Notes under the pieces: model-generated | What the model was told of the DNA's origin: nothing | Seen by the model: only the letters and a program-made list of their open reading frames with translations | Database searches by the model: none | Assembly (NCBI GenBank): GCA_029953675.1 | Contig: JAMWBK010000002.1 | Span: 682,001 to 746,000 of the forward strand | Origin: Rhodosorus marinus CCMP1338 | Taxonomy: Eukaryota; Plantae; Rhodophyta | Length of the DNA: 64,000 bases | Reading direction: 5' to 3' | Shown: positions 1 to 64,000 of the stretch, in pieces | Layout of the letters: the number at the start of each line of letters is the position of its first letter | Position numbering within the stretch: position 1 is the first letter of the stretch | Position numbers and translations under genes: made by a program

Positions 1-54
1 GAGGAAGCAGCCCTATCCTGGCCCGTGTACAGGAACTGGGTTGCCGAAACTCAC

Positions 55-115
55 CCAGAAAAGTGGTCAGTAGTAGCGCATCCCTTTGGTAATCGTAGGC
101 TAGGGACGCAGGCAT
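55..115 (-). CDS. Possible first exon of a gene running off the left edge (MPASLAYDYQRDALLLTTFL)
   Basis: ATG at 115, open for 20 codons to a GTGAGT donor at 54; the rest is outside the window. Confidence 0.25.
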
Positions 116-680
116 CTAGAACGGTCCCCCGAAGTTAACCTGCCCTGACTCTTAACCGGTCACGAACCACCGTTTTCAATATCTCCTTGACAGACTGTCC
201 ACCCAAAATATTTGCATATTCATCCCCAAATAGCAGATTTCACGAAAATCCTGATGTTAGATATAGAAGGGGGGTAGTGCTGGATGCGTGTGATTCTAAA
301 TATGGTGAATTAATAATTGAAAAGTTATTACTATACCCCACTGCGTCATATTTGTTGAGGGGAACATGGGCAGTAAATTCACAGCGCTGGATTGTGCAAC
401 GATATGGAGGGGATCGTTTCGAGGTGTCAGCGGGGACGTTCGGGGCCTAGTCTTCGGGCTTGATCTGAGCGTCTTGTTGACTTCGAGCGAGGGTTTTGAT
501 GTCAAAGTTTTTGTGAACAAGAGGTACTGAGGAGGTGTACTTGTTTTCAAACGGAAATTTTCATCTGGCTTTGCAATCGGAAACGTTTTCCAAGACTGTG
601 TGGAGCGGTTGGACGAGCCTTGGCTTGTTTTTTTTTTGGTACGCTCTTCGCGCTCTTTGCTGAATCATTCGCGATCTGGA

Positions 681-1481
681 ATGGGTCAATCTAGAAGCAA
701 ACCGCAACAGACTGCGTCTACGCTTAAGCTCGTTGCAAATGACGAGGATGGCGGCGGTCCGAGTATTCCTGGATTGGCCATGGAAGCTGGTGATTACGAG
801 GAGGTTGTCACGCAGATGGAGAGTGCGAGGAAGGCCGATACTGTAGCATTTCAACAGCGACAGGAGGAGCTTTCTAGCCGTCAGAGGGCAGAGGGAAGCG
901 CACAAGCATCTATTGAGGAGAACAGCAGGCTGACGACGCAGCTTGTCAAGTCTATCGAAGATCAATATCAAGTTGAGGGAGCTGTTGGTGAAAGCGTTAG
1001 CTCTCAAAAGATAAACAAGCTTATTAAGGCTATAGAAGTAGCATCCGAGGAAGCAAATGGCGTCACTGCTGAGGATAGACCACCGCAAGAGTTCAGCACT
1101 ACCAAGGGGAGCTTTGTTGCGAAGAAAGCTAAAGCCTACGCAAAGAAGGACAAGCGCGCCCGTAGGAGGACAAGTGAAGAGAAGTTCGCAAGGGACCAGC
1201 AGATACGGGAATACAACAAGATCGCTGAACACCTTCGCGCGCGCTTCGATCTCGACGCAGTATTAGCGGCCGCGGGTTTGAGTTTTGAGCAACTCGTTGA
1301 GGAGCAACCGGAAGACTTTCTCAGGTTGTACTTCCGCAGCAAATATATACTTGGGGAAACTGAACATTCCCGAAAGGAGACATCGTATCAGGAGGTTGAA
1401 GACGCGATTAGGTTATCGAAGGCTCATTTGCTCCAAGCAGCGGAGAAAGGAAAGGATACCGCGCCATTTGTTCTTAGCTGA
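681..1481 (+). CDS. Hypothetical protein (266 aa), charged/coiled-coil, with N-terminal MGQSRS myristoylation-like motif
   Basis: Intronless ORF with coding-like composition; first ATG at 681 follows a T-rich leader (the track's 600 start is GTG); MGxxxS pattern. Confidence 0.7.
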   Translation: MGQSRSKPQQTASTLKLVANDEDGGGPSIPGLAMEAGDYEEVVTQMESARKADTVAFQQRQEELSSRQRAEGSAQASIEENSRLTTQLVKSIEDQYQVEGAVGESVSSQKINKLIKAIEVASEEANGVTAEDRPPQEFSTTKGSFVAKKAKAYAKKDKRARRRTSEEKFARDQQIREYNKIAEHLRARFDLDAVLAAAGLSFEQLVEEQPEDFLRLYFRSKYILGETEHSRKETSYQEVEDAIRLSKAHLLQAAEKGKDTAPFVLS

Positions 1482-1787
1482 GTAGCTTTTTATTTTGTCG
1501 TATCGGGTTGGCTTCTCAGAAGGCAGCACTCCGCGGGGTTCGGACGCTGGGCAGCGCTGTTACATACAGATTCTGCCCTTCTGCCTGGCCCTTGACCACC
1601 GGATCCTTGAAAATCGGGCTATCCATTCCAGGCGTTTACTGACTTAGATTCAGCATATTATTGTTTAACATCTTATTCAACGTATGTAAATATTTGAACA
1701 GATTGGGGAAGAACAGGTGTACGAGATGCCAGGCCGTGTGGAGCTCCATGCAACGCTTGCGGACTGTGCAAGTTATCTCGACATAAT

Positions 1788-2142
1788 TTAGAGCATTGAA
1801 TCGCAGATGTGAAGCAACCAACGTAATAACATCATCGCAAGCGAAGGCGACAATAAATTCATCAGCTCCGCGCCCGCTGTTGGGGGAAGGAATATCTCTG
1901 CTTGAAGCCACGCTTCACGTTTAGATAAATAGTAGTAGCCCAAACACACGTAGCCGGCCCTTCTCCTCCACTGACCTTTCTCAAAATCATGAAGTGCCGA
2001 GTGGTGCAACATCAACGTCGTCGACGACCCTCCAGCTGCATTAGCTCCAAATTCTCGATCCGTTCTTTGCACTGGCAACCCTCAAGAGGGTCCCAGTCAG
2101 GCGGCCTTTGTTCCAAAAAATTCTTCGAGCCTCGGTTGCCAT
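1788..2142 (-). CDS. Possible small spliced hypothetical gene
   Basis: ATG at 2142 preceded by a GTATGG..TGTAG leader intron and a G/T-rich minus-strand leader; joining it to ORF 1788..2078 needs a short 37-nt intron; no family recognised. Confidence 0.25.
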
Positions 2143-2569
2143 GACAACACCTACAGAACAGCAACTCACTTCCACTCAAGGAAAATTCAACAACCATACC
2201 TGACCAGGTCGTCTTGTCACAGGTAAAGAAAAGAAAAACAACTCCAAAAAAATTCCAGGTGGGACATGCTCGGGACAAGAAGTGTCCCAAATTAGATTTT
2301 TCTGATTTGTCGCTCGTCGTTCCAAATCGTTTGTTGTTTTTTTTCCCTTTGTTGATGCCGTTGGGAGATGGCAATCCTCATAGTTTGGAATTGGATGGTT
2401 TATGGGTATATGATGTTGCATATTTGCATAGTAGACATGGTTAGGGGGCCAAGCGGGAAGAAGTTGAAGCCTGGACAACAGTGAGGCGGTTTTGGGAGAG
2501 GAATCTGACCTGTCCTGAAGGACTCTTGTGTTTTTTTGGTGGTAGTTTTTTTTTTTCTTTGAGCGCTTC

Positions 2570-3657
2570 ATGGAGACAGGATTTGTTGCGGGGGTTTGCG
2601 GGCATCGGTTGCCTGGGAGGGGACGGCAGGTGTGTGGTCGTTCTGGTGAGGGCGATTCTCTGGGCTTGTCGGGGAGCGTCAGAAGAGTGCAGGTGCGGCG
2701 ATGGAGAGGGCAAGGTGTTCGGTGTCTAGCGGAGAATGGCCAGGAGGCGGGGACTAGCGCAGCGGTTAGCAAACCTCTGCGTTTGGAACGAGGCGAGATG
2801 CGGGCGAAGGGGAAGTTGAAGAAGACCACCTCGCTGGGCTCCCTCGGACTGGATATGTATGGACCGGAAAACACTCCTGTAAATGTTACCCTCGTCGTGA
2901 AGAAGGTGCGTTCGGATTTCTACGTAAGAGGGACAGTGAAATCGAAGCTCGTCTGTCGATGTGATCGGTGCGGATCGGATTACGAACATAGAGGTAAAAG
3001 CTCAATAGAAGTCTGGCTCGCAACAAGCGCTGACGGGGTGAGTAGAATTTTACCCCAAAACTCGGAGCACATTGCTTCCAAACCGCAAGCAGACTATTCC
3101 AGACCCGATATCTAACGCAGGACCTACTCGGACGTTAGGAGCCTAAGCTTGCTTCAGAGGAGGACACCCGGGCCGATGAAGCTGTTGTACACTTCACGAA
3201 TGATATGGATCATGTAGATCTCGCCCCGCATATTGTGGATGGCGTAGCAATTTCACTCCCCTTGAAGAAACTGTGCCGGAATGATTGCAGAGGAGATTTA
3301 CCAACGGAGGTGGGCTCTTATCTTGGGGACAACTTGATTACATTTTCTACGCGATGTACTAATCCGGCGGGCTGTCCGTGTTTTCTTTGAACTCTCTCTC
3401 TCTCTCTCTCTCTCTTATGTCTCCAGGGATTGCCTAGTGGTCTGGATGTAGAGTTCCTGACCCCGTCGGGGATTTCCGACGACGAAGAGTTCATGGAAGA
3501 CGAGGATCTTTTCGAGGACATGGAAACGGGCTTGTCTGAACAACAGCGCAAGCTATTTCGTGATCCAAACCAGGTTGAGCCGCTGGAACATAAGCTGGAT
3601 CCTGAGACCGTTGCTATGCTCCGGGAGTGGGAACGAGAACTTCGCGAAAAGGACTAG
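2570..3657 (+). CDS. DUF177/YceD family protein, plastid-targeted
   Basis: Exons 2570-3037, 3139-3309, 3427-3657 join in phase 0; CRCDRC and LPLKKLCRNDCRG motifs of DUF177; transit peptide METGFVAG. Confidence 0.85.
3392..3415 (+). repeat. (CT)12 microsatellite in intron 2 of the DUF177 gene
   Basis: Read directly; it forms the polypyrimidine tract before the 3426 acceptor. Confidence 0.95.
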
Positions 3658-3884
3658 TTGGGCAATCCGGAAACATTTTGACGATAAAAGAAACTGTATT
3701 TGGGAGGAAGCAAGCTGCCTCCTTTTGTTTGTAAAAGAAATTTTTTGTGTCGGAATTCCTTTGCTTTTAGTTTGGCTCTTGCTCTCAGAGGACATCGAGA
3801 TCGCTTCACCCTCATCAACTGTACATTTCGCTTGTCGAAAACCTGTTCTCAACCGTCACAATTTTCCAGTCTCCTTTCGATTGA

Positions 3885-4290
3885 TTAACCATTGGCATTC
3901 TCTTGCAATCCCTCATCGCTTGGGCTTGCCTGCTCGTGATCGCCTAGATTATACCTGTCAGCAATATCTTTCTTCTTCACTGCCTCGAGGTATTCTTCCT
4001 TGAACTTCCATGGAAGCTCGATCGAAGCATCATCGTTACCTTCCATAACCTCGTCGATAGACTTCCCCGGAAACTTCATCCCCCAACACTTCTTCATGGC
4101 TTCATTGAGCTCACGGCAGCCATCCAAACCTCCCTCATGATAATACGTTCTGGCCTGATGTCGTATGCTGAGGCAATAGAACACGCTGTCAAACAGATAC
4201 TGACATAGGTTCTTGTCGCCTTTCGCCGCCAAGCGCTTCACCAGCATCAACTCCGTCTCTCCGTCAAAGTAACCTGTGAAGGTTTCTGAT
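3885..4290 (-). CDS. 3' exon of an EMI1/C22orf39 (DUF3128)-like twin CX9C protein; upstream exons (towards about 5050) unresolved
   Basis: CQYLFDSVFYC..YYHEGGLDG-CRELNEAMKKC: two CX9C motifs with the FD..FYC and YY.G pattern recalled for this family. Confidence 0.6.
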
Positions 4291-5186
4291 CTCTGACGTA
4301 CCGGCATCGCATGATATGGATTGAAGCAATCTCAATCCTCTCTGTCTCCAATACCACTGCGCAATGTTCCCTACGACAAGGCGCCCAGGCGGAGCGACGG
4401 TTGGCTGTCCTTGTCCACTATGCGAATGTGATCAAGTGAGCTAGGGAGTTAAGCGGCACCCGAGCTCGGATTGCTCGCCTTTCCCGGTTTTGAGCTCGGC
4501 GGGAGAACGCCTTCGTCTGGAAAGAAATTCTGATTTGAAGGAGTACTAATTGGAAACCATCTTCCCAACTTGACAATTGCGGATGGCTGCTGGGACCTGA
4601 GGTTCAAATGCAGGCTTTGGGATGAGTTACTCCGTGACTGTCTGATTTCGAAAATTTTGCTCTTCATGTGGATTGATGCTTTTTGAACGGTGCGAGTGAT
4701 GGAATGCTATCAGATCCTCGAGGCGCTGAGCTCGGCAAAGCAAAAGCTGACGCACATCGTAGACGAACCGATTTTTTTCGTTGGCATCTCACCTCACGGA
4801 ACGAGGCCCACATGGCGGTTTACTCTAATGAAAATACAGGCTAGCATATCATGCGGCGGTGGCTTTTCGTACTTTGCTGTAACCCCAGAAACCTCCGAAA
4901 CGGACAAGCGCTAAATTAGAGAGCCTGAGAAAAAGTCACATTCGGATGGACCAACATACTTGATCTACACCAGTTCAGTCAGCAAAACGCCCGGTAAATG
5001 CCTTCAAGTCGTATGTTTTTGCCTCTCAGTCCGTAAAGACAAGCCATCTCAGATTATACCAACGCAGTTATCAGCACCCTAGATGAAGCTTGCTGTCGCA
5101 GGCCAGTGATGCACCACTCAACACCTAATCGTCCAGGAGACGACCCAAAAAGGACACACGGAGTACAACGATTTGTCCAATTATAT

Positions 5187-5231
5187 TGACACGTGTCATA
5201 TATATAAATGGATAATTAAAGACGCGTGTCT
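5187..5231. promoter_or_regulatory. Pair of G-box-like palindromes (TGACACGTGTCA, AGACGCGTGTCT) in an AT-rich divergent intergenic core
   Basis: Perfect 12-bp palindrome at 5187-5198 and a one-mismatch copy at 5220-5231; function inferred only. Confidence 0.35.
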
Positions 5232-5415
5232 AATCAATATTGGTAATAATGCTTCTAGGGGTAGACTTTGTAATAGAGATTCACAAATCGTCTATAAATG
5301 TAATAATTAGTAGTAATAGGCATTTTTGTACCCCTTGAGAGTGTATTTTTTATTTTGTGGTTCAGAGGAAGTGAGCTGAGCTCACAAGTCAGTAGACTTC
5401 GCGGAGAGAGAAGCG

Positions 5416-6057
5416 ATGGGAGGGGTTTGGATGGCAATTGCTTTTAGCTCGGATGGAGAAGAGGAAGATGATACGGATTTGCACTCCGAACTGCATCCTA
5501 GCACCTCTAGTGGTGAAGTTAGACTTCCGTCATGAACTAGGGGTTTACATATCGTTAGTTTGGTTTAGGCAGAGCGTTTCGCTTTTTCTTGTTCCGTTTT
5601 CCGTGCTCGATTGGGTCTGAGGTGTTGCTTGGTAGTCACGCCCTAAAGGCTGGAGCCCCGTGGGGGAAAACGCGGTCTCTTCCGCTGATCAATCTAATGG
5701 TAGTGGTTGCATGTTTCACCGAACGCATCGAGTAGATGATTCTCTGGGAGCTGCTCCTTTTCTTTTCCAAAGACGACCGAACGAATCAGTGTGTTAAAAG
5801 TTTCAGTTGAAGATGAATAGTTGAATTCAGGAACGAAGGTGATCCTAATCGTGCCCGGTGCGAACCAGCACCGACTTTCATTAGATGTTTACTACGCCGA
5901 GAAAGCCTCCTCCATGAGATTACCGGTGCGGACAACAGGAGGTTGCGTTGAATACTTTCTAGCGCCTTTATACAGTTCAGATGGTGTACCGTCCAGCTTG
6001 GTGGGGGAGGACGTTGAGCTGGTTCCTTCAAGAGCTATTTATAGGATACTCAACTAA
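5416..6057 (+). CDS. Possible short spliced hypothetical gene or upstream ORFs ahead of lycopene cyclase
   Basis: Acidic short ORF from ATG 5416 and open frame 5821-6057 after an acceptor-like TTCAG; exon joins not resolved. Confidence 0.25.
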
Positions 6058-6059
6058 GG

Positions 6060-7682
6060 ATGGGGTTTGTATCGATCTTGGGGTTGCCGAACCTGAGAGC
6101 TCGTCAGCTCTCTCTTCGGCGGGCTGTGGCGCGGACATCAGCTGAGCAGGAAGTTGCTAAGAAAGGGGCCGTTGAATCAGTGGATGTTGCCATTATTGGT
6201 GGAGGTCCTGCCGGCCTGTCTTTGGCTAGGGCTGTGAGTGAACGAGGGGCTAGTGTGCTTGTTATAGAAAAGGACGTTGAGAAAAAGTGGCCGAACAATT
6301 ATGGGGTAATGTGACATTCCGAAACAACCTTCACCCAACTTTGCTGACCAAGTCCCCGATGTCGAATGTAGGTGTGGATGGATGAGCTGGCGAGGGTAAG
6401 CCTGGATGACTGCGTTAAAAAGTCATGGCCAGTAGCAACAGTGTACACTGGAGAGGGCGAGAAACGTGTATTAGAACGCCCCTATGGAAGGGTTGATGTG
6501 GAAAAGATGAAGCAGAAAATTCGCGCTCAGTGCCAGGCGACTGGAAAGGTCACGGTGTCTTCTGGATTGGCTAGTTCAGTAGAGCACAAGGAGACTAGCT
6601 CGATTATGACTTTCAAGGCAAATGGGGAGAAAGATTCCAGTAAGTAGTCCTGACTAGCAGTGGACAGCCATGCAATGAATCCGGCGTCTTAAGTATGTGA
6701 ACTCTGATGGGTTATCGACAGGTCAAGTTGAGGCCAAAGCCATCGTTGACGCCACTGGGCATGCGTTAGGATTTGTAGAGTTTACGGAGGGTCATGCTCC
6801 AGGCATCCAAGCCGCGTATGGGATGGAAATCACAGTGCCGTCCCATCCCTGGCCTGTAGGAGAGATGCTGCTTATGGATTTCCGCGCAGAGCACATGAAG
6901 GGTTCGGATAAGGAGAAGAAGGACGCCGATGAGGTTCCCTTGTTTTTCTACGTTATGCCAATGTCCGATACGAGAATATTCGTGGAGGAAACATCGCTAA
7001 TCGGCAAACCTGCTGTTGGCTTTGACTACCTTAAGGAGCAGTGCTACAAGAGACTGGCGTATCATAATGTCCAGGTACGCTTTGTGAGCCATTCCTGTCT
7101 ACAAAGAAGAGCAATACCAACTTTGGCTTTATCTGCTTTGACCAGGTTGACGAAGTACACGAAGAAGAGTTTTGTTTCATTCCAATGGGAGGTGGTATGC
7201 CGCTCCTGAACCAGAGAGTCATTGGGTATGGAGGCTCTGCGGGACTCGTTCACCCAGCCACGGGCTACATGTTCGGAAATGCTGTCAATCGAGTGGATGA
7301 AGTTGGGGAAGCTCTAGTTAATGCCCTGAATGAAGGGAGCCTCAGTGGAGATGAGGTATCGAAGCGAGTTTGGAAGCAGATCTGGAGTGATGCCAGACTC
7401 TTGCAGAGAGACTTCTTGGTCTTTGGAGGGGAAACCATCCTCAGAATGAAGCTGCACGAACTCCAGTACTTCTTTGCAGCCTTCTTTAAGCTCCCCTGGG
7501 AACAGTGGACTGAGTTCTTGAGCTTTGGGCTCATTCGTCCGGAGGAGCGACTAGTTTTTGGGCTTGGAGTATTCCTGCGGACATCGAACGCAGTGAGGTT
7601 CAAGCTAGTATTTGAAGCGATAACCAGAGGACAGTTGACCCTCCTCAATTCGGTAATTCCTAACCCGTTTCGGAGAAACTAA
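6060..7682 (+). CDS. LCY: Lycopene cyclase (CrtL/LCY family, probably beta), plastid-targeted
   Basis: Exons 6060-6305, 6372-6639, 6722-7074, 7146-7682 in phase; DVAIIGGGPAGL dinucleotide motif, PNNYGVW, FVEETSL, EEFCFIPMGG, GLVHPATGY; transit peptide MGFVS. Confidence 0.95.
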
Positions 7683-7731
7683 ATATCGAACTAATGTATG
7701 TTAGGGACTGATCCCAATGATTCCCAACAAT

Positions 7732-8214
7732 CTATCGGGGCGACAAAGAGCTCCCGATATCGGGCTCTGTCAAGTACTCTGAAGGATGCTCTTGTTCCGT
7801 CCATGTTACCGTCATAAGCGACAAATACTCTTGCCCAAAGTGCACTTGCTGAATATGCTTCCGGAGAGTTTCAAGCCGCTCGAATCGACACTCTATCACT
7901 CCGCATTCAATCAGCCCTCCTCTTCTCGATCCTTAAGACAGCGAGCGTCTGGCCGACTTGTGCCTTGACCCAGATACGCCTCCGGTCGTCCCGACCATCT
8001 TCGGGTCCAGTCAAAACCTGTTCGTAGCCTTGAGGTGATCCCATGCACTACCAATAGGCAATCGTCTGCAGAAAGTATGCAACACTAAGATACATCACGC
8101 GCTCCCGCAAGCCTGTGTTGCACCAGGAGGCTATTACGAACGTCACCACCCTGTGTAGTCGACTGTGTCGCACCGGTGCGTTCCATAGAGGTCTTCCCAT
8201 TCATCAAGAGCCAT
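7732..8214 (-). CDS. Possible small multi-exon gene ending in a C2H2-like motif
   Basis: Terminal frame ECGVIECRFERLETLRKHIQQVH...SLSPR* (stop 7732-7734); 5' exons uncertain, ATG candidate at 8214. Confidence 0.3.
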
Positions 8215-8503
8215 CAGGGGCCACCTAGACTTCGTCGATGAGGATTCGGATTGCTACTTAGCGGGAGCTCGGGATGTGAAGGATAGTGTTTGCCAGTTAC
8301 GGGGGAGGGAGATAGATAGATAATAGACGTTAGTCTCGTATAGAGGATCTTATGGGTGCTAGATAGGAGCTGTTTAGTAGCAACAGATGGACGATGCTGG
8401 GTATAAAGCGTAGATTTCTGTTGATGCAGAGGTGTTGATGTGAGGTTTTTGTTTGTTTTGTTTGGTGTTTTTGGAGGGGGGGGCGTAGTGGGTTTGAGGA
8501 AGG

Positions 8504-11298
8504 ATGGAGAAACGTCCAAGTACGATGAATCGTTCGAGGACGTTTGAGACTCTGTCGGGTGGGTTTTCGAAAGGGGATTACGATGCGGTGATAAAGGGAG
8601 CCGAAAAGGCGTTGCGGAGTAACGAAAAGGACGGATGCGTTAAAGCGATGCTGGCGGCGGCCTACATTCGGAGCGGGAAGTTTGTGGAGGGAGTTGCGGC
8701 TGCTGAGGAGGCCCTGAGAGATTCAGGTATACCTGCGGCTCTGCAGAACGACCTGAAGTATATCAAGGCTTACGGTTTGTACGGGAGTCATCAGTACGAC
8801 GAGGCCCTCAAATCCGTTGAAGAACTTCGCAAACAGAAGTTTCAATCCGTGAGTACCGGAACAACTACACAGACGACCAAGGCCGACCTTCCAGTGGTGT
8901 GGGATCTTGTGGCAAATCCTGATCAGTTGCACTCCTCTGCTCTTCAAATTTGTAGGAGTACCTGACGCATCTCGAAGCTCAAACCCTAGGAAGGTCTGCA
9001 AAGAATGAGGAAGCCTCTGCATTGTATAGAGGAATGCTAGATGTGACAGGAAAACGAGGTTTTGGGGCTTGGCTGAGCCAGAGAACCGTGACAGAAGACG
9101 TTGTACAGGTTCGTCCTTTTTGGTGTTTTGCGGATGCGATTAACTGGTTGCGCGCTTTCAGCAATTTTCATGTAGGTCATTCGTGGTGCGGAACTTTTAG
9201 GTGCTGAACGTACGGCTGCCCTGTTATGTTTCCTTCTCTTCTGTGCAGAAATCAGAAGTATTAACGAACTTGACTTTCAATCTCGCATCCTCGGGAAAGG
9301 ACAGTAGCGAAGTTGCGAAATTGCAGGCCGACGATCCAGACTCGCAAACGTCTGAAGTTTTGTTTAACCTTGCGTGCGCCATGATTAGTGCAGGCGATCT
9401 CGACCAGGCTGAACAGGTGCGTCTCGCCCTTCTGAACCTTGCTCGAGCTTCCTTTTATAGTACGATCATCTCATGGCTTTGTTCGGAACGACTGCTCGTA
9501 AGCAGACTCTTAACGAGGCCTATAAAAAAGGGTCGAAGATCCTCGAGGCGGAAGGTGCGTCCGAAGGGGATGCCAATGACGAGCTAGCTGGTATCCTTGT
9601 TCAGCTTGCCTACGTGCAGCAACTGAAAGGCCAAAATGATGCTGCGTCGAACAGCTACGAGAAACTCCTCAGTCAGAAGATATCTGATGTTGCCGTGGCA
9701 GCGGTTGCCAGCAACAACCTTGCCGTTCTGAAGTGGGATGCACCGGGCAGGAACGCCTTGGGCCTAGCCAAGCGATTGAAGGTAAGTTGCAGCCACGGAC
9801 ATGAAGAGTCCCAGATACCGCTTTCAGCGTCTTACTGAACGACGACCAATGTGACTGTCTCCAGAGTACAACCGTGCCCGGGTTGGAGTACAAGCTCACA
9901 AAACCCCAGCTGCAGATCATGGGCTGTAATCGCGCCATCGTGAACCTGGAAATGTCTCGTCTTGATGTTGTTTCCTCTGAGATTGAGGCATTGAAGACAC
10001 TTGCGACAGACAGCGACAACTTAACCCTTATTCAAAGCTCACAGCTGTCGAAATCTAAAAAGTATGGTGTACCTCCTGTCGACTTTTCCGTACGAACGCC
10101 AGGCGTCGTTTTATTTCAGGTGATGACAGTAGCTATGTTCGTTCAACGTAGGTTTGATGAAGCAGAGGAGGTGCTGAAAACAATCCAGAACCCCTCGGTG
10201 CGGAAGGCAGCAATTGCACAGGTAAAACTCGTGCATGGTGATTTTGAGGGGGCAGCGAATTCGATCGCTGAACTTCGCTCTAGCCCCTCGGCGATCGCCA
10301 CGTCCATGACTTTGTACGAAGCAGCTGGAATGGCGGAGAAAGCAAGCTTGTTGGTTAAGGGCGTTGCAAAGGAATGGGCCCAGTCTGGTAGAAAGGAGCT
10401 AGCGGTATCTTCATTGCGAGAGCTTGCTGAAATGTTCCACAGAAACAACATGTGCGAGGAAGCGTTCAAGGCCCATCGAACAACGCTTGTGACATGCAAA
10501 CTAATAGACTGCGTTCCTTTCTCCTCCCTTTACAGGGACTCGGAGGCCGTCGAAGCCCTTCGTGACGTCCTCGTTCTCTCACCTGACGACGAAGCTGCCG
10601 TTGCTAATATTGTGATAGCGTCAAGTAATATGGACTACGAAACTGCTGAAAACTACGCTAGCAGACTCCCCGCTCTGCAGGGAATGCAGGAGATGGACGC
10701 GATCGAGCTTGAAGCCCTGCCCGTTCCAAGACGGGGAGTCGATATGGACAAGCGCCGAGTACGAATAGACGCCGGCAATGAAGAAACTGCGGTAAGACTT
10801 CTACCTAACCGTATCTCTAGTGATGGCGTTCGACGGTGAAAGACAGTGCACTGTTTACCCGGGTCCTTGAGCTGTTCTAGAACGAGCAATTCTTGCGTCC
10901 TCATTAATAACATGTTGAATTTTCGATGAATGTGAGGATGATAAGATGGACGTAACTAACCCTGCCTTGCTATTCACTGTGCTTGATGGAACCTTTAGCC
11001 GAAGACCAAGAAGAAGAAGCGTAAGAACAAAAAGCCGCAAACGTTGAATCCCAACGGCCCCGATCCAGAAAGGTGGATAGCCAAACACATGCGATCGGGT
11101 GCAAGAAAGAAGAAGAAGCGTGCTGACGCCGTCTCACGCGGGTCCCAAGGAGCTGGACTTGCTGCAACTGAAGCCGCAAGTGAGCGAATGACCCATGCCG
11201 CGGAGCGAGCAGGAAAGAACGTTGTAAGCTCCGGTCCAACGGCGGCGTCACGTCCCAAGGGTACTACTAAAACGAAGAAGAAGAAGCACCGGAGATAG
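8504..11298 (+). CDS. SRP72: Signal recognition particle subunit SRP72
   Basis: Multi-exon TPR-like helical protein (KAYGLY, HLEAQ.L, EVLFNLAC); C-terminal Lys-rich region with PDPERWI RNA-binding motif. Confidence 0.9.
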
Positions 11299-12538
11299 TA
11301 CTCCGAACAACAAAAGGTGTGTAAGTAGGGTCAAAAACTTTTGAGAGTAGTAGGGCTCGTCCTGACAAAAACTTTGAAGGGTAAATATAAGTTCAACCGC
11401 CATCGACGACGAAATTTGCATCTTGGAAAATGAGTAGAGTACGAACACGTGGGGATAGGATAGTGAGCTCCCCCACCCCACCCATCCAGTCCAGCATCCT
11501 GCAGTTCATGAAGCGCCCGTAAACACTCCGAAACTGTCAACCCTGCCTATGGATAGCTTTGAAGGGGCCCGGGGAAGCACGAAAGCTCCCTGGATGCTCA
11601 GACTTAAAAAGAATTCTAGTGCTTGCCCAGCACGAATCCCTGAAACTCGTCCCACCCGTGCCGCACTCGTCCCGCCTAGAAAAGAGGGAGAAGAAAAACT
11701 GTCCCAAACTCAGTAAGGCCAATCAACAATGTAACCGAATTGCTCTTAATAAAGCAGTATGTCCCAAATTACTCCCTTGATTTCAAGATAACAAACCATT
11801 TCTACCAAAAGTAGAACAGAATATATTCATAAACGGGACAAAAAACCTACTCAATCAAAATAAATTCAATATCTAAAACCTTCCCCCCCTAGATTTTATT
11901 TATTCTTTAAAATAATATCACCATCCTACCATTTTTGTAATTTTATATTGGATTGGGGTGACTCGACGGCGGCGATACCAGTGAACCGAGCGATTTTTAA
12001 TTCAATTTTTAGTAACCCAAATTCTATTTCGGTTTGGTTGAAATTTTTGGACGGAGGTGGATGAGTGACGCCATGACGGGGGCATTTTGTTTTTTGATCG
12101 CCGTTGACCCGTTTTTGAGTCAATTTTGACCCATTTTAAGGGGGGGGGAAGGAGACGAAACCCGAGAAGAAGTCAAAAATGGAGTTTTTGGGATTGTTTT
12201 GGGAGGATGAGGGAAAGAAAATGTTGCAAGTGGAATTTTGTGCTTTGAGGGGGGTTTCGCTTTTTGTTGGGGAAGGGGAAGGTGGTCGGTCGGGTGTTGG
12301 TAAGGGTTTCTAGGGAACCTGTCAAAAGAGTGGGGCCATTATAATTTTGTTTGACGGAGGGGCGTAGGAGCGTTTTGTTAATAGGTAAGTGGAAAGTTAT
12401 TTTCAAAGCCTGTTTTGATTTTTGACTTTGTCGTTGAGTTCTTGAGCGTTTTGAGGGGAAGGCGTTTGTCTGATCGTGCGGCTTGCTTTCATTTCGGCAT
12501 TTTTGTTTTACGTTTTGGGGGGGTGTTAGAAAGGAGAT

Positions 12539-13354
12539 ATGTTTGAGTCGACGGTTGTGGTGGATGCCCGCGGGCACCTCCTCGGTAGGCTGGCTTCCAT
12601 CGTTGCCAAGCAGCTGTTGTGCGGGCAGAAGGTAGTTGTTGTGCGATGTGAGGAGATTAACATGTCCGGCAAGTTTTATAGGAGAAAGCTTGAGTAAGTA
12701 CCTCGGCAAGAAGACTCTTTTATTTCGCGAGGACAAGGAACGTACTGTGGAAGCGGTTTTACGTCCGTCGTGGAATGGTGTGGATGCCGGTTGCTCAATA
12801 GGTCATTCTGCTTGTTGTGATTCTAGCTTCCTTTCTTTCCTTCGCAAGAGAATGAACACCAAGCCGAGCCGCGGAACGAAGCATTACCGAGCACCTTCGA
12901 AGATCTTCTGGAGAACGGTTAGAGGAATGACCCCGCACAAGACTGCAAGAGGTGCAGATGCCATGGACAAACTGCAGGTGTTTGATGGAGTGCCTCCACC
13001 ATATGACAAAATGAAGAGGATGGTCGTGCCTGACGCGCTCCGAGTAACAAGACTTGCACCAGGCCGCAAGTATTGTAGATTGGGCCGTCTTAGCACAGAG
13101 GTAGGATGTGGATAGCCGCTTGGTACCGAAACATAGATGAGTGAGTCTGACCTTCGTATATCTGTTGATAATGTTTCTGCGTCTAGATGGGATGGAAATA
13201 CGAAGGAGTTTTGAGCGGACTGGAAGAGAAGAGGAAGACACGTTCCCTGGCATACTACCAGAGAAAGAAGGCTTTGACGAAGTTGAAGAACAAGGCTTCC
13301 GAGAATGATGCAGTCTCTGCTGTGAGCAAGGAGCTTGCTGCTTATGGATATTAA
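12539..13354 (+). CDS. RPL13A: 60S ribosomal protein L13a (uL13)
   Basis: Exons 12539-12693, 12827-~13100, ~13188-13354; [42 protein letters not shown] motifs. Confidence 0.97.
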
Positions 13355-13443
13355 AACTTATAAATTCGTCTAGAATCGTTATTACTCTGTCCGTGGACGA
13401 GCCGGGGCTTGTCCGGTGCCCCACGCTCCATTGACCAACTACA

Positions 13444-13655
13444 TGTCAAAAGCGCAAGGCTCTCAAAGACATAAGTTAGGACCCGAATTGACTCGTAAAA
13501 GAAGCTCTAAAACGATAGTCCTACTGTAATCCCGCAGAGCGATTCGACTACTTGTCAAAAACGCAAGGCTGTCAAAGACGTAAGCTAGGACCCGAATCGA
13601 CTCGTAGAAGAAGTTATAAAACGATAATCCCGCAATAAAATCCCGCAGAGCGATT
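13444..13655. repeat. Imperfect tandem duplication, two units of about 101-103 bp, period 109-111 bp
   Basis: 13444-13544 aligns to 13553-13655 (TGTCAAAA..GGACCCGAAT..AATCCCGCAGAGCGATT) with 9 scattered substitutions and one diverged patch containing a 2-nt indel. Confidence 0.95.
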
Positions 13656-14309
13656 TGGATGGTTGCGCGTTGCTTGACTCTTTATCGATGAGTAGGAGAA
13701 GCCACACCCACCAGAATTCAAAATATCCAAGCCTCTTAAGCGGGATTCGGGTGAAGGGCTTGGTAGCTTTGGACAATAGCCGCAGGAGAAGCAGAGCCAA
13801 CGCTCCACTCTCGCGGCTCGTAGTTTCCCGGTCCCGCAAAAAGGCATACGCAATGCGAGGAGGCCAACCTGCGACGTATTCACATTGTCCCCTGACTGGC
13901 TGGATACCGGGCGGACTGGTTGTTCCGGAAACCGCAAGGAACGCCTTGACGAAAAACCCTGAGTCAGCTGAAACGCTGTTTCTGTGGATGCACTTCCAAC
14001 GCACGGCACGAAATGCTCTCTGCCTAGATGGGCTGAGGAGGATCGACCCGGCCACCTGATTTACCGGTAGAAATCGACATGAACACCAACATGGAAACAC
14101 TAGTTTTTCATTAGAGGAGTGTTGTCCGCGTCCTTTGGAAAACTCTCTCGCGGTCCAACTGGGCCCCCAAATAATGTCAGCAAGAATACTACGAGGGCGC
14201 CATCAGAAACCTCTCCACCTTCCCAATCTCTGAAGACCCGCACCGAGTCATCAGCGAAGAGGCTGTGACGGGGCGCTACTGGAAGTGATGATGACGAAGG
14301 CTCGCTCAC
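13585..14309 (-). CDS. Hypothetical protein, exon structure unresolved
   Basis: Abutting ORFs 14100..14309 (MSEPSSSS) and 13585..14100 with coding-like content; no family recognised. Confidence 0.35.
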
Positions 14310-15107
14310 GGACTTAAAGCCCTTCAGTAAAGAAGATTAACCAAATGCCTCGACTCGGAAGCTCGCGGACCGTGGACCGCGAACCCTCCAGCGCGCGGGC
14401 GTAGACCTGCGAAATTACCTTCCAAACTCCGTTGTTATAGGATAAAACTTTTCGTCCTATAATACCACCGATTTAGGTTGTTTGGTTTATATTGATTAGA
14501 ATTGTTTTTTGAGTGGATATGGACTGCCTCTCGTTGTGGGTTTGTTGAGGGTCAGCCTACGGTCTTGAAGGCATTGAGAAGGTGAATCATTGTGGGCATT
14601 TCGGAAAGCCAAGGAACGAGTAACAGGCTTATCGTTAAAAGGACTTCACTAGTCAGTGCTTTGGATATCGCCAGTTTCGAGCCGTCTTCGTTGTGTGGTG
14701 ATTTTGCCCGAGGGGGGAGGGGGAGGGGGGGAGGGTTCTGAAAAGAGAACGCGGAGGGTGAGCGGAGAGCTTCTGTTTTAGAACGGACCTCACCTTTAGT
14801 TGCTTGTAGTTGCTGCACGCTTTCGAATCGATTCGAGCTCCAGCTGCCCTTTGGAGACGACGTTGAGGTAGCAGGATTGGCGGTGTTTTTTGTGGCGTCT
14901 GTTTGGTGCGGTTCTGCGGTGATCTTTTTAGAGGAGCGCTGGCTCGTTTTTGGCTCGGTTTGTGAGGCTTGTTTCTGTTTTCTTTTTTTGTGCTTTGGCT
15001 AGCGAGTGTTATTTTCTCAGGACGTCCTGTTCGAACGCGGCCCCAGAAGATTTTCAAGTCTTGCTGTCACTTAATTCTGTTGTTTCTAGAGTTGAGGTTC
15101 GCAAGAG

Positions 15108-16389
15108 ATGGCTAAGATCGGAGAGGGAGACTCCAGGTGGATTGTCCAGCATCGTGATGATGGGGCGAATGTCAACAGCTGGCATTGGAGCGAGAAAGAT
15201 ATAACCCCTTGGGCGAAGAGACGGGTCAGGGAGCTTTTAGTGGGGAACATAAAAGTGAAGGGGTTTCCCGGAGAGGCCGAGGTTAAGTCCCTGATCAAGG
15301 TGGACGGGGACGCTACCGTGTACAATCGAAAGGGTGGGTTGAAAACTGTGTATGATCTGACGATCACCGGGAAATGGGAGGGAAGTGATGATTCTGAGGA
15401 GGTGACGAACGGGGAGTTCAAGCTCGAAGTATTTGACGAAGACCCAGAGATATTCATTACCGTCGAGTACGGAACTAAGAACGACAGAGCTTTCAAGCAG
15501 CTTATGGAGAAAGAAGGAATTCCGCTAATTCACGCACAGATGGAAATATTCGCTGGGGAGGTTAAACACGGCGGGGATCTGAAATTGGAAACTCCCGATG
15601 AGCCTGACGTATAAAGATTCCCCCAGAACAGTGATTGCGTGCCAGCACCGAAACTGAACTTCGCCTTTACTTTTCCGCTTCCTCAGGAAACTGAAATTCG
15701 GAAGGAGGTTCTGAAATCAGCTGAACCCCTCCCAGCGACAGCCACGAGCAAGCAGAAGACGACAACAAACGTGAAGAGTCTGAACCAAACTGATGACCTA
15801 AGAATTGAAGATCAGTTTCGAACGAGTCCTAGCGAGCTGTACCTAGCTTTCATGGATGAGCGGAGAGTGAAGGGCTATACTGGACAGAATTGCGAAATCA
15901 GCCCGGAAGAGAAGGGAGCGTTCATGTTGTGCAACGGTAAGTGACTTATCCTGCCACGCATTGACCTTTCCATTTCTTCCCTGTAGATGACTTAACTGTG
16001 TGCTCTTGGATGCAGGTCTCGTTCGAGGCACTCAAATAAAGCTAGAAAAGGGGAAAATAATCCATCAGAAATGGAGAATGGAGAAATGGAACGCTGATAC
16101 TTACTCGGATGTGAAGATGGATTTTTCCGTAAGCCCCAAATCAAGCAAAGCACAAAAACAGCTATACTAAGCGAAGGACCTCTTCCGTACCCTGTCTAAC
16201 ACTTTCCCTGTGAATCAACATCGGTGCTGGTTGGTTGCGTAGGAAGACGAAGATGGCCTGGCAAAGCTAGTGCTAACGCAAACTGGAATCCCCGCAGAGC
16301 ATAGATATGAGACGGAAGAGCACTGGCGAAGAGTCATCCTGGAGAGGATGAAGGTGGTGCTAGGAATTGGAACTGCCCGATACATATAG
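15108..16389 (+). CDS. AHA1: Hsp90 ATPase activator AHA1
   Basis: GEGDSRWIV..DDGANVNSWHWSEKD, VYNRKG; C-terminal START-like domain ending ..HWRRVILERMKVVLG; 4 exons. Confidence 0.95.
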
Positions 16390-17681
16390 CCTCCCCGAAA
16401 CACTTAATCAATTTCTTATAGCTGACTGGCCCAGAGGCAGACCGCTGCTCTCCGGCACCCGGCGTACCTTTGTTGGCGTTGAACATTTAGACCCCAGGCG
16501 CAGAGAGAACCACCAAAACGGAAGAAAGCAAACAGTAAAACGTTGTGATCCGTCCCTCGATCAAAACCTCAGGATGATATTTGAAATGCAGCTTCCGGGG
16601 AGGAAGACATGTTTCCCAAAACATGCCAGAAGCCAGTCACACTAGGGAATCCTCTGTGACGCTGACGATATCTCACCACTAGAATTCGATAGCAAATTCA
16701 TCACGTGATGTAGCTGGCTAAAGTATCCTCTTGTCACGCACCCCCGTCGCTACCTTCTAGGCTTGCTGAACATTTTCCATGAAGTAACTCTATCTATCCA
16801 TTCCGGGGATTTCCACGACCAGAAAACTTCGAGCTCCCAATTGGTTGACGAGCAGCTGGAATCGACACGTGCAATTTCATTATTCATTAAGAGATATATA
16901 GCTACCCTTAATTGGACAGCATCCATACTTATGGACATAATAATGCGAGTTCGGCAACGCTTCATTGGCTGAATTCCAAAGCAGGAAGTTTTGTATTGTC
17001 CCCTGAATATACTATCTCAATCAATATACACTCGTTATCCAACCATCATGCGAAAGAGGCTTAAGTTGACTTATTGCAATCAATAACTTCCTAGGCAAGA
17101 AACAACCGAACCCCTCCAAACCCCTGGCTTGTTGAATGCAGAAAATTTCTGGATGGTTGGTTTATGATACTAATGTAAAATTTGAGGGAGTCTCACATCC
17201 AGTCAACTGGAATGCAAATTGGAAACGAAGGGGGGGTGAAGCTTTTGTAAAGTTTCCGAGTGGTATTTTTGTTTGAGATACGTCTCTAAAATGCTTGCTG
17301 GACAGCTTGCAATGAAATTCAGTAGTATTCGTAGGGACAGGATTTGGTGGCGAATGTTCCTTTCTGAAAAAGGTATATCTAGACCAAGCTGGATCTGGTC
17401 CCTTCCACAGTTTGATACTTCGGGAAGGAGGGGGGAAAGCAGACAGGCAGTGCGGAAAAGGGATTGAGACTGACTTGCAGTTTGGGTGAGATAAAGAAAA
17501 GCTTCGTTGTTTTTTTTCCCTCTCTTTGTATTTGGGTTAGAGCAAGGATTTTTGTGGTGCGTAAGTTTGCGAGAAGCGTGTTAGGGATTGAATCGTACTT
17601 TAGGTCTTTTAGTGTTGGAGGGGGAGCTGGGGAAGAGGAGGGTAGGGGTTTGTGTTTTGGTTTGTTTCTGCGCGTTTCGCA

Positions 17682-18742
17682 ATGGCGGAGGTTGCAAAGG
17701 ATGATATGGGCAGTTCGTCTGAAGCGGCGGTGAAGAACACTGTCGAAGACCTTGTGAGGAAAAGCGAAGAAAATCTGTGACTCGTTTTGAGAAAACAGTT
17801 GGGGTTTTCGAAAGGCTCATCAATTCTTTTTCTGTCTTGTCCTTTTGTCTTTGTCCCTATTATAGGAGAGTGACTTTGAAATTGGAACAACGGTTGCCAC
17901 ATCTTCTGTTAGTGTGCGATTGGGTAGGTGTAATTGCTAGTTGCCAATATGTGGTTTCCTAGTTTCGAGATCTACTCGCGCTCATCTTTGCTGTTCTGAA
18001 TTCGTTCATAGGCTTCTTGAGAAAGGTGTACGGCTTGTTGACATTGCAGCTTGCCCTCACTGTAGTAATAAGCACTCTGTTTATGGTGGTTACACCTGTT
18101 CGAGATCTCGCGGTGAATAATGAGTGGATTGCTATTGTCTCCATAATACTGTCCTTGGGCTGCCTTCTTGGCCTACTCGCTGTTAGACACCGACATCCGC
18201 TTAACCTGTATTTGCTAACGCTATTTGTAAGTGGTCCCTTTCACCCTTCCGAAGTGGCGTGTGGGTTATGCCGTTTGCCCAGTTCTCTGATGCATGAAGC
18301 TTGTTTTCCTGCTTTTGTTCAGACTGTCCTGCAATCCCTGTCGGTAGGGAACATCTGCGCTATCTACGCTTCAATTGGATACGGGTTTATCATTGTCCAA
18401 GCAGCAGCGGCGACTGCAGTCATCTTCGGAGGCTTGACTCTGTATTGCTTCCGATCAAAGAAGGATTTTTCTTTCCTTGGAGGCTTCCTTTACGCTGGAC
18501 TGATTGGCTTGCTCGTGGTTGGCTTACTGCAGTTGTTTATCTTTGTGACCTGGCTGAACTTCCTCGTAGCGTTAGCCGGAGTGCTTATCATGTCGGGCTA
18601 TATTCTCTTCGATACATCGCAGCTCATCCACAAGTTTGCCCCTGACGAATTCATCGTGGCCACTGTCAACTTGTACCTGGACATAATCAACTTGTTCTTA
18701 TACCTTGTACAGATCCTGTCATCTTTGCAGCGAGATTCTTGA
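17682..18742 (+). CDS. Bax-inhibitor family membrane protein (TMBIM4/LFG-like)
   Basis: DFEIGTTVA..VRLGFLRKVYGLL, YILFDTS, ATVNLYLDIINLF motifs; 4 exons. Confidence 0.92.
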
Positions 18743-18923
18743 GCTGATTACAATTGCTTTCCGGGAGGTGGGGGAAGGTGATGCTGTCTTCAGATTTTGA
18801 AGTAGCAGGGCGCCTGAACAATCGAAGGAGGTGGATGGATGGGGTGTGCACATGACGGCTGTGAGTCTTTTCCATGTTTTGAGGTATTGTAGCCAGTATT
18901 CATTAGTAAAACTCATGAGTGAT

Positions 18924-20475
18924 CTAGAATATATATTGGGCAGGGCGAAGGGATCGTTCAATACGGATGCCCCGTTCTTCGAATCGGGTCTGGCAGATTT
19001 CGATGCACCTCTGAAGCTCATTTGGAGAGTTAGGCTTATCATTGGCAACAGAGAGCTCTTGATCCTTACCTGGGAGCAAGTTAACGTAGTGCTTCTCTAC
19101 CAAGGAATTAACAAATTTCATCAGGCGCTCGGATCTCACCGGGAACAGCTCAAAGACATACACACGCTCAATACCAGGAGAGGAGATAGCCTCGCTAATC
19201 ATGTTCGAAGAATCTGTCGTTACAACGGCCACTGACGAATTCGCAAGAAACTTATGGTAGTCATTCGTCGCTGGATCTTGCGAATTCTCATCCCCGCTCC
19301 CGTCAATGAACAACAACTTATCTACACCGATCCTCCTGACAAAATGGAGAAGATAGTCACGATTTCGTTAATTTTATGAGCGAAAATTTCCATCCAGCGG
19401 ATGGTCGGGCGAGCAGCAGGAGCTCGTCCTGGGCCAGGTGATCCAAACGCATGTTGTTCGAATTCACTGTCCATGTCACGCCACGATCGGTGCACTGCAG
19501 GCGTCTTTCTTTACCCTTCCAGCTTTTTCTTAATGCTTCTCACTAACATCCTCGGCGTCCTTCTCGATGTCTACTTTGCACATTCGTAGCCACAAGGATT
19601 CAATAGATACTAGCTGTTTTCTGTGTACCAACGGAAACGAATTTGTCGGCCTTCCTCACCGTCACTAGGACTGACCCGCCTCTTGCGATTCTACTGATCG
19701 AGTCAACGAACTTACTCAGCTTCGTAGCGTAGCTGAGCCAGGGTACATATGACCCGGACGAGTGTCCACCGATTGCGACAAGAACTCGTGGCGATGGCAG
19801 ATCTTTAGGAAATTCTGTATTCTTCAAGCGATGGTGATACTGCGGAGCCTCGTTGATGGCTCCGAGGGTTCGTATCCAGTTTTCCCTCTTCGGATACCGG
19901 ACGCCATCATGTTCTGGAGACACGATGAGATCGAACTTTTGCTCAGCAAACCTTGGGTGTAGAGTGTTGATGAGGAACATCGAGTCCTTGAACACGTCCT
20001 TCAGAGCAACGGCCAACCCAGCGGATGCACCTGCGTTTAGGAAACGGGTTAGGCTGTATCGATGGTTCTGCGGAGGTTTTGCAGTGATTGTGGGGACACG
20101 ATTCTCACCTCCGGCATTGACGAGGAGCACGAGGTCGTTTCCGTACATCCGCAGATTTGGGAGCTTTCTGCCCTTCAAATATTCCACGTTGCGGATAAAC
20201 TGAACTGTGCTTTCAATCTCACCGACTGGACGGGACCGCGAGAGCACAAGGTACTTCAGCGCCAACCCTCGAAAGAGCAGGCAAGCGAGCTCCTTCTTCG
20301 GGAGAGGACGAACGAGTTCCAAAGGAATCTTCTTTGTTCTGCTCAGCCGTTGGATGCCTGATGCAAGCGCCAGAGCCTGCTTCTCCGCGCCAGTAACCGC
20401 ATTCCCTCGGGAATCTCCCAACACAACTATCCGAGCCAAGCGCTTAAATGCGGGAGGACCGCTTTGATCCCTCAT
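18924..20475 (-). CDS. ELM1: Mitochondrial fission protein ELM1-like
   Basis: FDLIVSPEHD, LVAIGGHS, TSRRTP (middle exon) and VVTTDSSNMISEA motifs across several exons. Confidence 0.85.
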
Positions 20476-21812
20476 CCTAGCCAGTCGTTACACGATCAAT
20501 TGCCTCGGACGATTCGTTTCGATTGCTCGCACACACCCCAAGGACCAACCCTCTCCATCCCTAGACCTCCTGTCCTTCACCACCGTCTTATTTCCTGCAC
20601 ATCAATCTTACTGAATCTTTCAGGCGATCCAGATAAAGTTAATATGTTTCAAGTCCAACACAGACAATGAAAAGCCTGCTGATCGTCACAAGCCACCACC
20701 AACACCCCCGCCCATGGTCAAAGACGATAGTTCTCCGATAACCGGGTGGATTTTCACTGCGCCGAGCACTTCTTGAAGTCATCCAGTCTAGGGTCTCCAA
20801 AGCTTCATTGGCAAGTGATCTTCACGAGCATGCTTGGAAATAGACACGATAGCCCGTATCGCATTCGATGAAGGCAGTTAGAGGACAGGAAATCTACCCT
20901 CAACGTCCTGAAACGAGGAGATCGTGATGCTACAGGTTTTCTGTTATTGAGAAAGACAGTCTACCAGAAGCTCCGCTTTGCTGGTACGGACCTATCCTAT
21001 TGCCTGCCTAGCTTGACGCAAAATAGACAGTCATTTACCAGCCAACGGGGAGAATGAAACTGCGTTCGATCAACCGACCGCTACCCTTTTAAGTTCGCTC
21101 CTCGACTCAGGGCGTTCGTGATGTTCCTCTTGCCCTTCCGGTATTCCACAGCGAATTTACAATGGTAGTAGTTTGTTGATGTACAGCTCTTGTCCCTTCG
21201 TCAAGTCTTTCTGAGCTTCGATGAGGTCGGCTACAAGTTATCCGCTGCCGTCCAGCGGATAGGAGGTGATGACTGGCTACTGGCTGGTTTTACAGCGGGT
21301 AAATACGGCAGAAACCGAACTCAGAAAGGCAGTCGCTTGACAGGCCCGCCGTTGCAGACAGGCTCTGAAACGGAAACGCCGGTGCTGCGTGAGAGAACGG
21401 AGCGACGCGAGCGTCTTGAGGAAGATTTAATTGATAGGTTTGCTTCAGTAGAGTCGGTCATGGTCAATTGAAGGTCATGCTTGTGACATGGGTACCCGGA
21501 AACAAGTCTAGGGGTTGGCTATTCTTCTGGCAAGCCGATTCCTATGTTTCACATAGCGATGCCCTCGCTGCTGTTAGAGGCGTGGCTTTCTCAGAAGAAT
21601 GGATCGAGAAGTTGCAATCCGGCTAATGTCCTCAGACGAAGACTCCCAGCAAGGTGTTATCTGCGCCTGCTTTCGTCCGTATTTTACGGTTCCCGCAGAG
21701 CAGCGCTGAGTCAGCATGAGTCGCTTAGTCATAGTAATTAGGGTACAGTTCGGTCGGCTTCCAGTTAGAGAGTATGCAAAGGAGACTTTTCTACTGAACC
21801 GTGGAACAAAAT

Positions 21813-22852
21813 CTATAGTTCACGTATCTCAGTGGACATAGAAGCAGTCAGCACACCCTCACCCTAAACATTGTCAGTAGATCGAGATCGGGTCAGGGGC
21901 TTGCTCTCAGTTTGTCTCAGGGTTTCTTTGTACGTTCTTACCGTTTGAGTTCTAATAAACGAGACACGGACCCTCATGTTTGGGGTTGTGAACCAGATCC
22001 GCTCTTCAGCAGAAGCTGTAGGCATCGCAACGGACAGAGTCAAAGCTTCAGTACATTCTACAACCAAACTCTCACAACCCGCGGTCAGTATTCGATTTGG
22101 ACACTTTCTCACCTCGTTCGTAAGGAGTGATTAGGACAAACGTGCCATCTGCTTCCATCGTCCACTCCCCAACAGCAGGAACGGTCTCTGCGTATCCCTC
22201 AGAGCGCAACAACCTGCCTTTCGCTTCCTCGTCCTTGACCAAAACCAGAAGGGTGCTCCCTTCGAGCACCTCATCTTCATCCCAGTCAGACGTTCCCTCC
22301 CAGCTCATCTTTATTGCAGTAGCTGCCGTTGCCGGATCCTAAACACAGACAGGCTTGGAAAGATCAGAATCAGGTGGTCTTCGCAGTGCTCCTCCATGTT
22401 GACAGCCTACCGTCTCATATTGCTTGCAGATAGCCAGCACGGCTTCATCGTCAAGTTCCACGTTCTCAATTTCAATTTCAGAGTTAACTTCCTCCATGAA
22501 GGACATAGCCAAGTTGTGGCTGCTTCTCATGGACCTCCACGATCCGATTGAGTCCCTGTCAAGAACATTGGAGCAAAGCGCAAATCAGTACCAGTCCACA
22601 TCCGACGTTTTTCTCTGATAAATTCGTAAACTCTCACCTGAAAAACTCCTCCACCTTCATCCCAGCAGTGGAATAAACCCCAGTCTGCACAGGAACCGCT
22701 CCAGCGCTTTTCGCGGCCGCCTCCGAGCACCGCACAACAGCCCTCCTCCCAGCCTTCCATTGCGGCTTTCCACCCACCAACCGCCTCTCAGAAACAGCAA
22801 TCTTACCGCATCCTCCTCCCTTCACTACCAATCCACTCGTCAAGAAGGCCAT
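21813..22852 (-). CDS. cpcS: Phycobiliprotein lyase, CpcS/CpeS (Ycf58) family, nuclear-encoded with transit peptide
   Basis: FFR-DSIGSWRSMRSSHNLA, LAICKQY, ERIWFTTPNMRVR, ASMSTEIR motifs across spliced exons; MAFLTSG start at 22852. Confidence 0.88.
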
Positions 22853-24097
22853 ACCTCCCTCTCCTCCACCTCGAAAACCACCCACACCCCCACCCCCCAA
22901 ACAAAACACCTCAACACAAAATCAAAAACACACACCCACACTTCCTCCTCAAAAAAATTACATCAACTAAAACCTTTAACGAAAAAAAAAGCTTATCCCT
23001 CCTTCCTCACACCCACACCGAAAAAAAAAACAAAAACCCCACCAAAACTCCCACAAACCCGACCGAGACAAACCACAGTCACTCCCTCCTTCCTCCTCAA
23101 AAAAAACACTCCTATTTCTTCCCTCCATCCCGGAAAACACGAAATTGGCCGGTGGGTTCCCCACCTCAATCACCCAAAAAACCTCCTCAAAAGTCCATCC
23201 CATTGCCCCGTTTATCAATAAAAAAGAAAAAAAAGGGTCCAAAAATTCATCCGGATCTGAAAATCTCAATGGACGGACGAGGCAAGAAAAGGAAAACTTC
23301 CCCGCTGGCGCCCCCCCCCCGGCACTCCCAACCCCCACCTTTTCCCTCCTCCTTCCCTCTCCCACCTTTGTTTTTTTTTATTTTACTATGGCTTAACTTC
23401 ACCCACACAAAAAAAAATTTAATCTCCGACCGTGACCGTGATCCAAAATTAAGGAAATATATCTTATTAAAAGTCATATGTCTTTAATTAACGTGATATG
23501 CTTCTAAATCAAGGATTACTGTTGTGTGTGACAGCTGTCTTTATAAGGACAGCTGTTCGAAGGACCGGGTGGGGGACTTTTCGAGGGAAGGACATGTGAT
23601 ATCAATGGAGTTGGGACCTTTTCGGAAGGGGAGAGTCTAACTTTCTTTTTTAGGGAGGAGATTTGGATGCTAAAATACCGTACGCTATCCGATGTCCTCC
23701 CCTGTACTGGCGCAGGTATGTTCAAGTTGAGGTGCCCACCGAGTTTTACACACGACAAAGTCCAGCGAAACGGAGTGCCGTTATTCCCCATACGGGCGGA
23801 GAACCACAGTGTGCAGTTTCTGCTCGTCTTTAGAATAGCGATGCTCCATTTTTTGGAATATCATGCTCAGCAATCCAAGTCGCATGTTCCCGCATCTCTC
23901 CTTCGCGATTGCACAAGTAGTGAACTAGTCCTTGCGCGGGCCCATGGGCTGGCACGGAGCGATTTTGCCTGACATTACGAGTGCCTGAAGGGCTTTGTGT
24001 TCTAGTCACTATGAGGGCAATGTACTTCAACTTCAAACAACTTCCTTCCGTTTAGAAAGCGAAGTTGGAGAAACAAGAGGTCTGGATAGAGCCTGTG

Positions 24098-25634
24098 ATG
24101 GTGAACGATGTACCAGATTTGGAGGACTTGAGCGCCGCCATCATTATTCCAGTTCGGAACGGAGCTGAATATCTCTCCGCTTGTCTCGAGTCAGTTCTTA
24201 AACAGGACTACGAGTTGAACAGGATAACGGTCTCCATTTATGATGATGGATCGACTGAACCAGAAGTTCAAAATGTGATCAACGACTTCAAGCAGTTGAT
24301 GGAAGCTGTTGGGTGAGTGAAATTATCGCCCTCCTGGACGCCATAGTGTCCGCTGAACGTGCAACAAGGGTCTTGTATCTTGGTCTTGCATTCAGGATAG
24401 AATATCATACGAATGGGCACCCATCTGCCCTAGCTCCTCGAGGAGTAGGAGGAGCAAGGAACGAAGCTATTCAAGCTTGTCAAAGCACATATCTCATCTT
24501 CATGGATGCCGACGACGTTATGAGGACAGATCGTGTCTCCAGGCAGGTATGGCAGTGAGGTACCACGGAAGTTGCACTGGCTACTAATTAAACCCCTTTC
24601 TTCTTCCTAGATGAAGACCCTCGTCGAGGCTGGTCCAAACACCATTGTCGGAGGAAACTTTGACAGAATCCCAGAAGATGCCACCCCACGATACAGAGAT
24701 TATCACAAAAGGCTTGGAAGTAGTCATTTGGAACTATTCAATCACGCATTCCGTGACGCTCCTGTAGCTATGCCCACAATTGCATGCAGCAGGTAAGGAC
24801 CTTGCCCGTCTCATATACTTGAGACTCAGCGTCCCTACGACAAATCGAGTGTTCTCGAGGTTTCAGCTTCGACTGTCCATCAGTCCCACTGCAGAACTTT
24901 GTCTCAAAGTAGACCCTCTTTCTGTGGCGAACTACCCTTCCCGTCTCTTTCCTCAGAGATGCTTGGTTGAACGTGAACGGGTTCGAAGAAGGCGTAGGCG
25001 TTCCAGAGGATCTCCACTTCATCTACAGCCATCTTCGGAAAGGAGGACAGCTTACTAAGACGTGTGGAGAACCGGTGATAAGGTAGGGCCCCTCAGACCG
25101 TCTTGATACGCCTCATCTCTGCTTCGATCCTCTCCATCCTCTCGTCAACATTGCTGCTTCACTATGATCGATAAGAGCCGGACACGGGTACGACTGATGG
25201 CTCTCTTGTAGGCTCCCCAGAGCAACTGAATGAGGAGAAGCGTTCGCTTCTTTAGATATCGCTACCACCCTCAAATGACATCGTTCAGCTTGGATAGACG
25301 TGAGCTCCTGCAGGTACGAGCTAGAGCGTTTGAGGATCTTGTTTTGGACGCTCAATGGAAGGCGAGTACCTTCATGATTTGGGGAGCTGGAAGAGACGGA
25401 AGAGCGTTTTTTCGCTCTCTCAGTCCTGAAGGGAAGCAGAGGGTGCGTGCCTTCGTTGACGTGGATTTGAAGAAGATTGGTACTCGATGCCATGGACTCG
25501 AGGTTCTCCCCGTGAGCGGCTTATTATCACCTTTTGTAACTTGCGTAGCGCTGGACAGAACCAATGGGGCGTTTGAGCGGAACTTGGAGCGAACGGGATT
25601 CCTTCTAGGAACAGATTTTTATTACATCTCATAA
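24098..25634 (+). CDS. GT2 glycosyltransferase, B3GNTL1/QTGAL-like; 5' end may extend to about 23600
   Basis: IIPVRNG, GVGGARN, FMDADD, FxVPEDL-type exon; C-terminal IWGAGRDGR..VRAFVDVD.KKIG..PFVTCVALDRTNGAFERNL..GTDFYY matches the recalled B3GNTL1 pattern. Confidence 0.8.
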
Positions 25635-25836
25635 CTAACTAGAATTCCGTTTGCTTCCCTCCATATTGCATCCTGAGGTTGAGCTGGACATTCTGAATCC
25701 AACCAATGGAGCCATGTGAGTGTATCGAGACTTAAAAAGGACTTGCTGGGGAACATGGAAGTAACTTTTTTCACGACCCTCATGCTTTCATCGCTCCGAA
25801 TATCGACCTGTACCGCTATTCTTCCGAGCCCTGTGC

Positions 25837-26575
25837 TCATGCAGCTTCCATATCGTTCAAAAGTCCGTCGCACGCCTCATCAAGCAAGTCGAGCACTTTC
25901 TCAAAACCATCAGACCCACCATAGTATGGATCAGGAACGGGCTTGCCCTTGTTGTTGGAAGAATAATCCAGCATCAGCGAAGTCTTCTTCTTCGCAAGAT
26001 CGAGGTATTCTGGACCCCAGTACTCAGCAGCCTTCATAATCTCCTTGTAGTTGCTCGAGTCCATCCCTAACAGCAGAGAGCAACCAGTTAGAAGTCCTCA
26101 TCTTCCAAAGCATTGCGTAACGCTGAGCTCATGGCCATTACCAATAATTCGATCGAACTTCTCCAAGTCCTCTTTGTTGAGTGGGCGAGATCTCGACGTG
26201 AGCGCAATACCTCGTTTGGCAGCAGTCTGCATCATTCGGGAATCAGAAGAGTCGCCTTCGTGGTACGACCAGCCCCCGTCAGTGAACCAATCTGGATTTC
26301 CACCTCCGGTACCGCAGGAATCGATTTCGTACGCTGCAGCTTTGCCGTCCCTGTCCACCACGGTCTGGTACCAGAGAATAACGATACTGATGAGACCAGA
26401 AGAGCTAGTCGGCCATATTTCAGACTTTGTAGAGGCTTACTTTGAACATCGCCTCTGCAGTAGGACTCCGACAGATGTTGCCAAGGCAAACGAACAAAAC
26501 GCTCGATTGACTAGACGACATTCTCACCTCGCGACGCCGTGATCCTGGACTGAACGCACTTGGCACAAATGCCAT
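25837..26575 (-). CDS. Low-molecular-weight protein tyrosine phosphatase, plastid-targeted
   Basis: VCLGNICRSPTAE P-loop, IDSCGT, FDRII/MDSSN, VPDPYYGG; MAFVPS transit peptide; 3 or more exons. Confidence 0.93.
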
Positions 26576-27213
26576 CACCAAGAAAAACAAACTCGAGGAA
26601 ACTAGGAATCCGAAATGGTTCAAACTGCCTGACGATCCAGTCCTTATCGGTATCCCAGATACCAGTCTGTCTCCAAAAGGATCCGAAGCAGTGACTCAAT
26701 CTCATCGCCATCCCGATAAGCAAAAATGGGTTGGGGACGAAGGGTGCGAGTGCCGCCCTAGGGGGGGGGAAACTCGGGAACGAGAGCCTTGATCTACGGA
26801 CCCACACCACATAAAACTCCAACTAATGACAGACATGGGGGTCCATATCCACGCAGCCCAGAGCTGGCCGGCGGGCGACAAAGTCCACGCGGGGACTCTG
26901 TCCGGTTAACGATCACAACGATTCCTCTAGGACTGCCTGGCTATGAAAAACAGGACAGTTTCAGTGGTAAAATATAGCACCATTGAGTAATCTGATTCTC
27001 ATTATCAATCAATCGCGAATATTATACCCTCTCAATGTCCTCTTCGTCAAAAGCCCAAACTTGTCCCGCCACCGTTTTCAGGACAGACTGTCGTATCGAA
27101 CTATCCAGCTCGTCAAATGTTGAATTTCAAATAAAACAGTATATAATGACTGTATCTCAATCAATATAACTTTCCGCCCGGAGCGATTAGGGTTTTGAAG
27201 ACGTGAGTGTCGC

Positions 27214-27830
27214 CTAGTCCAAATTTTTTTGTTTCTTTGGGCTTAGCTGGCATTCTGCCTGTTGATCTGGAGCTTGGCTGCGCCAAGTATCGTGGTATCT
27301 TATGACACCCACTCCTGGAATAGTTTTCAACTGGAGCAGCGATTTTTCTTTTGAAGCACGGCGACCGACGCCGGGGTCAAGGAAAGGAAATTTTCTTATG
27401 GCCGTTGTTCGGATTCCGTTTTTGCGTTGGAACGCTTCGTAGGCAGCCATTTTCCCCCAGTGTAGTCGACCCCTGAGAAGCTCGGTATTCTCTTCATCGT
27501 TCTTTCTGTCCGTCAATTTTCCTTGGACTAAGGGGCCCAGCGGATGAATGAGGAAGACAAACTGCACGTACCCGGTGGAACTTCCGAAGAGCTTTTAGGA
27601 AGCGCAAACAGTGAAGCGGAATGAGCCACCCAAGTTCTTGAGATTAGCATATCCTATAAGCATCATTTTTCTGTAGATGACAGCTGCTTGGAAGATTTGA
27701 TTCCCAGCCGACAAGGCACGGCCATGCGCTCCAACACTTGCACGCCTACATGTGAAACCGAGCGGATCCAGTTGGACTACTTCGACGTCGGGGTTTGGTG
27801 GCGGCGGCAGCTCCTGAACAAGCGGAAATG
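27214..27830 (-). CDS. Hypothetical multi-exon protein; 5' part unresolved
   Basis: Coding-like ORF 27214..27567 and a further open frame after a branch/acceptor (GCTAAC..TTCAG) near 27815. Confidence 0.4.
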
Positions 27831-27936
27831 TTAGCAGAGGGATCTTGCTTTCCTGTTCAATGTTCTGTTCAGGTTTGAACGAGGACGGGAAACTTTAATA
27901 TTCTTCCACCTGCGAAAACCTGTCTAAACGAGCACG

Positions 27937-29060
27937 ATGATTGGATTTGTGAACCCACTGGTTGCGTGCGGCGGCACTGACGCAAGGCGGCGTTCGATGA
28001 TCTGTAATGCGAAGAAACCGCGATCAAAGCGCGGGTTTTCTACGAATGGAAAAGATGAAGAACTGGAGAGGTACCTCGCACTTAATCGCCCGGCTCCCTT
28101 TCACGGCAGATTTCTTCTAACGGTCTATTCTGCTACTGCAGGATTGCTAGCGAATGGCGTAGGAAACAGAAACGAGAAGAAGAGAAGAAAACCATGAAGA
28201 AAGAGAAGGAGGAAAAAATAGCTTCGCAGCAGGCGAAACGCGCAGCGGACAAGAAGAACCGGAGTTCTTCTACCATGACAAGTGGTGATGGTGGTGCAGC
28301 ACCGACTTCGAGAAAAAATCCATATGTTGAGCCTGCAAAAAGTAGCGGACGGACAACCTTGAAGCCCGAAGAGGTCGCTGGAGTACGATTTGGTGGCTCA
28401 TTCACAATGGACATTCCCCGCACACGGGTTCCAGAGATTGCGTTTATGGGACGGTCAAATGTTGGGAAATCATCAACTATTAATTGCCTCACGGGCCTCA
28501 AAAAGAAGGTCGCGAAGACCTCAAAGCAGCCGGGAAGAACCCAGCAGATTAACTTTTTCATCCTCAGTGACGCGGAACAGCAAGATCTGGCGACGCTTGT
28601 CGATCTTCCTGGTTACGGGTTTGCTAAGATTGGCATGGAAGACCAAAGAAGCATTGAGGTCTTCCTTGAAAAGTAAGCACCAAGTGCACAGAAACTGCAC
28701 AAGCACGAAATTGGTGAAGAGCTTTAACGCTGAGAGAAAGATGCTCCATCACGTCGCAGGTATTTAAGTGATCGGGAGGAGCTCAAGCTTGTCGTTATCC
28801 TCGTCGATAGTCGAAGGGAGCCACAGGCGACGGACATTGCTCTGGTGAATACTCTTCGTCAATTCCCTTGCAAGACGCAAATAGTTATGACGAAGATAGA
28901 CCTCATGACTCCATCTAATCTCTCGAAGAATGCCCAGGCATTTGCGGAAGCCGCGGGATTAACCGATGACGACGAGGACCTTATTTTCTTCTCCGCTGTA
29001 ACTGGTCAAGGACGAGGTCTTCTCTGGCAGGCTGCTCAGGAAGCAATTGCCATGAGCTAG
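27937..29060 (+). CDS. engB: EngB/YihA (YsxC) family ribosome-biogenesis GTPase, plastid-targeted
   Basis: [15 protein letters not shown] (G1), [10 protein letters not shown] (G2), DLPGYG (G3), TKID (G4); MIGFVN transit peptide; 3 exons. Confidence 0.93.
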
Positions 29061-29446
29061 TTCAATACGGCGTCGAAATATCCTAACCGAATGACTCGAA
29101 GTACGCGCAATTGGATGAATCGCAAAGACATCGCAACGAAAAACTTATGCGACGGGAAAGAAAGGTCGTCGAAGTGCACACTCCAGGTCAGGCTCGAAAG
29201 CGGACGGGAAGGTGAGCGAGATCCAAGCGCTGACGTCGCAAAGCGGATTTCATGATTTTCCGTCCCATTTCTCCCCGCTGCCGAATGACCCTGTCCGGAC
29301 GCCAACAATGTTGTAACCGGGGGGTGCATGTCGTCCTTAAGCACTCTAAATAGAAAATTTTGTTGCGAGGAGATCAACGGCTCTTCTTCCATCTCTGGAA
29401 TTTGCCAGCAACATCCTAACACAACCCATAGAACAATACTCTTGAC

Positions 29447-29590
29447 ACTACCCTGAAGCCAACTTCACGAAATCGACTAGAAAAAAAGAAGCAATATCAT
29501 ACCACTACCCTGAAGCATGACCGTTTTGCTTATTGACTATGAGTAACTACCCTGAAGCAATATCCTATATCATTCAAATAACCCTGAAGC
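29447..29590 (+). repeat. Four dispersed direct repeats of ACCCTGAAGC (three as ACTACCCTGAAGC)
   Basis: Core copies start at 29450, 29507, 29549 and 29581. Confidence 0.9.
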
Positions 29591-29820
29591 ATTGGATGAT
29601 TTCTGAAGTTGCGAAAGAGGATGGGGTTTTGCGGCCAAGCTTGGTTTGATGAGCAGCTGGCAGATGGAAAGACTCCTTCTGCATCTAGAGTTTGCTCCTC
29701 TTTTTGATGCTTTACATGCTTAATCAGAACAGAACTGACTGTTTATGTTTTGTGCGAGTGGGCAGTATGACAGCAAGATAGACGGAGACGCGGGGTTTGA
29801 GTTCGAGTGGTTTTCACAAA

Positions 29821-31264
29821 ATGCTGATTGTGTTGGGCATTGCGGTTCTATCGATCGCGGTACTGTGCGTCTTGGTCAGGTATATTGGGCTTCGGACAAG
29901 GAATGGAAGGCTAAGAGCGACGGTGGTTGTTCTCGGAGATGTGGAGAGGTCTCCGAGGATCCGAAGGCAGGCTGTTGAGTTGGTGGATGATGACTGGGAG
30001 GTCACTTTGGTAGGGTACATTGAACCAGGCTCCAAGTTGAAGGATGGCGACTCTATCGACGGTTTCACATTGCGGAATGCACCGTACGGGTTCGTCGTGC
30101 GGGCTAGAGGGATCATGTACTTCGCTCTTGCAGGGCTTGCAGCGATATACAGAGCTTTTGCCCTGTTGGTCCTTCTGTTTAGACTACCCGTGCAAGACGT
30201 AGGGAAACTCCTCGAACAAGAATTTCCCTTCCATGGATCTAGCACTAACCCAAAACATCGCTCACACGAACTTTGTTTCGATGCAGATCTTTCTGATCCA
30301 GAATCCACCGTGCATTCCAACGTTCCTTGTTGTCATTATCGTGATGGCTATTCGCCACCCCAGGGCGTCACTAGTTATCGATTGGCACAACCTCGCCTAC
30401 ACCATCATGAGCTCTAATCCACGCGTTCCTGCCGCTGCAGTCCGATTGGCAGAGGTTTACGAGCAAGTCTTTAGCCACTTCGCTGACGCGCACTTCTCGG
30501 TCACCAACGCCCTCGCTTCGTTCTTGCACCGGAGCTTCGGAATTAAAAATGTGGCTGTTCTTCCAGATCGGCCCAGTACGATCTTCAGGCCTGGGCTTGC
30601 ACTTCCGGAGAGTCTGCGCTGCAGCCTCGGTAATGACCTCATGGACGGACGGGGAGCGCTGGCAATCACGTCCACCAGTTGGACACCTGATGAAAATTTT
30701 TCCGTACTGCTTCATGCGCTTCCGCTCATCGACCGCCAACTATGCGCTCCAGCGGGGAAGCGTCACATGCCTTCATCGCTCACGATCCTTATCACCGGGA
30801 AGGGCCCGCTCCGAAGTCAGTTCGAGGAGAAGTTATCTAGCCTATCGCTTCGAAGAGTCACAGTGAAAACGGTCTGGCTGAGATATGAAGACTACGTCGC
30901 GTGCTTAAGCGCTTCAGACTTTGGAATCTCTTTCCACTTCTCAAGCTCGGGTCTTGACCTACCAATGAAAGCTCTCGACATGCTCGGGTGCGGTCTCCCA
31001 GTGCTCTCGCCCAGCTACCCGTCCGTGTCTGAACTCATTGAGGACGGAAGGAACGGACTATTGTTCAAAACTCCAGTAGAGCTCGCTGAACATATCACAA
31101 TGCTTCTGTCCGACTGGCCAAAAGGAGAGGTCCTCAACAGCCTGAAGAAGACTGCCGAGGGCTGGTTCGCAGAGCCGCAAGACAAATGGCGGCCGACTTG
31201 GCTCGCCACAGCTAGGCCTATTCTACGGGGACTAGTTGAGGAGAAGACGTTGAAAGGATCTTAA
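29821..31264 (+). CDS. ALG1: Chitobiosyl-PP-dolichol beta-1,4-mannosyltransferase ALG1
   Basis: N-terminal TM, VLGD..RSPR, QNPPCIPT, IDWHN, STSWTPDENF, SSSGLDLPMK; one intron near 30199-30286. Confidence 0.92.
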
Positions 31265-31320
31265 GGAGTCATCGAACGCACCCACAAATGAATGTCAACA
31301 GACGGTTCGTAGTCAGAAGC

Positions 31321-32392
31321 TTAGAATTGAAGCGGCATGTGATCGCCAACTTGTGAACCGTCTGGTAGCTGATAGTGCCAGTCAGGTGTGCAAAAGAATA
31401 CGGCAGACGTTCTCGTTCCCTCGTTTGGAGCGGACGCAACCCTGTGTACACCAGCGCGGAACTGCCCGATTGACATCATCTGCCCGAAGCGACCGACGAT
31501 GCAAAGGATTTTCTCATCGCAGTTGGTCGCCTGCATTGCATTGGAACACAAGAGAAACACACAGACCTGATAAGTCGACGAAAAACGCCTCCCGTGGGGT
31601 GTGTCCTTCGTTTCCATTCCAACCTTGACCCACTGATTGAAACTTCACGAAGAAAAGAGACAAGAGAGGGTCTTAGGGACTAGGCTTTTTTTATTCCCAC
31701 TCAAAATCGAAAAGAAGAAACTGGGATTTTCAATGTGCCACGTACTCTTCGAGAAAGATCTCAAGACCGGCAGTCTTGTCCTGGATCAGCAGGCTAACAG
31801 ATGTTAGGTCGATGTGGTCGCGAAAGCGATCCTCGGATCCTGTGCTCACACCTGGGTAGAGCTTAACCTCCAACTCTGAATCCGCGTTTCCATGCGCAAA
31901 CGTAGATGGCAGGTCTATGGAAGAGAGCACAGACATGGCAGCCTGATGGGCAAAGTTGAAGTAATCCAGGCATGCCGGTCGCAGCTTTGGGTACTCATTC
32001 GGCCACTTGTTCCTCCGACTGCTGGCTTCCATCCAAAGTTCGGTGGGAGAATCAATGGATTCGAAATAGGCCTGTCGGAACTTCTCCGGGTGGGTCGCTT
32101 CGCGGCCGATGTTGAAACATTGTACTCCGGTGTCTGTGGTGCCTGAGAACCTGTAGAAACCTCGCTTTTGACTGCCGTCAATTGTTTCGACTCTTGATTT
32201 CGCCTGATCGTCTGCTTCTCCCAGAAAGATCCTCCCTTCACGAAGCACGTTTGCAGGAAGCGAGCGCAGACCCCCTGGAAGGGCGAGATACGCAAACCCG
32301 GAGCTCGACAGACTTGACTTGAGTGCTTCTTTGGACGCCGGAGCTACAAAAGGCCCCAACTTGCCGAGCTGTAGCTCTATAGTGTGAATCAT
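31321..32392 (-). CDS. 2-oxoglutarate/Fe(II)-dependent dioxygenase (IPNS-like fold)
   Basis: DHIDLTSVSLLIQD..GLEI (HxD), VHRV and RTS (distal H and RxS) motifs; two exons. Confidence 0.88.
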
Positions 32393-32901
32393 CACGTTTC
32401 GTCCCTATCAAGCCTTGTAGGCTGCCGAACACTTCCAATGGAGCTCTCGTCGCAGAAGCAAACGGGCCGGGCTGACGAGGCCGCTTTTGTTGCCGGTCCT
32501 CATTTCCGCGGTTCGGGCTGACTGAGAGCTGAGAGCTCGCACGGTTGATTCCGTAACGAAACTGGCAGCTTGTGGTTGTTTGAACCGCTCTTTTTAATAA
32601 GACAAATTACTAAAGATGAAAAAAATCAAAGGAAAATTTTTGCGTCGAAACGCACACGGTCTATCTCAGAACTACCGCATACCCACAAACGTAAAACAGA
32701 TACGATTATGCAGCGTTCTCATGTAGATGGGTTCCCCGGGTCTGTCGCAGTGTCTCATGCCGATCGCGTCAAAGCTTCCTCGTCGATGACTTGCGTCTCA
32801 ACAATGGTTCCAATCGACACACGGATGGCGGGTGCCGAGACAACGTTACAGAGAGACGAAGAATGCGCCTTTCTTGCCACTTGCTGTTCTGCTGAAAGCT
32901 A

Positions 32902-34761
32902 CTATAATGGGACGTGGCCAGTTCCCCCGCAGTTTATGCATGGAACCTCGATAAACTTGCAACTCATCGCTTGATTGGGAGTCGCGGGTCCGCAGTCCAT
33001 CTTGATGATAAATCCTGTCGTAGCACATTTCTCGCAGTCCCTGAATTCTCCGGCGCCAGCCATTGCCGGGACCGGTTTCGCGGCCGGAACTCCTTCGGGT
33101 ATAGCCGCAGGCACGGCAACAGGCACAGGTTTAACCTTGGTATCTGGCATGCCAAGTCGCCACATCGGCAGCAGAAGGACAACTGCAATCGCACTGAAGC
33201 AAAGCAAGGAGGCAACATATGCCCCCCAGCCGAAATTCGTCACAATCTTCGTTAGCGGGAACCCAGCCACAGACGCACCAAGATAAGCAATCCAGCCCAG
33301 CAGGCCTATGGCAGAACTGACGGCACTCTTATCCACAATTTCAGCTCCAGCTAGCCCCACAAGCATCTGCGGACCATAAATAAAGAAGCCGATGCAGAAG
33401 ACACTGAGCCAGCTTACATATCTCCAGCTTCCCGGAACGTAGTAGAACCCGACCAGCGATGCCATCACTCCAAGCAACCACAGGATGATCACAGGGATAC
33501 GACGGCCTCTCATCATGCGGTCGCTGGCCCAGCCACTTGTCAAGGAGCCCAACAGGCCCCCGATCTCCATTCCTGAGACTCGAAACGCTGCCTCCTGGGC
33601 ATTTCCTACCATTTTGAAGTCAAGAAGAAAGATATGTGCCCATGAAGATACACCCTGCCGCACAAAGTATACGAAAAAGTACGAAACCGCCAGCAGCCAA
33701 ATGTAGGGGTTGGAGATCACATGAGTCTTTAGCGTCTTCCATGCGCTGCCCTGTTCCTTGGATCCCTTCTTAGTCGCTGGTTTCGAATCCGCTGTGGCTT
33801 CGTCCTTGAAAACATCTACGGGAGGCAGACCGACATCGCCGGGAGTGTCGCGGATCCTGTTGTAGAGGAACAAGCTCATGACAATGGCGATCGATCCCGG
33901 AACAATCATGCCGTACTGCCATCCGAAGGCTCTAACGCAATAACCAGCAACAAGTGGAATAAAGAACCCGCCGGTATTGTGTGATGTGTTCCAGAAACCC
34001 CACCACGTCCCTCTCTCAGACTTCGCGTACCAGGTCGTGAGCAGCTTGGCACAAGGCGGAGCACCGAAACCCTGGAAAACTCCGTTCAGGGCCCAGAGGG
34101 GAATCATAAACATTAGCGATGTCTGGAATCCGAATAGGATGTTAATTACGCCAGTCATTGCGAGGCCAAAAGCAAGAAAAGTCCTCGTGGAGAACCTACA
34201 AGTAAATCGTTGAGGATGCAGTCAGTATCGGGATGGATCTGCTGCCCAATCGAGTGCTTGAGGACCCTTCTCGTACCGATCAGATAGAACTCCTGAGATC
34301 AACTTGGAGAATCCATAGCAAAGCGGAAAAACTGATGTGATCACCCCAAGTTGTTCGAGCGAGAGCCCGAGCGCCGCTCTCATTCCAGGCGCAGTGTACG
34401 TAAAGCTGTTTCTGGTGAAGTAGAACGTCGCATATCCGATGAAGATCGAATAAAAGGTCCTTATTCTCCACTTTTTGTACTTGTCGTCGATCTCAGGGTC
34501 AGACCCCTCTATGGCCGTCAAGTTCACAGGCACATCGTCCACTTCCCTCACGATCGCTGATCTTTTGTCCGCACTATCGCCATCGGCCGGAATCGCGGCT
34601 GTCATTCGTGGCCCTCCCGTCAACCTACATCTTCTATCCCTCACTCCTCCAACAGGCCGTCTCCATCTTCTTCCCACTCTCTCTCCCACAAAACCGCCAC
34701 CATCCCCTCTCAACCCGCTCCCTCCAGCGCCCACAAAGGCGACTCCTCCTTCCGCCGCCAT
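32902..34761 (-). CDS. uhpC: UhpC-type hexose-phosphate transporter (MFS OPA family), plastid-targeted, with C-terminal Pro/Ala linker and Cys-rich extension
   Basis: Intron 34196-34276; WRIRTFYSIFIGYATFYFTRNSF, WYAKSERGTWWGFWNTSHNTGG, YGPQMLVGL; transit peptide with AFV motif. Confidence 0.93.
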
Positions 34762-37700
34762 CTCAGCAGATCCCAGGACAAACCCCCTCCCCTCCCCTCC
34801 CCTCCCCTCCCCCCACCTCCCAACCCTATTGAAAACTAAAACTCTAGCCCAATTTCAAAACACACTACCGCCTCCCTCCCACCACCCCTCTCCTATCTCT
34901 CACCACTATCCACTCGTCTCTCTCTCTCTAGTCCACAGCTCAGTACAAGACCGCCTTACTTTTACATCTCTAGACATACAGGATCCTTACTCTGCTCCTC
35001 CCAATACGAAGAAACCTTTTGCGCTCTCACACTTAACCCTTTCTCTCTCTCCCCATCCGCAAAACGAAAACCCTTGCGAGGCAATCCAACTGATCAAGTA
35101 TAGCGTCAGGACCCAAACTCCCAATTCATAACGTATCCTCCCCCCCCCCCAACCCAACCCCCCCCCCTATCCAAAAAAGGAAGGGAAGGGGGGGGTAGGT
35201 ATTGATGCCGAATGTCAAGCGAAACAGAAACCTGAACATTTTTCAAAAACATTCACTTAATAAATGTCCATGGACGCTGTTCCTTCTTCTTTTACAGGGG
35301 GGGGGGGAAGATATTTTCATTCGGTCGTGAACCCTATTTATCGTACATCTGCACGGGTACCGGCTCAGTTCTGCGCCGGAAACGGTTTAGAAAATACTGG
35401 ATTTGCCAAAAAAGAAACGGACTATTACGGGTAGTAAGTAACCAAATAATTGTAGAGGCTATGCTTACCGCTACCGGGTAGAATAGAGAACTTCTTCATG
35501 TAGGATATATTATGAAAATATTTGAGGATGATGGTTGTAAGTTAGGGGGGGGATAAGACCAGCACGTCTAGATGGGAGAGCCCTAGTTGTGGGCATTTCA
35601 AGGGGGAAGGTTGATCAGCGGCGTGTACTTATCAACGTAAATTTTGACCATGATGTTCGACAAGAAATTTGCCTGTTATTACAGGGATATACTGTACACG
35701 GTAGAACATTTGTATCGTTTTCTTTCATTACGCCTCGTCAACTATCGTTAAACTACTCAGATCGTAGATAACCTCTCAAAAATCTGATACCTTCTGTGTC
35801 TTGCCTTGCCAAGAATTGTTTTTGTTTTTTGGTTTTTTGTTGGCCGGATTGACTATTTCTAACAGTTTGTTTTTTTTCCGCCAGAGACAGAAAATGAGTC
35901 AATTTCTTGAAATGGGGTTTTCTTGTTGCAAACGCTTGCGCGATTTCCAGCGGTCGTCAACGACCGTTCTCAAAAAAGGAGAACAAGGTGAAAAATGGCA
36001 CAACCGAAAAAAAAAACAAAAAACGACGGGATGAAGAAAATGGCAAAGTGGAGAATCTGTGGTGACTGAGATTCAGTCAATTCAAAATGGACCGGAAAAA
36101 ATTAGGATTTGAGGTGGGGGGTGGTTTTGCTGCGCGGTACTCCCCTTTGAGGATTGCTTTGTCCTGCTGTGGTTTGGGGGAGTCGACGGTGCTGTAGCCC
36201 GCTGAACCGAATAAGCGAGGTTGTTTCTGAGCTACTCTCAGAGAACGCAAGATCGCGATTGTGTGACAAATTTTCGGGACCAGTATGATCAGGCCAAACC
36301 ACTGAGCAAGAGTTTGCGAAGATTGCCGCGCAGTGTAAGACCTTGGGGGTTCCTAGATGCTTGGTTGCACAGTTTCATTCGACGCATATGAACACCGACT
36401 ACGTCGCGGTTTCTGAAGCTCCAGCACCATAGCTACGTAGCTGAGAGAGAGCCGTTCGTCCGCTTCTTATAGTACCCGCCCGGGCAGAGCTGGCAATTCC
36501 AACTCGTACGAACACGTACCGCTTGGAGACGTGGGGCAAATTTCATCAGCCTGGTTTCCACGCGAGGTCTCAGTAATCTCTTGTACTAATTACTACCCTG
36601 CACTATTCGTGCCTTCCACGTCCCGCAACCTGGTGAGCCAGCAGCGTACCATTTGCAAAAGACTCCTCTAAGATTGCATTAACCAGGTATACAAACTAAT
36701 TTAAGAACCTTGACAACTTGAAATAAAGCAAATCCGTCGTTCCCGTTGGTTTGACAGGCTAAATACCATCGTACTTCTTTACTTCTGAAACCTTAGTCTT
36801 GTCTAGTCCATTCTCTTTTTCTTTTGAAAACGATAGTTGAAAAGCAAAACGTGAAGCTTCGAAAGCGTGAAAAGGGCGACTGGAATGGGGGGGGGAGAGT
36901 GGGGAAGATGTTGGGATGCAACTACAGACGAACCAGAGGGGAACTGGCTTCAGGAGGTTTCCTCATTTATTCGATAAGTCCTTCCTTGGTCAAAGTTTAC
37001 GTTTCCTAGAACAGTTCTTCTTATTGTGGCGCATGACTTTCGATAACCTCACGTCCGATCGCGGAAACTCCGTCCACTCCTTTCGGTTCGACAAGGCGTT
37101 CTAACAGCATCAAGTTCTCGTGCTTCAAAGCCAATAGCGAACCCCTCTGCAAGAGATCAACGAAGTGGGTGATACTTTAGAAAGCACAATATGTATTTCT
37201 TGCTCGATTCACCTAGAATTTTCCATCCCAAAAATCTAGAAAAAGTATGAACTAACGCGTCGAATTTCTCGTGCTCAACCCGCCCTCTACCCCCCGATGT
37301 CAACCCCAAGATACAATCATTCTCGTGAGGGTTTCCAAAAGGCCAACAAACGGTTTAATAACTTCACTAAAAGAATAAAAATACAGAAGACAGAACTTAG
37401 TTACTTGCATACAAAGGGGTGTGAATATTTCAGCTCGGCATCAGTACCAATCCAACCAGAGGGGTCAGAGGACTCGATAATAATTGAGCTTTTGATTGTT
37501 GAATACTTTCGTTGCTGGTACAGTTATTTCCTGGTACAAACCAGTTTTTGGTAGTTTTTGAGTTGATGTGTCTCAGACATGTAATGAATGGGACATGATC
37601 AGGTTTTGGAATGTCCCAGAAAATGTCTGTTCTCTTGTACGACAGGGAGCAGTCATACAGCTGGCTTTCCCTGTTGGATTTTTTGCCTGTGCCTGTGGAA

Positions 37701-38216
37701 GACTTTGATGAAAAAGGGCATAAGGAACTTTTCTGGTTTTGCTTCCTAATTTCTTGTTTGGGGAGGGGGAAGGAGCGCAGGAATGTCCAGAGATACAAAT
37801 GTCCAAGTAGCAGTGCTGTGTCATGTGGAAGGGTTTCAGAGGAATAAGGAGGGGGAGGAGGGGGAGGAGGGAAGGAGGAGGGTAGATTGTTGGTTAGGAT
37901 TGTTGGGTGGTGAGGTGAAGGATCTTGTTCAACGCTTCTTGTTGAGTCCTGGGAGCTTTTGGGTTTAGTCGTGTTTTTAAGGGAAGTGATTGGATGGGTG
38001 TTCTCTGTTAGAGTAGGGAGAACTGAGTGAGGGTCGGGATAGGACTGGTAGCACTCTGAGAGGAGGGTGCAGGGTGACGTTTGGGAGCGGGGGCTTGGGT
38101 TTCCGGATTTTCGACGGTTTTTTTTTTTTGTTTGGTCGTGATTTCCGTTTCGTGTGAAGCTTGGTAGAAAAAGGAGAGTTGGTTCGGGGAACGCTAACGA
38201 GGGGCAACTGTTGAGG

Positions 38217-39139
38217 ATGGCGTCGGAATCTGGGAGGGCTGCTCTTCTGTTGAGCAAGCAGCTGAAAGGTGAGAGATCCAAACCCGCGCGAGGTTTTCTT
38301 TCTCGCGCTTGGTGAAGTTTCAGGCGCGATTGAACGCTAACGGAAAGGCGCTCGTTTCATTCGGGGGCGAAAGATCTTCAAAAGAACGGGGCGTCCTTCT
38401 TCTCCGCTGGGCTGGTGGACGACGCGAATCCATTTGAATGGCAAATTATCTTAACTGGTCCGGCCAGTTCACTTTAGTACGCAGTTGGATCTCCCAAGCG
38501 TCTACCTGTTGCCTCAGAAGTGACCTGAGACTTACAAAATTTCCTTTCTTGTGCCTCGAAATTTTCGAAAATGCAGCGAGGGGGGTATGTTTAAGGCTAG
38601 ATTGTCCTTTCCGAAAGACTATCCGTACAAACCCCCCGTCATGAAATTTGTTTCGGAGATGTGGCACCCAAACAGTACGAACCTCCGGCACTATAGCAGT
38701 ATGTCGCCAGACAAGGTGTTCTAACAGGATTGATTGTGGATACCATTTCTTGGACTCAGTTTACAAGGACGGAAAAGTTTGCATCTCAATCCTACACCCG
38801 GCCGGAGATGATCCAAACGCATATGAAATGGCATCCGAGAGATGGTTGCCCGTCCACACGGTTGAAAGCATTTTGAACAGTGTCATCTCTTTGTTGGCAA
38901 GTCCGAACACGGAGTCACCGGCAAATGTCGATGCAGCGGTAAGATGAACCTCTCATCCGAACGCGACGGCATGTCTGCGTGGTGCAGACGAGCTAGCTGT
39001 TCTGACGTCTTCCCGTGTGGTGATGTCCCGTGTCCATTTTTCTTGAATATGAGTGCAGAAGCAAATGAGAGAGGAACCAGATAACTTTAAAAGAAGAGTG
39101 AGGAGAACTGTTGATAAGACCTTGGACGAGGCGTTCTGA
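38217..39139 (+). CDS. UBC7: Ubiquitin-conjugating enzyme E2 G (Ubc7 type)
   Basis: [24 protein letters not shown], acidic insert [23 protein letters not shown]; multi-exon. Confidence 0.95.
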
Positions 39140-39534
39140 GAAGCTTGCTCGCCTTGGGAGCGTACTACCTTCGAAGTCTTGCACAAGTCGATGCAAGACG
39201 TGTGAGGTCTTTGTCGTAGAGTATCAACTGTTAATTCCTGTGTCGGTAATTAATCCGGAAGGTTTCTAGATATTGCCTGTTCCTAGTCGTTAGAGCATGG
39301 GCAGTAAATAGATTTGCACCACAAGAACGTTCGAAGGCCCGCTGAGCGCTCCTTCCGCACATCGAACCTTGGACATAGCCCTAGGGGCTACACGCACGAA
39401 TTGAAGGCGGAGGCAGATCATTCTGTTCTTTCCAGAGAATCTCCTCTTGCGTTCCCGAGCTCACTGTTGCACTTCTATTCATGCTCTGATGTTCTTTTCC
39501 GGCGGTCCGCATTGGTCTTCTTAGTACGGGCAGC

Positions 39535-40250
39535 TTAAGGTTCCAATGTCGACATCATTTTCTCTATCCTTGGGCCAAGTTCTGATGCTTCGAGTGGAAC
39601 TCGAACTCGAAGTTCCACTCGAAGCATCAGAACTTCAGGGTGACGACTTTTCGAGTAGCGTGATGCAAGGAAGCTCCCAGATAAACCTAGTGCAACGGAG
39701 CATGCCTTGACTATGTAAGTTTCGGGCACAATCCGGTCTTCTTTTAATTTGAAAAACACCGTTGCAGGTGGTCCATAGTCTTCTGCAACCGCGCAGATAC
39801 TTGAATTTAACATTCATACATGAAGTTCTACGCACAGTACATTTTGAACGACAGTTCGCATCACGCAATCACAGCTTCGGTGGAACAACAGCATATATAC
39901 AGAAATAAAGGAAACCTCCACAGTCCAATGATCAGACCACGCTTCGCGCCAGGTATCCCGCTGGTTGTGGAGCAGATGTCACCACACACATTTCCGGTGT
40001 CACGGGGGCCCACCGGACCTCGAGCCGCACCTTCCACCGTCGTATCTGCGAATCCACCTCCCCAAGCACAAGATCAGAATTTAAAACTCCCTTCCCCCAC
40101 AGTGCGTGCCTCTGAAGATCCAGGATGCATCAACTAAAACGCAACATATGAGCGGCTCCCCCTCCCCCCCAAACCCCCCTTCACTCGCAGTCGATGTCCC
40201 AACTACGACCTTCAATCTCCCCCTCCCCGTCTCAACCAAACATGGTTTGG
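39535..40250 (-). CDS. Hypothetical multi-exon protein; ends unresolved
   Basis: Coding-like exon 39535-~39785 after a TTGCAG acceptor, an upstream frame GGFADTTVEG..IIGLWR ending at a donor, and a G/T-rich minus-strand leader at 40140-40420. Confidence 0.4.
39577..39635. repeat. Perfect 25-bp inverted repeat with a 9-nt loop
   Basis: AAGTTCTGATGCTTCGAGTGGAACT-cgaactcga-AGTTCCACTCGAAGCATCAGAACTT. Confidence 0.97.
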
Positions 40251-40911
40251 GCATCCCCCCAAAAAACGGAAAAATGAGTCACGTCAATGTACCATTATTT
40301 TTCAAAAAATAAACTGCAGCCTACATCCAATCAAAAAACACCAATTGTCATATTGTACGCCTCCATTGGTTTTTCTAAAGAATATTTAACAAAAGTACCC
40401 CAAAACCCGATCTTTCATTTTACTATTTTCTACTTGGCCAAAAACATGCCTCACTCGGTAACATTCGTTCACAAATAAAACACATCCACGCGTCCTAAAT
40501 CTAATTCTACCAATGATTTTCATTATCCAACAAATGTAAAATAAATAAATTTCATCCCCCGCACTTAAAGTACTTTGTTTTTTGATTATATTCTTGTGAC
40601 GATATCTGGGTATGTTTTTTTTTTAGGAAATGGTTGGAATTTTTTTTCAGGTTGACAGAGAAGATCTTAGATTTCTTTTTGTTTTCATTCGAAAATCAGC
40701 TTTTCTCAGGAAAGTTATTAATATAATTTTTTTGGTTGTCTGAGAGAGTCGGGCGGATCCTGTCATTGCTATTGACAGCATTCGCCTTTTACTTTCAGAG
40801 ATGAAATGGCGTTTTATAAGAAGAGCTCTTGGGAGAGTTGTTAAGGTGAAAGGTTTTTGGGGAGGAGGAGGAGGTGGACTGGATTTTTTTGTTTTTGAGG
40901 AGGTAGAGGGA

Positions 40912-40934
40912 GTGTGTGTGTGTGTGTGTGTGTG
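40912..40934 (+). repeat. (GT)11 microsatellite in the leader of the DHAR-fusion gene
   Basis: Read directly. Confidence 0.95.
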
Positions 40935-41234
40935 CTTTTGAACGTTGACTGTGGTGTTTCATTTTTAATGGAGAGAGGAGGGTGCACTGGGACTGTCTGA
41001 ATTGTACTTTTTGAAGGGTGATTGGAGATCAGCTTTTGAGTGTTGAATGTGGTGTTTCTTGTTTAAGGGGGAAGAGGAGAGGTGGGAAAAAGGTTGATCT
41101 GATCTGAAAGTTCTTAGAGCTCAACATTTGGTAGATTTATTTCTGTCCTCCTTTTTTTTCGTCCGGGGGAGGGTGGGAGGGAGGGCGAGTGCAAGCTTTT
41201 GCTTGGATTTTTTTTTTGGTTTCTCCCGGAGACT

Positions 41235-44169
41235 ATGGGGGAGGATTTTGTTGCTTTCGCTGGGCTGGGAGTTACTGGCAGGCCTCATAGTGTTGCGAGG
41301 TCTTGCAGATTAGCGAGCAACAGGAGGGGAAGGTATGGGATTGCTCTTTTGGGTGGTCAACGGGTTGTAAGGTTCGCTCAGGCCGTAGATCATGGTGCGT
41401 TGTCGGATTGATCTGGGAGCTTTTTTGCACGGTTCTATGGACCATAGTAACTTTGTGCTTTTCGAGTTTCATCTTTGATAGAGCGGAAGTTAACGAACTG
41501 CTGAACATTTTTGGCCCGCTCTCAATCTCGTTGACTAGGCGGCTCTGGTGACAATGCTGGAGGAGCTGCTGGAGGAGATGAAGGGAATGGGGATGAGGAT
41601 CCAGATGGTGATGATTCAGAGGATAAAATGCGCAGAAATCCCCTGGGTGCGTTAGTTGACAGGCTGTTCACGCTGCTGGGCAGTGTACTTGGCGGTATTA
41701 CGCAGGTTCCGACTCAGATTATTGTCGCAATGACTGCCGTAGCCACTACTCTTCTTAACAACTTTTTTCAAGGGTAATAAGCTCGCCGTTGCAGTTAGCG
41801 CACGGCCGCAGTTCAGCAACTTTCTGACGCCTTTTAAACAACCTCCTCGAAAAACAGACGCTCGAGATTCCGCGACCGACTACTTCAACAGGAAGACAAG
41901 CGCTTGAATGAGCTGGAAGAAAAGCGCATACGAATGTATGAGAGCTACAGGGAGTATTCGGAACCTCTCCTAAAGGCTGCAGCGAAGCTACAGGATCATC
42001 TCTACATTATCGGAAGCCGCAAAGGTATGAAACTATTGAGCTCCCTCTTTGCTGGAATTGTTACGACGGCGTTCCGAGCTAAACAGATTTTTCTTGTTGT
42101 CAGCTAGGGGAAAGGAGGTGCTTGATGACCCAAAGTACTCCGCTTACCTTCTCGGTCGGTTCTTCTGTTATGTGGAGGTCTTCAAACAGCTCTCTCCAAG
42201 CATGACCTTCGGTAAGCCTCGAAGAGATCGAATCTTCTCCAACATCCTAGGCAGAATTCAGGTGCGGATCTAGAGACAGAAGCTGGACAACCCGACAAGT
42301 TTTTTCCAGGCGACCTGTTGGCAATTCGTGAACCTAAAATTCCGGAGGTCAATTCGCAACCAGGTTGTATTAGCCATGGACGAATCGGAGCTTGTTCAAT
42401 TGTACGGAGGAGACAAGCGTTCGAGCAGCATCGAGAATCCTTTCAAGATTCCAGCCCAAGGGCAGGCATCCCTTGGGCAGCTGATGATGAGGGAACGGTG
42501 GCTCGAGTGTAAGCAGTTTGTTGTTGGACTTATGCTCATGGATTTCTTCTCGGCCAGCTCACGGATGCAACTCAACTGCAACTCATTCGAATAGACAAGT
42601 TCAAGGGAGGCAGTCCACACAAGACGTCGACATATGCGCATTCGGGCCTTCACTTTCCTGAGTTTGTCCAACTCTTTGAGGAGAATAGCGAGTTTTCTAG
42701 GTGGTTCGGGCCGCTGGTGGAGTCGCTTCATCCAGATCTTGCCAACAGTACATCTGGGAATCAGAACCTGCGGCTCGGACTTTTCCAGACAGCTCTTGTA
42801 GACTTAGTGGACTTCCTTGATCCGGCTCCAATGTGTACTATTATTCCAGCTTATAGACGGCGTCGGCTCTATACACCTCCGAGGATGGTTTACACGAAAA
42901 TGCCGCAGACATTGGCGTATGTTCCTGAACACATGGCGAAACCTCATTACCGCGCATTGACGAAGAATGGACGTCTTCTTTCTTCTGCTTCGTGTGGTAC
43001 AGAAATATATACTCAGAGGAAGCCGACCAGAGAGATGGTAAGCTGCCGGAAGTTCGGGGAGCCCCGAATACAGTTGACGTTTTCGTGTCTGGCCCAACTG
43101 GGGTGGGTTCCACATTTCACACGCAAGTGAGCAACGTGATTGGCGACTGTCCGTACTCGCACAGGGTATGTATCCGATCACCACTGCAACTTGTTCTTAG
43201 AATGCACATGCCGAAATGTGAGCCATCCTCTGCTTCCCGGACAGGTCTTGCTTGCCTTGGAGGAAAAGGAAGTGAGCTACAACTTGATAACCATCGATCG
43301 CAAGCTGAGACCGTCCTGGTATTATAACGTTCACCCAGAAGCCAAGGTGAGATCGGATGAAGACCTTGGCGCCTGCGCACAAGGGAATGGGAGTGGGATG
43401 TACAAGGCGTAATATCTGGCCTGACGCTTACACAACGAACATCCTATAGGTTCCAGTCATATCACACGATGGAATTTTGATTGAGGAGTCCTCGAACATT
43501 GTGGACTACCTAGAGGAAAAGTTTCCGGAGAAGGTGCTGGCGCAGCGGAATCAAAGTGTCGCAACTGACCCATTCCCAGTGATAGAAAACTTCCGTTCAA
43601 AATTTACGAAGTATATTGAGCACGAACATGAGAAACAGGAGGTATTAGAATCACCGAAACGTTTTCCGGTTGGAAAGCCCTCGTATTGAGGTTGTCTCTC
43701 TGTATTTTATCCATCCGTTCCTTGTCTTGAACTAGTTTATAGAATCTCTGGTATCATTGGACTCAATTCTCCAAACTTTCATCACTACCGAAAGAGGTCC
43801 ATTCTTCGGGGGCAAGAAGCTTTCCGAAGAGGACGTTGTAGTCATGCCATACCTTTATCATATGGAAATCGCAGGAAAAATGGTTCGAGTACGTTGGACA
43901 ATCTGCCTTACCCACAATGAGGTCCTCCGGGAATTGTTCCGCTGTCTACGAAGCCCAAGCTCATAATTCCAATCGCTTCTTCTTCACAGGACTTTGAGCT
44001 TCCATATGGTCTGTTTCCACGTATTAAGAAGTACATGGATGCTATGAAAGTGCACCCGACTTTCCAGAAGACGAAGGCAACGCCAGACAATCTTCTGTTC
44101 GGCTACGTTGAACTTCATGCGGGGATGCATCACGACGAGTTGAGCTCCGTCTCCGATATTCTGGAATAG
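41235..44169 (+). CDS. Plastid-targeted fusion protein (about 646 aa): Gly/Asp linker, hydrophobic segment, uncharacterised domain, DHAR/CLIC-like GST (CPYS)
   Basis: Exons 41235-41394, 41539-41773, 41858-42024, 42104-42261, 42310-42508, 42595-42916, 43003-43037, 43128 (or 43074)-43165, 43245-43346, 43450-43641, 43736-43888, 43990-44169, all phase-compatible; GDCPYSHRVLLALEEK, PEAKVPV, ESSNIVDYLEEKFP. Confidence 0.8.
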
Positions 44170-44545
44170 ATTACCGGGCGAAAATTTTTTGTCAACCCAG
44201 GTTGTTTCCAACTGGATTGCGTAGCCGCAGTACCTGGTGGTATTATATCGGACCGTGACACCTCCAATTGGGAACCGGGGGTACATTCTGCAGCGTACGT
44301 CAGCTTGCCTTAGGCTTCATACTCGGGTGGTTCTGGGGGGTACTGGAAGAAAGCACCGGCGGTAAGAGTTCGTTGTGGTATCCCATTTTCATCCGCGCTT
44401 GGCAATATATATGTCAAATATCTGGAGTTGGTAAATTCACATTGTGTCAACTGCTTTGTCCGGTTGCTCAGCTAAACTCATGCGATTTTACCCAGTATAA
44501 CTTATCAGTTAGTCTCTTGTTAAGTACTGTATCTACACACGCTAG

Positions 44546-47500
44546 TCAGCGGAAGAACAGGCGAGAAATTAGGAACGTTGCGAGCCCTGATCCTGCTACA
44601 AGCCACGGTTCCCTCCGCTTGCGATTGCGTTCGTTCACATTCAGCAGTTCATTGAGAGTTGTGATCTTTGTATCAGCTGATGCACGCAGTTCTGCGACAG
44701 CTTTCGATTCGTCCCTAGCCCTTGCGAGCTCTTCAGTTGCTTCGCTCAGGTCTTTCCTAGTCTGAGCAAGTTCTTCCCTCAAACCTTCTCCGCCAACCCG
44801 CAGGGATGTGATCTCTTCACCCAACTGGCTGACTTCAGCAGATTTTGCTTCAACCGACCTCTCCAACCTCACAGTGTGATTCAGCGATTTTGACCTCAAC
44901 GAGTTCGTCTCGCCCTCTAGCTTTCGCTTCTCATCCATAAAGGATTGCACCATTCTCCCCAGTCCCTCAACCTCCGAGTACGAAGCTTCAAGTTCGCTCT
45001 CCAGATGCTCAATTGTGGTCTTTAACTTTTCGAATTCACGAGTGGCCGCATGGTATGCATGCTGGAGATATTCCTTTTCTCGCTCGGATTCCTTGACAAT
45101 GTTCGCCAGCTCTGTCTTTTCCTTGATGAGCAATTCTTCCTTGGTCCTAAGCGTTGAGAGGAGCCGCAGTGAAAGGTCGAGGTCCTTCAAAACTTCGTTG
45201 CTCGTCGCAACAACGACTGGTCCCGTTTGACTATCCGGTCCAGACTGCACGATTCCTGCGTCGACAGCAATAAGAGCTTCGTGCAATTCTGCATGAACAA
45301 TTTGGTCAGCTTCCTCTGCCGCACCGCGCTCGCTCGATATTTTCTTAGCGTTCTCAGCTTCTTGCTTTAGCTCATGACAATTCTTCTGTAGCTCAACAAT
45401 AAGTTCATGCTTCGCTGAGGAGTCCTCTATCATTGATGCCAATGACTGCTTCACGGACATTGTTTCTTCCGAATCTGCAATCAGCGACATATCGAGCCTC
45501 TCCAGTCTTTCCAACAGGCTCAGCGACTGACTTCCTCCTTCATTAGGTTGAATTTCTTCGTGATTGACGAGGAACGAGTCTAGCCTACGAAGAATCAGTT
45601 GATCAGCTTCCCATCGCCTGGTTATCGCTTCCATTTCAAGTTTTTCGCTTGCCAGTGCCGTCTCCAGTTTCATCAGCTGTCCCTCAGCTACTTCGGCGTC
45701 AGCAAGCACCACATCAAGCCTTTCCTTCTTCCATGCAAGCGCGTTCTCAGCTCCGCCTAGATCTTTGCTGAGGGAAGCAATTTGTGCTCTGAGCTCCGCA
45801 GTAAGCTCTTCTTGCTGTTCCTTCATTTCTTGCTGCTTCCCGAGCTCACAGTCATATTCACGGCGAGCAGCTTCGAATTGTGAAACGCTTCGGGCCAATT
45901 CCTCAGTCTTCTCCGAAAGAAGCTCCTCCTTGTCCGCAAGCAAGGTCTTCGTCCGGTCGAGTTCCGCGTCAAAGCTAGCGATGTTCTCCCTCAGGACCCA
46001 AATTTCGTTCTCGTAAAATTCCTTTTGTTTCGCCCTCTTTGAGATTTCCTCCTCCAACTCCAGACGAACGGCTTCAAAGTTTTCATTGGCTTTCTCCAGC
46101 TCATCGCTCTTCTGCTTGACAGTCAACTCCGCCCCGTCGAGCAGTTCATTTACTCGAGCCAGATCTGCGTCGGCAGACTTGAGCTTTTGTGTTAGAGTAT
46201 CAACCTGTCCCTCGACATCTACCAGCTTGGCTCCCTTTGACAGCTCAGCTTGCATTTGACTCATCGCGTCCATCAGCTTGAACTTCTCGTTCTCTAGTTT
46301 CTTCCTTCCTCTCTCTGAATCCGCGCGCTCTTGCTCGGATTTGGACAATTTCGCCACCAAAGACTCCAGCTCGGATTCCATTTTCAAGCTCAGCTCCTCG
46401 TAGCTTCCCTTTATTGTGGTTAGGGCGTCCTCTGTAGCCCCTAGTTGCTGTTGCAACTTCTGCTTTTCCTCCAGCGACTGCTCCATGAAGTCAAGCTGAG
46501 CACATGCATTTTCAGCCCTTGCCTCCTCATCCTCGATCTGCTTTAACAATCTCTCTTCCTTCAGGCTAAAGCTCTCCTTATCCTTATGTTGTTGCAGTTT
46601 CATTTCCTCAAGAGTGGAGCTGAGATTCGCGACTCGCGCATTGGCTTTCTCTACCCGCTCGGTGGACACAAATTTCAATTTCTCAATCTCACGATCTCGA
46701 TCCTTTACCGCTGCCTCGGAGTCTTCTACTTTCACTTCAAGCTCCTTCACTTTGTTTTGAGCTTTCTGGGCTTGTTCAGCCCTGGTTTCAATCGTAGCTT
46801 CCAGGTCAGTACATTTTTTTGACAGACCTTCTTTCGCCTTTTCTATCGAATTCATTTCTCGCTGCAAGTCACCTAGAGCCTCTTCCATAGCCGAAAGCCC
46901 CCTATAGGCCTCGTCTACTTTCTCGCGTTCAACTGCCACGTTCTTCTGCAGAGTTTGGTCCTTCAAGATCAAATGTCCTATCTCAGTCTTTAGTTCCTCG
47001 ACCTTTTCGCGGCTTTGCTTCAACTGCAGCTGTGTCTCTCGCAGTTCAGAAGCGTTGCTCTCAGATTCCTCCGCGACTCGGAATTTAATCGCCTCAAGTT
47101 CCTCTTCAAGCTGTTTGATAGTCTCCGAGTTTCCTTCTAGAGCTGAGCTCTTCTGCGCTACGAGGATCGCCGCGCTATTACTCTTCTCACACGCCTCCTG
47201 AAGTCCAATCTCCAACTCAGCAATCTTTCGTGCTTCAGCTTCTACTTGCAACTTGTATTCTTTCCTTTGACTTTCGAGGTCATTATTCGACGTCTGCGCA
47301 CCACTGAGTTCGTGCTTTACTGTTTGCAGCTCTGCCTCTTTTTCGGGGAGAACCCTATTGTTCAAATGCGATAATTGCTTTTCAGCTGTCGCAAGTCTCG
47401 TTCTCAAAGCCGCGATTTCTTCTTTGGCTTCGTCAGATGCTCTTCTAGAACCGTTCAACTCGTTTTCAGCAATCTTAATGGCACGCGCCTTGGATTCGCA

Positions 47501-49101
47501 GTCTTGTTCTAAAAGAGCAATTCTTTCCATTGCGCTCCGTAGATCGATATCTTTCGCTTCTATTGCGCCTTTAAGCTCCTTGCTAGCAAACAGGATCTTT
47601 TCTATTTCATCCCTTCCTTCCTTGAGCGTAGCTTGGATATCCGTTGAGTATTGCTGGCTGCGTTTTAGCTCGTCTTCCATTTGAGCCATTTGCTCTACTG
47701 CCGTGTTGTACGCACTTTTCAATTCGAGCTGTCTCGTGTTCAACTTCTTCGCTTGTGCCTCCTTGTTCATAAATGCTTCGGTCAGGTTGACTCGCTCCGC
47801 GTGCGCCCTTTCCAGCTCTGCAGCTTGTTGTTCAGCCTTGGACATCAGATTTCTCTTCTCCTTCTCCACCGTGTCCAAGTCCGTCAAAAATTTTGCCCTC
47901 ATGCCTTCCGCTTCGGTTTTGCTGTTTTCAAGCTCAGTCTCAGCTCTTGTAACCTTTTCGTGCACCTGGCTTAATTCAATTTCCAACTGTTCAACCAACA
48001 GCGACCGACTTTGAAGGTCATTCTGAAGTTCTTCCAACCGAGTTTCTTTCTTTGCAGCAAGAGCCAGCTGCTTCTCGAGGAGTTTTATCTTCTCTATTGC
48101 ATCGGACCGCTCTTGCTCCGTCTGTTCTAGCCCCGATTTCAACTCCTCTGCATCTGATTCCATGGATTTGACCTTGGCTACCAACTGCAACGCACAGCCG
48201 GAAACATGAGATTTATCCTTCTTAGCACTTGAAAGGAAGTTTCCATACGAATCATATGGATGGCTAGCTTGATATCTGAAGCACACTGAGCGAAACATGG
48301 ACTTCCATTCGCGATCGGCCATCCGATTATGCGAGGAGTTTTGCTCGGGCAAGAAAGTCTGCTTAACTCACCCCCTTTTGCTCAGAAAGTTTCGCCGCCA
48401 GCTCTCTTTTCATACGATCACGCTCTGTTTCAAGGCTTCGTACTGAATTCTGTACGGAAGAATTTCGAAGTTCAAGATCCCTTATAGAAGCTTCAGAGTT
48501 TTCCTTTTCTCTCTCCAACTCTTCCTTCGTACTCATGAGGCGCTTAACTGCTGCCTTCAACTCTGAACTTCTCTCGTCATTACTCGTCGGCGCAGAACTC
48601 GTCTACGGACATGACACGCAAACGAAAAGGCTCAGCAAAGGAACCGCTTTAATGCGATCGAGACTTTTCCTCTCAACTGCGCACCTCTTGATCTATGTTT
48701 GATAGCTTTTGTTTCAACTTTTCAATCATGTCTCGTCGCTCTTTCGCGACCATTCTCTCCGTTTCAAGTTCATCACGGGACTGTTGAATGTTACTTTCCA
48801 ACTCCGCCATCCTGAGGTTGAAAAAATCCATCATCTTGAAGGCGCTCTCCTGCTGACGCTTGAGAGCTTCATCGGAATTCCATTCCTTCGGCTCAGTTGT
48901 GAAAGCGTTTACTTTCCTACGTAACCCATTCAGCTTCTCGTCCTCCTTCTTCGCCGGGCTTTTGGAGGATGATGGCGAGCCTCCACCACTACTGGTAGGA
49001 GGCTCTCCAAAGTCGAAAATCTCGTCCCCATACATTTGTCTATTGCCACAAAAGACGGACTCGCCTCTTAAGTCATCCGGACTGTACTCGAACTCAGAAT
49101 C
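44546..49101 (-). CDS. Very long coiled-coil protein (over 1400 aa) with C-terminal tail anchor; first exon probably about 49150-49520, unresolved
   Basis: 3.6-kb heptad-rich exon plus exons 48363-48560 and 48673-49101; ends PWLVAGSGLATFLISRLFFR. Confidence 0.85.
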
Positions 49102-50219
49102 CTAGGCACTAACACAATGTGTGGCCTTCATCTAGTCCCGCAACCCTCTGGCTCCACTAAGATCAACAAGCTCGCAACTGAAACACCAGCTCCGGCGCAG
49201 AGCCAGTGCCTGGTTTTTTGTCCCTTGCTTCCGAGAGCTCCAAGGACTGAACTGGTACAAACCCAATGGATCCAAGCTTCTGATCAATCGTCAAACAACA
49301 CAAAGAAAGAAACAAAGTGTCAAGTCCAAGACAAATCTGCTCTCTCCAAAACCCTGCCAATTGTACCCTCCAATGTCCACACTCATACCTATCCGGGAGC
49401 TCCCACCCTTCACAAAGCAAACCACCAGTAGCCCCTGACCCGGAGGACGTGCACCCGTCTGTCCCTTCAAGACACGAAAAAAGAAGCAAAAAAAAAGAGT
49501 CAAACCCGGAACAATGGCCATTCAGAGGCAAACGAGATCTGGAAAAAAAACAGAAAAAAACCTCATTCCATGGATATATAATTTTGGCCAAGCATTTTTA
49601 ACAGTACTTCAGCCGTGCTGGCTGGCTTAAGCTCTTTTTCTTCGCTCCTTGCGGAGAAATAGGGCTTTTGCCTTTCAGCCCGGACCACAAACATATCATG
49701 ATTCCATCTCAGGGGTAGGTGAAAAAGATCAAAACGGCTACGCTTTCCCCTTTCTAATAAACAATATTCAACCTTTAACGGTTCTTCAACAACAATGCAT
49801 GGCCCCTCACCAACACCACGTCCCAAGCACGACTAAAAAAAGAAGGGGAATTCAATACATTTCTGATTCGATCTCGGAATTCTCCGACGTTTGGGACAAA
49901 TTGGAAAAAACACGCAAAACCCCAATCTTTGAAATTGCTAAATGTAAAGTAAAACATGTTCTAGTACAGCTTTCGTACTAGTACTCCTAGAAAATTTCAA
50001 ATCACGAAACGGTATTTCAGATATTTGCGGCATCTGATTGGAAGTTAAAGTTATGGCAAACCATTATTGGTGAACATTATGGGCGTTAGTACTAGCTCGT
50101 CGAACTTGAGTATCATCTGCATCTGATTGAGATAAGTCAATATTGATAATATTGTTGATAACCAATCACGCAGCGGCTCGGTTGAGAGTTTACCACTCCC
50201 CTCAGAAAAGCCTCCCAGC

Positions 50220-51309
50220 ATGGGAGGCTTTTTGGCTAAGGTTGGGTTTTGCTTGTGGTGGATAATGGAGTGTTGGATGTGTTTCCAAAACATCACCGTG
50301 GTAGTGACTCCCAAGAAGCGATTGAAAAACGGCGTGCTTTTGCTGTACACAGATTTCATGCTGCCGGGGGATGAGTACGCTGCTGGATTCTTCCAGGTTG
50401 TCAGATCTCCTTAGAAGCGAGGGGTACGCGGTTCATCAGCTCGCGCGTTTCGGTTCATCAGAGAAGCGGGAAAACCTATCATTTCTTCTGTGGGCAAGTC
50501 TGTGTACCCCGTTCTTGGCAACTTGAACACTGGCAAACGGGTTGAAATGTGCTCAAGGAGTCCTCAGATAATACAGCCAAGCTCTCACTACCCCCTTCTT
50601 GGATTACGCTCTTCCAGCTGTAGTGGAGTGAGTTAATGAGCTGCTTCATGTCAAGACTTTCAATCCAAGAATATCGTTGTGATATGGACTTGTTCCACTA
50701 TGCAGTGGTGACTCGACTGGAAAGCAATTAGGGGGGCTGTGGCGATGCTGGGGAAGGCAGTCAGCAAATCTGTTGTCTGCTGTACAAGCAATTTCATTTC
50801 GACTAAGAAGCTGTCACTCATCGAGAAGTAGCGACGAAGGGATTAGGAAATCGAAGGATAAGGAAGTCTACCCCGACTGCACTACTAGATCTCGTGGGGA
50901 AGTTGTGACAGTTTCACCAAGTGCGTGTACGAAAGCCACGTACGTACAAATGTTCGATGAACGCCTACGGATCTTCGACGCCGGGAGAACGTAATGCTTT
51001 GACCGGAGCAATCTGAATTGACTTATCCAATATTCTCCGAAGACAGAGAAATTGCCTCGATCCCCTTTTAGTCCGAAGCCAACTCAGAACAATGGGATTA
51101 TTTAAAAAGAGGTACAGCTGCAAAATTGAGACAGGAAATCGGCGGTGGACTACTGTACTTTGACTACCAAAGTCCACACATACTACCTAACGTTGAATGT
51201 GCGGACTTTGGTAGTCGAAGTGCCGACTAAGAAGTTGCAAGTGGAAACTGAAGCAAGGAAGATCGCTGAGTTGGACAGGTGGGCGCCAGGAGCCAACGTA
51301 GAGGAGTAG
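50220..51309 (+). CDS. Possible multi-exon hypothetical gene
   Basis: MGGFLAK start, several donor/acceptor pairs, coding-like last frame ..VPTKKLQVETEARKIAELDRWAPGANVEE*; joins not resolved. Confidence 0.3.
51157..51221. repeat. 65-nt inverted repeat (25-bp stem with 2 imperfect pairs, 15-nt loop)
   Basis: ACTTTGACTACCAAAGTCCACACAT..ATGTGCGGACTTTGGTAGTCGAAGT. Confidence 0.92.
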
Positions 51310-53425
51310 CAGAGCGGACATCCTCGTGCTGCAAACAAGTTCAGTCCTAGACGAACGCGGAGACTATCTGACACCAGAATAGCAATCCGCAAATCTCTTT
51401 TGGGGGTGGCCGCAGGCACGATATCCCCCCCAACCACGTGCACAATGTCTCCGGCGCAATTGAGCGCACTGCATCGACTTTCCTCTGTATCGAAAGAAAA
51501 TCCTTCGCTCCTGTACAGACCACCGCCCAATCCTCTCTGGTACGGTCGGACGCCACCCAGATCAAGATCCCGCCATCTACCAATCCTACACGAACAAGCT
51601 TTGATCAGACCACATGGTAGCCGATGTTTTTGGCGAAACAAGCATCGTCCAATCTGCCCACGCATGTTGACCGGACCAAGATTCTTCCTTCAACCAATGA
51701 TCGACCGTTGATTTTTTTCGAAATCCAATCGCTCACTTCCGACACCATCATGATTTTAATTTTTCCCTCCAAAAATAAACCTTTGCAATCAACACCGGGT
51801 CGTATCTGTAAAAAGATCTTCTAAAAGATCCAAATTGGTCCGTGTGAAGCGACTACGATGAGTGCAACACGCCCACTTCCTGGTAATTTCATTATTTCTG
51901 AAACAAACCCATGGCGACCGATCAATCATATCGGTATCCATATGGGGGGGAAATCTGGTCACATCGGACCTATAAAATATCTCTTTTTGGATCCATCGTG
52001 GCTGAATTCCGGAATTCAGATACTCATTTGGTTAGGGGTCGTAGTGAAAACAAGTTCCTTACACGCCCAACGCTATGGAGCAAAAAAAAACAAAGAAGGT
52101 TGGAAGAACTTGGCTGGCTGCCGTTTGACCAAAATCATCATAATCGTTTAGCCCTTAAAAAAGAACGTAGCTCAGATATTTTCCCCCAACGATAAATCGA
52201 GGCTCTTCTTTATCACCCATTCCAGTTGGTTCTCGAGTCTTCAATACCGGCAAAACATTGAGTAAAAATAGAGTAACACAAGTGCAAATATCACCAAGAT
52301 CGAACAAGTTTTTCATAACTTCTAATCAATATATCATTAAACTGGATCGACAGTTCACAAAATTTATACAAGACAATATTCCAAGTCCCTATAGAACCAC
52401 AACTTCTCTCATATCGTGAAATAAAAATTAGATATGAAAGAATTATATACAAATACTATATTTTGGCAAGGCTCTCTAAAAGTTCTTAAATAAATGAAAC
52501 CGCCAACGAAACGGTATAATTTAAATCTTGTTATGAAAACTTCAAAGAGTGGTGGAATATGGCTTCTAATCATCTGAGGTATCAGCCAACTACCACCCGT
52601 TTTTTTCTCAGAATTTGAAGACCGCGCTGGTTTTCATGGAATCTAACTTATAAATGGGCCGATGTTCAGGGAGAGGGATGGATTGAGAATTGAGATCTTT
52701 CAAACACCCCTAGTTTTTGGGATTTAACAAAACAGGATTTTTAATGCCTTAATGAACATATTTGTACGATATCTGCATGGTTTGCGTTTGTGAAGGGGGT
52801 TAAAAATTTGGCCTCGGAGAATATGGGGACAGGTTTTGGGACGGTTTGGACTAAGTTATTCAAAGGAAAAAAATGATCCCAACTGGTGTGTCGGTGAGAG
52901 GGAACATATTTACTTTTTCGCATTTGTTTTCGTAGATTGTTTGGTGGGGAGTTGCCTGGGGGGGGGGGGGTTGGTTAAAAGTTTTGAAACCGCAATTCTT
53001 TTTTTGGTGGGGTTTCACATGGGCATGTGAATGGAAAAGGGTCAAGGACTTTTTGGTAAGTTTTTTTTTTTTTGCGGAATATTTCTCTTCCTACTGCTTT
53101 GGGTTTTTTTGAGGGTAGAAGGGAGTGTTGTTTTGTATTGGGGAAGGTGGAGGCTCACAAAGCCCGGGGGGTTGGGAGGGGGGTAGTGAAACAAGAGGGT
53201 GAAAAAAGCAAAGGAAAAAAAAAAGAAAGAAAAGAAACAGCTAGGTGTTTTTCTTTTTTCAAGTGAGGGAGAACAAGAGGCAATATTAATGAGATGTGTG
53301 CATGCATGAGCGACCACAGGTTATTAGTAGGAGTGGATGAGGGAGGCTGGACGAGTGCGATTGAGGGAGCGCATTGGGAGGTGCTGTTGAGCAAAGCTCA
53401 ACTTTCTTTTTTTTGGCGGGGAACG

Positions 53426-56416
53426 ATGGAGGAAGTTGGAGTTGATAGCAAGGTTTTATAGAGCAGGAGCATTGCTTAGGGTTTTGACCGGCTCTGTTGG
53501 GGTTTTCGCGCAGGGTTTCTTTAATTTAGGAAACTTACGTGATGGTGGTCAGGGTTGATACGGTTAGTGCCCACATGGGCGCTGACGTAGTTGGGAAGGG
53601 TGTGAGTGGGGCGAACGGAATGTTTCATCCAACTCTGGACAACAGCATGTACCATGCTAAAAGTCCCAGTCCTGCTGGTGAGTCTCGTCTGATGCCGATC
53701 AATTGAAGATTGACTCAGTCGCTAACAATATTGAACCGTTCGTTATTGCAGAGGATTATTCCGTGAACTTCAAAGAGCTGAAACTGGACGAGGATGAAGA
53801 GAAACTCTCAGTTGAAGCTTTCTGTCAGGCTTCTGACGGGACCTGTTTCACAAAACAGTTTGACGAGGATACAAAGTCTCTTTTGCTGAGTGGACTTGAT
53901 CTCGTCTCGATTTCTTTCAAGTCCCCGGCCGAATTCGTCCTTAGACGGTTGAAAGAAGTATCGCTTGCTGCGAACAAGCTCACAGAGATCGATTTGTCCA
54001 TCCTGCAAGAGTGTGAGAATATTGAGGTAAGGCAGAGAACACGCTCATGGGTCCTTCACATGTGCGCAAGCTCACCCACTTTTCTTCCGCCTGGCACTCT
54101 TAGGCTATCATGCTAAACGGCAATCGACTGGAGAACATTAATTTGTCAATGCTTGGAGCGTGTGAAAAGCTTCAACGACTCTGGCTGCACAACAACCAAC
54201 TTACTAACTTCAGCATGAATGTCATTAGCAACTTCCCCGCGCTGCAGTCACTCAGCTTGGAAAATAACTTTTTGGACAACGAATTGTCCTTGTACCCACT
54301 GGCAAAGTATGCATTACAACTGGGAACACGTGGAGTCCGGAATATGATGGTGATGCTTAGACGAGTAACCTGATTTGTAAATGTATAGGTGCCGAGTTCT
54401 GAGATCTCTACGGGTCGGAGGAAACAGCTTGAATGGAACGCTTGACGTCACCCCTCTGTTGTCGTGCAAAACCCTGTCCGTATTTGATGCAGACGCATCG
54501 GTTAAGCTGATTGCGTACACGAGCAATGCTAGCGATCTCCCCTCGCTCCCACCGGCTTTGAGGAAGCGAACACTCGACGTAGAATGGAGGGAAGAGGCAA
54601 CGTTCGCGAAGCAGATGCAGCGTGATCGCCATCTTAAGAAAATGAAGGTCCTTGCAATAGGCTTTCAACCACGGCACGTTGGCGCAATGGCCCAGCTGCT
54701 TTGTGCCTCGGGAACTCTTGAAATGATCGTTTACAAAGAGAGTATGGCGCTGAGTACGTATTCAAAGCCTCCCACAACTATGGTCATGTTTGGATGGGAG
54801 TAATTCTGAGACTGCTGCTCTTACTCTTCAGGTCCTGAGATGCTCAAGGATTATAGCATTATTCTAGTTCATCCAACAAAGGAGGAGAAGCTCCAGGAGC
54901 TCCGTATCGCGACTAAGAAACTTCCGGTTGTGGTGGTCGGAAACAGTGCCACTTACGCCGATGCTGCGAGCAGGTGCCTCCGTAAAGGTGCTCGATGCTT
55001 CATACCCGAGCCGCTAACAGAGCGAACGGCAATGAGTATCAGAAGTTTAGCGCAACAGTTTGCACGGACACAGACGAACGTGGTCATGGGACGCAGCGCT
55101 CCTCAGCGAGTACAGGCGCAGGAGAAGAAGAAGAAAATGGTGATCGATTTTGATGAGATGCGCACGATGTACGAGGGCAGGAATGGTCGAATCAAGGAGA
55201 CCCCGCGGCAGAGGTTGGAGGAGTCCGCTCTGGGAATGTTAGCTCAGAGAAAGAGAGGTCCCCTTCAGCGAGATGATTTCTCGCCAGTGGCGACGCTGTG
55301 CGGTCTCCCTGCATGCGCCGGCGAGGTTCTATTTGACGCAGTGGTTCGCTTTGATGTGACAGATGGTCTCGACGAACCGAACGCCTCAGAGATCGGAGTG
55401 AGCAAGGAGCTGCTCATGAAGTTTTGGAATGAGAGATTGAGGCACTTCGACACCGAAACTCGCCTTTTCAACATTCTATGCGGGCCGAACTCGAATCTGG
55501 CGAGTGAGGAGAATATGAAGGTACCTTGCACTCATGGGCACATGACCCCCTTGTTCCCGAAACACGAAGAAACAGCTTCTCACTTTTCTTTTATGTATTC
55601 GTAGGTGGTGATGGGCAAGCTTCTTCGCAGTCGAGGAAGTGGCTTTTCGTTGATTCGGGCAAATGCAAGGGACCAGTCGTTGAAGCAGTTGGAGGAGATT
55701 GCAACAGCGATTGTATTTTTTGGAATATCTGGTAGCATGCAACCGCTGAGGAAAAGCCAGCTGCGGAAGATCAACTTTTGCAAAGTGCTAAACACCGTGG
55801 AATCGGGCGTCTTCAACGGGTTCGCTGCCTCTCTGAGACCTGACAGATTCCAGGGTGTCCTTTGCGCTTTGAGCGATGCTGGAAACAAAGGCTATATGGA
55901 GCTTGAGGATGTTCAGCTATTTAATGCGGAGCATAGGTTGCTTGTGAATGCCGCCGTGAAGCGCTTGTTCAAAACTTACTGCGACAAGGACCAAAAGATG
56001 TCAGTTGGCGAGTTCACCAGGTTCTACTTGGCCAGTATGGATCCAACTAGTGACGCGGCTTGTAAATATTTATTCCCGGCACTGGACGCAGATCTCGATG
56101 GTTTTGTGAGCGCAGCTGATTTGGCCATAATGTACCGTAGCAAGAAGTACGATGTAGAGTTTGGAGTTTTGTGGAGTTCATTACTGGACTTGATTGGTAG
56201 TAGCAATAATTCTACGAGAACTGACCAGGTGTCCTCATCCAATATTCTAGCGTTGGCCGGGAAAGACAGGTAGGAGAATCGGAAATATTTGTATGCTTTC
56301 TTAACGTGATGCTTATGACTCACATGTTGTTTTTCATTCCCCACAGAGCGCTTTTGCTGAAGACACTGATATACATCGATGATGATATGGAGGTTGATAT
56401 TCATAGATCGCGATGA
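53426..56416 (+). CDS. LRR + pseudo-receiver (CheY-like) + PP2A regulatory B''-type EF-hand domain protein (about 813 aa)
   Basis: Exons 53426-53452, 53530-53677, 53752-54026, 54104-54306, 54389-54753, 54832-55520, 55605-56269, 56347-56416, all in phase; LxxLxLxxN repeats; LPVVVVG..CLRKGARCFIPEP; MSVGEFTRFYLA..KYLFPALDADLDGFVS. Confidence 0.82.
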
Positions 56417-57264
56417 ACCAGATTTGGTATCAGCTTTGAAAGAAAAAGCCAAGAGGAACACCCCAGCTGTGGGATACGGCCATTTTCGTTAGCCTTCGGG
56501 CGCAGGAAGTCGATCCGCTCGTAGATTTGGCGGAAGATTTGCTATTTTGTGGACGACGTGTACATGTTCTCTCGCATTTTTACGTCCACAATACTACAAT
56601 TATTTTTGAAAACTCGTGTTAATAAAGATGTTTTCCGATTAAAACTCTGAAGAAACAGCTTCCTCAAATGTAGCTGCCCCCTCGTCATGCAGAGACTCAC
56701 CGGTTGGCTGGTGCTCCGCGGAGGAAAGCTCTCGAAGAAATTGGTGGTTTTGTTGCAAGCCAAGGGTCCTGACGAGGAAGCTTCTGGTTACCAACTGGCT
56801 TCTGGAACCTCTCTCGAACAATGATTTGGGTTTCCAAAATGTAACGCATTCCGCATGAGCTGCAGGTTCTATGGATGCTCTTCATCAATGGTGCGGCTCT
56901 GGCTCTTACCCGATATCGTTCACGGGGTTTTGCTTGTGCACGGAATTCACCTACGCCGGTGGGGGAAAACAGGACCTCATGGAACGAGTGTTAGATAAAT
57001 GCGAGTTCAAACAGTCACTAGCCTCTTGAGACCCATTCCCTTTCCCTTGCGTCTCCTTCACGGGCCTAACAAAACGTAGGTATTCGATAGGAACACTGTT
57101 TCAGCTCTGCGCTTCGATAATAATCTCGCCGATGTAGGAAAGTTCGCACCAAACTTCATCGCGTGAGAGCTTTAGCGAACGGATATGAAAACTTTGGTTA
57201 AGAAAACCGAAAGAGGACGTGGAACTTGAGGAGTTTCATGAGTTTGGTCCGCTGTTTGTAGGAA

Positions 57265-57756
57265 ATGAACTGGTGGTTATCGGTCGGCGGTTTGGCGTTG
57301 TTGATTGGTCTTCTCTATGGAGGTTACGTCCTCTTGGAGAAAGAACTTTCGAAACCACCTGGATCACGTCGCAGCACCGCTGCTCCTCCACCTTTGAAGA
57401 AGAAAAAGCAGGGGAAGGAGAAGAAGCCGAAAGCTTTTGTTCCGAAGCGAGTTGAGGAGGGGGCACCTGAGATGCTCCCCGTGCCGCCCGAGGACCCAGA
57501 CGAGAAGGTTTTCGGTGGGAAGATTACAGCCCGTGTGATTGACTTAGCGGATGCTAACGAATCAGAATGGCGGAGCGTACGGACCGTTCGCCAGGATGCA
57601 CAACTTCGTGAAGCCAGGCAGAAGGTTGCCGACCAAAAGAAGCAGGAGGAGGAGGCGCAAATCGCAGATATGAAGAAGGCCGAAAAAAATCGACGGCGAA
57701 GAGAGAACAAGAAAGAAATGGACAAGCTCGTTCGAGAGCTGCAGCGTCAATCCTGA
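57265..57756 (+). CDS. Hypothetical single-pass membrane protein, Lys-rich with a C-terminal coiled coil
   Basis: Intronless 163-aa ORF; N-terminal hydrophobic anchor WLSVGGLALLIGLLYGGYVLL. Confidence 0.7.
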   Translation: MNWWLSVGGLALLIGLLYGGYVLLEKELSKPPGSRRSTAAPPPLKKKKQGKEKKPKAFVPKRVEEGAPEMLPVPPEDPDEKVFGGKITARVIDLADANESEWRSVRTVRQDAQLREARQKVADQKKQEEEAQIADMKKAEKNRRRRENKKEMDKLVRELQRQS

Positions 57757-58279
57757 ACCGGAGACGAAGACTACGGAACGTATTACCCAAGATTCCTCTA
57801 CTGCAATTGCCGACAAAAAGGACTTAAAAAAGGCTAGGTTGATACTCGAAAGCAATAAGAAACGGTTGTATTTAATATTGATTTGCCTCAAGGGATCTAA
57901 CCCCAAGGTTTTTGTTGCTGCCGACGGATGTCCGATCCCCTGGAACATCGACCGCTGTACGGCTCCGTTCGGAAATAACCTCAATAAACAACCTCATCAG
58001 GTGATCCTCTCAGAGCTGTAGCGCAGTGGATATTAGTCTTCTCACAAAACTAGTGCACTCAGGTCATTATCTTGGACATGCTCCTGGCTGAATCTGTGCC
58101 CAAGTAGAGGGGTTTTCCGTCTGATCCCATGACCTTTCTCGCTGTCGTATAGAGGTCCACTGAAGAAAGAAACAAGTCTGACCCTCATCACCAAGGATTT
58201 CGTTCATGCACAGGACCAGCAGTAGCCCGTTTCCAACGTGTTTGTAGTCAGATGCTGATTTCCGTATAGGTTCCAACAA

Positions 58280-60232
58280 TTACTTCGCATTCGACGCTTG
58301 TCTATACTTTGGCAACGAAGCCCGCATCTCCTCCTGGGACGGTCCAGAACATACACGAGCTGAGGTAAGTATGAGCTCCTCAAGGGCTTCCCTCATCCGC
58401 AAACGCCGGTCTTGTCAAAGTCCTCGACCCCAGTGCGAGGTGTCTATTGGACTCGTTCAACATGCGGTCGTATCAAGAGAAGGAGAATCCCCTAGCTTTT
58501 GCATTCCGACTAGGAGAAAACAGCAATATGCATGGAACAGACACGTCCATGGTGAAAGGAGGGCATGAGCTTACCATGGAGATATCCGGTAGTGGAAACA
58601 CAAGATAGCCCTCAGCCGAAGGCTGCTTAGTCATCGCTTGGTATGCTTGCCCCTCCTGGGTACTGCTTTGATTTACAGGTTCTGCAGGAGTGTGGACATG
58701 CTGAGTAGTGGTAGGCGGTCCTGGCTGGGTTTGATTTTCGTTTCCTGCTGTTGAAAGTTGTGAAATTGTCAGCCCTTCGGGCACTCTCATCATTCCCTTG
58801 CACGACCAACCCTTACCGTTTCCGACAGTCTCTGGCGCGGTGATTTTCGGATCAGCTGCCTGAGAGAGGGCGCCGCTCTCTGCGCTGTAGTGTGCACCTA
58901 TAGCCGTCCCGTTCGAGGGTCGTTGTGCTGTTCCCTCGAGCTGAGCATGTGACGTCTGTACAGGCCCCGCTGTTGGTGGCGATTGTTGTTGTGCTGGTGG
59001 TCGTTGCGGGGGGGCTCCTTGAGAATAGCCTGGGTGCTTAGACCAAGTACCGGCTATTGCGCGCAGTGACGAAAGGAACAGTTCAGTTGCTGCCCACAGT
59101 TTGCGTGTCTGTCTAAGCAGATTGGGGTAAACCTACTAGGACTTCCGTGAGGGTTCGGAGGCTGCTGGTGGCCCAATCCTTGGTACTGGGGCGTGGACAC
59201 ATAGCCCTGCTGTCCAGCTCGGTCGTGCCAACCCTGCTGTGGGTAGGGCGCTTGTTGCATCGGAAGGGCACCTTGTCGCGCTTGATTGAGACCCTGAGGT
59301 AGCTGTGCTCCGCCCACCCCAGGTGGGGCGTCAGGGGCAGCCTGGGGGGCTTTTGGCGACATGCCCGGCGGCCCTCCCTGTTGCGACATTCCATGTACGC
59401 CATGGGCCATGCTCTGCGGAGCTGCTGACATAGCTCCCATTTGATTTGGAGGCCCAGAAGGTGGCCCACCCATGTGGGTTGGCATTGGCCCTCGCCTTGG
59501 CGAGCCTTGAGGAGGACCTGGGTACTGACCACCGTAGTAACCAGGATACCCCATTGGTGGCGGAGGTCTCCGATGAGGCATGTAATGCCCTTGTGGACCC
59601 ATCCGTCCCGGTGGTCCCGGTGGTCCCGGTGGTCCACCTGGTCCTCCAGGGCCAGGGTACGGTCCGTTCCCGGGGGGTAAGGGCCCACCCGGGGGACCTC
59701 CCCGATACCCATAATGGAACTGACCGTAGGGAACCGACCCTGGCGGTCCAGCACCCGGCATACCCCCTTGCGCACGTGCCTTCTTTGCCGCCTCCTCCTC
59801 CAAGTCCGGGACTCCCTCCATGCCGTAAACCGATATTTCTATAGAATCACGGCCTTCAACAGCATTCGGTACTCTGGGATCATAGGCGAGAGATTTGTTA
59901 GAACGCTTCGAAAGAGCCATTAAACAGTGATGATTCTTATCTCGGAGCGGGTGGGGGAAGTGCCAGTCCCCCAAGCCGTATCCTGCATCATCCTCCTAAC
60001 CAAATCGCACTTGTCGGGATTTTGCTCACTTTTCGATGGTCTGCTTATGCAGCTGCTGGCAATGGATAACAAGACCCGACAGCATTTGAAGCCGCTTCCC
60101 ACAGTAGTTGCATTTGAAATGCTTGCTCTTCTGGTGCATCACCAAAACGCTCTCATCATTGAAGTCCCGATCGCAGTACCAGCAAAAAATCCTCTTCACA
60201 TCCTCATGATCGCGTTTCTTTTTCCTCCCCAT
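58280..60232 (-). CDS. ZNF207: ZNF207/BuGZ (SUF4-like) zinc-finger protein
   Basis: MGRKKK..FCWYCDRDF..HQKSKHFKC..C..LVIHCQQLH, VPNAVEGR, Pro/Gly/Gln-rich middle, GLEBS-like PDISM|EEMRASLPKY. Confidence 0.93.
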
Positions 60233-60925
60233 GTTTTATACCCGGCTCCTTATCCTCACGCGATAGTCTCCCCGCGCGCCGTCAAGCTAAGAGACAGGAA
60301 ACCTCTTTCAGTTCGATTTCATTGTCAATTTCAAAAACCCATTCCGATGAAACTGCTGCAAGGAACAACAAGAGGGAAAGCCACTATTCAACATACGACA
60401 ACAGAGACTACCAACGCAAGGCCCAATTATTTTGAGAAACTCCAGCACGAAACCAAAAAAAATCCAAAGCTGGCAAAGCAACGCGATTTCTAGAGATCGA
60501 AACGCACTAAAACTCTCTCTCTCCTGCCTTCCCACAACTCAAGACAAGAATCACGAAGGAGAAAATCCTCCCTCAAGGTCGACCTCGCCGGCGCCAAAGA
60601 AAGAAAACAAAGCCTGGACAACGAGACCGAAGTCGCGCCTTGTCAAACGTTTCTTACCTTCTCTAAGCTCCACATACCAAGTTGTTGCTGAACTAAGTCT
60701 ACATGAAGAAACAAGGCAAAGTCCAATGAATCGACTGACATGCCTACTTGGGTGCCCTATCACGCGAAGCTCATCCCCAGTCGTCTTCTCTTTCAATAGC
60801 ATCCTCATCTCCAGTGCATAGCATCTAGGACATCAAAATAGACAGCTGTCTCATTCAAGTATCAGAAATTTCTAAATATATGATTGAGCGTGATTTTGTT
60901 TGATATGTTTTATATTGTGCTCTTT

Positions 60926-61770
60926 TTAGGAGGATATGAGCCTAATTATGAAATTATGTATTCTACATTTTGCGCAAAAGATTGGGTTCCTCCTGTTCGT
61001 ATCGATGTCGTCTTTCGCGCTGATCGGGTAAAAAGCAATCACTTGAATGACAGTCACTGGGCTATGAGCTTCATTAGATGGCAGCCCCTGGTGAATTATC
61101 CAGAGCCTGGTTCGTGCGAATGTCCATGATGTCTTCGGTTTCTGGCTGGGGGTCGTAATGAGATCGAACAAACGCGGAAGCGTGATAGCCTGTTCCTCAC
61201 AATTCAGGGCGTTGTGGGCTCGCCATCGCGAGAGACAAATCCGGATATGGGCGCAAGGGGTCAGTACTCCCACGCTGAGGGGACCACAAGAAAAAGGACC
61301 GGAATAATAAAGCATGAAAGGCGTAGGACCCTATCAAAAAGCGTTGAAACAGTCTCAAAAGGCTTAAAAAACCATTGTACAACTTGACAAAAGGGGTGGT
61401 AAACCCTTCCTGAACAACTGATCGACCCTGTCCTGCATGGATTTCCTTTCCATGACCTGAACTAGGACGCCCTCTGCGAGTTTCTGGTTCGATATGATAG
61501 AGCCAGAAACTCGCGATATGATCGAAACCTTCACGATGCCACTACGGTCAGGGTTTTCGTGGAGTTCGATTGCATTCGGTCTTGTTAATCTTGATGACTG
61601 AGTTCGAACCTATTTCTGGGAATTTTGAAGACGTGATTGATTGGCGACCAATGCTCGAGCTGATCCTGGACTCCAAGCGGACCGGGACGAGTTGGTGATC
61701 CCAATCAAGATCACTGCGCTACTGTCAACATCCGTAAGCCAATGCACCCGCGCAGTTCTCATGCCAGACT
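60926..61770 (-). CDS. Possible multi-exon hypothetical gene
   Basis: Coding-like ORF 60926..61315 plus an upstream open frame at about 61365-61600; no family recognised. Confidence 0.3.
61476..61514. repeat. 15-bp inverted repeat (one G-U pair on +) with a 9-nt loop
   Basis: GCGAGTTTCTGGTTC-gatatgata-GAGCCAGAAACTCGC. Confidence 0.9.
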
Positions 61771-62757
61771 AATCGAGAAATTGAATATATAAAACTTATT
61801 AAAGGATATTTTACGTATAAACCAATAAAATTATAGGAACCGATACACCTGTGGATGATTGGTATGGGGATCCATTTTCGAAGCACAGCGATTGGTAGAG
61901 GAAAAAGTCAACAACCGCTTTTCAACATTAAATTAGAATTTTTGTCTTTGACTAGTATTTATAATATTAATTAAAATGCGCGCTTCCTCACAAGCACCCG
62001 CATCAGATTTAGAACCGCGTCCTAACAAGGATGGTGACATGTGGCCGAGGGGCAATCATCTTGAAACCTCAAACTTATATTTAAATTAATATAGTGGTAG
62101 AGAATGTTTACTTGTCAGGGGGGTCGTGAACCGATTCTACGCTCGACCTGGTGTTCTAAAAGTTCTCAAATCTGAGCAGCATTTCCGTTTGCTTTGGCTC
62201 TTCCCAACCCTCTACCCAACATGATAACAAATGTATTTTAAAATAAAAAGGCTATATACAGAGAACTAACCCCTCAAGTAAATGAACTCGAACCTAATCT
62301 AAGAAATCTTTCTAAATTTGTTAAGCATGACGACGGGGAGCACTAGCAATGGATTTTGGACTCCTTCGGGATAGTGACAGGTAAACTTGATAAAGGATTT
62401 CTAATCGCATATTAAGTAAATATTTTGCGTTTTTCAGTGAGGGTTGAAAGAGCAGAAATGATTTATGTGTCCTATATGGTAGTAGAGTTTCGCATCAGCC
62501 ATTGATGGACGGCTCCTGGGTAGACGGTCGGGGATAAGAATCTTGTCTGGTGTTGCTGGTGCAACAGAGGTTGTGGGGGAGGTGGGGACGGGCTGACGAT
62601 GTTGACTGGTATTCGTGGGGAGAGGTTGAAAAAGTGTCTGTCTCTCTTTCTCTAGTGAGTCTAGAGAGTTTTTCGGGCCATTGAGGAATTGTAGGTGTTT
62701 CTTTGTTGTAGCCTTTTTTGGGAAGGGCTATACCGGGCATTGCCGAGAGTCGCTGGG

Positions 62758-62916
62758 ATGCGACGCGGTTGGGTTGAGCAGGACGGGATTTGGTTTATGG
62801 GGCTGGTAGTTGGTGGAGTGAACTCGGCTGATTTAGGTACTTTTGTGGTTGACGAGAGACTTGCCTTGGCCAAGAACTTGGCGTTCTCTTTCGAAAGGAA
62901 GGAGGCATTCGGATAG
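62758..62916 (+). promoter_or_regulatory. Candidate 52-codon upstream ORF of SAM decarboxylase
   Basis: ATG 62758 to TAG 62916, ending 17 nt before the SAMDC ATG; MRRGWVEQDGIWFMGLVVGGVNSADLGTFVVDERLALAKNLAFSFERKEAFG. Confidence 0.45.
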
Positions 62917-62933
62917 CACGGTCATAAACGGAG

Positions 62934-64000
62934 ATGGCGCCGGTGCCACTTGAGCCTAAAGTATCTGGCGAGGTGAGTTGATTTACTTAAGAACTGGGTG
63001 AAGCAAGTTCTACGGACGGATCACGAACTGCTGGCTGACAGATCGTCAATTCGTTGAACCAGAATTTCTCGCAGACACCTACTATTTCTAACTCATCCGG
63101 GTTTGAGGGACCAGAGAAGAGGCTGGAGATATATTTTCGACCTGTGGATGACCTGACAAAGGTCATCGAGTTGACGGAGGGGCTTCGAACAGTTTCCAGG
63201 AATGAATGGACGGACATATTGCGCGATGCTCAATGCAGCATCTTGTCCGCAAAGAGCAACGATTATTTTGACTCTTATCTTCTGTCAGAAAGCTCCCTCT
63301 TCATTTTTTCCACGAAGTTTATGATTAAGACGTGTGGAACAACTACTCTGTTGAAAGTGGTGAGTAGTTTTCAAGATTTGAGCAGCGCATTGCGTTCAGT
63401 GAAACTCAACAACGGCTTTGGTGCTTCCTCTACAACAGATCCCGAGAGTTAATGCGGTTACTGAAAGGTTGGGCCTGGAGATGGACTATATGCAATATTC
63501 CCGTGCAAGCTTTACGTTTCCGTAAGCTGGTTGCACAATTGTGTTCGAATTACTGGAAAATTCGCTAAATGAAAATTCTCGCTGATCAATGTCTTAGGAA
63601 CCAGCAGCTGCACCCGCACACGTCGTTCCAGTCAGAAGTGGACTACTTAAACCGCTTCTTCAAAGGTGAATCGTACGTTCTCGGAACTCCGGACGGGGCT
63701 ACCAAGTGGCATCTCTATATTGCCGGAGATTGTCGAATCCCAACCAACGATCAAGGTTTTGAAATTTTCATGTTCGATCTGGACGAGCGTTGCATGAGTC
63801 ACTTTTTCAACGTGGACGCGGACGGAACGAAAAGGTTTGGCAGTGCTCACGGGGCCACCACGTCAGAAAATAGTGGAATCACTCGTATCATGTCCGAGGG
63901 ATCGATTCTGGACGCGTACAACTTTGAACCATGTGGCTACTCCATGAACGGACTTGAGAATAGCAGCTATTATACGATTCACATAACGCCGGAACCTCAG
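62934..64000 (+). CDS. SAMDC: S-adenosylmethionine decarboxylase proenzyme (3' end beyond the window)
   Basis: Exon 62934-62972 spliced in phase 0 to 63042; GFEGPEKRLE, DSYLLSESSLF pyruvoyl site, IKTCGTT, FEPCGYSMN, TIHITPE. Confidence 0.96.

Follow-up and report, generated by a model that had tools for sequence, protein, structure and literature searches.

DHAR enzymes are usually regarded as small soluble members of the ascorbate–glutathione cycle. The plant and green-algal representatives (AtDHAR1/2/3, OsDHAR, PgDHAR and CrDHAR; PDB codes 5el8, 5lol, 5d9t, 5evo and 5xft) are soluble, stand-alone proteins of about 210–260 aa that feature the glutathione transferase (GST) fold and a catalytic cysteine in a D-C-P-aromatic-S motif at the start of helix 1, where the enzymes that have been assayed carry CPFS or CPFC. 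Published DHAR structures assign roles in the glutathione site to the elements [KR]-P-x-W, K-V-P-V and [DE]-S. The CLIC proteins share the same GST subfold and a monothiol active site, and associate with membranes. The origin of DHAR has been placed in the green lineage by one survey (PMC9937507) and in red algae by another (PMC12537018), neither of which mentions an N-terminal DHAR fusion.

The gene described here, located in a window of 64,000 nucleotides (the whole stretch of DNA that was analysed), encodes this known enzyme class in a new, putatively membrane-anchored, fused form; the proteins are present in databases, but the fusion has not been described, and our literature search found no paper that describes it. 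Unlike the stand-alone enzymes, the GST in the window protein starts at about residue 420 of 658, behind a hydrophobic anchor and a helical domain, and the roughly 400 aa that precede it (presequence, acidic spacer, anchor, coiled coil and helical domain) have no counterpart in DHARs. The reading that we favour, with a probability of roughly 0.6, is that a single nuclear red-algal gene specifies a fusion of the helical domain and a DHAR-class GST that is anchored in a plastid membrane, with the enzyme on the stromal side and dependent on glutathione and Cys445. Such an anchored fusion would bear on the place and organisation of ascorbate or thiol recycling in phycobilisome plastids, and on the ancestry of the plant DHARs.

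Gene structure and the domain–GST junction

The gene is a multi-exon ORF that runs on the + strand from an ATG at 41235 to a stop codon at 44167–44169, with 11 exons that encode 658 aa. The initial annotation counted 12 exons and about 646 aa; both figures are revised here. The corrected model and the R. marinus transcript protein P0015 (657 aa) are collinear, and align without internal gaps except for one residue. In UniProt, collinearity from end to end is seen with the 657-aa transcript-derived Rhodosorus marinus protein A0A7S3A3S5. The layout first listed for the protein, i.e., an F-containing presequence, a Gly/Asp-rich spacer, a hydrophobic segment, a domain of roughly 250 aa and a GST, is present in full. 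On the minus strand of the gene region there is no rival gene; the ORFs are all short (at most 126 aa) and featureless.

Exon 1 (41235–41394, aa 1–54) provides the start codon and the presequence MGEDFVAFAGLGV..., whose fifth and eighth residues are Phe, and its product agrees with the N-terminus of P0015. The donor of intron 1 is a weak GTGCGT at 41395, which is the sole donor that keeps the phase. Two other sites, GTATGG at 41333 and GTAAGG at 41367, look stronger, yet were discarded because they break the phase with exon 2. The acidic Gly/Asp-rich spacer (to 41627) and the hydrophobic segment LGALVDRLFTLLGSVLGGITQVPTQIIVAMTAVATTLLNNFF (41643–41768) follow in exon 2 (41539–41773, aa 54–132), and exon 3 (41858–42024, aa 132–188) holds a basic coiled-coil stretch, after which the helical domain begins (YREYSEPLLKAAAKLQDHLY). 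The domain continues through exon 4 (42104–42261, aa 188–240) with the motifs YSAYLLGRFFCYVEVFKQ and FGKPRRDRIFSNILGRIQ, exon 5 (42364–42508, aa 241–289) with the motif FKIPAQGQASLGQLMMRERW, and exon 6 (42595–42916, aa 289–396), which contains its second half (FPEFVQLFEENSEFSRWFGPL, LFQTALVDLVDFLDPAP and RRRRL) and the start of a linker helix (MPQTLA). In the exon 4 region, alignment A1 shows no variation at G141, P143, D146 and NILGRIQ; the R. marinus orthologue, which is 87% identical to the window protein within the domain, forms the first alignment row. The acceptor preceding exon 5 has been moved from 42310 to 42364, so that intron 4 ends at 42363 and yields GRIQ/VVLAMD, where relatives have GRIQ/V[IV]LAMD. 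An acceptor at 42309/42310 would add 18 residues that are missing from the relatives, and was discarded for that reason.

Exon 7 (43003–43165, aa 396–450) supplies the remainder of the linker helix (NIYSEEADQRD), the GST strand β1 (VDVFVSG) and the catalytic GDCPYS (43142–43159, + strand), in which the codon for Cys445 occupies 43148–43150. The GST N-domain extends over exon 8 (43245–43346, aa 451–484; LLALEEKEVSY...RPSWYYNVHPEAK) and exon 9 (43450–43641, aa 485–548; VPVISHDGILIEESSNIVDYLEEKFPE), the latter also containing the start of the C-domain, which proceeds through exon 10 (43736–43888, aa 549–599; PFFGGKKLSEEDVVVMPYLYHMEIAG) and ends in exon 11 (43990–44169, aa 600–658 and stop) with the conserved tail ...SSVSDILE. 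This acidic ...D-I-L-E tail is found again in relatives as [LI]-x-D-[IL]-L-E, and its conservation distinguishes the fusion from the plant and green-algal DHARs.

Removal of intron 6 (42917–43002, + strand, 86 nt, GTATGT...TACAG) links the helical domain to the GST. The proposal that the GST can be translated only by way of splicing is borne out, since the frame with GDCPYS (42929–43324) contains no start codon ahead of the motif, and the sole intronic ATG (42967) lies in a different frame with a stop after 26 codons. The donor originally suggested at 42917 (GTATGT), together with the acceptor before 43003, gives ...PQTLA/NIYSEEADQRDG..., and the same junction occurs in the R. marinus proteins P0002 and P0015. 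If intron 6 is retained, exon 6 reads on without interruption to a stop at 43128–43130, which raises the alternative of two products, where the main transcript keeps the intron and specifies a domain-only protein, with separate production of the GST. In the Trinity assembly of R. marinus, there are indeed retained-intron isoforms, P0001 and P0006 (310 aa), as well as P0005 (274 aa), a GST-only ORF that begins at an intronic ATG. Retained introns are, however, common in de novo transcriptome assemblies, and in the window the intronic ATG is out of frame, and the GST frame offers no start codon ahead of GDCPYS. Only the splice of intron 6 restores the linker motif MPxxLxxxYxxxxxxRD, which is conserved, fused full-length R. 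marinus transcripts are known (P0015 and P0013), and other species carry the fusion as one intronless ORF. We consider two separate products highly improbable.

A single fused product, as claimed at the outset, is supported by the full-length orthologue transcript that has the same junction, and by the arrangement in other algae. At locus L001, presequence through GST form one uninterrupted ORF (about 3511–5688), and at loci L002 and L003 the GST lies directly 3′ of the domain on the same strand, with the domain end DPxP...R[KR]RL and the linker MPSSL..LY..L in the GST exon or immediately adjoining it; in L002, the end of the domain and the GST share a single exon. Because the fusion is one uninterrupted ORF in other algae, it represents a real single protein, and these comparisons demonstrate, at the level of sequence, the gene structure as modelled with a single predicted fused product.

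All eukaryote representatives examined that match at E ≤ 1e-19 and extend past the domain carry a GST. The fusion, which had been suggested for a search in other red algae, is present in Pyropia yezoensis, and occurs also in the prasinophyte green alga Cymbomonas; it is specific neither to this genome nor to red algae. The predicted architecture, of 650–900 aa, is common to Stylonematophyceae (Rhodosorus), Bangiales (Pyropia) and the prasinophyte Cymbomonas, which establishes its conservation across Rhodophyta and in one prasinophyte. In public databases, these proteins already appear under machine-made names, as DHAR or "hypothetical".

The GST compared with DHAR and CLIC proteins

The C-terminal part had been assigned to the DHAR type, and plant DHARs are its best matches both by sequence and by fold. 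DHARs take the first nine places among the PDB sequence matches (E 2.8e-29 to 1.6e-20, ~30% identity), and other GST classes are weaker (omega 2e-15, CLIC 1.3e-13, lambda 1.3e-11). In Pfam, the GST part matches GST_N_3 (1e-16), more weakly GST_C, and CLIC-like_N (7.7e-9). A Foldseek search with the fusion model returns DHAR crystal structures first (TM 0.83–0.89, rmsd 2.2–3.0 Å), and the window protein has the two-domain GST fold with a thioredoxin-like N-domain and a helical C-domain. As for the plant and green-algal enzymes, the catalytic Cys belongs to a D-C-P-aromatic-S motif where helix 1 begins: GDC445PYS aligns to GDCPFS of AtDHAR2 with Tyr in place of Phe, and thus differs from the CPFS/CPFC of assayed DHARs. 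Among the orthologues the motif reads CPFS, CPYS, CPWS or CPHS. Furthermore, RPSW, KVPVI and EES in the window protein align to KPQW, KVPVV and ADS in AtDHAR2 (Glu-Ser and Asp-Ser, respectively, in the last element), i.e., D-C-P-[FY]-S, [KR]-P-x-W, K-V-P-V and [DE]-S are all aligned between the window GST and the DHARs. Sequence and predicted fold together identify the C-terminal part as a DHAR-class GST.

DHA reductase activity is predicted for the fusion. A somewhat doubtful alternative is that the fusion is real, but that its GST does not mainly recycle ascorbate and instead serves in redox sensing, in deglutathionylation or thiol transfer, or as a CLIC-like membrane-active module, in which case the GST module would control the helical domain or be controlled by it. 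Cys-type DHAR, omega and lambda GSTs generally have thiol-transferase activity, and CLICs are the next-best fold matches (TM 0.74–0.81), in addition to the CLIC-like_N match in Pfam. Several members that lack the catalytic Cys still keep the whole architecture; in the paralogues P0062, P0057 and P0078 the motif is GDDPYS, GDDPHS and SLDPFS, respectively, and what the family conserves may hence be a role other than catalysis. The two-domain model also has a high pTM, which suggests an integrated unit. On the other hand, DHARs are closer than CLIC, omega and lambda proteins by at least 14 orders of magnitude in E-value, and the sequence similarity of CLICs to the window GST is much weaker (1e-13 versus 1e-29 for DHARs). 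Unlike the fusion, CLICs lack both a separate N-terminal anchor and a helical domain. The window protein and most orthologues retain the G-site residues and the Cys.

Presequence, anchor and predicted membrane placement

The presequence MGEDFVAFAG contains Phe at positions 5 and 8, and thus an F-motif, and Phe occurs within the first 2–9 residues in most full-length relatives. The F-motif is a rhodophyte plastid signal (PMC7038456), and a presequence of this type is consistent with plastid targeting of the fusion. Within the first 60 aa of the window protein there are 8 K+R, 4 D+E and 5 S+T; two of the acidic residues, E3 and D4, lie right at the N-terminus. A start with M-G-E-D, where two of the first four residues are acidic, is unusual for a transit peptide.

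The hydrophobic segment (aa 89–130) is directly N-terminal to the helical domain, and is conserved in relatives as V-P-x-Q-[IV]-x-[TV]-A-L-I-G, with a mean Kyte-Doolittle value of 1.5–2.1. The window segment is borderline for a membrane span, with a value of 1.5 and with Q, T and P among its residues. Bacterial members of the domain family similarly begin with a hydrophobic helix. In most members, the 30 residues after the segment are more basic than those before it; this asymmetry is modest, with 3 after versus −7 before in the window protein, and several relatives are more basic before the segment. We predict that the segment tethers the protein to a membrane.

Placement of the anchor in a mitochondrial, ER or plasma membrane would fit the acidic N-terminus (MGED), and the Cymbomonas orthologue is machine-named "dhar1, mitochondrial", a name that does not count as evidence because it is inherited from Arabidopsis DHAR1. 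By contrast, nearly all full-length red-algal members have an N-terminal Phe motif followed by a basic Ser/Thr/Pro-rich stretch, with starts such as MAFVVP.., MFAFIP.., MPAFISS.., MSAFLVP.. and MSLCAFVG.., and N-termini of this kind correspond to the plastid signal described for rhodophytes (PMC7038456). A non-plastid membrane is an unlikely location for the fusion.

In the favoured reading, the elements of the protein follow one another from the N-terminus. The Phe-motif presequence is followed by an acidic Gly/Asp-rich spacer, one hydrophobic anchor, a short basic coiled coil, the all-helical domain of ~210 aa, the linker helix MPxxLxxxYxxxxxxRD and a complete DHAR-class GST (GDC445PYS). The protein would be imported into the plastid and its anchor lodged in a plastid membrane, so oriented that the helical domain and the enzyme, along with the basic side, face the stroma. 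Here, glutathione and Cys445 would reduce dehydroascorbate near the membrane, or alternatively, glutathione would be taken off protein or small-molecule thiols. The helical domain may pack on the enzyme to form a fixed membrane-proximal module and no floppy tether. For the R. marinus fusion (501 aa), AF2 gives a model with a pLDDT of 82.9 and a pTM of 0.83, and this pTM, taken by itself, suggests that domain and GST are in contact as a packed unit. Thylakoid ascorbate peroxidase and the mPGES2-class GSTs (with an N-terminal anchor) are likewise soluble-type redox enzymes held by one hydrophobic segment; they belong to different families and do not have the helical domain of the fusion.

The helical domain and its prokaryotic relatives

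The description of the middle domain as uncharacterised stands. The N-terminal 414 aa have no match in Pfam or NCBIfam, a PDB sequence search with the domain profile gives noise only (E > 0.6), and in a Foldseek search of PDB and BFVD the domain model has no fold match (best E 0.39, TM < 0.3). The domain comprises about 210 aa, and its AF2 model (pLDDT 76, pTM 0.77) is all-helical. The unnamed bacterial/algal hypothetical family to which the initial annotation likened the domain proves to be real, with a probability of 99.9 and an E-value of 1.5e-32 over 200 columns when A2 is compared with A3 by hhalign; the middle domain is clearly homologous, as judged by this profile comparison, to a prokaryotic family with an anchor and a helical domain. 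A profile search gave 366 matches at E ≤ 1e-3 among 1.84 billion representatives. The prokaryotic family is found in at least 263 species genomes, nearly all of them bacterial, and the helical domain also occurs in fungus-like eukaryote sequences and in volvocine green algae, directly behind an N-terminal membrane anchor.

Members of this family (e.g., P0082, P0113 and P0073; Gonium KXZ55276.1 and Volvox XP_002953970.1) are collinear with the fusion in the motifs Y-x-x-P-L-L-x-A-A, Y-x-x-Y-L-x-G-x-[YF]-L-x-x-V-E, Q-x-A-x-G-E-L-M, E-F...W-F and Q-x-A-L-x-D-L-[IV]-D-F-L-D-P, and have the domain right after a hydrophobic N-terminal segment. They differ from the fusion in that they have neither a GST nor a presequence; they measure 240–400 aa, frequently with other C-terminal extensions. 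By profile score there is no preference for a cyanobacterial origin of the algal domain (median 48 bits, versus 51 for other bacteria). For a widespread family that is absent from Pfam and has no solved structure, the fusion would be the first functional association, namely with a glutathione-dependent redox enzyme.

On the bacterial side, the family appears related to RTasTM, a membrane protein model under the phage-defence-associated reverse transcriptase (DRT) systems. All 18 bacterial relatives scanned match PADLOC RTasTM (PDLC03799; best E 5.5e-9), and where matches are shown for single bacterial proteins, they span the anchor and the helical domain in the same order, which suggests that the unnamed family and RTasTM probably constitute one superfamily. 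The window domain and nine other algal fusions give no PADLOC match at E ≤ 1, and no reverse transcriptase recurs beside the family genes among the most frequent neighbour families listed for 80 bacterial loci. The link from RTasTM to the algal proteins is by transitivity only, and is silent on function in algae. A bolder extension, which we regard as quite unlikely, is that the helical domain was domesticated from a prokaryotic membrane-protein superfamily that includes defence-RT accessories or effectors, and that together with the CLIC/DHAR-fold enzyme it forms a redox-gated plastid membrane device. This would imply, e.g., a channel or membrane-remodelling switch in archaeplastid plastids under control of the glutathione or ascorbate state, and the ancestral state of plant DHARs could then be the fused form rather than the soluble enzyme.

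The bacterial gene neighbourhoods (80 loci) are heterogeneous, with no conserved partner gene. Seven to eight Solirubrobacterales/Gaiellaceae loci of the family adjoin a STAND NTPase and SIR2-like gene.

Gene structure and continuity of the fusion product

The region 41235–44169 holds a single plus-strand gene of 11 exons (41235–41394, 41539–41773, 41858–42024, 42104–42261, 42364–42508, 42595–42916, 43003–43165, 43245–43346, 43450–43641, 43736–43888 and 43990–44169), separated by introns of 79–144 nt and encoding a product of 658 residues. Frame-preserving GT..AG pairs were enumerated, and two junctions were then corrected against relatives. The initial annotation had counted 12 exons and about 646 residues; these counts are replaced, whereas all other features it described are retained. 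No rival gene was seen on the minus strand over the fusion gene. The GST frame is open from 42929 and, as had been stated, has no ATG ahead of the GDCPYS motif. The sole ATG in intron 6 (42967) lies in a different frame and runs into a stop 26 codons on, and if intron 6 is retained the upstream frame ends at the stop codon 43128–43130.

A search with the N-terminal part against 5.8 billion proteins returned only three clusters, two of which are protein translations of MMETSP transcripts from the red alga Rhodosorus marinus. The full-length 657-residue cluster member (P0015, UniProt A0A7S3A3S5, machine-named 'glutathione dehydrogenase (ascorbate)') is collinear with the window model over its whole length (first Met to last Glu), apart from one gap of one residue, and is 87% identical to it within the middle domain. 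Its critical junction (...KLPQTLA, then NIYSEEADQRDG...) is the product of the splice from 42917 to 43003, which bears out the proposal that the GST is reached through splicing at donor 42917. In the algal contig L001 (Logan assembly, SRR25757610), a single uninterrupted ORF runs from presequence through acidic spacer, anchor and helical domain to GST. In L002, an intron follows ...DLIDFL, after which a single exon encodes the middle domain's conserved end (DPLPRTKYARPGLRKRLRLG) along with the linker (MPSSLRKLYGELANVRD) and the GST; the arrangement in L003 resembles that in L002. The linker motif MPxxLxxxYxxxxxxRD spans intron 6 in the window, and is therefore restored in the spliced product only. 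The proposed fusion to a GST is upheld by the collinear transcript product and by these three genomic loci, and both gene structure and fusion are almost certainly real.

Retained introns mark at least five isoforms of the orthologue in the R. marinus MMETSP assembly (P0001, P0005, P0006, P0011 and P0012); one of these, P0005, is a GST-only ORF initiated at an ATG within an intron. In R. marinus the ATG of intron 6 shares the GST frame (MDVFFYLPRVYR, then NIYSEE), but in the window it does not, so a GST-only product is conceivable only in R. marinus. That intron retention serves to make the domain and the GST as separate products is highly improbable.

A probable DHAR-class enzyme behind a predicted membrane anchor

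Pfam detects GST N-domains in the C-terminal part at 1e-16, and C-domains more weakly. Against all PDB sequences, dehydroascorbate reductases (DHARs) of plants and algae take the first nine places (2.8e-29 to 1.6e-20), with omega GSTs (2e-15), CLICs (1.3e-13) and lambda GSTs (1.3e-11) far behind. The AtDHAR2 elements GDC-P-[FY]-S, [KR]-P-x-W, K-V-P-V and [DE]-S are kept in the window GST. A two-domain AlphaFold2 model built for the R. marinus orthologue (501 residues, pLDDT 82.9, pTM 0.83) aligns with the crystal structures of DHARs at TM 0.83–0.89 and rmsd 2.2–3.0 Å, with CLICs next in rank. The initial DHAR-type assignment agrees with the PDB ranking, the motifs and the superposition, and by each sequence and fold criterion applied the C-terminal part is very probably a DHAR-class GST. 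The two-domain pTM suggests that helical domain and GST may pack as one unit.

The catalytic Cys is lost in some members (GDDPYS, GDDPHS, SLDPFS, SPSAES), which hints at a possible non-catalytic role for part of the fusion family. The Cys-less fused paralogues or orthologues P0062 (an MMETSP transcript), P0057, P0078 and P0048 are divergent, with complete architecture. Weighing the Cys-less members together with the DHAR ranking, we consider a sensor, thiol-transferase or CLIC-like role instead of ascorbate recycling rather unlikely.

The window protein begins with MGEDFVAFAG, and most full-length relatives have a Phe at residues 2–9 (MAFVVP, MFAFIP, MPAFISS, MSAFLVP, MSLCAFVG, MTSACFLS) followed by a basic, Ser/Thr/Pro-rich stretch. 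The plastid signal described for rhodophytes and glaucophytes is an F-based motif at the extreme N-terminus (PMC7038456). The presequence leads into an acidic Gly/Asp-rich spacer, which is followed by a conserved hydrophobic segment (Kyte-Doolittle 1.5–2.1). The stretch downstream of this segment is in most members more basic than that upstream, from which we infer, by the positive-inside rule, that helical domain and enzyme would lie on the stromal side. Anchoring in a non-plastid membrane, to be set against the N-terminal Phe, is improbable. The most likely reading (probability about 0.6) is a plastid-membrane-anchored thiol enzyme of the DHAR class, in which the helical domain would be a fixed module close to the membrane, ahead of the enzyme. 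Plastid membrane location combined with the predicted DHA reductase role has, judged from sequence, about an even chance at best.

Fusion members are found in R. marinus, in Pyropia/Neopyropia yezoensis (KAK1867230.1, 'hypothetical protein') and in the prasinophyte Cymbomonas tetramitiformis (KAK3285828.1, machine-named 'dhar1, mitochondrial'); the fusion therefore predates, or spread outside, the red algae. In public databases the fusion proteins are machine-named or 'hypothetical'. A literature search found no paper on the anchor, helical domain and DHAR architecture, and surveys of GST/DHAR evolution treat the origin of DHARs with no mention of the fused architecture. The protein represents a known enzyme class in new form, joined to a widespread undescribed domain family.

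The helical domain family and its bacterial members

The middle domain has no matches in Pfam or NCBIfam, nor does its profile match any PDB sequence. An AF2 model of the lone domain is all-helical (pLDDT 76, pTM 0.77), and Foldseek found no fold match for it in PDB and BFVD (best E 0.39, TM<0.3). Two more word-indexed searches enlarged the family to about 17 clusters, and 366 proteins at E≤1e-3 emerged when 1.84 billion representatives were searched exhaustively by profile. Eukaryotic proteins make up the best-scoring tier (E 1e-104 to about 1e-19); among the top-tier members examined, those that extend beyond the domain (516–905 residues, full-length 717–905) have a GST. Below about 1e-14 are many proteins of 240–400 residues, in which an N-terminal hydrophobic helix precedes the middle domain and the motifs are collinear. 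The volvocine green-algal members Gonium KXZ55276.1 and Volvox XP_002953970.1 are without GST. When the algal alignment was compared with the bacterial one, profile against profile, the probability was 99.9 (E 1.5e-32, 200 columns), so the resemblance to an unnamed bacterial/algal family put forward in the initial annotation is borne out. The fungus-like members P0080, P0093, P0100, P0108, P0154 and P0166 (MVDI[AV]SI[IV]...) have Cys-rich C-termini, e.g., CxCxxC and CSCDKCS, absent in bacterial and algal members.

The family occupies 263 loci (one genome per species), 80 of which were kept. These comprise Actinomycetota (Streptomyces, Solirubrobacterales, Gaiellaceae), many filamentous Cyanobacteria, Acidobacteria, Chloroflexi, Thiomargarita and Marithrix, and one Methanosarcinales MAG. 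No Pfam family was found for the bacterial members, and no conserved gene neighbourhood across the 80 loci. At 7–8 of them, in Solirubrobacterales and Gaiellaceae (L009, L010, L018, L026, L044, L061, L073, and L007), the family gene adjoins a STAND NTPase as well as a SIR2-like gene, a setting that is defence-island-like. The STAND NTPase has roughly 1200 residues, and downstream neighbours include Pfam nSTAND1 and WD40 (three members each). The PADLOC model RTasTM (PDLC03799), a membrane-protein model classed with defence-associated reverse transcriptase systems, is matched by all 18 bacterial members scanned (best E 5.5e-9); the algal fusion proteins gave no direct match, and no recurrent reverse transcriptase gene is among the neighbour families listed for the 80 loci. 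The RTasTM match probably denotes a superfamily link, not function.

Genomic surroundings

In L001 (773–1477) and L002 (4090–4734), the fusion gene has upstream of it, on the opposite strand, a zf-Nse (Nse1/Nse2-type zinc finger) gene, a case of conserved synteny that was not seen in the window. Upstream in the window, an E2 ubiquitin-conjugating enzyme is represented by an exon (38648–38947, plus strand; Pfam UQ_con 4e-13). Downstream, a convergent single ORF on the minus strand (44546–48352) encodes a 1268-residue coiled-coil protein, its stop codon 377 bp from that of the fusion gene. The sole Pfam match of this protein is a weak one to CENP-F_leu_zip (4e-4), its C-terminus is a hydrophobic tail (...WLVAGSGLATFLISRLFFR), and from its sequence it looks tail-anchored. 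The G/T-rich stretch 40860–41230 is probably the site of the fusion-gene promoter and 5' UTR; a (GT)n microsatellite lies within it at 40914–40935, about 300 bp 5' of the start codon.

Follow-up and report, generated by a model that had tools for sequence, protein, structure and literature searches.

Rhodosorus marinus, a red alga, makes a single polypeptide in which an LRR solenoid, a receiver fold, and a complete B''/PR72-type core are joined in that order. The gene lies on the + strand at 53542..56416 of the window, the 64-kb stretch of DNA that was analysed, and encodes a protein of 800 amino acids (aa) whose C-terminal 370 residues form the B'' core. An earlier note on this DNA had proposed the three-module architecture, and Pfam, fold, and profile searches confirm that it is real and no chance resemblance. 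The receiver-like module has lost most of its catalytic positions, and the B'' core retains some, but not all, of the features by which human PR70 contacts PP2A.

The coding region consists of seven exons, as established from reading frames, GT-AG borders, and phase. Exons 1-4 occupy 53542-53677, 53752-54026, 54104-54306, and 54389-54753, and exons 5-7 occupy 54832-55520, 55605-56269, and 56347-56416, with the TGA stop codon at 56414-56416. The introns are GT-AG throughout and 74-84 nt long. Junctions 54753/54832, 55520/55605, and 56269/56347 are confirmed by an alignment to P0001, a transcript-derived R. marinus protein that is 96.9% identical to aa 290-800 with no gap. The splices proposed earlier at introns 54754-54831 and 55521-55604 are therefore both correct. 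For junctions 54026/54104 and 54306/54389 the support comes from alignment with orthologues, junction 53677/53752 is based on GT-AG and reading phase only, and tblastn blocks of P0002 stop at the exon borders. An eighth exon is possible. It would be a 5' mini-exon on the + strand (53426..53452, encoding MEEVGVDSK) joined at 53530 across an intron of 77 nt, a length like that of the others. It is regarded as unproven because its donor, GTTTTA, is atypical (T at +3 instead of the purine seen in the other six) and because the Bangiopsis and Purpureofilum orthologues begin with 'MV...', as does the 53542 start. In other words, of the eight in-phase exons (2442 nt) described initially, seven (2403 nt) stand, and the rest is this mini-exon plus 12 nt upstream of the ATG at 53542. 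The motifs quoted in that description (KVLAIG, AQLLCASG, YSIILVH, LPVVVVG, CLRKGARCFIPEP, EFTRFYLASMDPTS, and KYLFPALDADLDG) are all found in the spliced product.

The LRR module spans aa 89-272 (53880..54590, + strand, with introns 54027-54103 and 54307-54388 inside). Pfam detects LRR_8 (E 2.2e-12) and LRR_4 (E 7e-8), and PDB LRR proteins match down to E 6e-18. Five clear LxxLxLxxNxL units start at aa 112, 136, 160, 184, and 209 with a repeat length of 24-25 residues, and two degenerate units flank them. LRRs are thus present as the earlier note stated, but its count of about six becomes five clear units plus two degenerate ones. A conserved motif, LPPALRKR..V.W, follows the repeats. No other module of the family is as conserved as the LRR (distant members share 40-49% identity there), a pattern that suggests binding to one constant protein partner and not to a changing ligand.

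The middle domain (aa 288-406; 54636..55070, + strand, with intron 54754-54831 inside) was identified as CheY-like by AF2, Foldseek, and profile searches. The AF2 model (pLDDT 92.9, pTM 0.87) has the (beta-alpha)5 fold with the order b1-a1-b2-a2-b3-a3-b4-a4-b5-a5. Foldseek returned 217 PDB matches at E<=1e-3, and receivers made up nearly all of the 50 matches listed (TM 0.60-0.81). Receiver homology required a 29-sequence profile as well as the structure model to show. A search of PDB and Pfam with the single middle segment gave nothing significant (best phmmer E 1.1 in PDB and no Pfam Response_reg), and an 8-sequence profile was suggestive (E 0.008). The 29-sequence profile matched NtrC (6.4e-6), RpfC (1.2e-5), NtrX (1.9e-5), and dozens of other receivers below 0.01 in the PDB. 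Further evidence comes from the recovery of true multi-receiver response regulators (P0117 and P0149) by the family profile from a library of 1.84 billion proteins.

Receiver chemistry was assessed at the acidic pair after beta1, the Asp after beta3, the Thr/Ser after beta4, and the Lys after beta5. The window protein has G296/F297, H340, G363, and E386-P387 (for Lys-Pro) at these sites. The original readings of H and EP stand, whereas the acidic pair, first read as IG, is G296-F297 by alignment to real receivers. Across 40 members, the acidic-pair positions are Gly in 30 and Phe in 35, the Thr/Ser position is Gly in 34, and the Lys position is Glu in 21 and Asp in eight. The phospho-acceptor position varies (R11 Q8 H6 E5 D4 K2 S2 Y2). 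With the acceptor variable and the other four of the five catalytic positions gone throughout the family, the domain is a pseudo-receiver, in line with the initial proposal. A 'charge-swapped pair', basic at the Asp57 position and acidic at Lys109, held in the first eight sequences and was dropped as a family rule because the acceptor position is variable across the 40 members. The alpha4-beta5-alpha5 region is strongly conserved (ADAASRCLRKGA.CF.EPL..R.A..IR.LAQ). A basic linker (..QEKKKK; aa 407-428, 55071..55136, + strand), variable in length and of low complexity in other family members, leads to the last module.

This last module (aa 429-799; 55137..56410, + strand, with introns 55521-55604 and 56270-56346 inside) had been described as B''/PR72-like and is a genuine B'' core. 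phmmer matched the window protein to PR72 (4i5j) at E 4.4e-5, the family profile matched PR72/PR70 at E ~2e-10, and hhalign against 13 canonical B'' proteins gave 99.7% (E 1.1e-26) over 316 columns. In Foldseek, the AF2 model of the core (pLDDT 78.9) matched PR70/PR72 at E 1e-13, for PR70, to 1e-10 (TM 0.72-0.75, ~370 columns), and the next unrelated match was at 4.7e-3. The Pfam models EF-hand_13 (PF17958) and P2R3B_EF-hand (PF21161) had no match in the window protein at E<=1. Ten relatives searched at E<=0.1 gave a single weak PF21161 match (E 0.033) and no other B'' signature, and the canonical P0081 and P0084 match PF17958 at 1e-30 to 1e-34.

Could these modules be assembled differently or act differently from what their order suggests? 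One reading is that the model mis-joins an LRR gene and a receiver-plus-EF-hand gene starting at Met290, or merges two transcripts. It draws on P0001 (511 aa), the only conspecific transcript-derived protein in databases, which begins exactly at Met290, and on the fact that no R. marinus sequence over exons 1-3 was recovered. However, Met290 lies within exon 4 (54389-54753), which codes for the last LRR units and receiver strand beta1 together and is open from the LRR without a stop. Transcript-derived orthologues from Bangiopsis (805 aa) and Purpureofilum (804 aa) are full-length, the modules follow the same order in an R. marinus paralogue of 1032 aa, and in two relatives (L001 and L002) the whole protein is one continuous ORF on genomic contigs. 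A mis-joined gene is therefore very improbable, and the earlier assignment to one gene holds; an additional short isoform from an internal promoter is conceivable. A functional receiver that takes its phosphate on some non-canonical residue or, in the few members that keep it, on Asp, and that would link a His-Asp relay to the phosphatase, has a slightly smaller chance still. The fold, the profile homology to real receivers, the recovery of P0117 and P0149, and the Asp or Glu at the acceptor position in four and five of the 40 members speak for it. The acidic Mg2+-binding pair, however, is Gly-Phe in 30-35 members, Gly replaces the Thr/Ser in 34, Glu or Asp replaces the Lys in 29, and the window protein itself offers His340 as acceptor. 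The least probable reading, close to negligible, is a cell-surface LRR receptor-like sensor for an external ligand. Its LRRs, of the 'typical' 24-residue class, look like those of extracellular receptors, but the window protein has no hydrophobic N-terminus, signal peptide, or membrane-span-like segment (highest 19-residue Kyte-Doolittle mean 1.52), and Pfam finds no kinase domain in it. The absence of a signal peptide and a membrane segment argues against a surface sensor, and the LRR module is conserved, not diversified. The 'ligand sensor' of the earlier note is thus not favored.

The link to PP2A depends on how the core compares with PR70. Ile125 and Phe128 of the PR70 hydrophobic motif latch on HEAT repeat 1 of the A subunit, Trp277, Arg288, Arg362, Arg398, and Asp403 contact the A subunit at the AB-2 interface, and helix 439-446 contacts the catalytic subunit (PMC3698643). 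R398D severely weakens PR70 binding, and holoenzyme assembly requires the EF2 Ca2+ loop (PMC3698643). In the window protein, V430-I431-D432-F433 (55140..55151, + strand) is a candidate counterpart of the N-terminal hydrophobic motif IPxFY. A local MAFFT alignment places VIDF on the canonical column with the Ile-Phe spacing one residue shorter; Porphyridium members show [IL]PPL there, and the Phe is invariant in a seven-sequence alignment. Arg288 corresponds to K611, and K/R is kept at this position. The EF2 loop, D717-D728 (DADLDGFVSAAD; 56085..56120, + strand), has a weak Pfam EF-hand_7 match (6e-5) and is a predicted Ca2+ loop; ligand positions 1, 3, 5, 9, and 12 and Gly6 are intact in nearly all members, D719 corresponds to Asp403, and the residue at position 12 is Asp where most canonical B'' proteins have Glu. 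The helix VLWSSLLDLIG (56166..56198, + strand) is equivalent to PR70 helix 439-446, and its D751 corresponds to Asp443, which is invariant in 28 family members. Other contacts have changed. Arg398, which meets Glu100 and Trp140 of the A subunit, is replaced by P714 (other members have Pro, Gly, Asp, Ala, or Ser), Arg362 falls in a segment deleted here, and Trp277 aligns with a gap (MAFFT) or with Met (manual reading of the hmmsearch alignment). The equivalents of Cys439, Gln440, and Lys446 are unconserved in the family, whereas Cys439 and Gln440 are well conserved in canonical B'' proteins. The EF1 region (SDAGNKGYMELED; 55872..55910, + strand), where canonical B'' proteins keep KFWELDTDHD, is degenerate; throughout the family the EF1 loop has either degenerated or expanded. 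Judged from these residues, Ca2+ binding by EF1 is unlikely.

How might such a protein act? The reading somewhat favored here is that this protein, soluble, cytosolic, and specific to red algae, belongs to a divergent branch of the PP2A B''/PR72 subunits, and that its core docks on PP2A A-C while its LRR and pseudo-receiver serve as a targeting extension. To our knowledge, all B''-fold proteins characterised so far are PP2A subunits, and the PP2A-contact features kept in the family are the candidate hydrophobic motif, the K/R at Arg288, EF2 with its Asp403 equivalent, and the Asp443 equivalent. In the manner of PR70, the core would dock on the A-C core enzyme through VIDF, the D751 helix, and the surface of Ca2+-loaded EF2, with Ca2+ acting through EF2 only. 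The LRR and pseudo-receiver would stand in for the variable N-terminal extensions that choose substrates or locations in other B'' subunits. The LRR concave face may hold a conserved protein partner, and the pseudo-receiver may be a phosphorylation-independent adaptor or a dimerisation module working via alpha4-beta5-alpha5. A less probable though serious alternative is that the B''-like core now serves as a Ca2+-binding scaffold and no longer binds PP2A, making the protein an LRR-based, Ca2+-regulated adaptor with no phosphatase link. The loss of A- and C-subunit contact residues (Arg398, Arg362, and Cys439/Gln440/Lys446), the loss of EF1 in the family, a divergence too great for the Pfam B'' models, and the presence of some of these changes in another unannotated B''-like group (P0070, P0071, P0073, and P0082) all fit this alternative. 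Against it, the whole-core fold is kept (TM 0.72-0.75), the candidate hydrophobic motif, EF2 with its Asp403 equivalent, and the Asp443 equivalent are kept family-wide, and the A subunit may have co-evolved. Taken from its sequence, PP2A binding by the window protein is plausible. The suggestion of the earlier note that it targets PP2A stays an inference in view of Pro714, the deletion of Arg362, the loss of Cys439/Gln440, and the degenerate EF1.

The closest known relatives of the core are human PR70 (PPP2R3B) and PR72/PR130 (PPP2R3A). Their structures (4i5l, 4i5n, 4mew, and 4i5j) share the whole core fold, from just after the hydrophobic motif through both EF-hand units to the catalytic-subunit-binding helix. 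The red-algal core also keeps the EF2 loop, the equivalents of Asp403 and Asp443, and a basic residue in place of Arg288. The design, a conserved core with a variable targeting extension, is also alike. However, identity is only ~16%, the red-algal protein has a degenerate EF1, Asp rather than Glu at EF2 position 12, and no conservation at Arg398, Arg362, and Cys439/Gln440, and its N-terminal extension is a folded LRR plus pseudo-receiver, which is not known from any characterised B''. Non-vertebrate B''-type proteins include plant TON2/FASS, AtB'', and C. elegans RSA-1, in which partner proteins target PP2A to particular structures. The canonical plant-type P0084 aligns over the same core as the red-algal protein, but TON2/FASS, AtB'', and RSA-1 keep IPxFY, the KFWELDTDHD EF1 loop, the DCQ..D helix, and EF-hand_13, and they lack an LRR or a receiver.

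The two N-terminal modules have parallels elsewhere. An LRR solenoid is a partner or substrate scaffold of a Ser/Thr phosphatase in SDS22 (PP1), the SHOC2-MRAS-PP1C complex, and PHLPP (LRR fused to PP2C). These systems either regulate PP1 or contain a PP2C catalytic domain, and we know of no fusion of SDS22, SHOC2, or PHLPP to a PP2A regulatory subunit or a receiver fold. Plant PRR/TOC1, cyanobacterial KaiA/CikA, and bacterial TadZ/CpaE resemble the middle domain in having a CheY-like fold that has lost its acceptor chemistry and makes protein-protein contacts, and the atypical receivers TadZ/CpaE (4dn6 and 4lda) are among its top Foldseek matches. Unlike in these proteins, the red-algal domain is flanked by an LRR and a B'' core, with no CCT domain, kinase, or ATPase present. 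The CCT domain, a hallmark of PRR/TOC1, was not found in the window protein by Pfam; its C-terminus is the B'' core.

The architecture is pan-rhodophyte. It is present in at least five classes of red algae, with several paralogous copies in a species, and clustering at 50% identity leaves ~30 representatives that have LRR, receiver-like, and B'' modules in that order. The named members belong to Rhodosorus, Bangiopsis, Purpureofilum, Porphyridium purpureum, P. aerugineum, Compsopogon, Porphyra, and Galdieria. A homologue search with the C-terminal profile A2 returned P0001 alone, probably because the family is too divergent for a word index. The earlier note had called the architecture unfamiliar among characterised proteins. 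No description of it was found in the literature or in database names, but it is not rare. Members are publicly named 'EF-hand' or, misleadingly, 'Internalin-A', 'hypothetical', or 'Calmodulin', because Pfam-level annotation detects the LRRs only. The genomic context of the gene is uninformative: the 64-kb window holds no second copy or paralogue, and the neighbouring ORFs (48673-49035 -, 51183-51665 -, 57265-57756 +, and 59054-59974 -) have no Pfam matches. In two relatives the gene has TAF9 and MRP-S33 as neighbours, neither of which is in the window.

B'' subunits set the location and substrates of PP2A and make it Ca2+-responsive. It can be proposed, tentatively, that red algae remodelled B'' into a lineage-wide family combining LRR, pseudo-receiver, and Ca2+-dependent PP2A docking. 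Together with a stand-alone R. marinus protein (KAJ8900902.1), this family might constitute the only B'' of the Rhodophyta and a major Ca2+/phosphatase signalling hub in a phylum whose set of signalling genes is very reduced. The finding corrects the misleading public names of family members. A conserved, multi-paralogue red-algal family of this kind would add a eukaryotic pseudo-receiver beyond the plant clock proteins and would carry the theme of an LRR scaffold plus a Ser/Thr phosphatase from PP1 and PP2C to PP2A. It would also open a first way into the study of PP2A targeting and of Ca2+ signalling in the Rhodophyta.

Introns are short in this eukaryotic window, and the gene at 53542-56416 (+ strand) encodes a protein of 800 aa. 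Three-frame translation of 53300-56700 together with splice-site inspection gave seven exons (53542-53677, 53752-54026, 54104-54306, 54389-54753, 54832-55520, 55605-56269, and 56347-56416). They join in phase into a 2403-nt coding sequence with a TGA stop at 56414-56416. All six introns are GT-AG and fall in the range of 74-84 nt; their lengths between 53678 and 56346 are very uniform (74, 77, 82, 78, 84, and 77 nt). The introns at 54754-54831 and 55521-55604 have lengths divisible by three, and each carries an in-frame stop, so retention of either would truncate the protein. An earlier note had proposed eight in-phase exons of 2442 nt. Seven of these stand, and the remainder consists of a 27-nt exon at 53426-53452 and the 12 nt that precede the start codon at 53542. 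At 77 nt, the intron after this mini-exon fits the others in length, but its donor, GTTTTA, is atypical. In Bangiopsis and Purpureofilum the orthologous proteins open with 'MVAT...', similar to the 'MVVR...' encoded from 53542. Because of the donor and these N-termini, the mini-exon is putative only; none of the domains is affected by it.

The best database match is an R. marinus transcript-derived protein (P0001, 511 aa) that is 96.9% identical to residues 290-800. Its gap-free alignment confirms the junctions 54753/54832, 55520/55605, and 56269/56347, including the two introns (54754-54831 and 55521-55604) that the earlier note had flagged for checking. For junctions 54026/54104 and 54306/54389, support comes from full-length transcript-derived orthologues of 805 aa in Bangiopsis sp. 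CCMP1999 (P0002) and 804 aa in Purpureofilum (P0003), which align at 52-53% identity across 91% of the window protein. P0001 starts exactly at Met290, and an additional short isoform starting there is possible. Could the three parts instead belong to two separate genes? This is very unlikely because exon 4 (54389-54753), which codes for the last LRR units plus the first strand of the middle domain, spans the boundary between them, and because the three-part protein is one uninterrupted ORF in P0004 and P0005, two relatives further removed, on genomic contigs of 22 kb and 10 kb. The gene is a single one, as had been proposed.

Single-sequence searches with the middle domain (aa 288-406) gave no significant match. 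An AlphaFold2 model built with eight homologues (pLDDT 92.9, pTM 0.87) has the order b1-a1-b2-a2-b3-a3-b4-a4-b5-a5. Foldseek returned 217 PDB matches at E<=1e-3, and among the 50 matches listed nearly all are receiver domains (TM 0.60-0.81), including DctD, PhoP, FixJ, NtrX, CheY, and the atypical CpaE/TadZ receivers. A 29-sequence family profile matched the receiver of NtrC (E 6.4e-6), RpfC (1.2e-5), NtrX (1.9e-5), and dozens of further receivers at E below 0.01. Independently of this, a family profile search of 1.84 billion proteins recovered P0117 and P0149, both true response regulators with several receivers (Pfam Response_reg 1e-53 to 1e-72). These comparisons could have gone against the CheY-like segment proposed earlier, and they bear out its receiver fold.

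The residues behind receiver chemistry are lost. In profile alignments the family's post-beta3 position corresponds to NtrC Asp54 and its Glu-Pro to NtrC Lys104-Pro105. Read at the five catalytic positions, the window protein shows G296/F297, H340, G363, and E386-P387, in line with the earlier prediction that phosphorylation is unlikely. Across 40 family domains, the first acidic-pair position holds G in 30 and the second F in 35, the Thr/Ser position G in 34, and the Lys position E in 21 and D in 8. The phospho-acceptor Asp position is variable (R in 11, Q in 8, H in 6, E in 5, D in 4, and K, S, and Y in 2 each). Judged by these residues, the middle domain is a pseudo-receiver. Its best-conserved stretch is alpha4-beta5-alpha5, the face for dimerisation and output in real receivers.

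The C-terminal domain (aa 429-799) matched human PR72 (4i5j) in phmmer at E 4.4e-5, and a 7-sequence profile matched PR72 and PR70 at about 2e-10 over ~300 aligned residues. Its AlphaFold2 model (pLDDT 78.9) matched PR70, in the holoenzyme and alone, in Foldseek (E 1e-13, TM 0.72-0.75, ~370 columns), with the next unrelated match at 4.7e-3. Aligned profile to profile with 13 canonical B'' proteins, the domain scored 99.7% probability and E 1.1e-26. Because these matches converge, homology to the B''/PR72 core, as first suspected, is secure, though the Pfam B'' models, which score canonical B'' proteins at ~1e-30, miss the domain.

Does this domain still dock on PP2A? Within its holoenzyme, PR70 makes contact through Ile125/Phe128 of a hydrophobic motif, through a surface centred on EF2 (Trp277, Arg288, Arg362, Arg398, and Asp403), and through a helix (439-446; Cys439, Gln440, Asp443, Lys446) on the catalytic subunit; F128A and R398D severely weaken binding and D443K halves it (PMC3698643). 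When aligned with PR70 and with 18 B''-like proteins lacking the LRR and receiver parts, the family shows a candidate hydrophobic motif at the canonical position (VIDF in the window protein, [IL]PPL in Porphyridium, IPxFY in canonical B''). The Arg288 position keeps K/R (K611), the EF2 loop is complete (D717-D728, including the Asp403 equivalent), and the Asp443 equivalent is invariant (D751). Lost are Arg398 (P714; P/G/D/A/S in other members), the Arg362 segment, Cys439/Gln440, and the entire EF1 loop. At position 12 of EF2 every family member has Asp, whereas most canonical B'' proteins have Glu. On this residue pattern, we lean toward a divergent B'' subunit that probably still docks on PP2A and would be regulated through EF2 alone. 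The main rival is less likely: a Ca2+ scaffold that descends from B'' but has given up PP2A binding.

The LRR module (aa 89-272) matched Pfam LRR_8 (E 2.2e-12) and LRR_4 (7e-8) as well as LRR proteins in the PDB (E down to 6e-18). The earlier count of about six repeats becomes five clear LxxLxLxxNxL units of 24-25 residues, flanked on both sides by degenerate units. The window protein has no signal peptide or membrane-span-like segment (maximum 19-residue hydropathy mean 1.52) and is thus predicted to be soluble and intracellular. Between distant members, identity is highest in the LRR module (40-49%, somewhat inflated by consensus leucines) versus 24-35% in the other two modules. Even allowing for these leucines, such conservation suggests a constant partner and not a changing ligand. 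The ligand sensor proposed earlier is therefore not favoured.

The genomic context is uninformative, as expected for a eukaryote. The window holds no second copy of the fusion gene, and neighbouring ORFs have no Pfam matches. Downstream of the gene, the predicted products are a 163-aa protein that has a hydrophobic segment at its N-terminus and a tail rich in Lys and Glu (57265-57756, +) and a 306-aa Pro/Gly/Gln-rich protein (59054-59974, -). Upstream, 52900-53260 contains stretches rich in A and G as well as long homopolymers (G12, T13, A11) and is presumably intergenic or promoter sequence; G+C is low (0.42) in 52001-54000. On contigs of two relatives (L001:6531-8196 and L002:6101-7969), the family gene lacks introns and has the same two genes next to it, first TFIID-31kDa/TAF9 on the opposite strand and then MRP-S33; both genomes share this synteny, which is absent from the window.

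Searching with a profile of the receiver-like and B'' parts yielded 322 cluster representatives with E<=1e-3, of which 43 reached E<=1e-30; three domain HMMs mapped on them placed LRR, receiver-like, and B'' parts in order in ~30. Named matches with the full architecture are all red-algal, and many further representatives come from metagenome or read-archive assemblies. The named members are from Rhodosorus, Bangiopsis, Purpureofilum, Compsopogon, Galdieria phlegrea, Porphyridium purpureum (KAA8497315.1), Porphyridium aerugineum, and Porphyra umbilicalis (OSX77411.1). The taxonomy record places R. marinus, a red alga, in Stylonematophyceae, to which we take Bangiopsis and Purpureofilum to belong; the classes of all other named genera, and hence a total of five classes, are likewise presumed. 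No named match was identified as belonging to Florideophyceae or Rhodellophyceae.

The window gene is one of at least three family genes in R. marinus. One paralogue (P0020, 1032 aa) has the same architecture; its two transcript-derived forms, P0018 and P0020 (MMETSP0011), differ by a 41-residue insertion repeating YLPVCAAGILYEAVKRDKIKHGASSPEV, which reflects either misassembly or an isoform. KAJ8900902.1 (P0041, 588 aa; 'Calmodulin' in UniRef) has the family-type core with no LRR or receiver and no Pfam match at all; its N-terminus is disordered, and 'IPSV' occupies the canonical IPxF place. A further B''-like group (P0070, P0071, P0073, and P0082; 389-559 aa, on Logan contigs of 5-14 kb) has no significant Pfam match. 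As in the red-algal family, its EF2 has Asp at position 12, its EF1 is degenerate, and its catalytic-subunit helix has no Cys-Gln, but it lacks the LRR and receiver parts; it may be an intermediate or sister clade.

A literature search found no description of the LRR/pseudo-receiver/B'' architecture, which agrees with the earlier note, but the architecture is widespread within red algae. The public names of its members are 'Internalin-A' in P. purpureum and 'hypothetical' or 'EF-hand domain-containing' in P. umbilicalis. With small corrections, the fusion described in the earlier note holds, and its proposed wiring to PP2A is plausible. The fusion is best described as a probable B''-type regulatory subunit with the LRR and pseudo-receiver as its putative targeting end. 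Its architecture is conserved across a phylum, and routine annotation does not see it.
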